Shown piece after piece: positions 1-64,000 of a stretch of 64,000 nt of DNA. Numbering within the stretch: position 1 is the first letter of the stretch; each line of letters starts with the position of its first letter. The notes below the pieces were generated by a model, which was not told the DNA's origin, made no database searches, and was given only the letters and a program-made list of their open reading frames with translations. The stretch covers positions 843,342 to 907,341 of the forward strand of contig JAHDYR010000005.1 of assembly GCA_019828565.1 (NCBI GenBank), given 5' to 3'. This DNA comes from Carpediemonas membranifera BICM (lineage: Eukaryota; Protista; Fornicata). A program made the translations under genes and the position numbers.

Positions 1-1195
1 ACTCGGTAACGAACGGCCCGAAGGTCAGCACCACGCCGTCGTCTGACCCGGACACCAGGAACCTCCCGGTGACCTCTGCGGCGTCGTCTACTGACACGGT
101 GGCAGGGGCTGACACGGCCATGGTGAGAACCATGGAGTCGTGGCCCTGCAGAGTCCGCTCGAGGGCGCCGGTGAGGGAGTTGTACAGCATAAGAGTGCCC
201 GTCAAGCTAGCGGCGGCCACAATGGGCGATGTTCCGAGGAATGCGAGCCTGGACACACCGTGCTCGCCGAGACTAATGGAGTGGCGCACAGTTAGATTCG
301 TCATGTTAATCAGGATGAAGTGCCCGTCGTTGTCGCAGGCCGCCACGACAGCATGCTTAGGGCTGGCGGCTATCGCCTCCACCGAGGGGGGGAAGTCCGG
401 GTTCTCCACAGTGGGAGTCGTCCGCAGTTTAGCCATCGCGCGGGCAGACTGTATGTTGGTGACCACGACGTTGCCCTCGAGGTCTCCGGTAAGCAGTAGC
501 TGCCCGTTGGGGTGGACCGTGAGGCACGTGACGGGGGTGTCGCCATGAAACTCAGGCCCGCTCAGGACGGCCGTGGCGGCCCCGGTGATGGGGTTCCACA
601 GGCGGATGGACCCGTCGTGGCCTGCAGAGATGACCCCCTTGCCGTCGATAGTGAAACCGCCGCATGTGACGGCACCACTGTGGCCTGTGAGCGTCGCCAT
701 GTAGCGCGCATCCTCCTGGCCGGCAGTAGTCTTGATGTGCCACAACCAGCATGTGCCATCGCCGAAACCGCCCATGATTACGTTCCCCTTCGGGTGCCAG
801 GCGAGCCACTCAGCGCCCTCGCTGGAGCCCTCGCACGTGGCAATGAGCTTGCCCATGGCATTCTCAGTAGTTCTGTACACACGGATGACGCCGTCGAGGC
901 ATGCGGTGGCCACAAGGCTATTGTCGAAGTTGAAAGCCGTCGCGACGACGGACTCGCCGTGGCCTTCGAGCTCGGCGAGAACACGGCCTTCTTCACCGCG
1001 AACAAGGAATGCACGGTCATCACCGCCTCCGGTACACAACAAAAGAGGGTCTGTGGACGAAGAGCTCGAGGATACGGCGTAAACAGGGCCGTCGTGGCCA
1101 GCAAAGTAGCACACGGCATCGCTGTGCTGCTGGGGAATCTCCCCAGTCATATCTTCGTCCATCTGCTCAGCTGCCATCGCTTGCTCCTCAGACAT
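1..1195 (-). CDS. SQT1: WD40 protein, AAMP/Sqt1-like ribosome assembly chaperone (3' end runs off the window)
   Basis: Not in the ORF track because it has no stop in the window. Manual translation from ATG 1195 gives MSEEQAMAAEQMDEDMTG...FAGHDGPVYAV...TGGGDDRAFL...GHGESVVATAFNFDNSLVATACLDG...WLAWHPKGNVIMGGFGDG, an acidic N-terminus plus WD repeats typical of AAMP/Sqt1. Confidence 0.75.
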   Translation of the reverse strand, partial: MSEEQAMAAEQMDEDMTGEIPQQHSDAVCYFAGHDGPVYAVSSSSSSTDPLLLCTGGGDDRAFLVRGEEGRVLAELEGHGESVVATAFNFDNSLVATACLDGVIRVYRTTENAMGKLIATCEGSSEGAEWLAWHPKGNVIMGGFGDGTCWLWHIKTTAGQEDARYMATLTGHSGAVTCGGFTIDGKGVISAGHDGSIRLWNPITGAATAVLSGPEFHGDTPVTCLTVHPNGQLLLTGDLEGNVVVTNIQSARAMAKLRTTPTVENPDFPPSVEAIAASPKHAVVAACDNDGHFILINMTNLTVRHSISLGEHGVSRLAFLGTSPIVAAASLTGTLMLYNSLTGALERTLQGHDSMVLTMAVSAPATVSVDDAAEVTGRFLVSGSDDGVVLTFGPFVTE

Positions 1196-1349
1196 TTGCT
1201 CACACGGCTGCTCACTTCGGGCTCGACCCGAAAACGACTGTGGCTGATGGAAATGGCGGAATGCCAAGACAAAGAGTGATACGTGCGCTGTGAATCAGTG
1301 CCCTACCATGCCAACACTGCCAAGCTTTCTAAATTCGAAAATATACAGT

Positions 1350-2161
1350 TTATTCCGCGATTGAAAGCCATCTGAGGCAGTCGGCGATGGCGTCCTGCAG
1401 CATCAGCGCAGACACCGCCATCTCACTAGTGCGCACCTCTTCGAGAGACCCGAACTGCTTCCGGGCATCCATGAGCGCGCAATTCTGTTTCCGGGCGGTC
1501 TGGACGTAGTGGAGGACGTCGCCGACGGTGTCGTTCACCTTCCGCTCAATGATGTCGTTGCCGATCATAGCAACGTCGGGTGTGGCTGCAAACGAGGTCT
1601 TGGACCTGAGGAGCTGAGCGAGAACCTTCTCCTGCGCATTGGGGCGGATGGTGACGGGGATCTCGCGCTGGATCTCGTCAGCGGGGAGGGTGTTCAGGTT
1701 GCCAGCGTGAATGGCTTCCATGGCCTTCTCGGTAAGCGTGAAGGCCCGGATGGCGAGGCTACCGTATGTGAAGGCGACGGGGTCAACAAAAAGCATGCAC
1801 GCCTGGGGGTTCTCCTTCTGGAGCTTGGCGTGGTAGTTGAGGGACTGGATGCTCTTGGCGCAGGTCTTCTGCACCACACTCCTGAAAACACCGACAAACT
1901 GAGGATCAACGTGGACGTCCTGAAGGCACTTATTCATATCGATCGAGAACTGATCGTTGGTGATCTGAGAGGACTCGACAGTCTCGGAAGGCTCGGGAAC
2001 GGCGTAGGTGATCTCACAGACGCCGTCCTTGTGGACAAAACCGTACAGCCTTCCAGTGCAGTCAGAAAAGCCGATCTGGGAAAGCTGCATGATGCTCTAT
2101 GTAAGAATTAAGAGTTAGTTGATGGAATACGCACCATGCCATTGAGAATAACACGCTCCAT
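1350..2161 (-). CDS. EIF3H: eIF3 subunit h (MPN domain); exon 1 at 2161-2135, exon 2 at 2096-1350
   Basis: GRLYG...CEITYAVPEP...DMNKCLQDVHVDPQFVGVFRS...MLFVDP...GSLAIRAFTLT matches the eIF3h MPN pattern. Upstream exon MERVILNGM joins in frame after removing a 38-nt intron. Confidence 0.75.
2097..2134 (-). other. Spliceosomal intron (38 nt) in eIF3h
   Basis: GTGCGT donor, ACTAAC branch point, TAG acceptor. Removal joins the two exons in frame. Confidence 0.8.
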
Positions 2162-2370
2162 TGCCTGTAAGCTGCACTTCGTTCTCCGAGCAACTTTTTT
2201 TCACACATGCTTTAAAGTGCGCCAATTTTGCCTGAAAGACCTGACACACGCTGTCGCTCTGTCCGCCATCCACAGCCACCCTACACCGCCCATTTAATAA
2301 TATAAATAATTGTTGCGTGATTCAGGGAAAGCCGAGTGCACACTTGGTCTCGACCGGCAAGTCGATGGGC

Positions 2371-3501
2371 TCATTCCGGAATAAAATATGATGCAAACAC
2401 GTCCCCGCTCATCGACACACTCTTAGAGCCCATCATGGCGGCCTCACGCATGGCCCCCACCCCAACGGCGGGCAGCTTATGCTCCAACAAAACGCGGACA
2501 GTGCCCACGGTCGCCGGGTCCCGCACGGTCATGCCCTGCACTGCGGCCAGGGCGATGGCCGGGGTGAGCTTGGCGTTGACCGGGGTGGTCTGGATGGCGT
2601 GGATGTCGGCCCCGACCATAGCCCGGACGGAGAGTGACTGCACGTGACTCGAGACCTTGTCCGCCACGGCAGACGCAATGAGGGACAGGCCCGAGGTCAC
2701 CTCAGCGCCGTTCTTCCACTCCACCGCAAACACCAGCGTCGTCGTGGGTTTAGAGGGCTGCGGGAGGGTGATGACGGGCTCGACCTTCACCTCGCCGAGA
2801 CCAGCAAGGGAGGCCTGGATCTCAGCCACCAGGGACGTGGCCGTGTGCACGGTCTGGACGAAGATGCTGTGCTCAGCCCATTGGGGGATCGCCGCACCTC
2901 GGAGCGTGGAGGGAGAGTCGGGTAGAATGTTGAAGCCACGGCCCTTAAGCGCACTGATGCACGCCTGGCGCACCCTTGAGATCATCAACCCGGCGTCCAA
3001 AGCTGTGCCCGTCACTGCGACACGAAGAGTCGTGGCGCTCTGGCCGTGGTTCCAGTCCGGGGAGGCCCGGCGGAGATGCTCGGGCGATGGCTTGACTGGT
3101 GTGGGCGTCGCTCCTCCTATTGCTAGGGCTGGGGCGTGGTCCAGGGCGTATGCGGCCATGGGTAGGAGGGTGCCGGCCTGGATGCTGTCCGTGGCCCAGC
3201 GGCGTCGGATCAAGGGCGTGGCGCCGTATTCTGAGGACATGGCTGCGGTTGCTACGTTGGCTAGAACGGCTGTAACGCTTGAACTGAACTGATTCGTCAC
3301 CGTTCCGCCGTTTGACTTGATCACGCTGATCAAGGCGTTGTTGTCGGACGAACCCTCGTGAATGAGCAGCACCACGCCATTCAGTACATTAGAAGTCTTT
3401 GCTTGTGGTGAAAATGCGGCCACAGCACGTGGTGAGACCGGGCACATTCCAGTCGTCGGCAGCAACGGGCGCCCGCAGTCGGCCGAGTCAAAACCGCTCA
3501 T
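2371..3501 (-). CDS. BRCT-domain protein (BRCT resembles the Rev1 type; no polymerase catalytic motifs)
   Basis: LNGVVLLI...IKSNGGTVTNQFSSSVTAVLA...LIRRRWATDSIQAGTLLPMAAY fits the BRCT consensus (GG, then W..DS...G.LL). Confidence 0.65.
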   Translation of the reverse strand: MSGFDSADCGRPLLPTTGMCPVSPRAVAAFSPQAKTSNVLNGVVLLIHEGSSDNNALISVIKSNGGTVTNQFSSSVTAVLANVATAAMSSEYGATPLIRRRWATDSIQAGTLLPMAAYALDHAPALAIGGATPTPVKPSPEHLRRASPDWNHGQSATTLRVAVTGTALDAGLMISRVRQACISALKGRGFNILPDSPSTLRGAAIPQWAEHSIFVQTVHTATSLVAEIQASLAGLGEVKVEPVITLPQPSKPTTTLVFAVEWKNGAEVTSGLSLIASAVADKVSSHVQSLSVRAMVGADIHAIQTTPVNAKLTPAIALAAVQGMTVRDPATVGTVRVLLEHKLPAVGVGAMREAAMMGSKSVSMSGDVFASYFIPE

Positions 3502-3547
3502 GAGGGGCTCAGCCCTTGCCTGCAGCAGTAAGATACAGCTTTACATG

Positions 3548-5467
3548 TTACTTTGCATCAAATCGGATAATATACTCTTCGCCTGCCACGTAATTCTCCC
3601 GGAACTGCTGAAGCTCATCATCAGTCAGCACCGACAACCTACTCAGCATCCGCTCGCACCGGGCGCGGTACACCGCAGAGGGCCGGTCGTACTGCATACC
3701 GAGGCACGCGTCGAAGCAGTCTTTGGCGAGATCGAATTCGCAGTCCCGGAAGGCCCACAGCCCGCGCCACCAGAAGTCGAGGAACTCGTCGAGGTACCCG
3801 TCGTACGAGGCGGGGTCGAGGACGTCGAACAGGTGGGACGAGTCGGACTTTCCGACGACGCACACCGTGTCGAGCAGGCGGACGTAGATCTTGGCCTCGG
3901 AACCCTCGGTCTGGCCGAGCATATCGTCGATGGTCGGGCCGAACGCGTCGCGGTCGAGGGAGAAACTCTCGGTGTAGGCCTGCGAGGCGTACGAGCTGAC
4001 CTGGATGTTGTGGACATACGCGTCCTTCGCGTTGAACAGGGCCGCAGGCGGGGCAGTGGCGGGGGAGGCGGCGTCGATATCGTCGCCCATCATCGAGGCC
4101 AGCGACATGACCTGCTCGGCCTCGTCCTCGTCGGACATATATTGGTCGAGGGCGGCCATGGAGGGCTCCACAGTATACCGCACGTCGTCTCGCCGCACGC
4201 TGGTGTCGGACTCGTGCTTGTGCAGCTCGTAGAAGCGGGCCAGGTGGGCGGCCGGCTCAATCGGGCTGTCCGGATGCAGCGTCGGGGCCGTGGCGATGGT
4301 CGGGCACGCGTACCGCTTGGTCAGGGACTCTACCCGACTGGCCTCGTTGACGGGGTTCCCGATGGCCGTGGCGTCCATGCGGAGGCGGTCCCCCACCGTG
4401 CCGAGGGTGACGGTGCCCGTGCTGATGCCGATGCCCATCTGGATGGGGGACAGACCCGCGGTGACCCGCTTCTTGTTGTAGTCGTTCACGGCCCGCTGCA
4501 GGCCGACGGAGCAGTTTAGGGCGTTGCCGGCGTCCGTGAACAGCGCCATGATTGCATCGCCGATGAACTTGTCTACAAAGCCCCCGTTGATGCGGATGAC
4601 CGGCGAGAGGTACATAAAGAGTTCGTTGAGCATCTCGATGGTGCCAGACGGGCCGACGGTTTCGGATATGGTCGTGAACGAGCGAATGTCCGTGAAGAGT
4701 ACCGTCAGCTCCATCTTACGGTACATGCCCTCCTGGACGTCGTTGATGTCATTAACGTTCAGCAGCTCGAGGAAGTCCACGGGGACGAAACGCTCGTAGG
4801 CGCAGCGAAGCTTCAGCATCGTCATGGAGTTAGTGTGCTCCTCCCCGGGCGACGGGGGCACGGAGGCAGTGATGGCTCGAGTTAGCGGTGATGGGACGAA
4901 TTCAAAGGAATCGGGCGACGGCTTCCCGCCCCCCCTGAAGCGACGGAACATCGAGGGCGACCGGGACATCTTGTTGAGCATGCTGCCATCTATTGGTGCG
5001 AGGTCAGACGACTTGTGGTGGTATCTGTCGTCCTTGGACTCGCCCATCTCGCACGAGTCCGTGCCAAACTTGATATGCTCGAGCAGCGCGAGATACGTGA
5101 GGCGCTCATCCTCAGATCCGCAACACGATATCAGGCACTTCTTGCCTGACTGGATGAAGAAACAGAACTGGACTGAGCTGTGTGAAAAGTGTTCGCGCGA
5201 AAACAAACCTGTCGGCAACACCGAAATCGTCAATGTCATCTGAGTAGTAGATCGTAAGAGGCTTGAGACCTTTCTGGTACGTGATGTAGTCTGCATAAAT
5301 ACGGCGTAGAGGCACTACAAACCTTGGTAGTACGCAAACGAGCGAGGAGTGACGACGAAATACCTCCGCTTCCAGTTTTTGGTCCGTTTGAAGAGATATC
5401 CTTCTTTAAGTGGCTGGTCAATACCTCGATGTCCTCGTTCGGTACTGTTTTCATTTGCCATGGCCAT
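3548..5467 (-). CDS. PH domain plus class III (bacterial-type) adenylyl cyclase; 3 exons (5467-5323, 5290-5209, 5177-3548)
   Basis: PH motif KEGYLFKRTKNWKRRYFVV...FCFFIQ...EDERLTYLALL is restored by removing two introns. Cyclase motifs are VLFTDIRSFT, VDKFIGDAIMALF, GIGISTG and IGNPVNEASRVE. Confidence 0.85.
5178..5208 (-). other. Spliceosomal intron (31 nt) in the PH-cyclase gene
   Basis: GTTTGT...ACAG. Removal shifts into the frame of the long cyclase ORF (VAD-S-SVQFCFFI). Confidence 0.75.
5291..5322 (-). other. Spliceosomal intron (32 nt) in the PH-cyclase gene
   Basis: GTTTGT...GCAG. It contains the in-frame stop of the first exon, and removal continues the PH domain (YYQ-D-YITYQK). Confidence 0.75.
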
Positions 5468-5780
5468 GGCCGCTTGGAGCAGCACAAGTACTCGATCCGA
5501 GCATTTTAAGGCTATGTCATGCGACCTCAAGGTAGGGTATGAGATGCTTCAGCAAGTTCTTTGCCACCAGTCTAACCCCCTTTTAATTGTTTCCAATTAT
5601 GGATCGGCAAGTTTTGAATCACAAAATTGATTAAGAGATGATTTTGGCGGTCACTACAGCCGTGAATCGGTTATTCTGGGGCTCTCTACTCACTAATCGG
5701 AAAGATTCTATCGGGTGCAGGCTAAGGAGATTTCCGTTATTCCTCTCTCGAAATTCTCACCCGAAGGAGCGCTTGTCACC

Positions 5781-7496
5781 ATGAGTCAAGCGTCATTCGT
5801 TGATAGACAAAGGATGTGGTGGAGCGTTGTGCTCAAAAAACGCGATGTTAAGCGCGAGGAGCGCGAAAAAGAAAGAAAGGAAGCTGAAATGAAGGAACTA
5901 CGTGACAGCCCAACGATCACAAAGCTTGCGAAGCAACTACAGCGCAGTGGTGGCGATGTGGTGCAGTTTCAGCGCGAGTGGGCCGAACAACAGAAGAGAC
6001 ACATTGAGGCCAAGCGCACACAGGCGGAGGCGGAGGAGATGGTGGGCGCCACGTTCACACCAAAGCTCAATGCCCGCTCTGAAAAGCTTGCACGGCGGCG
6101 TCCTCGTCCGGCGAACAACATTGAGGTCGCGCTTATCCAACAAGGGACAATTGACGCAGAGAACAGGCAGCGGGTGCAGCAGGAGTGCATGCTCAAGGGC
6201 CTCACGGGCACTCCACAGATCACCAGACGAGCCAGAGACTTGCAGCGCGAGGACGACGTGTGCGAGCGTCTGTACCGTCTGGACGAGTCGAAGCGTCGAA
6301 GCCACGAGGAGGCCCGCATCGTCAAGCATGCCGAGGCGATCAGCATGGCCACGCCCGCTACTAACACGAGCGGCTACGAGCGGAGCAGGGCACTCCCAAT
6401 CGAGGACGACATTCTCCTCCGGGATGCCCACCGCCGGAACCTCATTAATCAAAAGATGACAATTCTTGAGGAACTCAACCGCAAGGCCCGCAAACCGATG
6501 ATCAATAAGAACTCAGAACGTATAGCCCGTGAGAAGAGGGAGCTGGAGAAGGAGCTGCATGCCCTGTATGGCGACAAGGCCCAGTTCGAGCGTGTCCGAA
6601 AGAAGTACGTGCCCGAGCAGCCCACGTTCACTCCCACGATTAACAAAGTCAGCAAGGACATGGAGAAGGCCCGCTTCACGTCCACCGAGGAGCACATTGA
6701 GTGGCTACACATGTCCCGGGAGCTGGCAGGGCCCCAAGAGCACGTGCCCACGGCATCCGAGCTCGAGGACTTGGCGGAGTCGACGTTTAAGCCGAAGATC
6801 ACGACTCCGCCCGTCCCGCTGCCCCAGGGCGACGTGGTTGACCGGCTCTACAGCTGGAAGCACGCCAAGGAGGAGCGGCTGTACGAGGCCCAGGTGAACA
6901 AGGTCGTGGAGGAGCCCAGCTACTCCTTCACCCCGGCCATCAACAGGGAAGTGCCCAAGCCCGAGCCTGCCCAGGAAATCGTAGGGATCGACTCGTACGT
7001 TGAACGACAGAGGAAGGCGAGGGCCATGAGGGCCGCTAAGGAGCAGGACATGGGCCCTAACCGGAGATGGAAGCCCCGCGTGACCAGGCCCAAGGAGTTC
7101 CACTTCCACACCCGTCCCAGGGTCAGGATCACCGCCCTCGAGCGGCCCTCGGACGGGGGGAAAGCGCGCAGGATACGCCGCTCGAGTCGGAGTCAGTCGG
7201 AGTTGTCGATGACCGACACGGCTGACACTACAGAGCCGGACCAGAGCCCGGGACTTGGCACACTGAAGGTCGCCCCACCCTCGCTTGACCTGCCCCCTCC
7301 GCCCGAGCCTGTCGAGGTCATGTCGCCCGATGTGATCACGGACTACAGCGTCATCCTGTCTCGAGTGGAGCCTACCTCTGAGCCGGCCACCCCCGACCAT
7401 GCCCAGATGCGGGCGGATAGGGACAAGACGATGACAGGCATCCGGGAGGCCGTGCGGCGACCATGGCGCGACAGCGCGATGAAGGCGTCGGCGTGA
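5781..7496 (+). CDS. Coiled-coil protein with repeated F-x-P-x-I/L-N motifs (probable microtubule/cilia-associated protein, TPX2/FAM161-like motif)
   Basis: First ATG at 5781. Charged helices are interspersed with TFTPKLN, FTPTINK, FKPKIT, FTPAINR and VTRPKEFHFHT. Confidence 0.6.
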   Translation: MSQASFVDRQRMWWSVVLKKRDVKREEREKERKEAEMKELRDSPTITKLAKQLQRSGGDVVQFQREWAEQQKRHIEAKRTQAEAEEMVGATFTPKLNARSEKLARRRPRPANNIEVALIQQGTIDAENRQRVQQECMLKGLTGTPQITRRARDLQREDDVCERLYRLDESKRRSHEEARIVKHAEAISMATPATNTSGYERSRALPIEDDILLRDAHRRNLINQKMTILEELNRKARKPMINKNSERIAREKRELEKELHALYGDKAQFERVRKKYVPEQPTFTPTINKVSKDMEKARFTSTEEHIEWLHMSRELAGPQEHVPTASELEDLAESTFKPKITTPPVPLPQGDVVDRLYSWKHAKEERLYEAQVNKVVEEPSYSFTPAINREVPKPEPAQEIVGIDSYVERQRKARAMRAAKEQDMGPNRRWKPRVTRPKEFHFHTRPRVRITALERPSDGGKARRIRRSSRSQSELSMTDTADTTEPDQSPGLGTLKVAPPSLDLPPPPEPVEVMSPDVITDYSVILSRVEPTSEPATPDHAQMRADRDKTMTGIREAVRRPWRDSAMKASA

Positions 7497-7779
7497 CGGT
7501 TGAGTAGGTGGTTTTCATAGATAAAGGTCGCAGTTCAGTTGGAGGCGTTGTTAGCCGGCATATTACGATGCACATGAAATAAGAAGATGCAGATGGAGCC
7601 ACTGTAAGAAACACGGCAGGGGAACGAGGTACACCCTTGTACCGTCTGGCCACGCAGCTGACGCGACTGGGATGCATCCGGAGATCAATCAGATCCGAGA
7701 TTTGATGAATTCCATCGATGCTATGACGCCACACTTCAGCAGAAACACCTTCACAGGTTAGCAAGCTACACAAGCAGCA

Positions 7780-8382
7780 ATGTTCAGCAGGTATGTTCCT
7801 GACAGCTTCAAACGCTCACACAGATCCATGTTCAACGTTTTCGACGACTTCTTCGCCCCCATGCCCCGCGTCTTCCTTGACGGCGGCTACTACGTCCGCA
7901 TCCCACGCGAGTACGCAAAGCAGGAGCCCTGCGAGGAGCAGCCCGCTCCACAGACCGCGCCCTCTGAGCCGAAGCCGGAGGGCAAGCCGGAGGAGACGGC
8001 CAAGACCAACCCCGAGCCGAGCCGGACCGAGCCGACGCCCGAGGAGCAGCGCGAGCCACCCGCCGCACCTGTCCGCGAGCCTGTGGTCCGCTTCAGCTCG
8101 ACCACGACCAGGACCGTCAACGGCGTGACCGAGACGACCCGCACCGTCCGCGGCGCCGACGGCAAGACGACGTCTGTCCACAGCCGCGCCATCGGCGACC
8201 GCGCTGTCGAGCTCATCCGGGAGGACGACGGCAAGGGCGGCCAGACCGAGACGCGCACGCTCATCGGCATGCATGACGACGACGCCGCCAAGTTCGACGA
8301 CGACTGGGCTGCGGCGGCGCGCGGCCTCCCTGTCATCGGGCGCCACGGCTTCCGCCGCATGCTCGAGAACAGCAGGGCGTAG
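7780..8382 (+). CDS. Myeloid leukemia factor (MLF)-like protein, copy 1
   Basis: C-terminal FSSTTTRTVNGVTETTRTVRGADG...HSRAIGDRAVELIRE...DDAAKFDDDW matches the MLF family pattern. Confidence 0.7.
   Translation: MFSRYVPDSFKRSHRSMFNVFDDFFAPMPRVFLDGGYYVRIPREYAKQEPCEEQPAPQTAPSEPKPEGKPEETAKTNPEPSRTEPTPEEQREPPAAPVREPVVRFSSTTTRTVNGVTETTRTVRGADGKTTSVHSRAIGDRAVELIREDDGKGGQTETRTLIGMHDDDAAKFDDDWAAAARGLPVIGRHGFRRMLENSRA
7791..7823 (+). other. Probable 33-nt in-frame intron in the MLF-like gene
   Basis: AG|GTATGT...CTCACACAG, the same size class as the other introns. Length is a multiple of 3 with no stop, so it cannot be proven from the reading frame. Confidence 0.6.
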
Positions 8383-9027
8383 AGTAAATGAGTAGTTCGT
8401 GTGTTGGTTGGGGGTTCGCAGGTCGCTGGTGCGGCGGGTTGGACCTGCGGGCAGCCGATGGCGGTGTGATCGCTGGGTCAATACCGGCCTGGGTGACTTC
8501 AGAAGCTGGAAGAGAGACTCCACTCTGGCATTTACTACGGCGCGACTCCAAGTCGTCGGCGCGGGTGCCTGGCAGATGCCGGGGCGGGTGTTTTTCCTTT
8601 GTACAGTGTGATGGTTTGGTGAGTGCTTAGTAGGTGGCATAGCCGTTGAGCATCTTGTTGTCGCCACGGATGCGGCGGGCGAGTGTCACGAGTCATGTCA
8701 TTACGACCTGCTCATCAGGTCGGCATGTCAAGTCGCGGCCGACTCCTCGACACGAAGCAACCGCTGCTGCTGTCTAGCTTAGCCGCGGTCCAGCCCGAAT
8801 ATGCGATCAACTGGGGCGGCAAGTATCTTATCAGCACAGTATCGGATGGCAGCAGGTGTGCAGGATTACATTTTAAGCCCGATTGAGCAGCTGGCAGTGT
8901 TGGACCGGTGGGACCGGTTACGTAATACATAATGCACATAATACATAAATCGATTGCATGTTATGTAATCCTCAAAAGAGTCCTCGTCAGCAGCAGTTTA
9001 TAAATGATGAATACAGTAGGGCATAGC

Positions 9028-12000
9028 TCAGCGGCCATCCCAGCCGAGCTCTGCGGACGACACGATCACCCGACGCATAGCCGCCGAGTTCGCCGTACGG
9101 GGCACATGTATGGTACGAAGGCCTCGGTAAACGCGGCGGTGACAGTCGGATACGACTTCAACGGCCTCGGCCTCGTACCGCCCTCCGAAGACATGCTGGA
9201 CGAACCTAAATCGCGCTCTGTCCTCCTCGAGGGCGGCTAGTAGCGCCGCTCGCACAGTCGAGTCATCCTCGTCGAACCGGAGTGCGGCGTCGATCGCCGC
9301 AATGGAGGGGCGACTGGGCCTCAGAAGCAGCGCCTCGAGGTGGGCGACCGACATGCTCGACAGCCGATCCCCCAGGCCCGTGCGGACAGCGGCCATGCGG
9401 TCAGTGTAGCGCTTGACAACCTCTTCCTCAAACGCCTCCACATCGCCCTCGAACCCATCCAGGGGACACAGCTGCATGGCCTCCGCGACGGACGACTGCA
9501 GCGCCCCGTGGACTGTGGGCATGATCTGATCCAGCCCGACCTTGTGGCCGCTGAGTGCAGTGAGCCACGCCCGGTCGACCATGTGGCCGGGCAGCCGGAT
9601 GCCGTCGAGCAGGCAAAGGCCGAGCATGCGACCAAGGCCGACTAGCACTGGGTGGAGCTCATCCATAGGGACGTCCATGGCCGCTGGGGAGAACAGGAGA
9701 GTGTCATTGCGGAACGAAGGCGCCGTTGATCCAATACATGTCGCCGGGACTGCATCGACCAGGGCGGACAGCTTGCACGCCGCCTCCTGACCCGAGAACA
9801 TCACAGGCGCCGCGAACACGTCCTTGGCACGGGACCCGAGGGCTGTGAGCGTGCTGACGACATCGGCTAGGGCTACGGACACCGCTGGGTCATGCATGCT
9901 GCGGCGGGCGTGGTCTAGCTTGGCCATTGCCTCTGCAGCACCGTTCGTGAAGCCGGGGTTGACTGCCTCGAAAGTTGAATGGGCTAGCGCGCGGCGGGCG
10001 GACCAGCGGGAGTCGGGCGACGTCGTGAGAAGGCCCGTGATGACGTCCGTGAGGGCCTCGGGCACCTTCACCGTCTCCAATAGGGCCGTCGTGAGCTTAC
10101 TGCCGGTCAGGTTGCTCCTCATCGTCGTCAGCAGCTGACCGCAGAACGACACCGAGTCCTTCGCCAGGGCAGACAAGAAGACGAGCCCGGCCCTGAAGAC
10201 GTCGGCCGCACGGGCGTGGGCGAAGGATGCTGGGGTGGCGTGGAGCTCGGCCGGCGAGATGAACGCATGCTCAGTGGTGTCGGCCTGGTCGTCGTCGTCA
10301 GGCCCGGACGTGGGCTCGAAGCCGACGAGCACGGGCACGCCAGCCCGGAGACGGACGTTGTTTGGCTTGAGGTCGCGGTGGCACACACCCGCGCAGTGCA
10401 AGTCGTGTATCGCGGTGAGCAGGCCGTGGAGGATGTCTCTAGGGGCAGCTCTGGGGCGACCTGGCCCGAGGCTGTCGGGCAGATACTCCGTCACCAGCGT
10501 GCATGCGCCGTTCTCCACCTCAACGATGACATGGCGCAGGACAGGTACGGCAGGGCTATGGACCATGCGGCGGCCCAGGACGTCGAGATCAGTCTCCAGA
10601 AAGGGTCTGGACGCGGTGTCAAGGCTGAACGTCTTGGCAAAGAGCGTCTCGCCGTTGTGGCGGACGACCTGGCACTTCGAGGTGGCCTGCACGGTCGACT
10701 GTGGCGTGAAGTCGGCCAATACAAGGTCAGGCCTCAGTTCCTGCATGCCCAGCAGATGCCCGAGTCCGGCGTTCCGGAGTCCGGACGCGTACTTGGCTGC
10801 AGTCGCTCTCCGGCCCTTGAGCTCGGGGCAGAACGCCATGAGCTGGGGCGTGCACATGGCGGTGGTCTCCTCCGCGTCCTCAATCGCCAGCATCACACGG
10901 TCGAGCTGGGTCTTGGCGTCGGCAAGCTGGCCAGTCAGCTTCTTGCGGCTGAGATATTCAATATCCGCCTGAAGCTCGGCCGCGGCGACCTTGAGCTCGC
11001 GCACGTCGGCCAGGGGGACCTGTTGGACCAGCAACGCCTCGTCGAAGGCCTTGAGGTGCTCCTGGCCCTCGGCAATCAGGTCCTTCAGCCGCCCCACCGT
11101 TTCCTCCAGGGCAGTGGTGTCATCGCCCCGCTCCACGGCAGCGGTGGCCCAGTCCCACTTGGCACGGAGCTCGGGCCGGAGGAAGTCACGGAGGTCCTTG
11201 TACCGCTCCCGGAATTCGGTCCGGATCACCTCTAGCGCTGGGCGATCGACCTCGGTGTCTGCATCGGCCAGGATCTGGGCCATCTCGTCCGGCTCAGGCA
11301 TTGACTCGGGCTCAAACTCCCGGGTCTCCTCGATGACTGTGGTCGCAGCCTTGAAATCGGCCTTGACCCACTTGACTCTAGCGGTCAGCCCCTCGATGTC
11401 GTGCTCGGCCTCAGCTATCACACGCTGGTATTCATGGCGGCGGGCAACGGTGTCGGCCCGGACAGCGGCGAGCCGGGCGTGGTAACGAGCAAGTGACGGC
11501 GTGGGCGTGGGTACGGGGTCGACTGGATCGGGCGAGGTCAGCAGTGGGTGGCCGTGAAGCATGTCCGCGACCGACGCGGCCCTTGTGACGGCGGGTAATC
11601 GAATGTCGTCCGGGGCCGTGTGCAGGCCGACCATCTGACGCTTGAGGGCGATGACGTCAGCCTGCAGGTCTCTGATCCTCCACTGGAGATCGACCTTGCT
11701 CTCCTTAAAGCAGGACTCGTTCAGCTGGTCGGCGACGGCCTGTACGCCTTTGCTCCGTGGGTTGACGTTGAACTGGTCGTTGGCGAGCGTCACCAGGCAC
11801 TTCGGGTCCACTAGTTTCACCTCAAATGACCTGGGGGCGATGCCCTCGGCCTCGATATGCGCTGCAACGGCCTTGAGGTCGTCGAGGCTGAGGCCGACCC
11901 TGCCGGGTGGGGCCAGACGGAAGGCGGTCGCCTTGCCGATGGGCTGGCCGCACAGGTTCTTAACCATCGCCTGCACGTGCTGCCGGTTGACGCTGTCGAG

Positions 12001-13125
12001 CAGGGCGTGGGCTTCCTCGTCCGACGCTGTCGGGACCACTTTCGTGTCGTCCGCCTGCACGCTGATCGACCAGAGCTTGACGGCCTTGTCCCGAGAGCAG
12101 CAGCAGAGTGTGCGGCCGTCCGGACTGAAGTTGACGCTGTAAACCTGCTCGCTGTACGCCTCGATGGCCCTGAACGTGTCCCCCGTTGCCGCTGAGGACA
12201 GCCGCACCGTCGTGTCACTGGAGGCCGTGGCGATGGTGTCGTTGTCCTCTCCGATGGCCACCGCCTGGATGGCGTCCGTGTGGCCCTCGATCGTCCTGTG
12301 CAGCCTGCCCGTTGCCGCGACCCACACCTTGCAGGTCTCGTCATCTGAGCCCGAGACGATGAACTCGCCATTCGGGGAGTAGGCCACGCTGCTCACATAG
12401 CCCCTGTGGCCGTAGAGCGACCTGACACGGCGGCCCGAGGAGACGTTCCAGAGGGCGATGCTCTTGTCATACGACCCCGCCGCAATAGTCGCCCCGTCGG
12501 GGGAGAAGGCGACGCTGATGGCCAGACTGCCGTTGTTGATGACACGGATGCGCTCTCCAGTGGCCGCATCCCAGAGACTGATGGAACTGTCGTCGCACGT
12601 TGAGGCAAGTCGTTCTCCATTAGGTGAGAATGTGACACACCGGACAGCGTCACGGTGGGTGAGGGTGTGGAGGCACTGGCCCGTCTCTATGTCCCAGACG
12701 CAGACGGTCTGATCGTTCGAGGCAGTGGCAACGGTCGTTTCGGAGAACGTCACGTGGTTCACCGAGAACGAATGGGTGAGGGATCGAAGCAGATCACCCG
12801 TGTCCACGTCCCACAGGTTCACCGTCTTGTCCGTGCTGCATGAGGCTAGAATCGTCCCGTCGCGCGAGAAGGCGATGCTGGTGACGTGTCCGACGTCGGC
12901 TAGCTTTCTAAGGAGCTCGCCGGTGGAACTGCGCCAAAGCATGATGCTTCTATCACTGCTGCCTGTAGCAATAAGCTTGTCCTTTCTGGGGCTCATAGCG
13001 ACGCTATTGACTGATCTACGATGTCCGAGGTTCAAGACGGACGCGAGGCCGTTCTTGCCGACAATTTCGATGGCGCTGTTGCTTTTGATGATGGCTTTCA
13101 GCTCGCTGGTACTCCGAGCTTCCAT
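9028..13125 (-). CDS. WD40 propeller, coiled coil, probable pseudokinase and degenerate HECT-like C-terminus
   Basis: About 8 GH...WD repeats at the N-terminus. Kinase motifs LFAK and HRDLKPNN are present but DFG is replaced by GFE. C-terminal LGRMLGLCLLDG and RFRFVQHVFG resemble HECT motifs. Confidence 0.8.
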   Translation of the reverse strand: MEARSTSELKAIIKSNSAIEIVGKNGLASVLNLGHRRSVNSVAMSPRKDKLIATGSSDRSIMLWRSSTGELLRKLADVGHVTSIAFSRDGTILASCSTDKTVNLWDVDTGDLLRSLTHSFSVNHVTFSETTVATASNDQTVCVWDIETGQCLHTLTHRDAVRCVTFSPNGERLASTCDDSSISLWDAATGERIRVINNGSLAISVAFSPDGATIAAGSYDKSIALWNVSSGRRVRSLYGHRGYVSSVAYSPNGEFIVSGSDDETCKVWVAATGRLHRTIEGHTDAIQAVAIGEDNDTIATASSDTTVRLSSAATGDTFRAIEAYSEQVYSVNFSPDGRTLCCCSRDKAVKLWSISVQADDTKVVPTASDEEAHALLDSVNRQHVQAMVKNLCGQPIGKATAFRLAPPGRVGLSLDDLKAVAAHIEAEGIAPRSFEVKLVDPKCLVTLANDQFNVNPRSKGVQAVADQLNESCFKESKVDLQWRIRDLQADVIALKRQMVGLHTAPDDIRLPAVTRAASVADMLHGHPLLTSPDPVDPVPTPTPSLARYHARLAAVRADTVARRHEYQRVIAEAEHDIEGLTARVKWVKADFKAATTVIEETREFEPESMPEPDEMAQILADADTEVDRPALEVIRTEFRERYKDLRDFLRPELRAKWDWATAAVERGDDTTALEETVGRLKDLIAEGQEHLKAFDEALLVQQVPLADVRELKVAAAELQADIEYLSRKKLTGQLADAKTQLDRVMLAIEDAEETTAMCTPQLMAFCPELKGRRATAAKYASGLRNAGLGHLLGMQELRPDLVLADFTPQSTVQATSKCQVVRHNGETLFAKTFSLDTASRPFLETDLDVLGRRMVHSPAVPVLRHVIVEVENGACTLVTEYLPDSLGPGRPRAAPRDILHGLLTAIHDLHCAGVCHRDLKPNNVRLRAGVPVLVGFEPTSGPDDDDQADTTEHAFISPAELHATPASFAHARAADVFRAGLVFLSALAKDSVSFCGQLLTTMRSNLTGSKLTTALLETVKVPEALTDVITGLLTTSPDSRWSARRALAHSTFEAVNPGFTNGAAEAMAKLDHARRSMHDPAVSVALADVVSTLTALGSRAKDVFAAPVMFSGQEAACKLSALVDAVPATCIGSTAPSFRNDTLLFSPAAMDVPMDELHPVLVGLGRMLGLCLLDGIRLPGHMVDRAWLTALSGHKVGLDQIMPTVHGALQSSVAEAMQLCPLDGFEGDVEAFEEEVVKRYTDRMAAVRTGLGDRLSSMSVAHLEALLLRPSRPSIAAIDAALRFDEDDSTVRAALLAALEEDRARFRFVQHVFGGRYEAEAVEVVSDCHRRVYRGLRTIHVPRTANSAAMRRVIVSSAELGWDGR

Positions 13126-13270
13126 GCTAGCGGTGTGATCACTGTGTAGTGTCCTTCTTTACGATGTGACGACGGCTTGAGAAATTTGTGGAAGAATCTA
13201 GCAGCCGACAAGATCGCATCCACCAGGCGTCTGCCACCATCGTAACCGACCCAGGGCCGTGGATCTGTAT

Positions 13271-16200
13271 TTACAGCATCTGGTAGCCGCCCTGATGGGC
13301 CAGGTCCCGGCGAGCCCTCCTCAGGCTCTTCACCGTCTGGTCCATTGTTGGCCGGGCCTCCGCTTCATGGGCCCAGCACCGCTTGATAATATCCGCAATG
13401 GGCCCTGGGACGCCCGTGAGAGCGGGCCTGTCGCCCTTCAGCATACGGCTCTGGACCACGAACGACGAGCCCTCCTCCTCGAACGGCTGCTGTCCGGAGA
13501 AGAGCGCGAACAGCGTCATGCCGAAGGAGAAGACGTCTGTTGACGCGGCGTAACTCTTTCCAGCCAAGACCTCGGGGCTACTGTACCCCACCGTGCCGAT
13601 GTTGGTCATCGTCATGGCCTTCTTCGACACCGCCAGCCCAAAGTCGCCAATCTTGCCCACAACGCTGTTGGCCTTCGTGCTCTGCTTGTTGTGTGTCAGA
13701 ACACCAACGAAGAAGTTGTCGGGCTTGATGTCGCGGTGGATGACGCCTCTCGAGTGGATGAAGGCGAGACCCTCGCCGCAATCAATGAGCAAATCAACGA
13801 GCTTGGCGTGGCTGTATGTCCCATCGCTCTTCATCTTGGCGACGTACTTATCGAGGCTCCCGAACGGGCAGTACTCAGTGAGCAGGTGGACCACACCGTC
13901 GATGATGGTCGCCCCGAGAAATGGCACGACGCTCCTGTGCCGCAGAGACACCATGTGCAGGGCTTCTCGGGCGAACTCGTCCATGGACTGCGGGTCTGCT
14001 TGGAGCATCGGGTGAAGCCGCTTGAGGCAGACGATGCCCGCACCGTAGGCGGCCACGGACACTGTGCCGAAGCCGCCCGAGGCGATGGTGTGGACCTCGG
14101 TTACTGCGGAGGGTGGGATGTAGAAGTCGATGATCGAGCGGTAGAGGTCGTTCTGGACGTCAGCGCCGATCTTCATCAGTTCGCCCTTGGCCTTGGTGCG
14201 GAGCTTTGACTGTGTCTTCCGTCTGAGCTGGCGCCGACCCAGCCCGAGGCCCGTGGCCGTGCAGCAGCACAGGCAGCAGAGTAGGACGGCTAAGACGGCC
14301 AGGATCACGAGGATGGCGGCAGGGGCGGCGAGCACCACGTAGGGGAAGCTGTCCGGCGTCCCATTGCCCGGGGTCTGACCGGACCGCTTCACCTGACCCG
14401 TGACGACTCTGACCGAGTCGAAGCGGATGTCCAGGGTCACTTCATCGCCCAGACTGCCGAGGGGGTCGACATCGATGCACAGCTCGCTCTCATGGGCGTA
14501 AGGGGAAAAGTTCTGACCGCCCAATGTCACGTGGAAGCCGGCCGCCGACTTCACCACCAGGTCTTCGAAGGGGACACACAAGGTCGAGGCCACCGTATAG
14601 GTCTCAGGCAGTGTGGGGGTGAAGGCCTTCAGGGCGGCAGCTGTGGCTGTGGTGTTGCTGAGACACCTCACGGCGGCCATCGAACCAGCGTACTCGGCTG
14701 CCCACGTCATCAGGGGAAACAGCTCGGCCCCCGGGAACCGCACCTCGCCGGGGCAGACGGGAGAGATCACCGAGTACGACAGCACGCCCTTGTCGAGGGT
14801 GGCCGGCTGAGTCGGCTTGAAGTCGAACGACTTGGTCGTGAGGTACTTGCAGTCGTAGCTTGGCTCGAGGCCCCTGTCGACATTCACAGTCACGTCGAGC
14901 TCCTTGTTGGCCCCCAGGCTGTCCTGGCCAACTACGGGGACTAGGAGGGTCACCCCATGACCGGCGTCGGCCTCGAGGCACCTGGTGTGGTTGAATGACG
15001 CACCTGCTTCCCTCCCCATCGTGGCAGAGCTGTTGAAGTACAGCATGGCGCCCTTGCTCTCCAGGGGGACTACCGTCCAGCACTGGGCGAACCCCTCGGC
15101 CCCACCGGGCGTGCCCTTGCCCAGCGGACACGAATCGCACTCGGCCTGGCCTGTCTTGGCCTGGTACTTGCCGGTGTTACACGGCATCGGGGCGGTGTGT
15201 GGCTTGCCGTCCGCCGGGACGACGTAACCCGCGGGTGCCGGGACACACGTGGGGGATGACGCCCTGTAGCGGCCATTGTCGCACAGCTGGCACAGCTGGC
15301 CTGGGGCAGACGCCGTGCCGTATCCCGCCCCGCACTCAAGCGTGAACACGGACAGTGCGGTGCTGTTGCCGACTGCAACAGTTGCGCCGTCGATCCAACG
15401 GAGGAGAAGCGGGGTAACCGTCCCCACAGCGAGCGGCATGACCGCTGAGACCCCGCTGCCATCGGTCAGGAATGTGCTAAGTGACTGCTCATCGCTGGTC
15501 GAGTCGAGGGCGACCACAACCCCGTCATAAAGGTCGACCACATCACCGACGTGGGGCGCCGAGTCGTTGCTCAGCCTGACCGCCACCACACCGTCGAGAA
15601 GATCGTCCATGGACTCGTACATGTCCACCCTCGCATCGAGGGCGGGCGCACCGACAGCAACGCGGCCGTCTGCGGCGATTGAGATGGAGGCGCCCCAGCG
15701 GCTGTTGAGATTATCGGGGTTAGTGAGGGCTACGTCGTCAGGGTGGACGCTGTGGTCGTTGTTACCCGTAAAGTTGAACATGATGATGCCGAAGTTGTTT
15801 GGGTCATTCATGTTTGACACAGACATCAGCACCGTCGCCTCCCTGCCGACGGCGACAGGCTTAGACCGCAGCACGAGGTCCTGCACCCCCTCGTAGTAGG
15901 TCTGCTGGACGTAGTCCTGGAAATTACGGGTGAACTGGTACGCCCTCGTCGTGTCGTAGTACAATGTGATGAACGCCTCCTCATTCTGGGACGAACTGCT
16001 CCCCACAGCAAGAAAGTACTCGTCCATGGCCACTGTGTCGCCCCACACCATCGAGCGAGTGGACCCAGGCTCGTTGTGGAACAGAACGGGGCAGGACGTC
16101 GAGAGGCGGTACACCGTCACTGCTCGGGAGATGCTGGCGGTGGAGTGGACCACAGCCACCGCATCGCTCGTCATCGCCAGGCTGTAGATCTTGCCGGGCG

Positions 16201-16459
16201 CAACATTGGCGCATAACTTGCTCGGCTCGGATGTTGCAGCGGAGAAGATTGCCAGTCGGTCGGAGGTGGATGACGGGTCGCTGATAGCTAGAACCAGCAG
16301 CTTACCGTCAGATGCCATCGCACCGAACTTCATTCCGTCTGGAGGGCTAATGTTCCGGTCAGGAGCAAGCTTCCATGTGCCAACAGCATCGGAAGAGGCC
16401 ACAGCGCTTACATTGACGAACAACCACAGTGCTACAGCAAATATCACTAGAGAACGCAT
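13271..16459 (-). CDS. Receptor-like TKL-type protein kinase (signal peptide, beta-rich and Cys-rich ectodomain, TM helix, kinase)
   Basis: Signal peptide MRSLVIFAVALWLF; CxxC..G.Y repeats (GCC2/GCC3-like); TM VVLAAPAAILVILAVLAVLL followed by a Cys cluster; kinase motifs IASGGFGTV, HRDIKPDN, DFG and GTVGYSSPE. Confidence 0.9.
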   Translation of the reverse strand: MRSLVIFAVALWLFVNVSAVASSDAVGTWKLAPDRNISPPDGMKFGAMASDGKLLVLAISDPSSTSDRLAIFSAATSEPSKLCANVAPGKIYSLAMTSDAVAVVHSTASISRAVTVYRLSTSCPVLFHNEPGSTRSMVWGDTVAMDEYFLAVGSSSSQNEEAFITLYYDTTRAYQFTRNFQDYVQQTYYEGVQDLVLRSKPVAVGREATVLMSVSNMNDPNNFGIIMFNFTGNNDHSVHPDDVALTNPDNLNSRWGASISIAADGRVAVGAPALDARVDMYESMDDLLDGVVAVRLSNDSAPHVGDVVDLYDGVVVALDSTSDEQSLSTFLTDGSGVSAVMPLAVGTVTPLLLRWIDGATVAVGNSTALSVFTLECGAGYGTASAPGQLCQLCDNGRYRASSPTCVPAPAGYVVPADGKPHTAPMPCNTGKYQAKTGQAECDSCPLGKGTPGGAEGFAQCWTVVPLESKGAMLYFNSSATMGREAGASFNHTRCLEADAGHGVTLLVPVVGQDSLGANKELDVTVNVDRGLEPSYDCKYLTTKSFDFKPTQPATLDKGVLSYSVISPVCPGEVRFPGAELFPLMTWAAEYAGSMAAVRCLSNTTATAAALKAFTPTLPETYTVASTLCVPFEDLVVKSAAGFHVTLGGQNFSPYAHESELCIDVDPLGSLGDEVTLDIRFDSVRVVTGQVKRSGQTPGNGTPDSFPYVVLAAPAAILVILAVLAVLLCCLCCCTATGLGLGRRQLRRKTQSKLRTKAKGELMKIGADVQNDLYRSIIDFYIPPSAVTEVHTIASGGFGTVSVAAYGAGIVCLKRLHPMLQADPQSMDEFAREALHMVSLRHRSVVPFLGATIIDGVVHLLTEYCPFGSLDKYVAKMKSDGTYSHAKLVDLLIDCGEGLAFIHSRGVIHRDIKPDNFFVGVLTHNKQSTKANSVVGKIGDFGLAVSKKAMTMTNIGTVGYSSPEVLAGKSYAASTDVFSFGMTLFALFSGQQPFEEEGSSFVVQSRMLKGDRPALTGVPGPIADIIKRCWAHEAEARPTMDQTVKSLRRARRDLAHQGGYQML

Positions 16460-16713
16460 GTACTGAGGTCTCGAGGGTGATACGCCCAGCTTCCTTTGAT
16501 GAGAGGGATCTCAACTCGAGATATGAGTCGCCACGACTCCACGCCACCGCTGCTCGCATGTGTCCACTAGCTGTCCTGGATAAGCTGCATTGGCCGTATG
16601 TTTGGCGCCATGGCAACTTTGGTATGACCCAACCCGATATTGCTGAACACGGGATCTGCTGCCTTATTGCTAACAGAACCGGGTTATTCACGAATTTACT
16701 CGATTTACCGCTC

Positions 16714-19700
16714 TCAGCTGATATATAGGCTGCTTGCAGCCACCACACCGACCCTGACGAGCCGGCCGGCCATCTCAAACGCACGGGCCAGCTGGACGTT
16801 GCCGAGGACATGGGCCGCGTTCTTCGCCTCCTTGCATGAGTCAGCCAGCCGGCACAGATGCTTCACCACGGCACCGGCGTCCTCGTCGGTCTCGCTGAGG
16901 GCCTCGTTCAGGGTGGCACCCATCGCCCAGCGATACGCCACATGGACGAGACCGGCGTTGACCGAGTCGGCAGAGTCGGTCGGTGTCGCGTGCTTGGTCT
17001 CGAGCTGGCTTACCTGGCCGGCAACTGTGGTGACGATGTCAACAGCATCCCGGACGGAGTGTGACACGGAATCGGGCCGGAACTCGTTGAAGCGGTCGTA
17101 CAGCAGCGCAGAGAGCGTGGCGGCGATCTCAGGCGGGGCGAGCCTGTCGAAGACGCCGGCCGTCATCAGCTCGACGGCGACCACCGGGGAGATGGACCCG
17201 AACTCGCAGGCCGCCCGCCCCTTGGGTGTGACTGCGTGGCGACTGTCGACGTACCCAAGATCACGCAGCACCGCGAGCCTCGACTCCAGCGCGGGCAGGG
17301 TCTGCAGGTTGTCGTCGGACAACACAGCCCGGAGCTCGCCCAGTCGAGCCGCGTCCGTCAGACGGTCCCTGTGTCGCGTGTAGCAGGCCGTGAAGTCGGG
17401 GCAACCGAACGTCGGGCTGGCCTGGAGCTCGCGCTCGATTGTCTCAAGCTCAGAAACGGCCAGGCCCCAGTCGAGGTCGCGGATCTTGTGGGATGTCAGC
17501 GGGACGACCGTAAGATCGTCGAGGAGTGGTGCCAGGGCTGTCCGAGCAGCGGTGGTCGTGGCACGCGATATCTCGTACGGGGGCACCTCGTTGGTCGGCA
17601 CTCTCTTGTTGGTCAGGCCCCTGACCGCTGGGGCTGGGACCATCCGGACGGCGGCCTTACACTCCGCCAGATTCCTGCTGTCGACCTGGGGCATGAAGAG
17701 GTTGGCGAACCCTGTCAGTGTCTGCCCGGCATCGTCGGGGGGGCGGATTGTGACACAGGGCACGTCATCGCCCAGGCTGTCGGGCTTTGCGAGGACAAGG
17801 GCGACGCAGCGCGTGTCGTCCGTGTCTGCGACGACGATGACCGCCCCCCTGTTGACACCCTCGAGCTCGGCCAGCCTGGGCCCGATACTGTCCGCGAGGA
17901 TGACCTCAGCGGCCTCCCGGGCCTGTGCGAACTGACTCATGGCCGAGTCGTCGCCCCTGCCGCACACGGGGCAGGCGGGGGCGGCCTCGATGACGGCAAG
18001 CTCGGCCTCAAGCTCGTCGCGCTCCTTCTCGAGCGTGCCCCTGTCGCGCATGGTGCGGAACTCCCCGAACGACCGTTTGAGGATGTCCCGGACGGCCCAG
18101 CCCTGTGCACGAAGCAGGTTTAGGATAGACGAGTACGGCAGCCGGAACTGGGACTCCAGGCGCTGCGGGGCCCCGCTGAGGAGGTGCTGCAGACGGGCCA
18201 TGCCGATGTCGCGGTCACGGGCTTCCAACGTGATGAACACGTGCCCGACGGCGTCGAGTCCCCGTCTACCTGCCCGGCCGGCCATCTGGATGAACTCTGC
18301 CGGGTGGAGGTCCCTGGCCCCCGACCCGTCGTGCTTGATGATGGAGTTGAAGACGACAGTGCGGGCGGGCATATTGACTCCCATGGCGAAGGTCTCGGTC
18401 GCCAACAGCACCTTAATGAGGCCCTCGCTGAACAGCATCTCCACCGCCTCCTTCAAGAAGGGCAGCATCCCGGCGTGGTGGATGCCGATGCCGCGGCACA
18501 GCAGGTCCTCGAGGTTGGCGGCCTGGGGTATCGCCCGGTCTCTCCCGTGGACCCCCGCCAGGAGCTGCCCGATCCTCGCCTGGATATGATCTGATTCAGT
18601 GACGGTGGTGAATCGGATCGACCTCAGATCCGCGGCGATTTGCTCACACTTCCGTCGGCTGAAGCTGAACACGATAGCAGGCAGGTAGTGCTGGTCCCGG
18701 AGCTTCTCCATGAGGCCGGTCCACCGCACCATGTCGTTCACAGGCGCACCGGACGCCAGCAGCTTCTCCCTCTGCTTGAACGCGGCGTTGGCCTTGGAAT
18801 AGACCGCCGTGTCGAACTTGCCGTTGCCCCCGACAACGGTGAAGATCTCCCCACAGTACAGGCTGTACTCGAGGGGCACCTGGCGCTTGATCGTGTTCAC
18901 TAGGTACACGGGCCGGTCCCTTGTCCGACCGACCCACTCGCCGAACTCCATCGCGTTGGGGACTGTCGCAGAGAGTAGGACGAGGCGGACGGTGGGCGGC
19001 AGGAGCACGATGAGCTCCTCCCAGACGACACCGCGGGCCGCGTCGTTGAGGTAGTGGCATTCATCGAAGATGACCCACTCCACGTCCTTGATGAGCGTAG
19101 ACCCCTTGTACAGCAGGGACCGCAAGACCTCAGTCGTCATCACGGTCAGCGAGGCATCAGGTTTGAAAGTCGTGTCACCGGTGAGGATGCCGACGTCCTT
19201 AAATGTCTTCTTAAACTCTCTAAACTTCTGGTTCGAGAGGCTCTTGATCGGAGCCGTGTATATAGCCTTACCGCGGTGTCTCAGAGCCAGCGCGATGGCG
19301 TACTCCGCGACGACCGTGTTGTGGGTGACGGTCAGATCGCCCAGCAGGAACCGTCGGTTGCCGGAGAGTTCGAATCCGAAGTAGTCGCCGAACCCCGTCG
19401 GCGTGACAGTGAACGCGTACGTGGCACGGGCAGGATCGGAGTTGGCCGCCTGGTCGGATAGCGCCTCGGTGCGGAGGAAGGGCACAATCACTGCAGAGCC
19501 CGCCCTGAGGGCCACGGCGCCGGATCTCATGCGGACAGAGATACAGAGCGACCGGCAGATGCGGGTGAAGGTGTCGAGGACGGCGGGGTCGGCCACAGCG
19601 ACCGTGAGGCTGCCCGCCGCGTCCACGGCCCCGGCGACCATGGCCGAGCGGTGTTGCGGGGACTGCCAGGCGTCGGACACGGACAGCTGTGTGGCGTGGG

Positions 19701-22284
19701 GCAGGCCGCGGCCTGTGTGGTAGGCGTCATCGAGGGTCATGGTCGGGGGATACACCGCAGGGAGGGTGCCCGCCCGCCGCATGCGGACAGCGAGGGGCGC
19801 GACGTTGCGGCAGACGGCGTCGAGCTCTCTAGCGGGCACGATGAACTCGGGCCGGTGCCGGGCGATGACGTCCCTCGCATCATCGACACCCACGGTCATT
19901 GTGACGGCGTGGGGCTTCTCCGGGGTGGTCGTGACGGCGACCATGCCGTCCTCGACCCGCTCGACCTTGGGACTGATCGCGATGACACAGAGATGGTCAC
20001 CGTTGCAGTTACCGGTGAGGATGGCGCGGGATGCCGAGGCGACGACACCGGCAGCGTCCTTATGCACTCGCCGGACCCACACAAAGCCCGACGGCATCGT
20101 GAAGCACCACGTGCGGCCGTGGAAGTCCACCTGTGTGATATCGCCGCGGCCCTTATCCACTGTGGGGGCCAGGGCATCGGGGCGGGTGTCGACGGAGACC
20201 GAGCCCCCAGGACCGACCAGAGGGGAGAGGCCGGCCATCAGGCACAGGCGGACAAGGTCGTCACGGAAGCGGGTGGATGATGTCTGGATGCGGTTGGCCC
20301 CACCGCTGGCGAGCACAAGGCCTGCGATGAGGCAGCGGAGGTGTGCCGCTCGGAGCTGCCACGCCCACGAGGGCACGGCGGCCGGCTGCTCGTGGACGAA
20401 GAAGGCGTCCCACTGGCCGTGGCGGACGGAGACCAGCGAGCCCTCGATGCGGCATTCTGCCAGTCCAAGTTGGGCCGCACAGCCCCGCACGGGGCCCCGG
20501 GCCGCGTCATGTGCGGTGAATGTAACACAGAGCTGGCTGGTCCCGTCGGGCTGAGCGGTGTGCTCCACCGAGCCGCCGTGGAGCCACATGCCGAAAAGCA
20601 CAAGGAAGGCGTTGACCTCGTCCTCCGTGCCGAGACCCAGCATGCTCTTGAGTCTGCTAATGACAGCGTGTGCAGCCTCTGGGTCGACTCGCGCCCCAGC
20701 TGAGGCATTCGCCTTCTGGCGGATGCAGTGATAAGTGTCATCATCAACGATGGTCGAGGCGGATACCTTTGTGAAGCCCTCATCTGCCTGTTCACCACCA
20801 TGTTGGACGAAGAGCGTGTGGTCCCGGGTGCACGCGAGGTCCACACCCGTGTCCCCCGCAGTCATCGCGACCAGCTGGACGTGGGCCTCGGGGTTCTCGA
20901 CGAGGGCACGGGGGGTCTCGAACACGAGCTCCCGCGTCTCCTGGTCGTATCCAGCAACGAGTACCGCCTCCCCGCTGCCTACAAGGCCCTTGTACGCGTC
21001 CAGATCGACGAACCCGCGGTCGGTCAGGATCTCGTGGTCCTCGGGCACACATGCCCAGTGGCCGTCCCCGTTGAGCTCCTTGATGCTGAACATGTCCATC
21101 CGACCCGTGGCCACACCGGTCACCGTCCTCGCAGTGCCGTCGTCGCCCATGACGGACTCCCCGTTGACGACGTCCTGGACCATCCGCACGGACCCGTCGG
21201 CCATGGTCACGGGGGTGTTGAGCCCCAGACACTTGCCTGAGCTGGTGTGGGCAGAGACTAGCACGTTCTCGCCCTGCTCCAGGCGCAGCACGGCTCTCTT
21301 CTGGAAGGCGTCAAGTTCAAAGGGGTATGTGATCGCAGGGTCAGGGACGCGGACGTCGTAGTCATCCAGGGGTGTGTTGTCTGCGACGACGAACTGTGAC
21401 ACGGGCCGGGTGATGCGGGGGATGACGAGCTTCTCCTCGAATACCCCCTCCAGTTCCGTCACCGGGCGGTCCTCGGCACCGAACAGGGCCTCAGCGACCT
21501 GTTCGTCGGTGGGATCTGGGCCATCGCTCTCAAACTCGGATCCCCAGTCCAGTGTGGCTGGATCAAAGAGCTGCACGTCGTCGAGGCCGTCATTGAGATC
21601 GAGGCCATACTTCGGCAGCTTACCGGCCATGAGCTGGTCAAAGGCGGCGGATTCTGTCTTGGCAGGGACATTCGCGTCATGCTGGACATCAGAGTCCGGG
21701 CAGCTGATCTGCTTGTTAAGGAGGAAGCCCTTCTTGAACACTCGGTACGGCATGGTTTGGTCTGCGCCATCGCGCCGCATAATGCCATCAGGATTGGTAT
21801 TAGTATGCTCCGGATCAGGGTTGTACCGCAAATTGTCGGCGCCCAAGAAGTCCACGACGGACAGGCTCTCGAGCACGTCTTTGGCGGTTGGAACGGGTGC
21901 ATCCGGGATCTCTGTCTCGGTACCACGGAACATGGGATCGTCAAGCAGCGTTTCGAGATTCAACTCCCTCTTCAGAACCCAGTCAATGAGTTCCATCAGC
22001 TTGCTCGTCGTAACAAATGAACGCATCAAACAGCAGATGATCGTTGATAGCATGCGACTGTGTGTGCATGATGTGCTGCACTGCTGTACGATCATCACCA
22101 CTATTGAGTCTGAGGTTGGCAACGTCTCCGCGCACTGAACGCCAGTATCTTCCTCATGCAGCAAAGCTCTATTCCCAGAAAAAACTTTATTCCCGCCTAT
22201 CCGCGGAAGCAGAGCAGACAATGAAAACGCCCTATCCGTCGAGCTTGTAGTGCTGCTCGACATACTCAGCCGCCGTCCGGACAC
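16714..22284 (-). CDS. SKI2: Ski2-like DExH RNA helicase precursor containing two nested inteins (true start probably downstream, e.g. ATG 21996)
   Basis: YPFELDAFQK, AHTSSGK|TVVAEYAI after removing the insert, YTAPIKSLSNQK, VIFDECHY, LLSAT, ATETFAMGVNMPA, QMAGRAGRRG and a DSHCT-like end (AASSLYI). ORF minus the 638-aa insert is 1218 aa, a normal Ski2 size. Confidence 0.95.
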   Translation of the reverse strand: MSGRRLSMSSSTTSSTDRAFSLSALLPRIGGNKVFSGNRALLHEEDTGVQCAETLPTSDSIVVMIVQQCSTSCTHSRMLSTIICCLMRSFVTTSKLMELIDWVLKRELNLETLLDDPMFRGTETEIPDAPVPTAKDVLESLSVVDFLGADNLRYNPDPEHTNTNPDGIMRRDGADQTMPYRVFKKGFLLNKQISCPDSDVQHDANVPAKTESAAFDQLMAGKLPKYGLDLNDGLDDVQLFDPATLDWGSEFESDGPDPTDEQVAEALFGAEDRPVTELEGVFEEKLVIPRITRPVSQFVVADNTPLDDYDVRVPDPAITYPFELDAFQKRAVLRLEQGENVLVSAHTSSGKCLGLNTPVTMADGSVRMVQDVVNGESVMGDDGTARTVTGVATGRMDMFSIKELNGDGHWACVPEDHEILTDRGFVDLDAYKGLVGSGEAVLVAGYDQETRELVFETPRALVENPEAHVQLVAMTAGDTGVDLACTRDHTLFVQHGGEQADEGFTKVSASTIVDDDTYHCIRQKANASAGARVDPEAAHAVISRLKSMLGLGTEDEVNAFLVLFGMWLHGGSVEHTAQPDGTSQLCVTFTAHDAARGPVRGCAAQLGLAECRIEGSLVSVRHGQWDAFFVHEQPAAVPSWAWQLRAAHLRCLIAGLVLASGGANRIQTSSTRFRDDLVRLCLMAGLSPLVGPGGSVSVDTRPDALAPTVDKGRGDITQVDFHGRTWCFTMPSGFVWVRRVHKDAAGVVASASRAILTGNCNGDHLCVIAISPKVERVEDGMVAVTTTPEKPHAVTMTVGVDDARDVIARHRPEFIVPARELDAVCRNVAPLAVRMRRAGTLPAVYPPTMTLDDAYHTGRGLPHATQLSVSDAWQSPQHRSAMVAGAVDAAGSLTVAVADPAVLDTFTRICRSLCISVRMRSGAVALRAGSAVIVPFLRTEALSDQAANSDPARATYAFTVTPTGFGDYFGFELSGNRRFLLGDLTVTHNTVVAEYAIALALRHRGKAIYTAPIKSLSNQKFREFKKTFKDVGILTGDTTFKPDASLTVMTTEVLRSLLYKGSTLIKDVEWVIFDECHYLNDAARGVVWEELIVLLPPTVRLVLLSATVPNAMEFGEWVGRTRDRPVYLVNTIKRQVPLEYSLYCGEIFTVVGGNGKFDTAVYSKANAAFKQREKLLASGAPVNDMVRWTGLMEKLRDQHYLPAIVFSFSRRKCEQIAADLRSIRFTTVTESDHIQARIGQLLAGVHGRDRAIPQAANLEDLLCRGIGIHHAGMLPFLKEAVEMLFSEGLIKVLLATETFAMGVNMPARTVVFNSIIKHDGSGARDLHPAEFIQMAGRAGRRGLDAVGHVFITLEARDRDIGMARLQHLLSGAPQRLESQFRLPYSSILNLLRAQGWAVRDILKRSFGEFRTMRDRGTLEKERDELEAELAVIEAAPACPVCGRGDDSAMSQFAQAREAAEVILADSIGPRLAELEGVNRGAVIVVADTDDTRCVALVLAKPDSLGDDVPCVTIRPPDDAGQTLTGFANLFMPQVDSRNLAECKAAVRMVPAPAVRGLTNKRVPTNEVPPYEISRATTTAARTALAPLLDDLTVVPLTSHKIRDLDWGLAVSELETIERELQASPTFGCPDFTACYTRHRDRLTDAARLGELRAVLSDDNLQTLPALESRLAVLRDLGYVDSRHAVTPKGRAACEFGSISPVVAVELMTAGVFDRLAPPEIAATLSALLYDRFNEFRPDSVSHSVRDAVDIVTTVAGQVSQLETKHATPTDSADSVNAGLVHVAYRWAMGATLNEALSETDEDAGAVVKHLCRLADSCKEAKNAAHVLGNVQLARAFEMAGRLVRVGVVAASSLYIS
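19318..21231 (-). mobile_element. Outer intein in the Ski2 Walker A motif (ORF aa 352-989; 290 aa once the inner intein is removed)
   Basis: Block A CLGLNTPVTMADGS...VMGDDGTARTV; block B reconstituted as HWA-CNGDHLCVI; blocks F/G GDYFGFELSGNRRFLLGDLTVTHN followed by Thr+1; LAGLIDADG relic AMVAGAVDAAGS. Confidence 0.95.
20008..21051 (-). mobile_element. Inner intein nested within block B of the outer intein (ORF aa 412-759, 348 aa)
   Basis: Block A CVPEDHEILTDRGF; block B DLACTRDHTLFV (TxxH, His at intein position 78); LAGLIDADG relics FLVLFGMWLHGGS and LIAGLVLASGG; blocks F/G GRTWCFTMPSGFVWVRR...ILTGN followed by Cys+1. Confidence 0.92.
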
Positions 22285-22600
22285 AGTCGTGGCAGCTCAT
22301 CTTGTTCACCTCGCGCAGCTCATCACAGATGATGGAGCTGCCACCCCGGGTGAAGATACCTGTCAGGCCAGAGACTGCCTTCTCGCCTTTGAGAAGCTCG
22401 CAGGCGGCGTAGTATGCCCCGCACTTTCCAGACTCGTGGCCGCCGTGCCCGTATGCCTTGTACTCAGTCATGGAAGCTTCAAAAGTAGCCGAATCTATGT
22501 CCGTGAGGTGTGCACAAGCATTCAGAACAGTCTGAGCGCAGTTCAGCTTCAAAGGTTTCTTGCGGAAGTGTTGAAGGGCGATTTCTGCAGCAGATGGCAT
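22232..22600 (-). CDS. C_GCAxxG_C_C family putative redox-active protein (diverged paralog)
   Basis: LNCAQTVL...GHGGHESGKCGAYYAA...IICDEL...SCHDCVRTAAEYV Cys pattern. Confidence 0.8.
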   Translation of the reverse strand: MPSAAEIALQHFRKKPLKLNCAQTVLNACAHLTDIDSATFEASMTEYKAYGHGGHESGKCGAYYAACELLKGEKAVSGLTGIFTRGGSSIICDELREVNKMSCHDCVRTAAEYVEQHYKLDG

Positions 22601-23015
22601 ACTTCGTGACTATTTGTGTTCTGCTGTTCAACTGCCCCGCATCGTGATCCGCATCACTGCCACATCTCGGTCGTTGCCGCAGGTTTTGCCGGAATTGGCC
22701 ACGACCGTCTGCGCTCGCAGGGGACACGACGGGCCCGCTCGCCGGCTGTTGCAACCTGCCAAGCCGTGATAACTCTGTGGGGGCCGTGATCCGACTGATT
22801 CTGACGTCATCATCGATCTGACGCGACCGCAAGCGCGAACCTGCCAGGCATGTCTCCCTCGCCTGCCGACCGCCGCTGACATGGCCGTCATGGCGTACTG
22901 ACACTTGCTGGTTGACACGAGTCATGATCTCCTGGCAGCATGTCATGGCCAGTGATGACTCATGAGCAATAAAGACACTCTTGTTGCTGTACACAACATG
23001 CATTTACTGAAGCAT

Positions 23016-24146
23016 TTAGAAGCACTTCTTGTGGATGATGGCAGCGCCAGACTCCTCGTACTCCTCCTTGGACACCCACATGGACTGGAAGGTGCTGAGG
23101 GAAGAAACGATAGAGCCACCCATCCAGACGGAGTACTTGCGCTCGGCGGGGGCGACGATCTTGATCTTCATGGCAGAGGGAGCGAGGGCAGAAACCTCCT
23201 TCTCCATACGGTCGGCGATGCCGGGAAACATGGTGGTGCCACCGGAAAGGACGATGTTGCCGTAGAGATCGCGACGGATATCGACGTCGCACTTCATGAT
23301 CGAGTTGTAGGTAGTCTCGTGGATACCGACAGCCTCAAGGCCGATCATGGAAGGCTGGAAGAGAGCCTCAGGGCAGCGGAAACGCTCGGAGCCGACCTCA
23401 ATGAAGGCACCATCGGGAAGCTGGTAGGTCTTGTTGATGGAAGCAGACTCAGCAGCAGTCTCGAGCTCCTGGTTGTAGTCAAGAGCGACGTAGGTGAGCT
23501 TCTCCTTGATGTCACGGACGATTTCGCGCTCAGCGGAGGTGGTGAAGGTGTGGCCACGCTCAGCGAGGAGGGTAACGAGGTGCTCAGTAAGATCACGGCC
23601 AGCCATGTCGAGACGAAGGATGGCGTGGGGCATGCTGTAACCCTCATAGATGGGGACGCAGTGAGAGACACCATCGCCGGAATCGAGAACGATACCAGTG
23701 GTACGGCCAGAGGCGTACAGGGAAAGGACGGCCTGGATCTGGACGTAGATGGCGGGGGCATTGAAGGTCTCGAACATGATCTCGGTCATCTTCTCGCGGT
23801 TAGCCTTGGGGTTGAGGGGAGCCTCGGTAAGGAGGATGGGGTGCTCCTCGGGAAGAACACGGAGCTCGTTGTAGAAGGTGTGGTGCCAAATCTTCTCCAT
23901 GTCATCCCAGTTGGTGACGATACCGTGCTCGATGGGGTAGCGGAGCTGAAGGATACCACGCTTGGACTGAGCCTCATCACCGACATAGAAGTCCTTGCCA
24001 CCCATGCCAACCATGATGCCCTTGTGTTTGGGCCTGCCAACGAGGCTGGGGAAGACGCAACGGGGGGCATCATCGCCGGCCATACCAGCCTTGCACATGC
24101 CAGAGCCATTGTCAACAACCAATGCGACGCTTTCCTCTTCAGCCAT
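23016..24146 (-). CDS. ACT: Actin (376 aa, intact copy)
   Basis: [21 protein letters not shown]...[20 protein letters not shown]...[15 protein letters not shown]. Confidence 0.99.
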
Positions 24147-24498
24147 TATCTCTATGAGTTTCTTGTGTTTGCTGACAGGCTGGGTTTTCTTCACAGTGAC
24201 AAAAGTGGTCGAAACTATGTCGGGCGAAAATTCTACGGTGTAAGGCATTCAAGGTCCGCTTCTGGTCCCGCTTCCGCCCGTCTGGGGCGTGAAATCTTTG
24301 CGCTTTTCCCGGAGGCCGCTACAGTCCTGCTTTGACAGGCGCAAAATACAGATTCAGAATATCTGTGACCATCGCCAGTTCGAAATCGCCCTCAAAATTC
24401 CCGATGGCCTTGACAACCATGTGCCGGTGCCAGCACGCACTGGTTCCGCCGGTCGGCGCCGACCGTCGAGACGGCAGTCCTGGAAGCCTTTCAGGAGT

Positions 24499-24589
24499 GC
24501 GTGGAGTTCGCGGCGTTCCCGCTGCGCATGCGGTGCTCGGGAAGCCCCGTGCGTGCGGTCGCGCGGCGCGTGCCGGGGGGAGCAGAGTG
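24499..24589 (+). pseudogene. 3' fragment of the cyclase-family gene (VEFAAFPLRMRCSGSPVRAVARRVPGGAE*); also at about 26827-26917 and 47578-47668
   Basis: Matches the end of the gene at 44671-45345 but is fused to actin upstream DNA. Confidence 0.85.
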
Positions 24590-24623
24590 AAGCGGGTGTT
24601 TATAAAATGGATCGCGGGTGCGC

Positions 24624-24938
24624 TCAGGCGGTCTTGGCCTTCTCGACGAGCTGACGGATGGCGCCCTCGTTCGCGCCGACGACCTCGCCGATGACCTGGC
24701 CGTTCTTGAACGACTTGAACGTGGGCATCGCGCGAATGCCTGCGATGCGGGCGGCGCCCGTGTTGGCGTCGACGTCGACTTTCACGCATGTGACGTCGGG
24801 GTTCTCCTCGGAGATCTTGACGAAGCGCGGGCCGATCATCTTGCACGGCGGGCACCACTGGGCGAAGAAGTCGACGACGACGGCCTTGTCGCCGCTGATA
24901 AGCTGCTGGAATTCCTCCACGGACTCGATAACCTTCAT
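24624..24938 (-). CDS. TRX: Thioredoxin (WCPPC), copy 1
   Basis: VVDFFAQWCPPCKMIGP...KVDVD...IRAMPTF, 104 aa. Confidence 0.97.
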   Translation of the reverse strand: MKVIESVEEFQQLISGDKAVVVDFFAQWCPPCKMIGPRFVKISEENPDVTCVKVDVDANTGAARIAGIRAMPTFKSFKNGQVIGEVVGANEGAIRQLVEKAKTA

Positions 24939-25342
24939 GTTTGTGTTCTGCTGTTCAACTGCCCCGCATCGTGATCCGCATCACTGCCACATCTCGGTCG
25001 TTGCCGCAGGTTTTGCCGGAATTGGCCACGACCGTCTGCGCTCGCAGGGGACACGACGGGCCCGCTCGCCGGCTGTTGCAACCTGCCAAGCCGTGATAAC
25101 TCTGTGGGGGCCGTGATCCGACTGATTCTGACGTCATCATCGATCTGACGCGACCGCAAGCGCGAACCTGCCAGGCATGTCTCCCTCGCCTGCCGACCGC
25201 CGCTGACATGGCCGTCATGGCGTACTGACACTTGCTGGTTGACACGAGTCATGATCTCCTGGCAGCATGTCATGGCCAGTGATGACTCATGAGCAATAAA
25301 GACACTCTTGTTGCTGTACACAACATGCATTTACTGAAGCAT

Positions 25343-26474
25343 TTAGAAGCACTTCTTGTGGATGATGGCAGCGCCAGACTCCTCGTACTCCTCCTTGGAC
25401 ACCCACATGGACTGGAAGGTGCTGAGGGAAGAAACGATAGAGCCACCCATCCAGACGGAGTACTTGCGCTCGGCGGGGGCGACGATCTTGATCTTCATGG
25501 CAGAGGGAGCGAGGGCAGAAACCTCCTTCTCCATACGGTCGGCGATGCCGGGGAACATGGTGGTGCCACCGGAAAGGACGATGTTGCCGTAGAGATCGCG
25601 ACGGATATCGACGTCGCACTTCATGATCGAGTTGTAGGTAGTCTCGTGGATACCGACAGCCTCAAGGCCGATCATGGAAGGCTGGAAGAGAGCCTCAGGG
25701 CAGCGGAAACGCTCGGAGCCGACCTCAATGAAGGCACCATCGGGAAGCTGGTAGGTCTTGTTGATGGAAGCAGACTCAGCAGCAGTCTCGAGCTCCTGGT
25801 TGTAGTCAAGAGCGACGTAGGTGAGCTTCTCCTTGATGTCACGGACGATTTCGCGCTCAGCGGAGGTGGTGAAGGTGTGGCCACGCTCAGCGAGGAGGGT
25901 AACGAGGTGCTCAGTAAGATCACGGCCAGCCATGTCGAGACGAAGGATGGCGTGGGGCATGCTGTAACCCCTCATAGATGGGGACGCAGTGAGAGACACC
26001 ATCGCCGGAATCGAGAACGATACCAGTGGTACGGCCAGAGGCGTACAGGGAAAGGACGGCCTGGATCTGGACGTAGATGGCGGGGGCATTGAAGGTCTCG
26101 AACATGATCTCGGTCATCTTCTCGCGGTTAGCCTTGGGGTTGAGGGGAGCCTCGGTAAGGAGGATGGGGTGCTCCTCGGGAAGAACACGGAGCTCGTTGT
26201 AGAAGGTGTGGTGCCAAATCTTCTCCATGTCATCCCAGTTGGTGACGATACCGTGCTCGATGGGGTAGCGGAGCTGAAGGATACCACGCTTGGACTGAGC
26301 CTCATCACCGACATAGAAGTCCTTGCCACCCATGCCAACCATGATGCCCTTGTGTTTGGGCCTGCCAACGAGGCTGGGGAAGACGCAACGGGGGGCATCA
26401 TCGCCGGCCATACCAGCCTTGCACATGCCAGAGCCATTGTCAACAACCAATGCGACGCTTTCCTCTTCAGCCAT
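25343..26474 (-). CDS. ACT: Actin copy 2, with a +1 frameshift in a C run near 25970 (pseudogene or sequencing error)
   Basis: Nearly identical to copy 1, but reads taacccctcat instead of taaccctcat. Confidence 0.85.
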
Positions 26475-26951
26475 TATCTCTATGAGTTTCTTGTGTTTGC
26501 TGACAGGCTGGGTTTTCTTCACAGTGACAAAAGTGGTCGAAACTATGTCGGGCGAAAATTCTACGGTGTAAGGCATTCAAGGTCCGCTTCTGGTCCCGCT
26601 TCCGCCCGTCTGGGGCGTGAAATCTTTGCGCTTTTCCCGGAGGCCGCTACAGTCCTGCTTTGACAGGCGCAAAATACAGATTCAGAATATCTGTGACCAT
26701 CGCCAGTTCGAAATCGCCCTCAAAATTCCCGATGGCCTTGACAACCATGTGCCGGTGCCAGCACGCACTGGTTCCGCCGGTCGGCGCCGACCGTCGAGAC
26801 GGCAGTCCTGGAAGCCTTTCAGGAGTGCGTGGAGTTCGCGGCGTTCCCGCTGCGCATGCGGTGCTCGGGAAGCCCCGTGCGTGCGGTCGCGCGGCGCGTG
26901 CCGGGGGGAGCAGAGTGAAGCGGGCGTTTATAAAATGGATCGCGGGTGCGC

Positions 26952-27266
26952 TCAGGCGGTCTTGGCCTTCTCGACGAGCTGACGGATGGCGCCCTCGTTC
27001 GCGCCGACGACCTCGCCGATGACCTGGCCGTTCTTGAACGACTTGAACGTGGGCATCGCGCGAATGCCTGCGATGCGGGCGGCGCCCGTGTTGGCGTCGA
27101 CGTCGACTTTCACGCATGTGACGTCGGGGTTCTCCTCGGAGATCTTGACGAAGCGCGGGCCGATCATCTTGCACGGCGGGCACCACTGGGCGAAGAAGTC
27201 GACGACGACGGCCTTGTCGCCGCTGATAAGCTGCTGGAATTCCTCCACGGACTCGATAACCTTCAT
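26952..27266 (-). CDS. TRX: Thioredoxin copy 2
   Basis: Identical 104-aa protein. Confidence 0.97.
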   Translation of the reverse strand: MKVIESVEEFQQLISGDKAVVVDFFAQWCPPCKMIGPRFVKISEENPDVTCVKVDVDANTGAARIAGIRAMPTFKSFKNGQVIGEVVGANEGAIRQLVEKAKTA

Positions 27267-27764
27267 GTTTGTGTTCTGCTGTTCAACTGCCCCGCATCGT
27301 GATCCGCATCACTGCCACATCTCGGTCGTTGCCGCAGGTTTTGCCGGAATTGGCCACGACCGTCTGCGCTCGCAGGGGACACGACGGGCCCGCTCGCCGG
27401 CTGTTGCAACCTGCCAAGCCGTGATAACTCTGTGGGGGCCGTGATCCGACTGATTCTGACGTCATCATCGATCTGACGCGACCGCAAGCGCGAACCTGCC
27501 AGGCATGTCTCCCTCGCCTGCCGACCGCCGCTGACATGGCCGTCATGGCGTACTGACGCTTGGCCTCGAGATCATCATCGCCAAGTCACTCGGCTTGACA
27601 GTCGACATTCATGACCCATCCGACTGGACCGGCAGTCGCTGTTCAGTCATCACGCAGAGGCCTGATGCACCTCGAAGCCGACGCCGCAGTTACCGGGACC
27701 CCCGCCATGGACGGCCTGAGTCAGCCACTGAACCAGATGAAGGATCTTCGCATCTGTCATTTAC

Positions 27765-28705
27765 TCAACGCCGGACACCGCGGCGTGATCCGGCCATGAG
27801 CACGCCCAGCACGCCCAGCACGCCCACACCTGTCAGGGCACCGGCGCCGACTGTTGCCCAGAAGGCCTTGTTCTGCCACCAGGCAACGCTATCGGGGTTT
27901 TCGACAAGACCCTCCCCCTTGCCGTCACCCTCGTCGGCATGCTTGCACTCTCCGGCAGGGGTCTCGGCATGCTCGGCAGTAGGGACCTCCTGGACCACGG
28001 GCGGGACCTCTGGGTCCCGTGCTTGCACTGCGTCAGACTTGGCCTGGGCGAGCTGGCCCTGAGCGCTTCGATCTCCCGATCCCGCTCGGCCACGTTGCGG
28101 TTGAGAGCTGACACCTGCTGCTCATTCTGTGCAACAAGCCTGGCCGGCTTCTCCCTGTCGAGCTCTGCCTGGCGCCTGAGCTCGTCGATGGTCTCCTCGT
28201 ACTCCCGGACCCTGTTCTCGGCCTCCGCGTCGTCCTCGGCCGAGATCGGCGGCATGGGAGGGGCCACGAGCGGAGGGCCCAGGCTCAACGTGATCGTCTT
28301 CACGTTGCTAAAGAAGATTCCGAACATTTTCGTGTCGAGATGGTTGTGGAGAGCGGCAGGGTTGGCAGTGCCGTCAGGGCTGATGATGGCCATCAGACGC
28401 TTGATGGCCTGGAACGCAGTGTACGTCTCGTCCACAAGGTCGAACGCTGCGCCTGGCAGGACGACCCTGAGCTGCGCACGACCGGTCTTGAAAAGCGTCT
28501 TGGCGATGGAGGGGAAGTAGGTTTCGAGGGTGCCGCCATTGATGAGTTGCTGCATTTGGTCGCGAATGGCTGTCATAAGCGTCTCTTTGGCTGGGGACTC
28601 GCCGCCGTGGACCTCGATGGCGTATATCGGGGCCAGGATGGCTTGTTGGGCATCAGCGATGACCTTGTGTGCTAGTTCAATGTCGCTAAGCACAACTTCC
28701 GTCAT
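27765..28705 (-). CDS. Unknown tail-anchored family protein, type B (MTEVVLS...), with a frameshift near 28056
   Basis: Homologous to 32432-33313. The C-terminal TM (WWQNKAFWATVGAGALTGVGVLGVL...) lies in another frame. Confidence 0.65.
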
Positions 28706-28932
28706 TGGTTTGTTCTGGGCCTGACATGAGGCCCCTATCTCGACCTCCTCATCACTGACATCACTGTACTCGACTGTACCCGACTCGACGTGACACACCC
28801 GCAGCCAAGAGCTCTGGCAGCTATCTGTAGCAAGAGCGGCGCGCTCTCTTTGCCCCGGGCCGACGGACTCATCTCGTGGTTTGGGTTAAAGTGCATCGAG
28901 GCTAACCGGAAACTTTTTAAACTGTAAGTGGC

Positions 28933-29493
28933 TTACTTGTAAGCGAGGAGCTCCTTGCGGGCGTCCTCGATGGCGGCCTCCTTGACCTTGGACATGGCGA
29001 GGCCCTCAACGTACACGAACTCGGCCGGGATGCCCAGGAAGCCGAGGACGGTCTTCAGGTACGGCGCCTCGAAGTCGGTACCGTTATCCTTGTGCTGCCC
29101 GCCGCGCGTCGTGATGACGAGGGCGCGGGTGTCCTTGATGAGGCCCTCGGAGCCGCTCGAGGTGTAGCGGAATGTGACGCCCGCGCGGGAGATGAGGTCG
29201 ATCCAGTTCTTGAGCTGCGTGGGTATCGCGAAGTTGTACATCGGCGCGGCGATCACGACGAGGTCGGCGTCCTTGACCTCCTGGATGAGCGTGTCGGAGA
29301 GCTGCCGAACGGCGTTGGGCTCCGAGGAGCCGAGGGCGCCCATCGTTTGAAGGTCAAGCACGGGGATCGGCTCCGCGGCGAGATCGCGGACCTTGATGTC
29401 CGCTTCGAGGCCCTCGAGCAGGTAGTCGATGAGCTGGGACGATTGCGAGTTAGCACCGAGGATGCTGGACTTGATGGCGAGAATTCTCTTCAT
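28933..29493 (-). CDS. azoR: FMN-dependent NADH:quinone oxidoreductase/azoreductase, copy 1
   Basis: [17 protein letters not shown]...[30 protein letters not shown]...TTRGG...[12 protein letters not shown] closely follows the proteobacterial AzoR/AcpD pattern. Confidence 0.93.
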
Positions 29494-29595
29494 TTGTGTG
29501 GTGTTACACTTTCTGGAGCACACCGGGGCACTGCCCGGACGGTTACAGCATGGGTCACAATTCGCAGTTTTGCCCGAGTCGAATGTTCAGTTTAC

Positions 29596-30476
29596 TCAGC
29601 GCCGGGCCTTCTTCGCGCCCAGTAGGACGACCGCGAGGACGCCGCCGGCCGTCAGGGCACCTGCGCCGATCGTCGCCCAGAATGCAGAGCTCTGCCACCA
29701 GGCGTCGTGATCGGGGTTGACTGTGACCTTCGTCTCAGCGGGCTGCTCGGGCTCCATGGTGTCTTCGGGCAGCGTCTCCTCCTGGACGACGGGGCAGGCC
29801 CGCTCCACGGGGCGGGGGCGGCGAGCTCGGCCACGCGCTCGGCCTTCAGTTGGGCGAGCTCTTCTTCTTGCTCGGCGAGCCTCTTCGCGTGTGCGGCCTC
29901 GATGTCGGCGAGCGACTGCTTGGCCAGCTCAGCCTGCTGGCGCAGGTGGGCGATCTGCTCCTCATATTCGTGGAGCTTTGTCTGCTGGTCGGGCTGCCAG
30001 ATCTTCGGGTTGACGGGAGGCAGCGGGGGCGCGACGAGGGGAGGGCCGAGGGCCAGCGTCATGTCGCGGGCGTTGCTGAAGAACCGGTCGCACGCGGCCT
30101 TGTCGAGGTGGTTGTTGACCGCGGCGGGGTTGGTGGTCTCGTCGTCGTGCACGACTCCCCGCAGTTTCTTGATGGTGCGGAAGGCCGCGTAGGTGGGCCT
30201 GATGAGGACACAGACGGTGTCGGGGAGGACGGCCTGCAGCTCGGCCCGGCGGAGGTTGAAGAGAACCTTGGCCAGAGCGGGGAATTCGTCGAGGAGTGCG
30301 CCGGTGTCCTCCAGCTGCTGCAGCTTGTCCTGGACGGCGGTCATGAGCGCCTGCTTCTCGTCAGAGTCCTCGGCATACACACTGATCGCGTGGATGAGCG
30401 CCAGGAGCGACTGCGGGGAGCGTTCGAAGACCTTGTGGGCGAATGCGAGCTGTTCTGCGGGACTTTCCTTGTTCAT
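29596..30476 (-). CDS. Unknown tail-anchored family protein, type A, with a homopolymer frameshift near 29810
   Basis: Same as 32432-33313 and 50337-51218 except for one missing G in a G run. Confidence 0.7.
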
Positions 30477-30782
30477 GCTGTTCTGAAGCTAAATGAGGCC
30501 GGATCTCGATCTCGTGACCACTGTTGACATGGTTCCTGTGACGGGGGCGCGTCGGTTCCTGTGACACGACTCCATTCGACTCTGGTCGGCAAGAGGCGCG
30601 AATGGGCCGCTCCGCCACGGACGGCCTGTCTGACCAGCATGTGCTGGCTGGCGGAGTGTCGTGGCGTTGCTATCACGATTTCGCAGAATAGTCGAATCAG
30701 CAGAAGCGACGCCGCTGGCTCCTGGGAGCCGGTCTGACTATTTATTGCAAACAATGAGTTGCAAACGCCGCATCTTCAGATT

Positions 30783-31571
30783 TCAGATGGCAGTTGTCCC
30801 TGTGGCCACCGGCACCGGGTTGATCCTCGCCGACTCAACCCGCTGCCCTCTCCGGCAGCTGATGACACCAAGGACTCCGGCCACGGTCAGAGCCCCACCT
30901 CCAATCGGATTCCAGAAGTCATTGGACATCCAAGAGGTTACCTCGGCTCGTCCATCACTCGTAACACCTCCGGTGGGACGTGAATCTGTCGACACCGGAT
31001 CGGACAGTGGTGTCTCAACGTCTGCCTGCGACTGTGGCGTGTTGTTCGCCGGCTCACTTGGCTCTCTTTCTGTGTCCCTCACACACTCAGGTATGTCAGG
31101 TACTTCAAAGTGAACCCTTTGTCCAGGGAGTGCCGGACCCAGCGAGCATGTAATCGTCTCCATGTTGGAGAAAAATGTCTCAAAGTTGGTCCGTCCCTTG
31201 AGCAATGTGGCATGAAGCAGGGTGGACGTTGACCGACGAAGCCGTTTGTGAACCAGCCGAATGGATCGAAAGCACACGTAGGTTGGGTCAACCAGTTGGT
31301 GCGTTGCCGTCGGCAGGATGGCGAGGAGGGATGCCCGGAACTGCTGGAACATCATGATCACAAGCGCTGGATATTTCTTGAGTATAGAACCCTTCCGCTC
31401 CATAACATGCAGCTTATTTAGCATTTCAGTCAGCAGTATTGACTTGCATGGTTCATTTTCTGGTACATGAATAAAGATTGAGAAGATGAGAGCAAGAATG
31501 GCATGTAGGGCACCAGTGTTAATATCTTGTGCGACGCTTGACACCAGTTTCGATAGTTTGTCTGTATGCAT
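30783..31571 (-). CDS. Unknown tail-anchored family protein, type C (diverged, single copy)
   Basis: Shares ILALIFSI, YPAL, DPTY..FR.I, FFSN...SLGP and FWNPIGGGALTVAGVLGVI with types A and B. Confidence 0.65.
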   Translation of the reverse strand: MHTDKLSKLVSSVAQDINTGALHAILALIFSIFIHVPENEPCKSILLTEMLNKLHVMERKGSILKKYPALVIMMFQQFRASLLAILPTATHQLVDPTYVCFRSIRLVHKRLRRSTSTLLHATLLKGRTNFETFFSNMETITCSLGPALPGQRVHFEVPDIPECVRDTEREPSEPANNTPQSQADVETPLSDPVSTDSRPTGGVTSDGRAEVTSWMSNDFWNPIGGGALTVAGVLGVISCRRGQRVESARINPVPVATGTTAI

Positions 31572-31664
31572 ACGCTTATTCTGAAATTCTTTGTGTTCTG
31601 CCAAGGTTGGATGACATGGCCTATCTATCCAATGCCACTCAACTTGGGATTTACGTGACCCAAT

Positions 31665-32066
31665 CTAGGCAACAGCGGCAGCATGATGCAGCACCTCTGG
31701 GCCGACGTTCATGCCATTTCCCTTTGTCAGCAGTTTCTGGAGCTTATCCCAGATGACCTTGATCCTGCGCTCATTGTTCGGGCCGATTGGCTCAGACAGA
31801 TAGCGCGCAATGCGAATCAGCTCAATGGCGCTAGCGGCAGCTGCAGCCGCAACACCAATTTGAGCAAGTGGGAGAGCCGTGAGAGAGACAGCAAGCTGTG
31901 TGTGTCGCAGCTGAGGACAGAAGGCAGCAACAAATGGGCTGGTGACCAGCCAACGCAATCCTTCGAGTAGGCCGGCGCCAGTGACCGTAGCAGTGCACCA
32001 AAGCGATAAGTCTTCTAACTCTGGGATTGTGTTGCGTAATGACTCCCAATCGATGTTGATATTCAT
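31665..32066 (-). CDS. Small hypothetical membrane protein
   Basis: ORF from MNINIDWESL with two hydrophobic segments; no recognisable family. Confidence 0.35.
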   Translation of the reverse strand: MNINIDWESLRNTIPELEDLSLWCTATVTGAGLLEGLRWLVTSPFVAAFCPQLRHTQLAVSLTALPLAQIGVAAAAAASAIELIRIARYLSEPIGPNNERRIKVIWDKLQKLLTKGNGMNVGPEVLHHAAAVA

Positions 32067-32431
32067 CTTTGCGCACCGTGACACGACTCAATTCGACTTC
32101 AGCCTACAGCGCCCAACTCTGACCTGTCGCCACTGGTTCAACACGCTGGCATATTTGACGCTTGCTGCGGTCAGAACGGCTCCCAGGAGCCAGCGGCGTC
32201 GCTTCTGCTGATTCGACTATTCTGCGAAATCGTGATAGCAACGCCACGACACTCCGCCAGCCAGCACATGCTGGTCAGACAGGCCGTCCGTGGCGGAGCG
32301 GCCCATTCGCGCCTCTTGCCGACCAGAGTCGAATGGAGTCGTGTCACAGGAACCGACGCGCCCCCGTCACAGGAACCATGTCAACAGTGGTCACGAGATC
32401 GAGATCCGGCCTCATTTAGCTTCAGAACAGC

Positions 32432-33313
32432 ATGAACAAGGAAAGTCCCGCAGAACAGCTCGCATTCGCCCACAAGGTCTTCGAACGCTCCCCGCAGTCG
32501 CTCCTGGCGCTCATCCACGCGATCAGTGTGTATGCCGAGGACTCTGACGAGAAGAAGGCGCTCATGACCGCCGTCCAGGACAAGCTGCAGCAGCTGGAGG
32601 ACACCGGCGCACTCCTCGACGAATTCCCCGCTCTGGCCAAGGTTCTCTTCAACCTCCGCCGGGCCGAGCTGCAGGCCGTCCTCCCCGACACCGTCTGTGT
32701 CCTCATCAAGCCCACCTACGCGGCCTTCCGCACCATCAAGAAACTGCGGGGAGTCGTGCACGACGACGAGACCACCAACCCCGCCGCGGTCAACAACCAC
32801 CTCGACAAGGCCGCGTGCGACCGGTTCTTCAGCAACGCCCGCGACATGACGCTGGCCCTCGGCCCTCCCCTCGTCGCGCCCCCGCTGCCTCCCGTCAACC
32901 CGAAGATCTGGCAGCCCGACCAGCAGACAAAGCTCCACGAATATGAGGAGCAGATCGCCCACCTGCGCCAGCAGGCCGAGCTGGCCAAGCAGTCGCTCGC
33001 CGACATCGAGGCCGCACACGCGAAGAGGCTCGCCGAGCAAGAAGAAGAGCTCGCCCAACTGAAGGCCGAGCGCGTGGCCGAGCTCGCCGCCCCCGCCCCC
33101 GTGGAGCGGGCCTGCCCCGTCGTCCAGGAGGAGACGCTGCCCGAAGACACCATGGAGCCCGAGCAGCCCGCTGAGACGAAGGTCACAGTCAACCCCGATC
33201 ACGACGCCTGGTGGCAGAGCTCTGCATTCTGGGCGACGATCGGCGCAGGTGCCCTGACGGCCGGCGGCGTCCTCGCGGTCGTCCTACTGGGCGCGAAGAA
33301 GGCCCGGCGCTGA
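32432..33313 (+). CDS. Unknown tail-anchored family protein, type A (293 aa, intact)
   Basis: Helical N-domain, Pro-rich linker, coiled coil, C-terminal TM AFWATIGAGALTAGGVLAVVLLG and basic tail AKKARR. Confidence 0.8.
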   Translation: MNKESPAEQLAFAHKVFERSPQSLLALIHAISVYAEDSDEKKALMTAVQDKLQQLEDTGALLDEFPALAKVLFNLRRAELQAVLPDTVCVLIKPTYAAFRTIKKLRGVVHDDETTNPAAVNNHLDKAACDRFFSNARDMTLALGPPLVAPPLPPVNPKIWQPDQQTKLHEYEEQIAHLRQQAELAKQSLADIEAAHAKRLAEQEEELAQLKAERVAELAAPAPVERACPVVQEETLPEDTMEPEQPAETKVTVNPDHDAWWQSSAFWATIGAGALTAGGVLAVVLLGAKKARR

Positions 33314-33415
33314 GTAAACTGAACATTCGACTCGGGCAAAACTGCGAATTGTGACCCATGCTGTAACCGTCCGGGCAGTGCCCCGGTGTGCTCCAGAAAG
33401 TGTAACACCACACAA

Positions 33416-33976
33416 ATGAAGAGAATTCTCGCCATCAAGTCCAGCATCCTCGGTGCTAACTCGCAATCGTCCCAGCTCATCGACTACCTGCTCGAGGGCC
33501 TCGAAGCGGACATCAAGGTCCGCGATCTCGCCGCGGAGCCGATCCCCGTGCTTGACCTTCAAACGATGGGCGCCCTCGGCTCCTCGGAGCCCAACGCCGT
33601 TCGGCAGCTCTCCGACACGCTCATCCAGGAGGTCAAGGACGCCGACCTCGTCGTGATCGCCGCGCCGATGTACAACTTCGCGATACCCACGCAGCTCAAG
33701 AACTGGATCGACCTCATCTCCCGCGCGGGCGTCACATTCCGCTACACCTCGAGCGGCTCCGAGGGCCTCATCAAGGACACCCGCGCCCTCGTCATCACGA
33801 CGCGCGGCGGGCAGCACAAGGATAACGGTACCGACTTCGAGGCGCCGTACCTGAAGACCGTCCTCGGCTTCCTGGGCATCCCGGCCGAGTTCGTGTACGT
33901 TGAGGGCCTCGCCATGTCCAAGGTCAAGGAGGCCGCCATCGAGGACGCCCGCAAGGAGCTCCTCGCTTACAAGTAA
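33416..33976 (+). CDS. azoR: FMN-dependent azoreductase copy 2
   Basis: Identical to copy 1. Confidence 0.93.
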
Positions 33977-34205
33977 GCCACTTACAGTTTAAAAAGTTTC
34001 CGGTTAGCCTCGATGCACTTTTAACCCAAACCACGAGATGAGTCCGTCGGCCCGGGGCAAAGAGAGCGCGCCGCTCTTGCTACAGATAGCTGCCAGAGCT
34101 CTTGGCTGCGGGTGTGTCACGTCGAGTCGGGTACAGTCGAGTACAGTGATGTCAGTGATGAGGAGGTCGAGATAGGGGCCCTCATGTCAGGCCCAGAACA
34201 AACCA

Positions 34206-35146
34206 ATGACGGAAGTTGTGCTTAGCGACATTGAACTAGCACACAAGGTCATCGCTGATGCCCAACAAGCCATCCTGGCCCCGATATACGCCATCGAGGT
34301 CCACGGCGGCGAGTCCCCAGCCAAAGAGACGCTTATGACAGCCATTCGCGACCAAATGCAGCAACTCATCAATGGCGGCACCCTCGAAACCTACTTCCCC
34401 TCCATCGCCAAGACGCTTTTCAAGACCGGTCGTGCGCAGCTCAGGGTCGTCCTGCCAGGCGCAGCGTTCGACCTTGTGGACGAGACGTACACTGCGTTCC
34501 AGGCCATCAAGCGTCTGATGGCCATCATCAGCCCTGACGGCACTGCCAACCCTGCCGCTCTCCACAACCATCTCGACACGAAAATGTTCGGAATCTTCTT
34601 TAGCAACGTGAAGACGATCACGTTGAGCCTGGGCCCTCCGCTCGTGGCCCCTCCCATGCCGCCGATCTCGGCCGAGGACGACGCGGAGGCCGAGAACAGG
34701 GTCCGGGAGTACGAGGAGACCATCGACGAGCTCAGGCGCCAGGCAGAGCTCGACAGGGAGAAGCCGGCCAGGCTTGTTGCACAGAATGAGCAGCAGGTGT
34801 CAGCTCTCAACCGCAACGTGGCCGAGCGGGATCGGGAGATCGAAGCGCTCAGGGCCAGCTCGCCCAGGCCAAGTCTGACGCAGTGCAAGCACGGGACCCA
34901 GAGGTCCCGCCCGTGGTCCAGGAGGTCCCTACTGCCGAGCATGCCGAGACCCCTGCCGGAGAGTGCAAGCATGCCGACGAGGGTGACGGCAAGGGGGAGG
35001 GTCTTGTCGAAAACCCCGATAGCGTTGCCTGGTGGCAGAACAAGGCCTTCTGGGCAACAGTCGGCGCCGGTGCCCTGACAGGTGTGGGCGTGCTGGGCGT
35101 GCTGGGCGTGCTCATGGCCGGATCACGCCGCGGTGTCCGGCGTTGA
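34206..35146 (+). CDS. Tail-anchored family type B, copy 2, with a frameshift near 34855
   Basis: Adding one base in AGGGCCAGCTC gives RAQLAQAKSDAVQARDPEV... through the TM to TGA at 35146, which overlaps AGTAAA. Confidence 0.65.
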
Positions 35147-35644
35147 GTAAATGACAGATGCGAAGATCCTTCATCTGGTTCAGTGGCTGACTCAGGCCGT
35201 CCATGGCGGGGGTCCCGGTAACTGCGGCGTCGGCTTCGAGGTGCATCAGGCCTCTGCGTGATGACTGAACAGCGACTGCCGGTCCAGTCGGATGGGTCAT
35301 GAATGTCGACTGTCAACCCGAGTGACTTGGCGATGATGATCTCGAGGCCAAGCGTCAGTACGCCATGACGGCCATGTCAGCGGCGGTCGGCAGGCGAGGG
35401 AGACATGCCTGGCAGGTTCGCGCTTGCGGTCGCGTCAGATCGATGATGACGTCAGAATCAGTCGGATCACGGCCCCCACAGAGTTATCACGGCTTGGCAG
35501 GTTGCAACAGCCGGCGAGCGGGCCCGTCGTGTCCCCTGCGAGCGCAGACGGTCGTGGCCAATTCCGGCAAAACCTGCGGCAACGACCGAGATGTGGCAGT
35601 GATGCGGATCACGATGCGGGGCAGTTGAACAGCAGAACACAAAC

Positions 35645-35959
35645 ATGAAGGTTATCGAGTCCGTGGAGGAATTCCAGCAGCTTATCAGCGGCGACAAGGC
35701 CGTCGTCGTCGACTTCTTCGCCCAGTGGTGCCCGCCGTGCAAGATGATCGGCCCGCGCTTCGTCAAGATCTCCGAGGAGAACCCCGACGTCACATGCGTG
35801 AAAGTCGACGTCGACGCCAACACGGGCGCCGCCCGCATCGCAGGCATTCGCGCGATGCCCACGTTCAAGTCGTTCAAGAACGGCCAGGTCATCGGCGAGG
35901 TCGTCGGCGCGAACGAGGGCGCCATCCGTCAGCTCGTCGAGAAGGCCAAGACCGCCTGA
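35645..35959 (+). CDS. TRX: Thioredoxin copy 3
   Basis: Identical 104-aa protein. Confidence 0.97.
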   Translation: MKVIESVEEFQQLISGDKAVVVDFFAQWCPPCKMIGPRFVKISEENPDVTCVKVDVDANTGAARIAGIRAMPTFKSFKNGQVIGEVVGANEGAIRQLVEKAKTA

Positions 35960-35992
35960 GCGCACCCGCGATCCATTTTATAAACGCCCGCT

Positions 35993-36667
35993 TCACTCTG
36001 CTCCCCCCGGCACGCGCCGCGCGACCGCACGCACGGGGCTTCCCGAGCACCGCATGCGCAGCGGGAACGCCGCGAACTCCACGCTCGTCGCGCCTAACAG
36101 GCAGCCGAGACCGCGCAGGTTCTCGACGATCAGCACATCGTGCCGCAGGAGCTCGGGGTGCGCAAGGAACGGCGCCGCGTCGGGCGACGGTGTGTCGAGC
36201 CCAACCAGATGGACGCGGGCGGCGACGAGGGCGGCGACAGTCTCGGGCGCCAGAACGGGGTAGCCCTCAAAGTAGCCCGGCCCGCCCCAGCGCTCGTCCC
36301 ACGCGGTGTGGATGAGCACGCCCGGGCAGCGCGGCGTTCCGTCCGGCCTGGTCTCCGCGAGCGCCGCGCGCTGGGCGTCGGTGAGCACGATCGTCTGCTG
36401 ACCTCGAACGTCGAGAACGAGCGCAGCGCCGGCGAAGTGGGAAACGTCGAAGTCACCGATCGCCTTTTGGCCCGGCAAGAAGTGCAGCGGCGCGTAGATG
36501 TGCGTCCCGAGATGCGTGCTGGCCTCGAACTCCTCGACAATGGTGTTGTCGTCCGATTCGGCGGCCACATCGGGCGTCAGCAGGCGGAACAGCCGGTCGC
36601 CCGGCCACGGCGGCGTGTGCTGCGAGTACTCGTGGCTAAGGTCGATCCACGCGCCGAGCTCAGCCAT
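35993..36667 (-). CDS. Cyclase-family (KynB/kynurenine formamidase-like) metallohydrolase, variant with HLGTHIYAP
   Basis: IDLSH..PPWPGD, HxGTHx(D>Y)AP, VGLDTPSPD, H..LL...VLIVENL, GSPVRAVA. Confidence 0.85.
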   Translation of the reverse strand: MAELGAWIDLSHEYSQHTPPWPGDRLFRLLTPDVAAESDDNTIVEEFEASTHLGTHIYAPLHFLPGQKAIGDFDVSHFAGAALVLDVRGQQTIVLTDAQRAALAETRPDGTPRCPGVLIHTAWDERWGGPGYFEGYPVLAPETVAALVAARVHLVGLDTPSPDAAPFLAHPELLRHDVLIVENLRGLGCLLGATSVEFAAFPLRMRCSGSPVRAVARRVPGGAE

Positions 36668-36836
36668 CGCGTTGTCTGGCGTCAACCGGTCGCCAGCGCC
36701 GCTGAGGCGCCTTGAACAGCCCCAGCGACGCTGCGCACGCACGCACGGTCCCGTAGACGCTCCGCAGGAATCGCCAGATTTGACACCGAGGCAGCGTGAG
36801 CATGATTTGGTGATTCGCACTCCGTCGCTCCACACG

Positions 36837-37205
36837 ATGTCCTCCGCCGCCACTGTCGCGCTCACGCACTTCCGCAAGCACCCGCACCGCCTGAACTGCG
36901 CGCAGACCGTCCTCAACGCCTGCGCGAGCGCCGCGGGCCTCTCGCAGCCGGACCTCGAGGACTTCCTCGTGGAGTACCGCGCGTACGGTCACGGCGGTCA
37001 CGAGACGGGCCAGTGCGGAGCATACTACGCCGCCTGCGAGCTCGTCAAGGGCGACGAGAAGGCCACCGCCGACCTCACGCGGCTCTTCGTGGATAACGGC
37101 ACAGCACTCTCCTGCAGGGGCATCCGCAGCGTCAACAAGATGTCCTGCCGCGAATGCGTCCGCGTCGCCGCGGAGTACGTCGAGCGGCACTTCGAGGGAC
37201 AGTAG
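36837..37205 (+). CDS. C_GCAxxG_C_C family putative redox-active protein
   Basis: LNCAQTVL...GQCGAYYAA...LSCRGI...SCRECVRVAAEYV. Confidence 0.8.
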   Translation: MSSAATVALTHFRKHPHRLNCAQTVLNACASAAGLSQPDLEDFLVEYRAYGHGGHETGQCGAYYAACELVKGDEKATADLTRLFVDNGTALSCRGIRSVNKMSCRECVRVAAEYVERHFEGQ

Positions 37206-37259
37206 GCGACGCACCACTGCCTCCCGCCGCCCCGTTGTAAATGCTCACTCGACCGCTGT

Positions 37260-38081
37260 TTACTCGACGCCGATTTGGATGCACCCATCCTCGCTCGCCA
37301 CCACGATCAGCCCGTGGTGCGTCACCGCAACGGAGTTCGCGGGGACGGACGTGTCCCGCAGCAGGCTGACCTGGCCCGTCCTCGCGTTGAGACTGCAGAC
37401 CACGCCGGACAGCGTCGCGTACACAAATGTGCTGGCAGACCTCGGGTCTGCGGTAATACATGCGATGGGAGACCCCTGAGCCTCGTCGGGGATGATGCCG
37501 AGGACCTTGATAGGGAGGCCACTCGGCTCGAGAATGAAGCCACCTTCCATTCGCGAGGCATCGATGACAGCAACGTTGCCGGAGCCGCATCCGATGGCGA
37601 TGGCCTCGGGAGCAAGAGGTGACACGCACATGGCGTTCACGGGGTCGTACTCGTCGACGTGGGCGACAGCGATGAGAGTGCCTTCGACGGTGTAAAGCTT
37701 GCAGATGCCGCCCATGCCGGCTACAACCAGACGGCCAGTGTCCGGCATAGCTACTGCGTTGGGACATACACCCTCGGCATCAGGTATTAACGCCCGGGTT
37801 TCAAGCGTGTCTGCGTCCAGGACTACAACGCTGCCGTCCTGCTCGGCGACAACCACGGACTTCCCGTCGGCTGATACAGTGAGTGCGATTGGGACAACAG
37901 AAGCATCAAACGGTGCTGTATATGTGTGTTCGCCGATAGGGGCTGTTTTTGCGTTGCTGAGGGTATACGAGAGGAGCGTCCCGTCGGACAGGACGACGAA
38001 AAGATTGTCCTCGCTTGAATTGATAAGAAGAGGGCTAGTTTCACAGGAGACACTCTGAATCTCCTTGAGTGACACCTTCAT
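37260..38081 (-). CDS. Beta-propeller (WD40-like) hypothetical protein
   Basis: Repeated beta blades (LTVSADGKSVVVAEQDGSV, VVASEDGCIQI). Confidence 0.65.
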   Translation of the reverse strand: MKVSLKEIQSVSCETSPLLINSSEDNLFVVLSDGTLLSYTLSNAKTAPIGEHTYTAPFDASVVPIALTVSADGKSVVVAEQDGSVVVLDADTLETRALIPDAEGVCPNAVAMPDTGRLVVAGMGGICKLYTVEGTLIAVAHVDEYDPVNAMCVSPLAPEAIAIGCGSGNVAVIDASRMEGGFILEPSGLPIKVLGIIPDEAQGSPIACITADPRSASTFVYATLSGVVCSLNARTGQVSLLRDTSVPANSVAVTHHGLIVVASEDGCIQIGVE

Positions 38082-38595
38082 TGGGTTCTTCTCATCAAAT
38101 GCGATTTCAAAGACGTGGAATGCGGTCTATGTCAGAGAAATAGCGGAAACAAACGTCGTTGTCGAAAGTAACAGTAATAAACTCGTATTCCCTGTTGGGA
38201 GATGTGAATGCATGCACGTTACGAGGTATATTGCTCTTGTTGAAGGATTGGGACCAGCTAAGCTTCGGCATTTCGTCCGGAAGTCAGCATTCGCCTTCGT
38301 GGCGAAACGATAGGCACCAGTAGAAGTAGTAAGGGCACTAGCCTTCATACACGATTGCCATAACAACAGGAGACTGGTCGGGTGGTTAACACGGGTGATG
38401 GAATAAATGGAGGAAGTCGACCCCAGACTGCTCCTTGGCATTTCGCCTGAACGCTGCTTGATTTTACTGACATTTTAATACCACAAGAATCAGGCAACCA
38501 CGACGTTCTCCACTGACCTGTGTCGACAGAGGCAGATCTGCCATCGGAGAGCTTGACGTCGTGCTGGGAGGCGAGGGCTATCTCCTGTCGACCCG

Positions 38596-40869
38596 TCAGC
38601 GGCGCTGAGAGATGATCAGGTTGAGCAGCTTGACCTGAGGCTTGTCCAGCCGCCTCAGAAAGCCCTTGAAGTCGTCCCCGACGTTCGTGTACATGTCGAT
38701 CAGGCAGTAGAACGCCGCCTTCCTGAGATAGACGTGACTGTCGGACAGCATCGCGTGCAGGTCCTCGAACACCATAGGCACCACGTTCTCCCGGAGTAGC
38801 GCGGCGTCGCAGCGGTGGGAGATCTTACCAAGGTACTTCACTGCCACATAGGCGGACGGGCCCGTGAGCGTCTGCACCAGCTGGGCGAGAACCAGGCTGG
38901 ACCGGTTGCCGGGGGTGGCCGCGAGGGCCGCCACGAGCGCATCCTCCACAAGGGGCGCGACCTGGACCTTCTCGGGCGCCGCGGCAGCCGAGAACACGGT
39001 GACCAGCTCCGTGATGACGGAGTCGAGGGCGTCCCCGGGCATGCCGTGGGTCTTGATGAGGACGCGGAGGGCCTTGAGGACGTGTGGCCGCAACGTGCTG
39101 ATGTGGACGGCGACAGCAGCGCAAACGCGGTCAAATGCGGCGGACCAGTTTCCGTCGAGCCGGGTGAACTTGACGAGCTCGTTCATGGCGTCTGGGCTGT
39201 CGTCCATGGATCCGACTAGCGCGTCTATCGCCTCCGCCCACTCCTCCGCCGCAGTTTTAGGGGCCATCTGGGCGATCTTGGGCGGCATGGCCTGCGGGAT
39301 GCGGGGCGTGTGGCGGGGCAGCTTGGGCTTGGGCAGGCTCTCCTCGAGGGCGGTGTCATCGACGTCCGAGTCGATCTCGACCGACCGGCTCAGGTTGCTT
39401 GTCATCCTGGCGTGAGCGGTCGCCGCCAGACCGTCCCGCGAGACCGTCTTTGCACTGTGGGACATGCCGAGAGATCTCGAGTAGGCCTCCGCCTCGGTCG
39501 ACTTGAGGGTCCGGAACACATCCTGCGCCTGTGTGGGGGAGGACGCCTCCAGCTCGGCCAGGAGGTCGCGCGCCTCTTCACGGACCGTCGCTGCCTTGTC
39601 GTGGATGAGCTCGTTCGTTGCCTGGGCGATAGCGGGCATGTGCTTGCCGACCCGGGCCGCGTGGTCTCGCAGGAAGCATGCCAGCAGCTGTACTATGGCG
39701 ATACGGATCGACTCTGACTGAGTTACGCGAGTGGGGGCCCGTTCGGTCATGTAGGGCACTCGGCTCGTCTTGATGACACCAGCCCCGACGAGTGTCTTGA
39801 GCGTCGTGAGAGCATCATTGCGGGTGATGTTCTTGGTGGCGCCCGTCTGGGCCAGAAGACTTGGGAACGCCGTGTCGACGAAGACGAGGAACTTCTTCTC
39901 CCCCGAGAGGGGCTCGCACAGGTCTCTGAGGACGTTGTGGGCCGAGCATGACGCAGTGGTGCGTTCAGTCATCAGCTCCTTCATGAACTCCGTCTGGATG
40001 CGGTGCACCGTGCTCGCCACGGCGACGGCGGGCTCCTTCTCGACCAGGCCGGTCAGGGCGACAAGGGCATCCATGCGCTTGTCCCACTGCGACTCGGGGG
40101 CCGTTAATACAGATACGACAGCCTCCAGCGTCCGTGGGCCTGATGACTTTGCCGCAGTTTTGGGTGGTCTCGCCCTGGGCGTGCCGATGGACGACTGCGA
40201 CTTTGTCCTGGGCCGGGCCGACGCAGCGCGGGGGGTGGCCGGTCTAGAGCTCTTCGTGGACTCCCTTCCAGCGCTGGTGACGCTGCTAGCTGTGTTCTCG
40301 AGGGAGGACGGCCGGGACGAGGGTTTGCGGGCCGGGGCCGCGGCCTTGATCTGGTCGACGTGCCTTGACTGCGCGCCTGCCTTCTCCATGGCGGGGATGA
40401 CCTCAGGGTAGAAGCCTACCATGGTCTGGAGGAGGGCGAGGATACTGGCCCGAGTGTCGGCATCCCGGTCCGAGACCGCACGCGTCAGGGGGGTAATGAG
40501 CGGTTTGAACACGTCATCGCATTGCCCTGCGCGGTTAAACTGAGTATCGAGGATTTCAGCTATGGATGTCTTCGTTCTAGACGATTTTCCATCGAGCGCG
40601 CTGATGAAGATGGGTACCAGGCTGCCCATCTGCTGTGTCGTGGCATGCGAGAGGAACTCAAGGTACAGCTCCTTCGACTCTTTGCGAATCACCTCCTTCT
40701 GGTTGCCAAGCGTTGGCAGGATCTCCTTCAGCACAACACTATTGCTACAGAGCTCGTTTGGATTATTCACGCAGAGATTCTTCAGTCCAGCGAGACCTTT
40801 CCGCGCAGTAAGTAGACTGCTAGCAATGGCTTGCTTCTGGAGGTCGTGAATGCTGACTTCTTCCTCCAT
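38596..40869 (-). CDS. CLASP: CLASP-like TOG/HEAT microtubule-associated protein
   Basis: Three HEAT blocks separated by S/R/P-rich linkers; WDKRMDAL; C-terminal LRKAAFYCLIDMY..VG...LDKPQVKLLNLII. Confidence 0.75.
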   Translation of the reverse strand: MEEEVSIHDLQKQAIASSLLTARKGLAGLKNLCVNNPNELCSNSVVLKEILPTLGNQKEVIRKESKELYLEFLSHATTQQMGSLVPIFISALDGKSSRTKTSIAEILDTQFNRAGQCDDVFKPLITPLTRAVSDRDADTRASILALLQTMVGFYPEVIPAMEKAGAQSRHVDQIKAAAPARKPSSRPSSLENTASSVTSAGRESTKSSRPATPRAASARPRTKSQSSIGTPRARPPKTAAKSSGPRTLEAVVSVLTAPESQWDKRMDALVALTGLVEKEPAVAVASTVHRIQTEFMKELMTERTTASCSAHNVLRDLCEPLSGEKKFLVFVDTAFPSLLAQTGATKNITRNDALTTLKTLVGAGVIKTSRVPYMTERAPTRVTQSESIRIAIVQLLACFLRDHAARVGKHMPAIAQATNELIHDKAATVREEARDLLAELEASSPTQAQDVFRTLKSTEAEAYSRSLGMSHSAKTVSRDGLAATAHARMTSNLSRSVEIDSDVDDTALEESLPKPKLPRHTPRIPQAMPPKIAQMAPKTAAEEWAEAIDALVGSMDDSPDAMNELVKFTRLDGNWSAAFDRVCAAVAVHISTLRPHVLKALRVLIKTHGMPGDALDSVITELVTVFSAAAAPEKVQVAPLVEDALVAALAATPGNRSSLVLAQLVQTLTGPSAYVAVKYLGKISHRCDAALLRENVVPMVFEDLHAMLSDSHVYLRKAAFYCLIDMYTNVGDDFKGFLRRLDKPQVKLLNLIISQRR

Positions 40870-41134
40870 TGGACGAATTTTGGCGGGTTAAAATGCTCAC
40901 TGCAAACGGAACCATGCCGCGCGCGATACCAATATACAGCAGCGCATACGTAGTATCGGAAGCTGCTACCAGTTTTTTCTGAAATGACAAGGTCCCGTTC
41001 GCCCCTCGCCCCACACTCGGGAAATAAAAAGCGGGTGGTGACACTGGCTGGCCAACGGGCGAGTGTTATCACGGCAACACGGCCTCTGTTTGCGCCTTCA
41101 CGGGATGTCGCAGGCTACGAGAGCATCACGGACT

Positions 41135-43852
41135 ATGGCGAGCAAAAACGCCGCTTTCCTTCTCTTTTTCACTCTTATTGCACATACATTCGCTATCAGC
41201 TTCTCTATTGATGCCATCGCTAACATTACTGCCGTTATTACTACTTACATGAACGATCTCGTCGACGAGGCCGTCTCTCTCAGCGACTCCTTGGTTCTGG
41301 GCCCCGAGCCGCTCGCAGACTACGAAGAACTGCACAGAGAGCACTACAGTCAGTTCTCAGCCCAGCTGGACTCGTGGACCGCCCTGCTGGATGCATACGC
41401 CGACGCGATCGCGGAAAATACAAGCGCCGAGGCCCCTCACGTGGTGCCCTGCACCGCTATCGAGCCCTCATCAACCCTCCTCCAGGTCTGTACGGCATCT
41501 TCGTTCAACTCGACAGCCCTCTCTGTCGCCCTCGGAACCATCCAGGCGATGACTGCGCCCCCGGGGAACATCACCGTCATACTCGAGAGCGGGGCGTACG
41601 GCCACTTCCTACCCCTCAACGAGACCGCCCCGGCACTGTCTGGCGATGTCCGGCTGTCGGCCCAGTATTCTGAGCTGGTGATGTCGGGCGGGAGGTTGGT
41701 CGCGATCTTGGTAGACACAGTCTCGGTCGACCGCAGCTATGTGGAAACTGTCATCAACACCTTTGTCCAGTCTGTCGCCTCATCGGTCAGGTTCGTGATC
41801 GCCCCTGGATCCACAGATCTCTCTCAATATTCGGACACCGACTTCACCCAAGCCGGCGACCTGACCGCTGCCCGAGTGTCAGATCTGCTCGACGCCTGGT
41901 CGTGGGACCAATCCACGACCCGGACGACCCTCGAGTCCGCCTTCGCCCTGCTCGAGACCGTGGAGGGAACGCCTGGACGCCCGACCGTTCTTGTCATCGC
42001 CGATGGCATCAAGCAGTCGCACATCGTTGACATCCGGGCCTCTGCCTTCGGTCGGACGTCCTCGACACCACCCCGCACATTCTTTGTCACGCCTTCGGCC
42101 GTCACCCAGTCCCTCCTTGCCGTCTCGTGCCGTCTGGGAGGAGCCGGGCTCACTGTCCGGCAGGAAACAGTTCGTGATGATCTCTCGCCGATCTTTAGAT
42201 TTATTTCTCTCGTTGAGAATCAGATCGTCGGCGCCCAAGTCAGCGGCATCGTCAAGAGCGGCCCCTTCACCCACAGGATCCACATCAGCAAGCCCCTCCT
42301 CATCGCGGGGCAGCTGGCCGGCGTCATCGTCCTGTCGACAGACGAGGACCACTCGAACGTCTACTTTTCCAGACTTGACCCTGACTCGCTCTTCGACTCG
42401 GTCAAGATATGGATGCTGGAGCAGCCCAACGTTGCCGCTGTCACCCACGGCAGCGGCCACTTCGTCGGAGATGCTCCGCCCATTCGCTTCGAGCTTTACG
42501 ATGACAACGAGTATGCTTATGTAACGCGTGTGGCTGACATCACGGCGCACTCGGTCACGATTACTCAAAATATCTCCACAATCACCGAATATCGCCTCCC
42601 GATATCAAATCCAGAGTCAGAATCAGTCTGTACTTTCGGCGATGAATCATGTTCCGGCACGATCGTCGCCTACTTCCCACAGGCGGAGTCCGGCAACCCA
42701 GCGAATCTCAACTACGGTCTGTCAACAGTACTTGCCGGAATACCCCTGCCGGAGAATGCCACGCAGCACGCGACACTATCACCCGACGGTCTTGCGATGG
42801 CCGCTCCCGCCACAGCCGACCCGACGGTCTACCGCGGCGTCTACACACTCGTCCGCATGCAGAAGAGCCCCATCGCCCTCCACATGGCCGGCATGACCCA
42901 CATCTGCGGCAGCCTGCACCACGGGGGCGACGTCATCTACGACCTGGGCGTTTACTGCGTCTCCTTTGACCCTGCCCGACTGGCGTGGATACTAACCCAG
43001 TTCGACCTCTGCCGGGACAACTACTGCGCCGTCGCCACGATTCTCGGTCACACCGTGGTCGCCACTGACGGCAATGCCGGATATTTGGACGAGATCCACT
43101 CTGCTCACATGGCGGGGCTGGTCCGGTCTGGGTTCTATTCAAACGTGACATTCGAAACGGATGCCGTGCACGGCTTCGCGTATGTCCATGATAGCATCAA
43201 CAGCGGCGTGGCCAATGGGACATTCTGCTACGACAAGACGATAACTGCTGCCCCTATCGAGATCACATCGAACTGCCTCGTCATCGCTGAGCCTGCCAAC
43301 ACCACATCCGTCATTCGCTGCTCAGCCGCCGCTGCAAGGTCCATCACTCGCACTTCCCCCGGGATCGTGTTCGTCAGGCCTGTCTCCGTGGTCACATCGG
43401 GCCCAGGGCTGCCCGACAAGGACGCCCGTGACGCGGTCGGGGCAGAGTGTGCCAGTGTCCACATGGACACGCGAGACATGACGCTCGCCAGCACCTTTAT
43501 CCTGTTCATGGTGCTCTGGCTGGCCCAGCTCGGCTGCCGGGGCCGGCCGACCCCCGTGCTTCTTCTCAACACTCCGATCAGGGCGAAGCGGCAGGGCAAC
43601 TCAGATAGCGAGTCAGACAACCACTACAGCGACAGCGTGACGTCAGAGCGCGAGTCGTCCGGCGACAGGCCTGCCGAGTCACACTCCGATTCGGAAGTCA
43701 TTGCGATTGACAGCAGTGACACGTTGTCGTCGTCAGTCGGGCTGCATGACTCAGAGCTCGAGTCGGCTATGGTGCTGAGCGTGTTCCCGCGGTCGACCAG
43801 ACAGGACACGGAGACCGAGACGAGCTTGGACGACGAGGACATTGACTGGTAA
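41135..43852 (+). CDS. Type I membrane protein with divergent vWA/Cache architecture (alpha2delta/CACHD1-like)
   Basis: Signal peptide MASKNAAFLLFFTLIAHTFA; DVRLSAQY...LVAILVDT, LESAFALL, VLVIADG and VSCRLGG parallel the alpha2delta vWA region; late TM and acidic Ser-rich tail. Confidence 0.55.
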   Translation: MASKNAAFLLFFTLIAHTFAISFSIDAIANITAVITTYMNDLVDEAVSLSDSLVLGPEPLADYEELHREHYSQFSAQLDSWTALLDAYADAIAENTSAEAPHVVPCTAIEPSSTLLQVCTASSFNSTALSVALGTIQAMTAPPGNITVILESGAYGHFLPLNETAPALSGDVRLSAQYSELVMSGGRLVAILVDTVSVDRSYVETVINTFVQSVASSVRFVIAPGSTDLSQYSDTDFTQAGDLTAARVSDLLDAWSWDQSTTRTTLESAFALLETVEGTPGRPTVLVIADGIKQSHIVDIRASAFGRTSSTPPRTFFVTPSAVTQSLLAVSCRLGGAGLTVRQETVRDDLSPIFRFISLVENQIVGAQVSGIVKSGPFTHRIHISKPLLIAGQLAGVIVLSTDEDHSNVYFSRLDPDSLFDSVKIWMLEQPNVAAVTHGSGHFVGDAPPIRFELYDDNEYAYVTRVADITAHSVTITQNISTITEYRLPISNPESESVCTFGDESCSGTIVAYFPQAESGNPANLNYGLSTVLAGIPLPENATQHATLSPDGLAMAAPATADPTVYRGVYTLVRMQKSPIALHMAGMTHICGSLHHGGDVIYDLGVYCVSFDPARLAWILTQFDLCRDNYCAVATILGHTVVATDGNAGYLDEIHSAHMAGLVRSGFYSNVTFETDAVHGFAYVHDSINSGVANGTFCYDKTITAAPIEITSNCLVIAEPANTTSVIRCSAAAARSITRTSPGIVFVRPVSVVTSGPGLPDKDARDAVGAECASVHMDTRDMTLASTFILFMVLWLAQLGCRGRPTPVLLLNTPIRAKRQGNSDSESDNHYSDSVTSERESSGDRPAESHSDSEVIAIDSSDTLSSSVGLHDSELESAMVLSVFPRSTRQDTETETSLDDEDIDW

Positions 43853-43902
43853 ACTGAACCGTCAACCTTTCGAGCGCTGGAACCGCGACACGAGGCGGGG
43901 TT

Positions 43903-44078
43903 CCAGCACATTTGTGTTCGCGACGCTGTCCGGCGTGGTCTGCAGTCTCAACGCGAGGACGGGCCAGGTCAGCCTGCTGCGGGACACGTCCGTCCCCGCG
44001 AACTCCGTTGCGGTGACGCACCACGGGCTGATCGTGGTGGCGAGCGAGGATGGGTGCATCCAAATCGGCGTCGAGTAA
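43903..44078 (+). pseudogene. 3' fragment of the 37260-38081 propeller gene at a duplication breakpoint
   Basis: STFVFATLSGVV...IQIGVE* with no 5' part. Confidence 0.85.
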
Positions 44079-44132
44079 ACAGCGGTCGAGTGAGCATTTA
44101 CAACGGGGCGGCGGGAGGCAGTGGTGCGTCGC

Positions 44133-44501
44133 CTACTGTCCCTCGAAGTGCCGCTCGACGTACTCCGCGGCGACGCGGACGCATTCGCGGCAGGACATCT
44201 TGTTGACGCTGCGGATGCCCCTGCAGGAGAGTGCTGTGCCGTTATCCACGAAGAGCCGCGTGAGGTCGGCGGTGGCCTTCTCGTCGCCCTTGACGAGCTC
44301 GCAGGCGGCGTAGTATGCTCCGCACTGGCCCGTCTCGTGACCGCCGTGACCGTACGCGCGGTACTCCACGAGGAAGTCCTCGAGGTCCGGCTGCGAGAGG
44401 CCCGCGGCGCTCGCGCAGGCGTTGAGGACGGTCTGCGCGCAGTTCAGGCGGTGCGGGTGCTTGCGGAAGTGCGTGAGCGCGACAGTGGCGGCGGAGGACA
44501 T
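44133..44501 (-). CDS. C_GCAxxG_C_C family protein, duplicate of 36837-37205
   Basis: Identical translation. Confidence 0.8.
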   Translation of the reverse strand: MSSAATVALTHFRKHPHRLNCAQTVLNACASAAGLSQPDLEDFLVEYRAYGHGGHETGQCGAYYAACELVKGDEKATADLTRLFVDNGTALSCRGIRSVNKMSCRECVRVAAEYVERHFEGQ

Positions 44502-44670
44502 CGTGTGGAGCGACGGAGTGCGAATCACCAAATCATGCTCACGCTGCCTCGGTGTCAAATCTGGCGATTCCTGCGGAGCGTCTACGGGACCGTGCGTGCG
44601 TGCGCAGCGTCGCTGGGGCTGTTCAAGGCGCCTCAGCGGCGCTGGCGACCGGTTGACGCCAGACAACGCG

Positions 44671-45345
44671 ATGGCTGAGCTCGGCGCGTGGATCGACCTT
44701 AGCCACGAGTACTCGCAGCACACGCCGCCGTGGCCGGGCGACCGGCTGTTCCGCCTGCTGACGCCCGATGTGGCCGCCGAATCGGACGACAACACCATTG
44801 TCGAGGAGTTCGAGGCCAGCACGCATCTCGGGACGCACATCGACGCGCCGCTGCACTTCTTGCCGGGCCAAAAGGCGATCGGTGACTTCGACGTTTCCCA
44901 CTTCGCCGGCGCTGCGCTCGTTCTCGACGTTCGAGGTCAGCAGACGATCGTGCTCACCGACGCCCAGCGCGCGGCGCTCGCGGAGACCAGGCCGGACGGA
45001 ACGCCGCGCTGCCCGGTCGTGCTCATCCACACCGCGTGGGACGAGCGCTGGGGCGGGCCGGGCTACTTTGAGGGCTACCCCGTTCTGGCGCCCGAGACTG
45101 TCGCCGCCCTCGTCGCCGCCCGCGTCCATCTGGTTGGGCTCGACACACCGTCGCCCGACGCGGCGCCGTTCCTTGCGCACCCCGAGCTCCTGCGGCACGA
45201 TGTGCTGATCGTCGAGAACCTGCGCGGTCTCGGCTGCCTGTTAGGCGCGACGAGCGTGGAGTTCGCGGCGTTCCCGCTGCGCATGCGGTGCTCGGGCAGC
45301 CCCGTGCGTGCGGTCGCGCGGCGCGTGCCGGGGGGAGCAGAGTGA
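44671..45345 (+). CDS. Cyclase-family (KynB-like) metallohydrolase with intact HLGTHIDAP motif
   Basis: Canonical HxGTHxDAPxHF signature. Confidence 0.9.
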   Translation: MAELGAWIDLSHEYSQHTPPWPGDRLFRLLTPDVAAESDDNTIVEEFEASTHLGTHIDAPLHFLPGQKAIGDFDVSHFAGAALVLDVRGQQTIVLTDAQRAALAETRPDGTPRCPVVLIHTAWDERWGGPGYFEGYPVLAPETVAALVAARVHLVGLDTPSPDAAPFLAHPELLRHDVLIVENLRGLGCLLGATSVEFAAFPLRMRCSGSPVRAVARRVPGGAE

Positions 45346-45378
45346 AGCGGGCGTTTATAAAATGGATCGCGGGTGCGC

Positions 45379-45693
45379 TCAGGCGGTCTTGGCCTTCTCG
45401 ACGAGCTGACGGATGGCGCCCTCGTTCGCGCCGACGACCTCGCCGATGACCTGGCCGTTCTTGAACGACTTGAACGTGGGCATCGCGCGAATGCCTGCGA
45501 TGCGGGCGGCGCCCGTGTTGGCGTCGACGTCGACTTTCACGCATGTGACGTCGGGGTTCTCCTCGGAGATCTTGACGAAGCGCGGGCCGATCATCTTGCA
45601 CGGCGGGCACCACTGGGCGAAGAAGTCGACGACGACGGCCTTGTCGCCGCTGATAAGCTGCTGGAATTCCTCCACGGACTCGATAACCTTCAT
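45379..45693 (-). CDS. TRX: Thioredoxin copy 4
   Basis: Identical 104-aa protein. Confidence 0.97.
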   Translation of the reverse strand: MKVIESVEEFQQLISGDKAVVVDFFAQWCPPCKMIGPRFVKISEENPDVTCVKVDVDANTGAARIAGIRAMPTFKSFKNGQVIGEVVGANEGAIRQLVEKAKTA

Positions 45694-46097
45694 GTTTGTG
45701 TTCTGCTGTTCAACTGCCCCGCATCGTGATCCGCATCACTGCCACATCTCGGTCGTTGCCGCAGGTTTTGCCGGAATTGGCCACGACCGTCTGCGCTCGC
45801 AGGGGACACGACGGGCCCGCTCGCCGGCTGTTGCAACCTGCCAAGCCGTGATAACTCTGTGGGGGCCGTGATCCGACTGATTCTGACGTCATCATCGATC
45901 TGACGCGACCGCAAGCGCGAACCTGCCAGGCATGTCTCCCTCGCCTGCCGACCGCCGCTGACATGGCCGTCATGGCGTACTGACACTTGCTGGTTGACAC
46001 GAGTCATGATCTCCTGGCAGCATGTCATGGCCAGTGATGACTCATGAGCAATAAAGACACTCTTGTTGCTGTACACAACATGCATTTACTGAAGCAT

Positions 46098-47227
46098 TTA
46101 GAAGCACTTCTTGTGGATGATGGCAGCGCCAGACTCCTCGTACTCCTCCTTGGACACCCACATGGACTGGAAGGTGCTGAGGGAAGAAACGATAGAGCCA
46201 CCCATCCAGACGGAGTACTTGCGCTCGGCGGGGGCGACGATCTTGATCTTCATGGCAGAGGGAGCGAGGGCAGAAACCTCCTTCTCCATACGGTCGGCGA
46301 TGCCGGGAAACATGGTGGTGCCACCGGAAAGGACGATGTTGCCGTAGAGATCGCGACGGATATCGACGTCGCACTTCATGATCGAGTTGTAGGTAGTCTC
46401 GTGGATACCGACAGCCTCAAGGCCGATCATGGAAGGCTGGAAGAGAGCCTCAGGGCAGCGGAAACGCTCGGAGCCGACCTCAATGAAGGCACCATCGGGA
46501 AGCTGGTAGGTCTTGTTGATGGAAGCAGACTCAGCAGCAGTCTCGAGCTCCTGGTTGTAGTCAAGAGCGACGTAGGTGAGCTTCTCCTTGATGTCACGGA
46601 CGATTTCGCGCTCAGCGGAGGTGGTGAAGGTGTGGCCACGCTCAGCGAGGAGGGTAACGAGGTGCTCAGTAAGATCACGGCCAGCCATGTCGAGACGAAG
46701 GATGGCGTGGGGCATGCTGTAACCCTCATAGATGGGGACGCAGTGAGAGACACCATCGCCGGAATCGAGAACGATACCAGTGGTACGGCCAGAGGCGTAC
46801 AGGGAAAGGACGGCCTGGATCTGGACGTAGATGGCGGGGGCATTGAAGGTCTCGAACATGATCTCGGTCATCTTCTCGCGGTTAGCCTTGGGGTTGAGGG
46901 GAGCCTCGGTAAGGAGGATGGGGTGCTCCTCGGGAAGAACACGGAGCTCGTTGTAGAAGGTGTGGTGCCAAATCTTCTCCATGTCATCCCAGTTGGTGAC
47001 GATACCGTGCTCGATGGGGTAGCGGAGCTGAAGGATACCACGCTTGGACTGAGCCTCATCACCGACATAGAAGTCCTTGCCACCCATGCCAACCATGATG
47101 CCCTTGTGTTTGGGCCTGCCAACGAGGCTGGGGAAGACGCAACGGGGGCATCATCGCCGGCCATACCAGCCTTGCACATGCCAGAGCCATTGTCAACAAC
47201 CAATGCGACGCTTTCCTCTTCAGCCAT
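46098..47227 (-). CDS. ACT: Actin copy 3, with a -1 frameshift in a G run near 47146
   Basis: Five G where copy 1 has six (caacggggggcatc); otherwise the same. Confidence 0.85.
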
Positions 47228-47702
47228 TATCTCTATGAGTTTCTTGTGTTTGCTGACAGGCTGGGTTTTCTTCACAGTGACAAAAGTGGTCGAAACTATG
47301 TCGGGCGAAAATTCTACGGTGTAAGGCATTCAAGGTCCGCTTCTGGTCCCGCTTCCGCCCGTCTGGGGCGTGAAATCTTGCGCTTTTCCCGGAGGCCGCT
47401 ACAGTCCTGCTTTGACAGGCGCAAAATACAGATTCAGAATATCTGTGACCATCGCCAGTTCGAAATCGCCCTCAAAATTCCCGATGGCCTTGACAACCAT
47501 GTGCCGGTGCCAGCACGCACTGGTTCCGCCGGTCGGCGCCGACCGTCGAGACGGCAGTCCTGGAAGCCTTTCAGGAGTGCGTGGAGTTCGCGGCGTTCCC
47601 GCTGCGCATGCGGTGCTCGGGAAGCCCCGTGCGTGCGGTCGCGCGGCGCGTGCCGGGGGAGCAGAGTGAAGCGGGCGTTTATAAAATGGATCGCGGGTGC
47701 GC

Positions 47703-48017
47703 TCAGGCGGTCTTGGCCTTCTCGACGAGCTGACGGATGGCGCCCTCGTTCGCGCCGACGACCTCGCCGATGACCTGGCCGTTCTTGAACGACTTGAACG
47801 TGGGCATCGCGCGAATGCCTGCGATGCGGGCGGCGCCCGTGTTGGCGTCGACGTCGACTTTCACGCATGTGACGTCGGGGTTCTCCTCGGAGATCTTGAC
47901 GAAGCGCGGGCCGATCATCTTGCACGGCGGGCACCACTGGGCGAAGAAGTCGACGACGACGGCCTTGTCGCCGCTGATAAGCTGCTGGAATTCCTCCACG
48001 GACTCGATAACCTTCAT
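47703..48017 (-). CDS. TRX: Thioredoxin copy 5
   Basis: Identical 104-aa protein. Confidence 0.97.
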   Translation of the reverse strand: MKVIESVEEFQQLISGDKAVVVDFFAQWCPPCKMIGPRFVKISEENPDVTCVKVDVDANTGAARIAGIRAMPTFKSFKNGQVIGEVVGANEGAIRQLVEKAKTA

Positions 48018-48515
48018 GTTTGTGTTCTGCTGTTCAACTGCCCCGCATCGTGATCCGCATCACTGCCACATCTCGGTCGTTGCCGCAGGTTTTGCCGGAA
48101 TTGGCCACGACCGTCTGCGCTCGCAGGGGACACGACGGGCCCGCTCGCCGGCTGTTGCAACCTGCCAAGCCGTGATAACTCTGTGGGGGCCGTGATCCGA
48201 CTGATTCTGACGTCATCATCGATCTGACGCGACCGCAAGCGCGAACCTGCCAGGCATGTCTCCCTCGCCTGCCGACCGCCGCTGACATGGCCGTCATGGC
48301 GTACTGACGCTTGGCCTCGAGATCATCATCGCCAAGTCACTCGGGTTGACAGTCGACATTCATGACCCATCCGACTGGACCGGCAGTCGCTGTTCAGTCA
48401 TCACGCAGAGGCCTGATGCACCTCGAAGCCGACGCCGCAGTTACCGGGACCCCCGCCATGGACGGCCTGAGTCAGCCACTGAACCAGATGAAGGATCTTC
48501 GCATCTGTCATTTAC

Positions 48516-49447
48516 TCAACGCCGGACACCGCGGCGTGATCCGGCCATGAGCACGCCCAGCACGCCCACACCTGTCAGGGCACCGGCGCCGACTGTTGCC
48601 CAGAAGGCCTTGTTCTGCCACCAGGCAACGCTATCGGGGTTTTCGACAAGACCCTCCCCCTTGCCGTCACCCTCGTCGGCATGCTTGCACTCTCCGGCAG
48701 GGGTCTCGGCATGCTCGGCAGTAGGGACCTCCTGGACCACGGGCGGGACCTCTGGGTCCCGTGCTTGCACTGCGTCAGACTTGGCCTGGGCGAGCTGGCC
48801 CTGAGCGCTTCGATCTCCCGATCCCGCTCGGCCACGTTGCGGTTGAGAGCTGACACCTGCTGCTCATTCTGTGCAACAAGCCTGGCCGGCTTCTCCCTGT
48901 CGAGCTCTGCCTGGCGCCTGAGCTCGTCGATGGTCTCCTCGTACTCCCGGACCCTGTTCTCGGCCTCCGCGTCGTCCTCGGCCGAGATCGGCGGCATGGG
49001 AGGGGCCACGAGCGGAGGGCCCAGGCTCAACGTGATCGTCTTCACGTTGCTAAAGAAGATTCCGAACATTTTCGTGTCGAGATGGTTGTGGAGAGCGGCA
49101 GGGTTGGCAGTGCCGTCAGGGCTGATGATGGCCATCAGACACTTGATGGCCTGGAACGCAGTGTACGTCTCGTCCACAAGGTCGAACGCTGCGCCTGGCA
49201 GGACGACCCTGAGCTGCGCACGACCGGTCTTGAAAAGCGTCTTGGCGATGGAGGGGAAGTAGGTTTCGAGGGTGCCGCCATTGATGAGTTGCTGCATTTG
49301 GTCGCGAATGGCTGTCATAAGCGTCTCTTTGGCTGGGGACTCGCCGCCGTGGACCTCGATGGCGTATATCGGGGCCAGGATGGCTTGTTGGGCATCAGCG
49401 ATGACCTTGTGTGCTAGTTCAATGTCGCTAAGCACAACTTCCGTCAT
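48516..49447 (-). CDS. Tail-anchored family type B, copy 3 (same frameshift; TM one GVL repeat shorter)
   Basis: Near-identical to 27765-28705. Confidence 0.65.
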
Positions 49448-49673
49448 TGGTTTGTTCTGGGCCTGACATGAGGCCCCTATCTCGACCTCCTCATCACTGA
49501 CATCACTGTACTCGACTGTACCCGACTCGACGTGACACACCCGCAGCCAAGAGCTCTGGCAGCTATCTGTAGCAAGAGCGGCGCGCTCTCTTTGCCCCGG
49601 GCCGACGGACTCATCTCGTGGTTTGGGTTAAAGTGCATCGAGGCTAACCGGAAACTTTTAAACTGTAAGTGGC

Positions 49674-50234
49674 TTACTTGTAAGCGAGGAGCTCCTTGCG
49701 GGCGTCCTCGATGGCGGCCTCCTTGACCTTGGACATGGCGAGGCCCTCAACGTACACGAACTCGGCCGGGATGCCCAGGAAGCCGAGGACGGTCTTCAGG
49801 TACGGCGCCTCGAAGTCGGTACCGTTATCCTTGTGCTGCCCGCCGCGCGTCGTGATGACGAGGGCGCGGGTGTCCTTGATGAGGCCCTCGGAGCCGCTCG
49901 AGGTGTAGCGGAATGTGACGCCCGCGCGGGAGATGAGGTCGATCCAGTTCTTGAGCTGCGTGGGTATCGCGAAGTTGTACATCGGCGCGGCGATCACGAC
50001 GAGGTCGGCGTCCTTGACCTCCTGGATGAGCGTGTCGGAGAGCTGCCGAACGGCGTTGGGCTCCGAGGAGCCGAGGGCGCCCATCGTTTGAAGGTCAAGC
50101 ACGGGGATCGGCTCCGCGGCGAGATCGCGGACCTTGATGTCCGCTTCGAGGCCCTCGAGCAGGTAGTCGATGAGCTGGGACGATTGCGAGTTAGCACCGA
50201 GGATGCTGGACTTGATGGCGAGAATTCTCTTCAT
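49674..50234 (-). CDS. azoR: FMN-dependent azoreductase copy 3
   Basis: Identical to copy 1. Confidence 0.93.
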
Positions 50235-50336
50235 TTGTGTGGTGTTACACTTTCTGGAGCACACCGGGGCACTGCCCGGACGGTTACAGCATGGGTCACA
50301 ATTCGCAGTTTTGCCCGAGTCGAATGTTCAGTTTAC

Positions 50337-51218
50337 TCAGCGCCGGGCCTTCTTCGCGCCCAGTAGGACGACCGCGAGGACGCCGCCGGCCGTCAGGGCA
50401 CCTGCGCCGATCGTCGCCCAGAATGCAGAGCTCTGCCACCAGGCGTCGTGATCGGGGTTGACTGTGACCTTCGTCTCAGCGGGCTGCTCGGGCTCCATGG
50501 TGTCTTCGGGCAGCGTCTCCTCCTGGACGACGGGGCAGGCCCGCTCCACGGGGGCGGGGGCGGCGAGCTCGGCCACGCGCTCGGCCTTCAGTTGGGCGAG
50601 CTCTTCTTCTTGCTCGGCGAGCCTCTTCGCGTGTGCGGCCTCGATGTCGGCGAGCGACTGCTTGGCCAGCTCGGCCTGCTGGCGCAGGTGGGCGATCTGC
50701 TCCTCATATTCGTGGAGCTTTGTCTGCTGGTCGGGCTGCCAGATCTTCGGGTTGACGGGAGGCAGCGGGGGCGCGACGAGGGGAGGGCCGAGGGCCAGCG
50801 TCATGTCGCGGGCGTTGCTGAAGAACCGGTCGCACGCGGCCTTGTCGAGGTGGTTGTTGACCGCGGCGGGGTTGGTGGTCTCGTCGTCGTGCACGACTCC
50901 CCGCAGTTTCTTGATGGTGCGGAAGGCCGCGTAGGTGGGCCTGATGAGGACACAGACGGTGTCGGGGAGGACGGCCTGCAGCTCGGCCCGGCGGAGGTTG
51001 AAGAGAACCTTGGCCAGAGCGGGGAATTCGTCGAGGAGTGCGCCGGTGTCCTCCAGCTGCTGCAGCTTGTCCTGGACGGCGGTCATGAGCGCCTGCTTCT
51101 CGTCAGAGTCCTCGGCATACACACTGATCGCGTGGATGAGCGCCAGGAGCGACTGCGGGGAGCGTTCGAAGACCTTGTGGGCGAATGCGAGCTGTTCTGC
51201 GGGACTTTCCTTGTTCAT
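50337..51218 (-). CDS. Tail-anchored family type A, intact copy
   Basis: 293 aa, two substitutions relative to 32432-33313. Confidence 0.8.
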   Translation of the reverse strand: MNKESPAEQLAFAHKVFERSPQSLLALIHAISVYAEDSDEKQALMTAVQDKLQQLEDTGALLDEFPALAKVLFNLRRAELQAVLPDTVCVLIRPTYAAFRTIKKLRGVVHDDETTNPAAVNNHLDKAACDRFFSNARDMTLALGPPLVAPPLPPVNPKIWQPDQQTKLHEYEEQIAHLRQQAELAKQSLADIEAAHAKRLAEQEEELAQLKAERVAELAAPAPVERACPVVQEETLPEDTMEPEQPAETKVTVNPDHDAWWQSSAFWATIGAGALTAGGVLAVVLLGAKKARR

Positions 51219-51619
51219 GCTGTTCTGAAGCTAAATGAGGCCGGATCTCGATCTCGTGACCACTGTTGACATGGTTCCTGTGACGGGGGCGCGTCGGTTC
51301 CTGTGACACGACTCCATTCGACTCTGGTCGGCAAGAGGCGCGAATGGGCCGCTCCGCCACGGACGGCCTGTCTGACCAGCATGTGCTGGCTGGCGGAGTG
51401 TCGTGGCGTTGCTATCACGATTTCGCAGAATAGTCGAATCAGCAGAAGCGACGTCGCTGGCTCCTGGGAACCGGTCTGACCGCAGCAATCGTCAAATCGG
51501 CTAGTACCTCGCAGATTCAACCCGCCGCCCTCTCCGGCCGGTCTCTCTGCGGCGTTGCCAAGTGGAGGATGCGAAGGTGCCATTGTGCAGCTTATGTCAA
51601 GATCCACAAACCATTTGTA

Positions 51620-51793
51620 ATGCCGCCGAAAGAGAAGATTGTTATCAAGAATGGAAAGGTTGTGAGATCTATCGAGAAGCATCCTAAGCCAGAGAAGCCC
51701 AAGAAAACACAGAGCCAACAGCAAGGCTGCCATAACGGTCAATGCGGAGGTCAGCAAACACAAAGCAGCTTCATGTTCTGCACTGCTATGTGA
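51620..51793 (+). CDS. Small basic protein (57 aa) with a C-terminal CaaX box
   Basis: MPPKEKIVIKNGKVVR...FMFCTAM*; Lys-rich region plus terminal CTAM. Confidence 0.5.
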   Translation: MPPKEKIVIKNGKVVRSIEKHPKPEKPKKTQSQQQGCHNGQCGGQQTQSSFMFCTAM

Positions 51794-52400
51794 TGTATGA
51801 GAGGATCTATCGCTCGTGAGCTTTCCAACTATGCCTATTGATGACCCGTGCCCGTTGGACTCCGTAGGACCAGGCCCATGCACATAAAGGCATACTGAGG
51901 TCATATTGCTGTTATGAGGGGCGCATACAACCTTTTGGCCCTCTCTTCCCGACACTCCTGCTTCAACTCGTGCTCAATACACTGTGAGCCCAGCATCCCA
52001 GGACCACACTGCCCTGTCACTATTCTACACCTGGACGGGACTGGGGCATGATCCAATTGCCCGCTTGGCCGCTCCAACTAGTCTTGCACTGGTCCACCAC
52101 ATGAATGAGACCGTCATGTCATCATCAGCACACAACAGGATCCAATGCGCCCACACCGTTGTGGCCACCTGCACTAGCACCGTGGCGCAGACAATTATTT
52201 CATCACGAAAATCGAAATGATTGGTTGGAAAATCGAAAGACGCACCCAGCCATGACCCTAACAAGCTCACCAGAGACACTCTGCCATTTCCTGATATTTT
52301 GGGAAGAGATTTGCTGCGATACGATTTGATTCTTTGCCGAGATTGCTGTACGGAGCCGCGTATCTTTGCCAACTCCAGTTCGTACTTACGCACGACTGAC

Positions 52401-53162
52401 ATGTTCAACTTCAATGACCGTACTGTTGCTATCACCGGTGCCTCCTCCGGCCTCGGCATGCAAATGGCCAAGGGCTTTGCTGCCCAGGGCGCGAAGCTCG
52501 TTCTCATGGCCCGCCGCGTGGAGATGCTCGAAGAGCTCGCTAAGGAGCTTAAGGAGAAGCACAGCACCGAGAGCCTCTGCATCAAGTGCGATGTTACGTC
52601 CACTGAATCCGTTAGTGCTGCCGCCAAGGCTGCCGAGGAGAAGTTTGGCAAGATTGATGTGCTTGTGAACAACGCTGGCAGCGCCCACAACGCCGGTGTC
52701 CTCGACATGACGGACGAGCAGTGGGACTTCACCATGGACGTCGACCTCAAGTCCGTCTTCCTCGTGACTCGCGCCTTCGGTGCCATCATGAAGAAGCACA
52801 ACTACGGCCGCATCATCAACATCGCCTCCATGTACGGCATGGTGGGCAACACTGCCATCGATACCGTCGCCTACCACGCCTCCAAGGGTGGTGTCATCAA
52901 CTTCACCCGCGCCGTCGCCGCCGAGCTCGCCAAGTACAACATCACGTGCAACGCTATCTGCCCCGGCTACTTCGCCACCGAGCTGACCCAGTCGACCCTC
53001 GACACCGAGGCTTTCCAGACCTACATGAAGGGCACCGTGCCCCTCGGCCGCTACGGCACTGAAGGCGAGCTCAACCCTGGCGCCATCTTCCTGGCCAGCG
53101 AGGAGGCCTCGTACGTCACCGGCATCATCCTGCCCATCGACGGCGGCTACACTGCCGTTTGA
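52401..53162 (+). CDS. Short-chain dehydrogenase/reductase (gluconate 5-dehydrogenase-like, bacterial type)
   Basis: TGASSGLG, NNAG, YHASKGG (YxxxK), CPGYF, IDGGYTAV. Confidence 0.93.
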   Translation: MFNFNDRTVAITGASSGLGMQMAKGFAAQGAKLVLMARRVEMLEELAKELKEKHSTESLCIKCDVTSTESVSAAAKAAEEKFGKIDVLVNNAGSAHNAGVLDMTDEQWDFTMDVDLKSVFLVTRAFGAIMKKHNYGRIINIASMYGMVGNTAIDTVAYHASKGGVINFTRAVAAELAKYNITCNAICPGYFATELTQSTLDTEAFQTYMKGTVPLGRYGTEGELNPGAIFLASEEASYVTGIILPIDGGYTAV

Positions 53163-53194
53163 ATTATAAATATCTCTCCTAGCCGGCCGTTTAC

Positions 53195-54355
53195 TCAGCC
53201 CAGCACCTTAAGCCACTTAACACCGCTTTGCCTAGCCATGACCTCGACGGCAAGGTCCTTGCGATACGCCATGACCGTCAGATCCAGCCCCACGCTAATG
53301 CCCACACACTCGTCCAAGGGATGGACGTGCCTCGCCAGCCTGGCCCCGGGCACCACCACTGTGGCATCCCTCTGGTCGGGCAGACGGTACATGATGAGGC
53401 CCTTGCTCGTCATGAGGTAGAGGTTGTCACTGTGCGTTGTGTCGATGGCCGCGGACGACGCCATTACAGGGGGCACTGGGTATTTGGGCAGACGGGCCGC
53501 GGTCTCAAAGGTGACCTTAAGGGCCTCGCCGTGCGACCTCGAGGCGTTGACGTTGAATAGATGGATCGCGAGCGCCTCTTCCACGCCCTCCTCGAGGATA
53601 GCCATGAAGCCGCCGACTAGGCTTACCAGGCCCGACACAAGTCCGCACTGGCCAGGTGGGGATGCCCGGATAACCTGGGCAAGGTCGAAGGACGCCCGCT
53701 GCACACTGAACTTCAGCACTTGGCCGCTAGTGTTGCCCACAAACACCTCATTCTGCACGGCGAGCAGGCTGAGTGCGGAGGAGTTCGGACTGACGTCACG
53801 GTACATGGGGGAGTCGCGGCGGGAGTCCACAGAACGGACCTCCCAGTGGCCGGGGGCCTTGAGCGTTGCCACTAGCGGCACATAGTAGTCGGTGGCGACG
53901 ACTACTCTCCTGCACTGTGCTCCGCCGATGTTAACCCGGTGGAGTGGGATGAGATCGTTGCATGAGCCCAGCGCCGCCCCGTCAAGCGAGGCCACGGCGG
54001 TTTCTACCGGTTTCAGCTTCTCCTTGGCATCGAAATCATCGCGCTGGGCCTCGTTGTACGATATTGTGGCCAGAGCGTTGATGTCGAGCGTCACGAAGCC
54101 GGCCGAGAACAGGACATAGAGCATGCCCTCGTCCATGACCATTTTCAGGATAGCTTTCTCAGACCAGCTCATTGGCACGATATTAACTTTCAGCATTGGT
54201 GTAACATGCGCGTTTGAGGACGAGCGGGCCTCAATGAACGATTGCGCGGAATAGAACCATAAATCTCCTTGTGAGAGACCAATCGCTATGTAATTCTCCC
54301 TTCCACCAGAGATTGATGGGGCCTGAAGACGGCAAATGGATGTGATCTCGGCCAT
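53195..54355 (-). CDS. Hypothetical protein, probable beta-propeller
   Basis: 386-aa ATG-initiated ORF, beta-strand-rich, stop overlapping AGTAAA. Confidence 0.6.
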   Translation of the reverse strand: MAEITSICRLQAPSISGGRENYIAIGLSQGDLWFYSAQSFIEARSSSNAHVTPMLKVNIVPMSWSEKAILKMVMDEGMLYVLFSAGFVTLDINALATISYNEAQRDDFDAKEKLKPVETAVASLDGAALGSCNDLIPLHRVNIGGAQCRRVVVATDYYVPLVATLKAPGHWEVRSVDSRRDSPMYRDVSPNSSALSLLAVQNEVFVGNTSGQVLKFSVQRASFDLAQVIRASPPGQCGLVSGLVSLVGGFMAILEEGVEEALAIHLFNVNASRSHGEALKVTFETAARLPKYPVPPVMASSAAIDTTHSDNLYLMTSKGLIMYRLPDQRDATVVVPGARLARHVHPLDECVGISVGLDLTVMAYRKDLAVEVMARQSGVKWLKVLG

Positions 54356-54662
54356 GGGCTGTCTTTAGAGGCCGTCGCTACTCCGCATTTTAAGGGAAAA
54401 TCATGGACGGCCGTCCCAGAAGGGAGTCCCAGTTCACCGACGTCACCACCAACCTCAACCTTTATGTGAGCAATCATAAATTGGATAAGTCCCTTGCTGT
54501 TCCATCCTAGTGCAAACCATCTGATTGCTCTTAATGCTCTCATATGTATATACTGTGTCCCTTGCTTCACTGGCCACCTTACCATCTTGTGGCCACCTCG
54601 AGTCAAGCCTGAAGAGCGACTGCTCTGTAATCAACAGCAACACCCGTGACAACATATATTTA

Positions 54663-57600
54663 TCATAATCCGAGCCGCTGCAAACGGGATCGGAGCGAGT
54701 CAAGGTCATTCGACCCAGGCTTCGCGGGTACCGGCGCGGCCGACGTTGGCGGCGACTTCTTCGCCCCCGCCGCTCCCAACTGCTGCTTGATGTTCGACAA
54801 CCGGTCCATGTACGTCGATGCAAGCTTGGGCCTGCTCGCTGTGCGGAAGTGCTGCTTCCCGGACGACTCGAGCAGCGTCGTCTTGGGCATCTGGTCAGAG
54901 TGCGACCCGTCCCTGCGACCAGCGTCAGTGTCTGGCGAGTCGAGCGAGGCGGGCTCCTTCAACTCCGAGACAGTCGTCAAGGTCAACTCCTCGATGCGCT
55001 TACGAGGCAGCACGTGGGACAGCGTGGCCGTCGACTCAAGCGACTCCTCGACTTGACTCAAACTCGACTGTGACTTGGGGAACGACTCGGGTGGAGTCGA
55101 GTCGACTGGGGTGACGACAATGTCCTGGTGACCGGTGATGTTACGCTTACTCTCGGCGCTGTGGTCCGAGGAGACGGGCGCCTCCTGTCTCGCGAGGTTT
55201 AAGTCGGCGGGAAGCTCGTCTGCGGTCATCGACTTGACCGACTCGCCGAGGAGCCTGGATGCCATGCTCAAGGCCTTGTTGGGTGGCATCTCGACTCTGA
55301 GCGGAGTCACGGCCAGCTGCCGGAGCACCCACGCCTTCTTGACTGCGCTCAGGGAGTCTGGCAGCACCGCGCTGGCGTTGTGGGCCGCGTAGTTCGCCTC
55401 CTTGAGGTCCCTGACGAGGGTTTCGAGCGCCTCCATAGTCCATGGGTCTGTGTGCTGCCCAACGAGCTCGGACACGGTCATCAGGCGGGGGGCGGGCCCC
55501 AGGATGACGCGGATCTCGTCGGCACTCAGCTCGACGCCGTCCTTGAGCAGCAGGGCATGGACGGACTGACGAATGAGACCGGGGTGGTCCGTGATGCAGG
55601 GGAGCTCGCGAAGGTGGGCGATGATTCCCTTCCCGTGGCACTCGAGCAGCGCCGTGATCGTCGTCTTGGCCAGTCGGGCAGGGTAGTTGACTCGGATCAG
55701 GGTCGAGTCGGAGTCGGAGTTGTCAGTCACTGCGGAAACTGCGACGAGGAAGATGTGGAGCTCTCTGAGCAGTCTGGCGGTGTCGATGTCCTCGGGCGTG
55801 ATGGACCTCGACAGCTTCAGCAGGCACTTACCGATGAGCGAGAGCATCTTCTCCAGCATCGTCTGGTCGCCCCAAATGGCCCGAGACCGGGCCTTAGAGT
55901 GCGTCACGAACGGGTCCTGCAATGAGCGGACACATCGGGACGAGCGGGCTGGGTCAGCGAGGGCCTCGGCCAGCATCCGGGCGAGGTCGAAGAGGACGGC
56001 GAACGAGGTGGTCTTGGGGACGTTGTTCATGACGTTGAGTACGGTCTGATTGAACAGCCCCAGGATCTCCCGACCGTCGAGGCTGGAGTTGCCGTCGACC
56101 TCCTTGAGATCAGAGTCCAGCATCGAGATGAGCACCTCCATGAACACCGTGCGGAGGGCATGGCGGGAGACGATATTGGTGATACGGAGATCGTCAAAAA
56201 TAGATGCCAGGAGCAGGATGCCGTAGCGGACGAGACGCAGGGGCAGTGGGCGGTCGGTGCGGACGTGCTGCTGCATAACGGTGACGTAGCCGTGACACAG
56301 CTTGTCTGCCACGCCCACGAAGATCTTGGGCGTGTCCCGGTGTCTGCTGATGAGCAGTTTAAGGGATGAGATGATCACCTCGGTCTCGGACGACACATTC
56401 AGGGCTGCAATGAGGGTCTCGACCTCCGTGATCGGGTCGACGTGCATCGTCCGGATCTGGTGCAGCTGGGGCGTCGGCATGGGATCCCGGGTCGGCAGGA
56501 CAGTGAGCGTCGGCGTCGAAGTCGAGAAGTCGGGGCTCTCGTAGTCCAACAGCGGCTTGGGCGACTTGGCCTCGGGTAGCTTGGCCGGCTTGGCGTCGGA
56601 CTTGGCGTGGTCTTTCTTAGCGGGGCGGGCCAGGCGGGCGGCCTTCATGTCGCCGCGGGTTGCGGTAGGGGCAGATCCTCTCGCGGACTTGGGCTGCTCG
56701 GGCTCGGGTTTGGCGTCCTTGTGTGCTGATGGTTCCGAATCTGAGTGAATATTCGATATACGGGCGATCACAGGATCCACTCTGATTCTCTCGGCCTTCT
56801 TGAGGGACGCGGCCGCAGATAGCACGGGCTTCCGGCCCACGATGGGGAAGACAACCCTGATAAGCTCCTCCCCGCTTCGCCGCACCTCGACGTTGGAGTC
56901 GGTGAGCTGCGCCATGACGCTGGGAAGCATCTGTACAAGCATGGCCGGGGGCGCCCTTGTGATCACGGGGCTGTCCTTGGGGGCGAGGAGGAAGGAGATG
57001 AGGGTCGACCGGGCGACGTGGGAGTCGAGCTTCAGGCCAGTGGCGATGTGCTGGAGGGTGTTGGGGCCGACCTTCTCGATCCAGCCGCTGATGACAGCCA
57101 GCGCTTGTGTCCTGACCGTCGACCGGGTCGACGCCAGACAAGTCACGACGGCGGGCAGCACCGTGTGGGCGTGTCTGTCCGCGTCGGGGTGGACTGCGAG
57201 TGCGCTGATGTGCTTCAGCGTGGCCTGCATCGTGTTGATGTTGCTGTCGCTGAGTCGCCCCGCCATGAGCGGCATGTACGTCCGCAGGTTTGCCCGGGTG
57301 AGCTGCCCCGCCTCGCACAGGGCGGTCAGCTTGTCGATGGCTTCCTTTCGCACCTTCCAGTTCGACGCGGATATGTCCGTGATGAGGCCCGACACCTGCT
57401 TCGGGTTCGCCGCGACCTTGGCCTTGTCCTCCTTGGTAGCGGGGGCGGGCCCGGGCGCGGCTGTAGACGTCGCAGCGGGGGCGTCAGCCTTCTTCTCCCG
57501 GGGCGTCTTCGCCTTCTTGACGCCCTTCGCCTTCTTGGCCTTGGGAGCAGTCTCGGCGGCCTTCTTCTCGATGACCGCCGTCACCTGGTCCTTCTTGCGA

Positions 57601-59105
57601 TCGTCGATGGCGCCCAGCACGGCATTGACCCTAGCCGTCCCGTTAGCCACGTTCAGAATGGCGCAGATCGCCTGGGTCGCCTCGTCTCGCGTGGCCTCGT
57701 TGCGGTCCGACGTGAGCTTGGCCATCACTTTGGCCACGGGCTCGGCTGCATCCACACACCGCGCCGGATATGTCTCCAGCGCCATCCGGATGAACGTCGC
57801 GGTCCTGTGCCTGACGTCCGGCATCCGGTGGGCCAGGCCGGCCTCGATGTCGCCCCACATCTCACCTAGCGTCATGACACTGGCGACGACGGCGAGGAGC
57901 GTCTCCGTGACGGTCTCTACGATGGCCGGGCGGCGCTGCTGGAAGAGCTTGACGAGGGCCGGGACGGCTGGGGCAACGACGCCCTTCGCTGCGTCGCCCT
58001 CGAGGGCAACGAGACCAGCAATCCGGGCCGCCGCAGCAGCGACGTTGACGTGTTTGTCAGCGACCAGCGGGACGGCCTTCATGGCGCCGCTGGCCTCGAG
58101 GTCCTTCGTCTGTCCGAGTGCCCGGGCGGCGAGAGTGATGCCCATTGCCCTCGTGCTCCAGTTCGACGACGCCAGCAGCGCCAGCGTGTCGGATGTGTCC
58201 AGGTTCTCCTCCATCGCCTCCTCGGCGGGCGGAGGGATCTCGTAGTCGACGTCCCCCGTCGGCTGGACGGGAGCGCCTGTGTCGGCCTTCGGCCTGGCTG
58301 TCGGTGTCGCTGCCTTCCGGGTTGTGGGCGGGGCGGTCTCCCTCTCCCTCTCCTCCCTGTCATCCTCTGCCTTCTCGCCCTCCTTCTTCTCAAGCATGGC
58401 CAGCTGGGACGGACCGAGGGCTGTCCCGAGGGCCTTCTTCACCGCATCCACACCGACACACCCAGCGGCCCATCGGGCAATGACCATCGCCTCGGCCCGC
58501 ACCCTGCCGTTTGCGTGAGCAAGCAGTGCCTTGAACTGAGCTGTCGAGAGCACAGCGGGGACGTCGACAGCGCTGGGCGCGGCGTCGAGCTGTTCGCGGA
58601 GGTGGCCGATAGAACTCTGGACCTGCTTGAGGTTGCGGCTGTTCGTTGCCCCCACAAGACAGGTGATGACCTGCTCGTTGAACCCCTTCGCCCCCAGGGC
58701 CTTCAGGACGTCTCCGAGGGCATGCTTTGTTGGTGTCCTGGTGCTGGTCAGGCCACGCTTCACTACAGCGGTGAGAATGCTGTCGATCTGTCCAGAGACG
58801 TCGGCATCCTTATCAATGGCGGCTTTCAGGGCGAGGAGGGCTTTCTCTCGAGCCGTCTCGATGGGATCGCCGATAAACTTCGCATAGCTGGATATATACT
58901 CGTTAACAATGTCAGACTTGGGCTCAGCATCCTGCAAAAGCGCCTCGAGCTCGCCATAAGCCTCGAATCTGAACTTCCATGCTGTTTGGACCAGTTTCTC
59001 GGAAAGAGGGCCATCAAAGACTAGCTCTGGTGATTCTGGTCGCTCCTCTGGCATGTTGTTTCCCCCTCCTACTTCTATCGGTGGCGAGGAAGGTGTTTCA
59101 GCCAT
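54663..59105 (-). CDS. XMAP215: XMAP215/ch-TOG/MOR1 family microtubule polymerase
   Basis: TOG starts PLSEKLVQTAWKFRFEAY, SSNWSTR and ASNWKVRKEAI; family C-terminal region (VLNVMNN...SFAVLFDL, LIGKCLLKL); ends LRSRLQRL. Confidence 0.85.
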   Translation of the reverse strand: MAETPSSPPIEVGGGNNMPEERPESPELVFDGPLSEKLVQTAWKFRFEAYGELEALLQDAEPKSDIVNEYISSYAKFIGDPIETAREKALLALKAAIDKDADVSGQIDSILTAVVKRGLTSTRTPTKHALGDVLKALGAKGFNEQVITCLVGATNSRNLKQVQSSIGHLREQLDAAPSAVDVPAVLSTAQFKALLAHANGRVRAEAMVIARWAAGCVGVDAVKKALGTALGPSQLAMLEKKEGEKAEDDREERERETAPPTTRKAATPTARPKADTGAPVQPTGDVDYEIPPPAEEAMEENLDTSDTLALLASSNWSTRAMGITLAARALGQTKDLEASGAMKAVPLVADKHVNVAAAAARIAGLVALEGDAAKGVVAPAVPALVKLFQQRRPAIVETVTETLLAVVASVMTLGEMWGDIEAGLAHRMPDVRHRTATFIRMALETYPARCVDAAEPVAKVMAKLTSDRNEATRDEATQAICAILNVANGTARVNAVLGAIDDRKKDQVTAVIEKKAAETAPKAKKAKGVKKAKTPREKKADAPAATSTAAPGPAPATKEDKAKVAANPKQVSGLITDISASNWKVRKEAIDKLTALCEAGQLTRANLRTYMPLMAGRLSDSNINTMQATLKHISALAVHPDADRHAHTVLPAVVTCLASTRSTVRTQALAVISGWIEKVGPNTLQHIATGLKLDSHVARSTLISFLLAPKDSPVITRAPPAMLVQMLPSVMAQLTDSNVEVRRSGEELIRVVFPIVGRKPVLSAAASLKKAERIRVDPVIARISNIHSDSEPSAHKDAKPEPEQPKSARGSAPTATRGDMKAARLARPAKKDHAKSDAKPAKLPEAKSPKPLLDYESPDFSTSTPTLTVLPTRDPMPTPQLHQIRTMHVDPITEVETLIAALNVSSETEVIISSLKLLISRHRDTPKIFVGVADKLCHGYVTVMQQHVRTDRPLPLRLVRYGILLLASIFDDLRITNIVSRHALRTVFMEVLISMLDSDLKEVDGNSSLDGREILGLFNQTVLNVMNNVPKTTSFAVLFDLARMLAEALADPARSSRCVRSLQDPFVTHSKARSRAIWGDQTMLEKMLSLIGKCLLKLSRSITPEDIDTARLLRELHIFLVAVSAVTDNSDSDSTLIRVNYPARLAKTTITALLECHGKGIIAHLRELPCITDHPGLIRQSVHALLLKDGVELSADEIRVILGPAPRLMTVSELVGQHTDPWTMEALETLVRDLKEANYAAHNASAVLPDSLSAVKKAWVLRQLAVTPLRVEMPPNKALSMASRLLGESVKSMTADELPADLNLARQEAPVSSDHSAESKRNITGHQDIVVTPVDSTPPESFPKSQSSLSQVEESLESTATLSHVLPRKRIEELTLTTVSELKEPASLDSPDTDAGRRDGSHSDQMPKTTLLESSGKQHFRTASRPKLASTYMDRLSNIKQQLGAAGAKKSPPTSAAPVPAKPGSNDLDSLRSRLQRLGL

Positions 59106-59603
59106 TTGACTTGATTTCGCATTTTATGGCAATGCAATATTTTGATGATTTTTGGACGATACGACTGTCTAAAAGTCTAAAAGTAGTTCTTTTTGACCAC
59201 ACCCGTCCTAAAAGGGTTGAATCCAGTCAATTCTCAAAATCTTGAGTTGTCGAACATACTCTCAGGTCGACCCAAAGCCGAGGCAACATCTCCAGCGGCC
59301 AGTAACAAAGCTCTACATCAATCAAAAAGCTTGAATCTGCATCGTTTCCTGAGACCGGCTTGGGATGGCATCATTGGGGGTAGACCCGAGAGGGTATGTA
59401 TAATGCAGGTGATATGGTTCAACGGACTCGACCCGCGCCGACGACTTGGAGTCGCGCCGTAGTAAATGCCAGAGTGGAGTCTCTCTTCCAGCTTCTGAAG
59501 TCACCCAGGCCGGTATTGACCCAGCGATCACACCGCCATCGGCTGCGCCCCGCCGCACCAGCGACCTGCGAACCCCCAACCAACACACGAACTACTCATT
59601 TAC

Positions 59604-60208
59604 TCTACGCCCTGCTGTTCTCGAGCATGCGGCGGAAGCCGTGGCGCCCGATGACAGGGAGGCCGCGCGCCGCCGCAGTCCCAGTCGTCGTCGAACTTGG
59701 CGGCGTCGTCGTTGTGCATGCCGATGAGCGTGCGCGTCTCGGTCTGGCCGCCCTTGCCGTCGTCCTCCCGGATGAGCTCGACAGCGCGGTCGCCGATGGC
59801 GCGGCTGTGGACAGACGTCGTCTTGCCGTCGGCGCCGCGGACGGTGCGGGTCGTCTCGGTCACGCCGTTGACGGTCCTGGTCGTGGTCGAGCTGAAGCGG
59901 ATCACGGGCTCGCGGGCAGGTGCGGCGGGTGGCTCGCGCTGCTCCTCGGGCGTCGGCTCGGTCCGGCTCGGCTCGGGGTTGGTCTTGGCCTTCTCCTCCG
60001 GCTTGCCCTCCGGCTTCGGCTCAGAGGGCGCGGTCTGTGGAGCGGGCTGCTCCTCGCGGGGCTCCTGCTTTGCGTACTCGCGTGGGATGCGGACGTAGTA
60101 GCCGCCGTCAAGGAAGACGCGGGGCATGGGGGCGAAGAAGTCGTCGAAAACGTTGAACATGGATCTGTGTGAGCGTTTGAAGCTGTCAGGAACATACCTG
60201 CTGAACAT
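59604..60208 (-). CDS. MLF-like protein copy 2 (1-nt insertion near 59679 alters the C-terminus)
   Basis: Inverted duplicate of 7780-8382; reads GACTGGGACTGCG instead of GACTGGGCTGCG. Confidence 0.65.
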
Positions 60209-60495
60209 TGCTGCTTGTGTAGCTTGCTAACCTGTGAAGGTGTTTCTGCTGAAGTGTGGCGTCATAGCATCGATGGAATTCATCAAATCTCGGATCTGAT
60301 TGATCTCCGGATGCATCCCAGTCGCGTCAGCTGCGTGAACATGTGCTAATAGGGCGTGTGCTGGATGGCTCCGGCATGGGCCTGATGCCTAGCACCGGGT
60401 TGGAGCCTGTGTTGACCTGCATCTCGGCATGAAGTTACATACCAATCCCTCCAGAAACACCGATAAACGCTAGCCGTTTACGTAGGGTATATTAT

Positions 60496-62424
60496 TCAGG
60501 CTTCAACGCCGAGGGCCTTGAGTGCCTCGACGATGTCAGCCTCCTGCTGCCGGAGCCCGGGGAGCCTGGCCAGCTTCTCCAGCTGCTCCTCGGTCGCCGA
60601 CGCCTTGTCAATCTGTTCGCACTGTCTCACGCGCTTACGGGCGGCGCGGAGACGCTTCTGGAGTGTGGCGACGAGCTCCTCGTTGGTGCTGCGGCGAGCC
60701 GTGGCAGCCTTAGGGGTTCCCTGGACCCGGGGCTGGGGCTGCTTGGGGGAGAAGCCTGGGGGCATCGCCTGCCCCTTGGCGGGGCTGCGGGCGGCTCTCT
60801 GGCCGGGGGTCTTCACGGGAGCGGGCTTGCCTGCGTCAAGGCGTGTGTAGACCAGCTCGGGGCCAGCCTTCTTGGCGGCGGGCTGGGCGGCGGCCATCTT
60901 CGCACGGAGGGAGGGGGGCACGTACACCGCCGTGGTCCTGGCCGTGGACGCCTGGACAGCCTTCTTCGAGGCGACATGGAGGCGGGTAGGGGGCACGGGA
61001 CGGGCTCCGGAGATGGCGCCATGGGCTAGTACCACGCCGTGCACGGCATACAATACCTCGCGGGGCTCGTTGATGAGCACGGACCCATCGAGCCAGACGA
61101 CCTTGAAGCCATTGTCGACCCGGAGGCGGGGCGAGAGGGTGGCGGTGATGATGTACCGCGAATCGTTCGTCCACTTGCTGTGCGTCGTGTTCGGCAGCGT
61201 CTGCTGGGCTACAAGGCGCACGGACTTGCCGTCCTTGTGGCCAGCGTCCCAGATGTCGAGGTAGCCTGAGAGCCCGCCGAACCCGCCGACGGCGAGGAAT
61301 GCGCCGCTGGGGGACCAGCCGAGCTCGTTGCGGTGCAGGGTGCCGAACGACCCGCGCGGGACCCACGTCTGGCCGCCCGTGTTGAACGAGACAACCGGAG
61401 CGGGCATGGAGCCGCCGATGATGGTCACCACGGGCCCGTTGGGGGCGGCTTGGACGTCGGTAACGTTCATGGCGTCGATATGGTCGCCCTCTATGGCTGG
61501 GGCGGTGACCCTGACCCTGGGACCGGATCTGTCGAGGGACAGCGGCAGCACCTGGGCCTTGCCGTAGTACGACTTGTTCTCCCGGTCGACCAGCGACTCC
61601 AGGAAGACTGCGGCGGTGGACCCGTCGTTGGTCCAGGTGACCCTCATCTCGTTGACCCCGTGCAAGCTCTTGTTAAAGACTCGGGCCTCGGTCAGGGTCT
61701 GGGCGTGGACCATAGAGGTCACGTCCAGGGCCATGAGACGGGACGGGCCGCCCTTCGTGTCGTGGGTGAAGACCACGAGGACGTCGCCCGAGGGAGAGAT
61801 GGAAGTGGCGTGGATGTTGCCGATCTTGTCCGAGCGGATCTTGGAGTGGAGGCCCCAGCCCTCGGGGGACATGCGGAGAGGATGGATGCCGTCAGAGGTG
61901 ACGAAGAAGCCCTTGGTCTCATCCGGGGAGAAGTGGAAGAGCGGCCAGAGGTGGTCGGGGACGCGGTTCGTGAGCTCGAGCACACGGGCGCCAGTCATTG
62001 TGTCCAGAACAACGATGGTGTTGGTCTCGAAGCGGACGTTGGTGGCTACGGAGAGGTAGCGGCCAGTGGGGGAGAAGGCGCTGATGGCAGCCGGGTGGAT
62101 GGTGATGGGGATGCGCAGGCGGATTTGGCACTGCACGGTGTCCACGATGATGACCTCCTCCTTATCCATAACAGCGATGAAATCGTTGATGGGGGAAGGA
62201 CGGATCTCTGGCTGGTTACTGGCGGTTTTGATGGTGAGGCGCAAGGTGCCGTTACCAAGCGCCATTTTGTCGCCGTTGTCAGTCTCCACATAGTCGTGGA
62301 AGTGAACTACATTCTCGGCAACGGTGCAAAGACGCAGGATCGCGGACATCTGGTGCTTCTCACTCTCGAACAAAGTCGCCCTCGGGTCGTGAAGTTTAGT
62401 GCCCCAAGCGTGGTAGGAACCCAT
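60496..62424 (-). CDS. EIF2A: Eukaryotic translation initiation factor 2A (start uncertain; possible short upstream exon)
   Basis: KSYYG, WSPSGAFLAVGGFGGLSG, TATLSPRLRVDNGFKV, YVPPSLR and a C-terminal coiled coil. Confidence 0.9.
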   Translation of the reverse strand: MGSYHAWGTKLHDPRATLFESEKHQMSAILRLCTVAENVVHFHDYVETDNGDKMALGNGTLRLTIKTASNQPEIRPSPINDFIAVMDKEEVIIVDTVQCQIRLRIPITIHPAAISAFSPTGRYLSVATNVRFETNTIVVLDTMTGARVLELTNRVPDHLWPLFHFSPDETKGFFVTSDGIHPLRMSPEGWGLHSKIRSDKIGNIHATSISPSGDVLVVFTHDTKGGPSRLMALDVTSMVHAQTLTEARVFNKSLHGVNEMRVTWTNDGSTAAVFLESLVDRENKSYYGKAQVLPLSLDRSGPRVRVTAPAIEGDHIDAMNVTDVQAAPNGPVVTIIGGSMPAPVVSFNTGGQTWVPRGSFGTLHRNELGWSPSGAFLAVGGFGGLSGYLDIWDAGHKDGKSVRLVAQQTLPNTTHSKWTNDSRYIITATLSPRLRVDNGFKVVWLDGSVLINEPREVLYAVHGVVLAHGAISGARPVPPTRLHVASKKAVQASTARTTAVYVPPSLRAKMAAAQPAAKKAGPELVYTRLDAGKPAPVKTPGQRAARSPAKGQAMPPGFSPKQPQPRVQGTPKAATARRSTNEELVATLQKRLRAARKRVRQCEQIDKASATEEQLEKLARLPGLRQQEADIVEALKALGVEA

Positions 62425-62591
62425 TCATTCAGCGCCGCCCTACATACCTAGGCTTTGGTCGAGCCATGGTTCAGCAAAATTTTGCTGCAACATTTGGCGG
62501 ATGTCTGGAATCACCAGGCAGGCCTCAGACAATTAATGCGGCTCCGGTGTGAAGCAAAGCGGTACAAAATGCAAACTTTACCGCGCATCCC

Positions 62592-63725
62592 TTAGCCAAG
62601 GAACTCAGCGTCCATGGCCTCGAGCTCCTCGATCGTCAGCAGCCCGCGCCTCGACACGTACCCTCGCACGAGCGACCAGTCGCCGCTGATGGCGTAGAGG
62701 GTGACGACCCGCCCCTTCTCCAGCTGGACGTCCTGGGTCGGCTTGTGCCACGGGAGCCCATACAGGAACTGCGTCTCGACGTCATGGCCGACCGCCCGCA
62801 CGGTCGTCTCGATGAGCTCGGGCCAGCCAGTGGCGATGGCCAGGCCCTTCTCGCACACCACAGCGCACTCGAGGAAGGCCGCCTGCAGCTCCTCCTCGGT
62901 GCCCCAGTGCTGGGCCGCGGCCGGGTCGCCGGCCTCGTAGGAGTACGCCTTGCCGCGGACCAGGCGGATCTCACCGCCCTCTTGGGCAATCGTCTGGGCG
63001 ATCTCGACAGTGTCCTTGAACTCAGCCTGGTGGGCGATGCGGATGCCGTGGGGCTTGGATGTGTCGAGACCCAGGGCGCGTAGGGCGTTGATGTAGCTGG
63101 CAACCGTCTGCTCGCGATACTGGCGCTGCTCGATGTCAACCTCAAGGCCTACGCCGAGCTCGTGGCAAAGCTTGGCGACGAGGTTGAGGTTGGACTCAAA
63201 GAGATCGGGACTGATCTCCATGCCGAGCTGGGACGGCTTGATCGAGATGCTGCCGACCACACCGGCTTTGGCCATCATCCGGGACAGTTTGATGTACTTG
63301 GCAGTGTCGGCAACGGCCTTGTCCTCCTCGCCGGCGCGGTAGTGCTCGCCGCCGATGTTGAGGAGCATGCGGTAGCCTTCCTTGTTGAGCGCCAGGCTGT
63401 TCTCGATGGTCTCCTCGAGTGTGAAGCCGACAGTGAGGGACTGCGTCTTGGCAATGGCCGCGGCCAGCGTCTCGGTCTCTGTCGCGCGGTGGTTGGCAAG
63501 GAAGGGGAAGCGGCGGTTCATGTAGTTGCAGGTCTCGGAGCCGAAGGGACGATCACAGAGGTCGTATTCGTTCAGGAGGCTGTAGAGCTTGGATGGGAGC
63601 TCAACCGAATAGAAGTGCTTTGTGTTGGAGAGAAGCGTGTCTCCAGAGAAGTCCCGGAGCGTGGGATAAAGGAGGACGACATAAAGGAAAATCACGGATA
63701 GGACGAAAGCGTGCCAAACTTTCAT
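62592..63725 (-). CDS. Proline dehydrogenase-like flavoprotein with an N-terminal signal anchor
   Basis: LNIGGEH, SISIKPSQLG, EVDIE, IRLVRGKAY, AIATG, QFLYG and YVSRR parallel monofunctional PRODH. N-terminus is MKVWHAFVLSVIFLYVVLLYP. Confidence 0.75.
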   Translation of the reverse strand: MKVWHAFVLSVIFLYVVLLYPTLRDFSGDTLLSNTKHFYSVELPSKLYSLLNEYDLCDRPFGSETCNYMNRRFPFLANHRATETETLAAAIAKTQSLTVGFTLEETIENSLALNKEGYRMLLNIGGEHYRAGEEDKAVADTAKYIKLSRMMAKAGVVGSISIKPSQLGMEISPDLFESNLNLVAKLCHELGVGLEVDIEQRQYREQTVASYINALRALGLDTSKPHGIRIAHQAEFKDTVEIAQTIAQEGGEIRLVRGKAYSYEAGDPAAAQHWGTEEELQAAFLECAVVCEKGLAIATGWPELIETTVRAVGHDVETQFLYGLPWHKPTQDVQLEKGRVVTLYAISGDWSLVRGYVSRRGLLTIEELEAMDAEFLG

Positions 63726-64000
63726 GCGTCTGGCTGGTTGTGCCACGCAGGATAAGAATTGTTGAGTCCAAAACACAGTGATCCGAGCAGCATCAGGATC
63801 GCAGTGTGGTTCATCATACTCTATCAATCGTGCGCTGCATATCACGCGCGCTGCAGCGCGTGCTTGCTCAACTTAGCAAGTTAATGATAGTGGAAAGGAG
63901 ATTGTTGATCTCTATCTGATCTGAAGTTGCATCGAAGGTGCACCAAAGGATGTTCTCGCTGGCGCTCTTATCTCGGTGAGAGAGATTGAGAAGTATGTCT

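Follow-up and report, generated by a model that had tools for sequence, protein, structure and literature searches.

Can an intein be interrupted within its own splicing domain by a second intein, and does the host protein then depend on two splicing reactions performed in a fixed order? The question was raised by a nuclear Ski2 helicase gene of Carpediemonas membranifera BICM, contained in a window (the whole stretch of DNA that was analysed) of 64,000 nucleotides, for which an earlier note had described a 638-aa insert in the helicase P-loop and a 348-aa element within that insert. Direct reading of the DNA confirmed all coordinates and motifs of the two. The reading favoured here, with a rough probability of 0.7, is a Ski2 precursor with two nested inteins, from which first the inner and then the outer intein would be spliced to yield active Ski2.

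Architecture of the locus

The Ski2 frame (1856 codons, counted from the first GTG) is open over 5.5 kb with all helicase domains recognisable, and the public gene model P0171 (1770 aa, start at 22026) retains the whole insert as coding sequence (Table 1; in all sequences quoted, ↓ marks a junction or insertion point). The insert comprises 638 codons (21231–19318, minus strand) between the GK and the T of Walker A, begins CLGLNTPVTMADGS, and ends VTHN, followed by T; its removal joins AHTSSGK to TVVAEYAIAL, the Walker A region of Ski2 orthologues. The best Ski2 relative, at 39% identity, is without intein, and since no orthologue closer than this was found, conservation of the nested arrangement is beyond testing.

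Table 1. Positions of the Ski2 gene, the two inteins and their motifs in the window.
Feature	Positions	Strand	Basis or remark
Ski2 (SKIV2L-type) RNA helicase reading frame	16714–22284	minus	DEAD, Helicase_C, MTR4-like stalk and DSHCT domains; 38–39% identity to Ski2 of animals, fungi, amoebae
N-extein, ends ..LVSAHTSSGK (Walker A up to Lys)	21232–22284	minus	Uninterrupted AHTSAGK↓TVVAEYAIAL in orthologues
Outer intein N piece, 60 aa: block A, Cys1, CLGLNTPVTMADGS ... GDGHWA	21052–21231	minus	Hom_end_hint; P-loop intein family; docks on C piece
Inner intein, 348 aa: Cys1, TRDH block B, LAGLIDADG-fold domain, WCFTMPSGF block F, ..ILTGN end	20008–21051	minus	Family, invariant residues, AF2, Foldseek
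Inner intein block B, T75-R-D-H78	20818–20829	minus	T in 43/44, H in 44/44 family members; direct reading
Inner intein first LAGLIDADG-like motif, FGMWLHGGSV	20566–20595	minus	Catalytic Asp position is Gly; Asp in 11/44 members
Inner intein second LAGLIDADG-like motif, IAGLVLASGGA	20296–20328	minus	Catalytic Asp position is Ser; Asp in 12/44 members
Inner intein blocks F and G, GRTWCFTMPSGFVWVRR ... ASRAILTGN	20008–20118	minus	W315, C316, P320, R327, R328, A340, S341, G347, N348 (near-)invariant, all retained
Outer intein C piece, 230 aa: block B, half-deleted LAGLIDADG region, blocks F/G ending GDLTVTHN	19318–20007	minus	Family comparison, docking prediction
Outer intein block B, C-N-G-D-H; Cys is +1 residue of inner intein	19993–20007	minus	Family consensus [V/C]NxxHILSL; uninterrupted IWA↓CSGDH in paralogue
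92-nt tract around outer MVAGAVDAAGS	19597–19688	minus	100% identical to free-standing paralogue on contig 15; background 67–71%
Outer intein blocks F and G, GDYFGFELSGNRRFLLGDLTVTHN	19318–19389	minus	Agrees with family majority GDYYGFELDGNRRFLLGDFTVTHN
C-extein, begins TVVAEYAIALAL; rest of helicase core, stalk, DSHCT	16717–19317	minus	Thr is +1 residue of outer intein

Within the insert, motifs follow the order A1-[A2..G2]-B1..G1, in which an outer intein of 290 aa is divided into two pieces (60 + 230) by an inner element of 348 codons, located after outer residue 60 (..GHWA). The inner element begins CVPEDHEILTDRGF, and ends ILTGN, followed by CNGDHLCVI, so that the insertion point lies between Ala60 and the block B Cys of the outer intein. 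An empty site was found in P0009, a paralogue of the outer intein in the same genome (67% identical), which reads ..GDGIWA↓CSGDHLCVL.. without interruption, and in which the Pfam match continues through block B; judged by P0009 and by the family block B ([V/C]NxxH), in-frame removal of the inner element restores the conserved outer-intein sequence. These readings, with the comparisons given below, establish the architecture, the folds, the presence of an empty site, and the intactness of the catalytic residues. The nested order, together with the proposal that the outer block B Cys is the +1 residue of the inner intein, a "parasite of a parasite", is supported by exact family boundaries, the empty site, the inner Hint and LAGLIDADG model, the PI-SceI match, the docking prediction and the contigs covering the junctions. 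The earlier note had also called this Cys conserved, which holds only in part; it is the +1 residue, but is no more than semi-conserved in the outer family, where 16 of 43 members have Cys at this position and the others mostly Val. No further nested case, in the form of an inner-family match between two parts of an outer-family intein, was found in the best 150 representatives of 1.84 billion.

Assignment of the two inteins

The outer element was assigned, on sequence grounds, as a VMA/PI-SceI-like intein of the P-loop-homing family. It meets the class 1 VMA/Hom_end_hint criteria (C1, N62-G-D-H65, ..VTHN↓T), and has the family arrangement GK↓C...THN↓T that is common to dozens of P-loop inteins. 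The 60-aa piece matched Pfam Hom_end_hint at 48.9 bits (cut-off 32.1, E 1.1e-12, profile positions 1–54), and the outer-family profile matched PI-SceI end to end (positions 1–454, E 4.7e-46). The outer Hint fold was judged from the two pieces as separate chains and from P0009, not from the joined 290-aa sequence. In two-chain prediction, the N and C pieces docked into one Hint fold with an ipSAE of 0.88 (best control 0.00), a partner pLDDT of at least 88, and at least 98% of contacts common to runs, and the predicted interface involves block B and blocks F/G. Among solved complexes 51 of 78 attained the docking mark, and among mismatched pairs 2 of 108, with the caveat that a pass may reflect model memory of solved inteins.

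The inner element belongs to a different, unrelated family, for which neither a name nor a Pfam model was found; searches of the element with Pfam and NCBIfam models gave sub-threshold matches only, and the family profile reached only the NrdJ-1 intein in the PDB (E 0.0017). Full-length members number at least 79. They share their first and last residues with the inner intein, occupy dozens of host sites in kinases, phosphatases (including PP1), RPB2, and one site of Kickxella Prp8, and carry the signature C[VLF]PEDH..LT ... WC[FV]TMP.G ... ASRP..TGN↓C. The inner intein matches this family over its full length at 32–43% identity, and the end-to-end match is far beyond chance. Of the family positions that are invariant or nearly so, all 27 are retained, and Cys1 is invariant in all 44 members compared. 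The terminal residue is Asn in 38 and Gln in 5 of the 44; here the element ends ..TGN↓C, with the Cys of CNGDH at +1. The penultimate His criterion is unmet (Gly347, likewise in 42 of 44 relatives), and the Gly before the terminal Asn, while non-canonical, is a family trait rather than a private defect.

A Hint fold in residues 412–759, as anticipated in the earlier note, was found by structure prediction: the AF2 model of the inner intein contains Hint and LAGLIDADG domains (pLDDT 96, pTM 0.92), the Hint fold being predicted to be complete, and Foldseek on this model returned PI-PkoII, the Tli and Pho VMA inteins, PI-PfuI, PI-SceI, and I-DmoI, with solved intein-endonucleases at a probability of 1.00, as well as a DnaX mini-intein. 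Single-sequence AF2 of the whole 638-aa insert was uninformative (pLDDT 34). Mixed alignments of the whole insert were dropped, one because MAFFT put outer-family rows on the inner region, and another, with outer-family rows split in two, because inner rows were misplaced.

The best single match to the inner intein was P0010, at the kinase site MPY↓CNGVSL, the DNA of which shares tgcaacgg with the present site. Microhomology-guided ectopic homing was considered and left as a weak lead, P0010 not being sister to the inner intein in a quick tree, and the 5' sides being different. The position of the inner intein in that tree was unresolved inside an 18-member clade, with P0012, at VH↓CSAGIG, as the nearest member. 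No second copy of the inner family was found in the same genome, and the GC3 of the inner intein is within the host range.

Endonuclease decay and retention of splicing residues

Both homing endonucleases are decayed as judged by their motifs, the criterion for an active LAGLIDADG enzyme (two motifs with acidic residues) being unmet in each. The outer endonuclease has its first LAGLIDADG half-domain deleted, with only MVAGAVDAAGS left, and the inner one is substituted at both catalytic positions (Table 1). All splicing residues are retained in both inteins. For the inner intein, a decayed endonuclease, a sole family copy in the genome, host-range GC3, and yet intact splicing residues are what dependence of the host on its excision would predict. 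Decay of both endonucleases implies that the intein pair is now fixed, and it may be maintained solely because splicing is needed.

Proposed order and occurrence of splicing

In the proposed route, a P-loop-homing outer intein of 290 aa would have been placed between the Lys and Thr of Walker A, and would later have been invaded at the DNA level, between Ala60 and the Cys of CNGDH, by an intein of 348 aa from another family, whose usual sites are Cys-containing motifs of kinases, phosphatases, RPB2, and Prp8. Inner splicing is inferred to be class 1, starting with a Cys1 thioester, from which the acyl group would be transferred to the +1 Cys, supplied by block B of the outer intein itself, and cyclisation of Asn348 would then re-create ..HWA-CNGDH.. 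in the outer intein. The outer intein, so repaired, would splice via Cys1, Asn290, and the +1 Thr, giving ..SSGK-TVVAEY... There is no protein-level evidence for the splicing of either intein, and no certain RNA evidence from the locus; the splicing of both, and the inner-first order, are inferred. Whether the two steps form an obligatorily sequential cascade, in which the outer intein is silent until the inner intein repairs block B, and Ski2 is gated by two Cys-dependent reactions in series, is an evenly balanced question.

The inteins may instead be nested without their order being relevant, the inner intein acting as a tolerated domain insertion like a homing-endonuclease domain, the outer intein releasing a 638-aa composite, and only the outer reaction being needed. 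In inteins, the N and C ends of the Hint domain are close together, the inner model shows a Hint fold that is complete, and the two outer pieces come together in prediction even as separate chains, so the outer intein might fold and splice with the inner intein in place, and the order is not established. The inner Hint-to-endonuclease conservation ratio of 0.75, which is ordinary for the family, also speaks for this possibility. However, four residues separate the insertion point from the catalytic block B His, the segment concerned is of near-constant length (58–66 residues from block A to block B, mostly 59, in 43 relatives) and leaves little room for an insert, and inner catalytic residues that were not needed should decay like the endonuclease, yet all are kept. 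An irrelevant order is considered unlikely on this evidence, without being ruled out.

Ordered splicing of two nested inteins was also weighed against a dead end, in which one or both inteins no longer splice, and Ski2 is decaying or non-functional, with related helicases possibly covering for it. Further Ski2-family helicases are present in the genome, the inner intein has Gly in the penultimate position, and its endonuclease, like that of the outer intein, is decayed; in addition, Ski2 is dispensable in yeast, so that selection on the Carpediemonas gene could be weak. Against this, the closest paralogue is only 43% identical, and is therefore a different family member and no spare copy, Gly-Asn is usual among members of the inner family, which occupies essential motifs of kinases, PP1, and RPB2, and both the uninterrupted helicase frame and the full sets of splicing residues argue for a working gene. 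A dead end is accordingly regarded as improbable.

Contiguity of the locus

Logan contigs of a public run span 16708–19626 and 19659–21969 with no differences and no joints, and cover all four junctions, with the reservation that the reads are possibly those of the assembly itself. The sole graph break is at least 279 nt from any junction, and is caused by the 92-nt tract inside the outer intein, which is common to another locus and has a unitig break and higher depth. The identity of this tract to the paralogue was obtained independently of a pairwise alignment in which the two outer DNA pieces were placed end to end. The kind of run behind the contigs can only be guessed; the holders X1 and X2 resemble a single data set, from which this assembly may have been made. 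The contigs were considered as RNA evidence, since their ends (at about 16708 and 21969) are near the gene ends, the depth is 4- to 7-fold different from that of the paralogue flanks, and the contigs total ~10 Mb, but this was hinted at and not demonstrated, the only holders of the stretch being one apparent data set filed twice and of unknown kind.

The inner element ends gca↓tgt and aac↓tgc, with no GT..AG, removal of its 1044 nt leaves the frame intact, and the whole element is homologous to the coding sequence of intein proteins; it is therefore no RNA intron, the alternative left open in the earlier note. An artefact, whether an assembly chimera or an intron removed from RNA, is barely tenable in view of these ends, of the clean junctions, and of a public gene model that keeps the element as coding, even though the only runs with the stretch may be the assembly's own reads, of unrecorded kind, and the 92-nt tract breaks the unitig graph.

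Relation to known systems and implications

Endonuclease domains nested in inteins, and proteins with several inteins, are both known. Twintrons are group II, group III or group I introns nested in introns and spliced in sequence; they resemble the present pair in having a self-splicing mobile element inside the functional core of another, so that inner-then-outer removal is expected, but removal occurs at the RNA level there and at the protein level here, and the likeness is an analogy only. The outer intein shares blocks A, B, F, and G, and the GK↓T Walker A site, with PI-SceI (the yeast VMA1 intein) and the P-loop-homing ATPase inteins, and differs from them in being without the first LAGLIDADG half and in being interrupted before block B by another intein. 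The inner intein is like its family in all invariant residues, the penultimate Gly, and the Trp-Cys pair of block F, and unlike it in that its host is another intein, not a cellular protein, and in being the only member in this genome.

Homing inteins have been reported in the P-loops of non-homologous proteins in Anaeramoeba (PMC10710043), several separate inteins in the one host protein DnaB of M. smegmatis (PMC6195587), and up to seven intein sites in Prp8 (PMC6805012). Abutting inteins are also present in database proteins. In all these multi-intein proteins, more than one intein must splice for one mature protein, as here, but the inteins lie side by side in the extein with each Hint intact, whereas here one Hint is broken by the other. 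Full-text searches of a literature library found no report of a natural intein within an intein, or of an intein interrupting another's splicing domain, and a nested intein is unmentioned in two eukaryotic surveys (PMC5784728, PMC10710043) and in a 2025 preprint on non-canonical intein architectures (10.1101/2025.01.02.630785).

The inner family is a large family of eukaryotic nuclear inteins missed by Pfam models. Should the sequential cascade be true, no twintron counterpart at the protein level would precede it, and it would serve as a two-step splicing switch already made by nature. Splicing of the pair, if it occurs, would provide protein engineers with a natural two-family intein pair for ordered two-step splicing, and would mean that the catalytic motif of an intein can be both homing site and +1 nucleophile for another intein, that mobile protein-splicing elements can parasitise each other, and that host dependence can preserve intein splicing chemistry at one remove.

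Host gene and outer intein

By Pfam, the Ski2 frame contains a split DEAD domain, Helicase_C, an MTR4-like stalk and DSHCT. Downstream of the insert its product is 38–39% identical to Ski2/SKIV2L from animals, fungi and amoebae, and no closer orthologue was found in a collection of 5.8 billion proteins. The Ski2 group is taken here to be KOG0947. Orthologues read uninterrupted through AHTSAGK/TVVAEYAIAL (slashes mark insertion or splice points), and the public gene model of the locus (P0171, 1770 aa) retains the entire insert as coding sequence. Within the organism's own 24.2-Mb genome the nearest Ski2 paralogue has only 43% identity, and the gene therefore lacks a spare copy free of inteins. 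The insert, its coordinates and its motifs, as read from the sequence in an earlier note, were confirmed.

Coordinates of the Ski2 locus and of the outer-intein paralogue P0009, with host sites of the inner-intein family
Feature	Position	Strand	Remarks
Ski2 open frame	22284-16714	minus	1856 codons counted from first GTG
Ski2 insert	21231-19318	minus	638 codons between ..AHTSSGK and TVVAEYAIAL..
Inner intein	21051-20008	minus	348 codons; full-length relatives with 32-43% identity
P0009	L001:1327-2493 = G000 (own genome) contig 15, 279661-280650 for ATG-started product	+	free-standing outer-intein paralogue
Inner-family host site: kinase activation loop			/CGTPxY
Inner-family host site: kinase hinge			Y/C..G.L
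Inner-family host site: PP1-type phosphatases			SAPNY/CGE
Inner-family host site: phosphatase HC motif
Inner-family host site: RPB2			PH/CIPSRM
Inner-family host site: TBC RabGAP
Inner-family host site: Kickxella Prp8			one site

The first 60 residues of the outer intein matched Pfam Hom_end_hint (E 1.1e-12, profile positions 1–54), and its last 35 residues gave a weak match to the end of the same profile. A phmmer search with the whole insert, in which 1.84 billion representatives were scanned in full, returned 4481 relatives; the relatives that align with the outer parts are inteins occupying GK/T or GK/S in the Walker A motif of numerous unrelated ATPases, with the consensus CLGxxTPVxMxDGS ... 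[V/C]NxxHILSL ... GDYYGFExDGNxRFLLGDFTVTHN. The family profile matched PI-SceI along its entire length (E 4.7e-46) and also the Cryptococcus Prp8 intein at E about 1e-26. Judged by sequence comparison, the outer element belongs to the VMA/PI-SceI type of P-loop intein. It retains Cys1, block B N62..H65 and the F/G motifs as far as His-Asn, after which comes Thr; its endonuclease has decayed, the first LAGLIDADG half-domain being deleted and MVAGAVDAAGS alone being left. At least 10 further loci matching the outer-type intein were seen in the same genome (contigs 4, 8, 13, 14, 17, 39, 63 and 67, and elsewhere on contig 6), a P-loop intein load that is unusually high for a eukaryote.

The 60- and 230-residue outer pieces, supplied as two separate chains and not as the joined 290-aa sequence, were predicted to dock with a score of 0.88 (best control 0.00), a partner pLDDT of at least 88, and at least 98% of contacts shared between runs; among solved complexes 51 of 78 attain this mark, and among mismatched pairs 2 of 108. 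On the C piece, the predicted interface comprises residues 1–8 (block B) and 197–228 (blocks F and G). Such a pass would indicate likeness to a Hint fold, not activity, and can result from model memory of solved inteins.

Inner intein

The inner element is itself a full intein, from a family distinct from that of the outer one. Pfam searches with family members gave no match, and the family profile reached only the NrdJ-1 intein in the PDB (E 0.0017). An AlphaFold2 model (44-sequence alignment, pLDDT 96, pTM 0.92) was matched by Foldseek to PI-PkoII, the Tli and Pho VMA inteins, PI-PfuI and PI-SceI with probability 1.00, its middle domain matching I-DmoI and its ends a DnaX mini-intein. By these two methods aa 412–759 has a Hint fold with a LAGLIDADG-fold domain, the lack of a Hint fold being what would chiefly have refuted the earlier note.

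The family has at least 79 full-length members at dozens of different eukaryotic host sites, many of them in kinase or phosphatase catalytic motifs; members start C[VLF]PEDH[EQ][ILV]LT and end ..ASRP..TGN, followed by Cys or less often by Ser or Thr. The Ski2 copy retains each of the 12 invariant and each of the 15 nearly invariant positions (including C1, L9, T10, T75, H78, W315, C316, P320, R327, R328, A340, S341 and G347), as well as terminal Asn348 (Asn in 38 of 44 members); a Gly before this Asn, as here, is usual in the family (42 of 44). This copy has Gly and Ser at the two LAGLIDADG acidic positions, where Asp occurs in only 11 and 12 of the 44 members, respectively. Across the family alignment, an invariant Trp-Cys pair in block F was seen alongside invariant Cys1, and the LAGLIDADG acidic residues are missing in most members. 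The family is present as a single copy in this genome. GC3 is 0.79 for the inner intein, 0.86–0.92 for the outer and 0.73–0.84 for the exteins, and neither intein has the look of a recent import from a compositionally different source.

Nesting and the empty site

The top match of the whole insert was P0009 (330 aa, 67% identity), encoded on contig 15 of the same genome and covering insert residues 1–60 and 409–638 only. Its protein is unbroken at the insertion point (..GDGIWA/CSGDHLCVL..), and the DNA reads tgggca/tgcagcggtgacca, compared with tgggca/(1044 nt)/tgcaacggtgacca in the window; its Pfam match runs through block B (profile positions 1–75), whereas that of the window copy ends at 54. 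P0009 is an empty site in the organism's own genome and proof of nesting. Its short non-helicase flanks (about 34–92 residues ahead of Cys1, ..TPVAR/C; four, STPE, after His-Asn) leave it without a recognisable host protein; its block B reads S-G-D-H, and its endonuclease is half-deleted like that of the Ski2 copy. The spacing of blocks A and B is 58–66 residues, mostly 59, in 43 outer-family relatives, so a 348-residue domain is foreign to this segment. The nested reading is supported by independent lines of evidence, the empty site among them, and the architecture is given a probability of about 0.95.

The insert is neither an artefact nor an intron. The ends of the inner element are gca/tgt and aac/tgc, not GT..AG. 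In contigs assembled from public sequencing runs (Logan; runs X1 and X2), 16708–19626 and 19659–21969 are covered with zero differences, indels or joints, so all four junctions are bridged. These contigs are not independent support, because X1 and X2, whose contigs are identical, are probably one data set and possibly the assembly's own reads. The kind of run is unrecorded; contig ends near gene ends, unequal locus depth (4–7 times the Ski2 locus at the P0009 flanks) and a contig total of only about 10 Mb are no more than hints of RNA. The only break falls in a 92-nt tract (19597–19688) around the remaining LAGLIDADG motif of the outer intein, which is 100% identical to contig 15, 280268–280359, at the P0009 locus, against a background of 67–71%; the simplest reading from the sequence would be a recent gene-conversion patch.

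Splicing

The insert demonstrably carries two complete class 1 splicing-residue sets in nested order, two Hint folds and decayed endonucleases; splicing is inferred, and it is very likely that both inteins splice. The inner intein would react first, its Cys1 attacking the Ala-Cys bond, the acyl group passing to the +1 Cys, which is the outer intein's block B Cys, and cyclisation of Asn348 restoring HWA-CNGDH. The repaired outer intein would then use Cys1, Asn290 and the +1 Thr, restoring the Walker A loop. The earlier note had called this block B Cys conserved; it is semi-conserved: 16 of 43 outer-family members have it, and the others mostly have Val.

Alternatively, the outer intein might fold around the inner one with no strict inner-first order, since the termini of a Hint domain are near one another and the two outer halves are predicted to dock by themselves. 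Dependence on the inner reaction is favoured by insertion in a segment of almost constant length, four residues ahead of the catalytic His of block B, and by inner splicing residues that remain intact despite a decayed endonuclease and without another genomic copy to re-home from, a combination expected only if the host still needs inner splicing. Inner-first dependence is inferred and somewhat favoured; ordered splicing is plausible, with no experimental test.

Origin and related arrangements

A quick tree placed the inner intein, on a long branch, in a clade with good support whose 18 members are inteins at kinase and phosphatase sites of G+C-rich metagenomic eukaryotes; the exact sister of the inner intein is unresolved. 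Its best single match, the database protein P0010, shares +1 to +3 C-N-G with the Ski2 site and, 3' of the insertion point, 9 of 10 nucleotides. Microhomology-guided ectopic homing, discussed for Anaeramoeba (PMC10710043), is only a lead here, because the tree does not single out P0010.

Among other database proteins, P-loop intein pairs abut directly in P0033, P0048, P0071, P0148 and P0074 (..THN/CLGKDTPV..), so that the +1 residue of the upstream intein is Cys1 of the next, a side-by-side counterpart of the nested Ski2 case; these proteins are A+T-rich and viral-looking. In P0034, P0037, P0117, P0079 and P0058, a single Walker A loop holds two inteins with three residues between them (G/C...HN/TGK/C...HN/T). 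The protein kinase P0039 (1185 aa, JGI metagenome) has an outer-type intein in the catalytic loop (HRDLK/../TSNLL) and, downstream before the activation loop, an intein with inner-family end motifs (start /CFDAADHQLLTN, end ..IQGN/), which phmmer with the inner query did not score; the two families are therefore found together in other organisms as well. Kickxella alabastrina Prp8 (P0164 and P0168, about 4700 aa, about twice normal length) contains the starts of three outer-type inteins, along with a single inner-type intein.

P-loop inteins, eukaryotic nuclear inteins and several inteins per protein are already known (PMC5784728, PMC10710043, PMC6195587, PMC6805012); PMC5784728 also lists intein-bearing viral helicases from several orthologous groups, one being KOG0947. 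No natural intein-in-intein was found by full-text search of one literature library, which does not prove its absence from the literature, nor in two eukaryotic surveys (PMC5784728, PMC10710043) or a 2025 preprint on non-canonical intein architectures (10.1101/2025.01.02.630785), and no further nested case occurred among the best 150 representatives of the insert search. A nested intein is of high interest for intein and mobile-element researchers.
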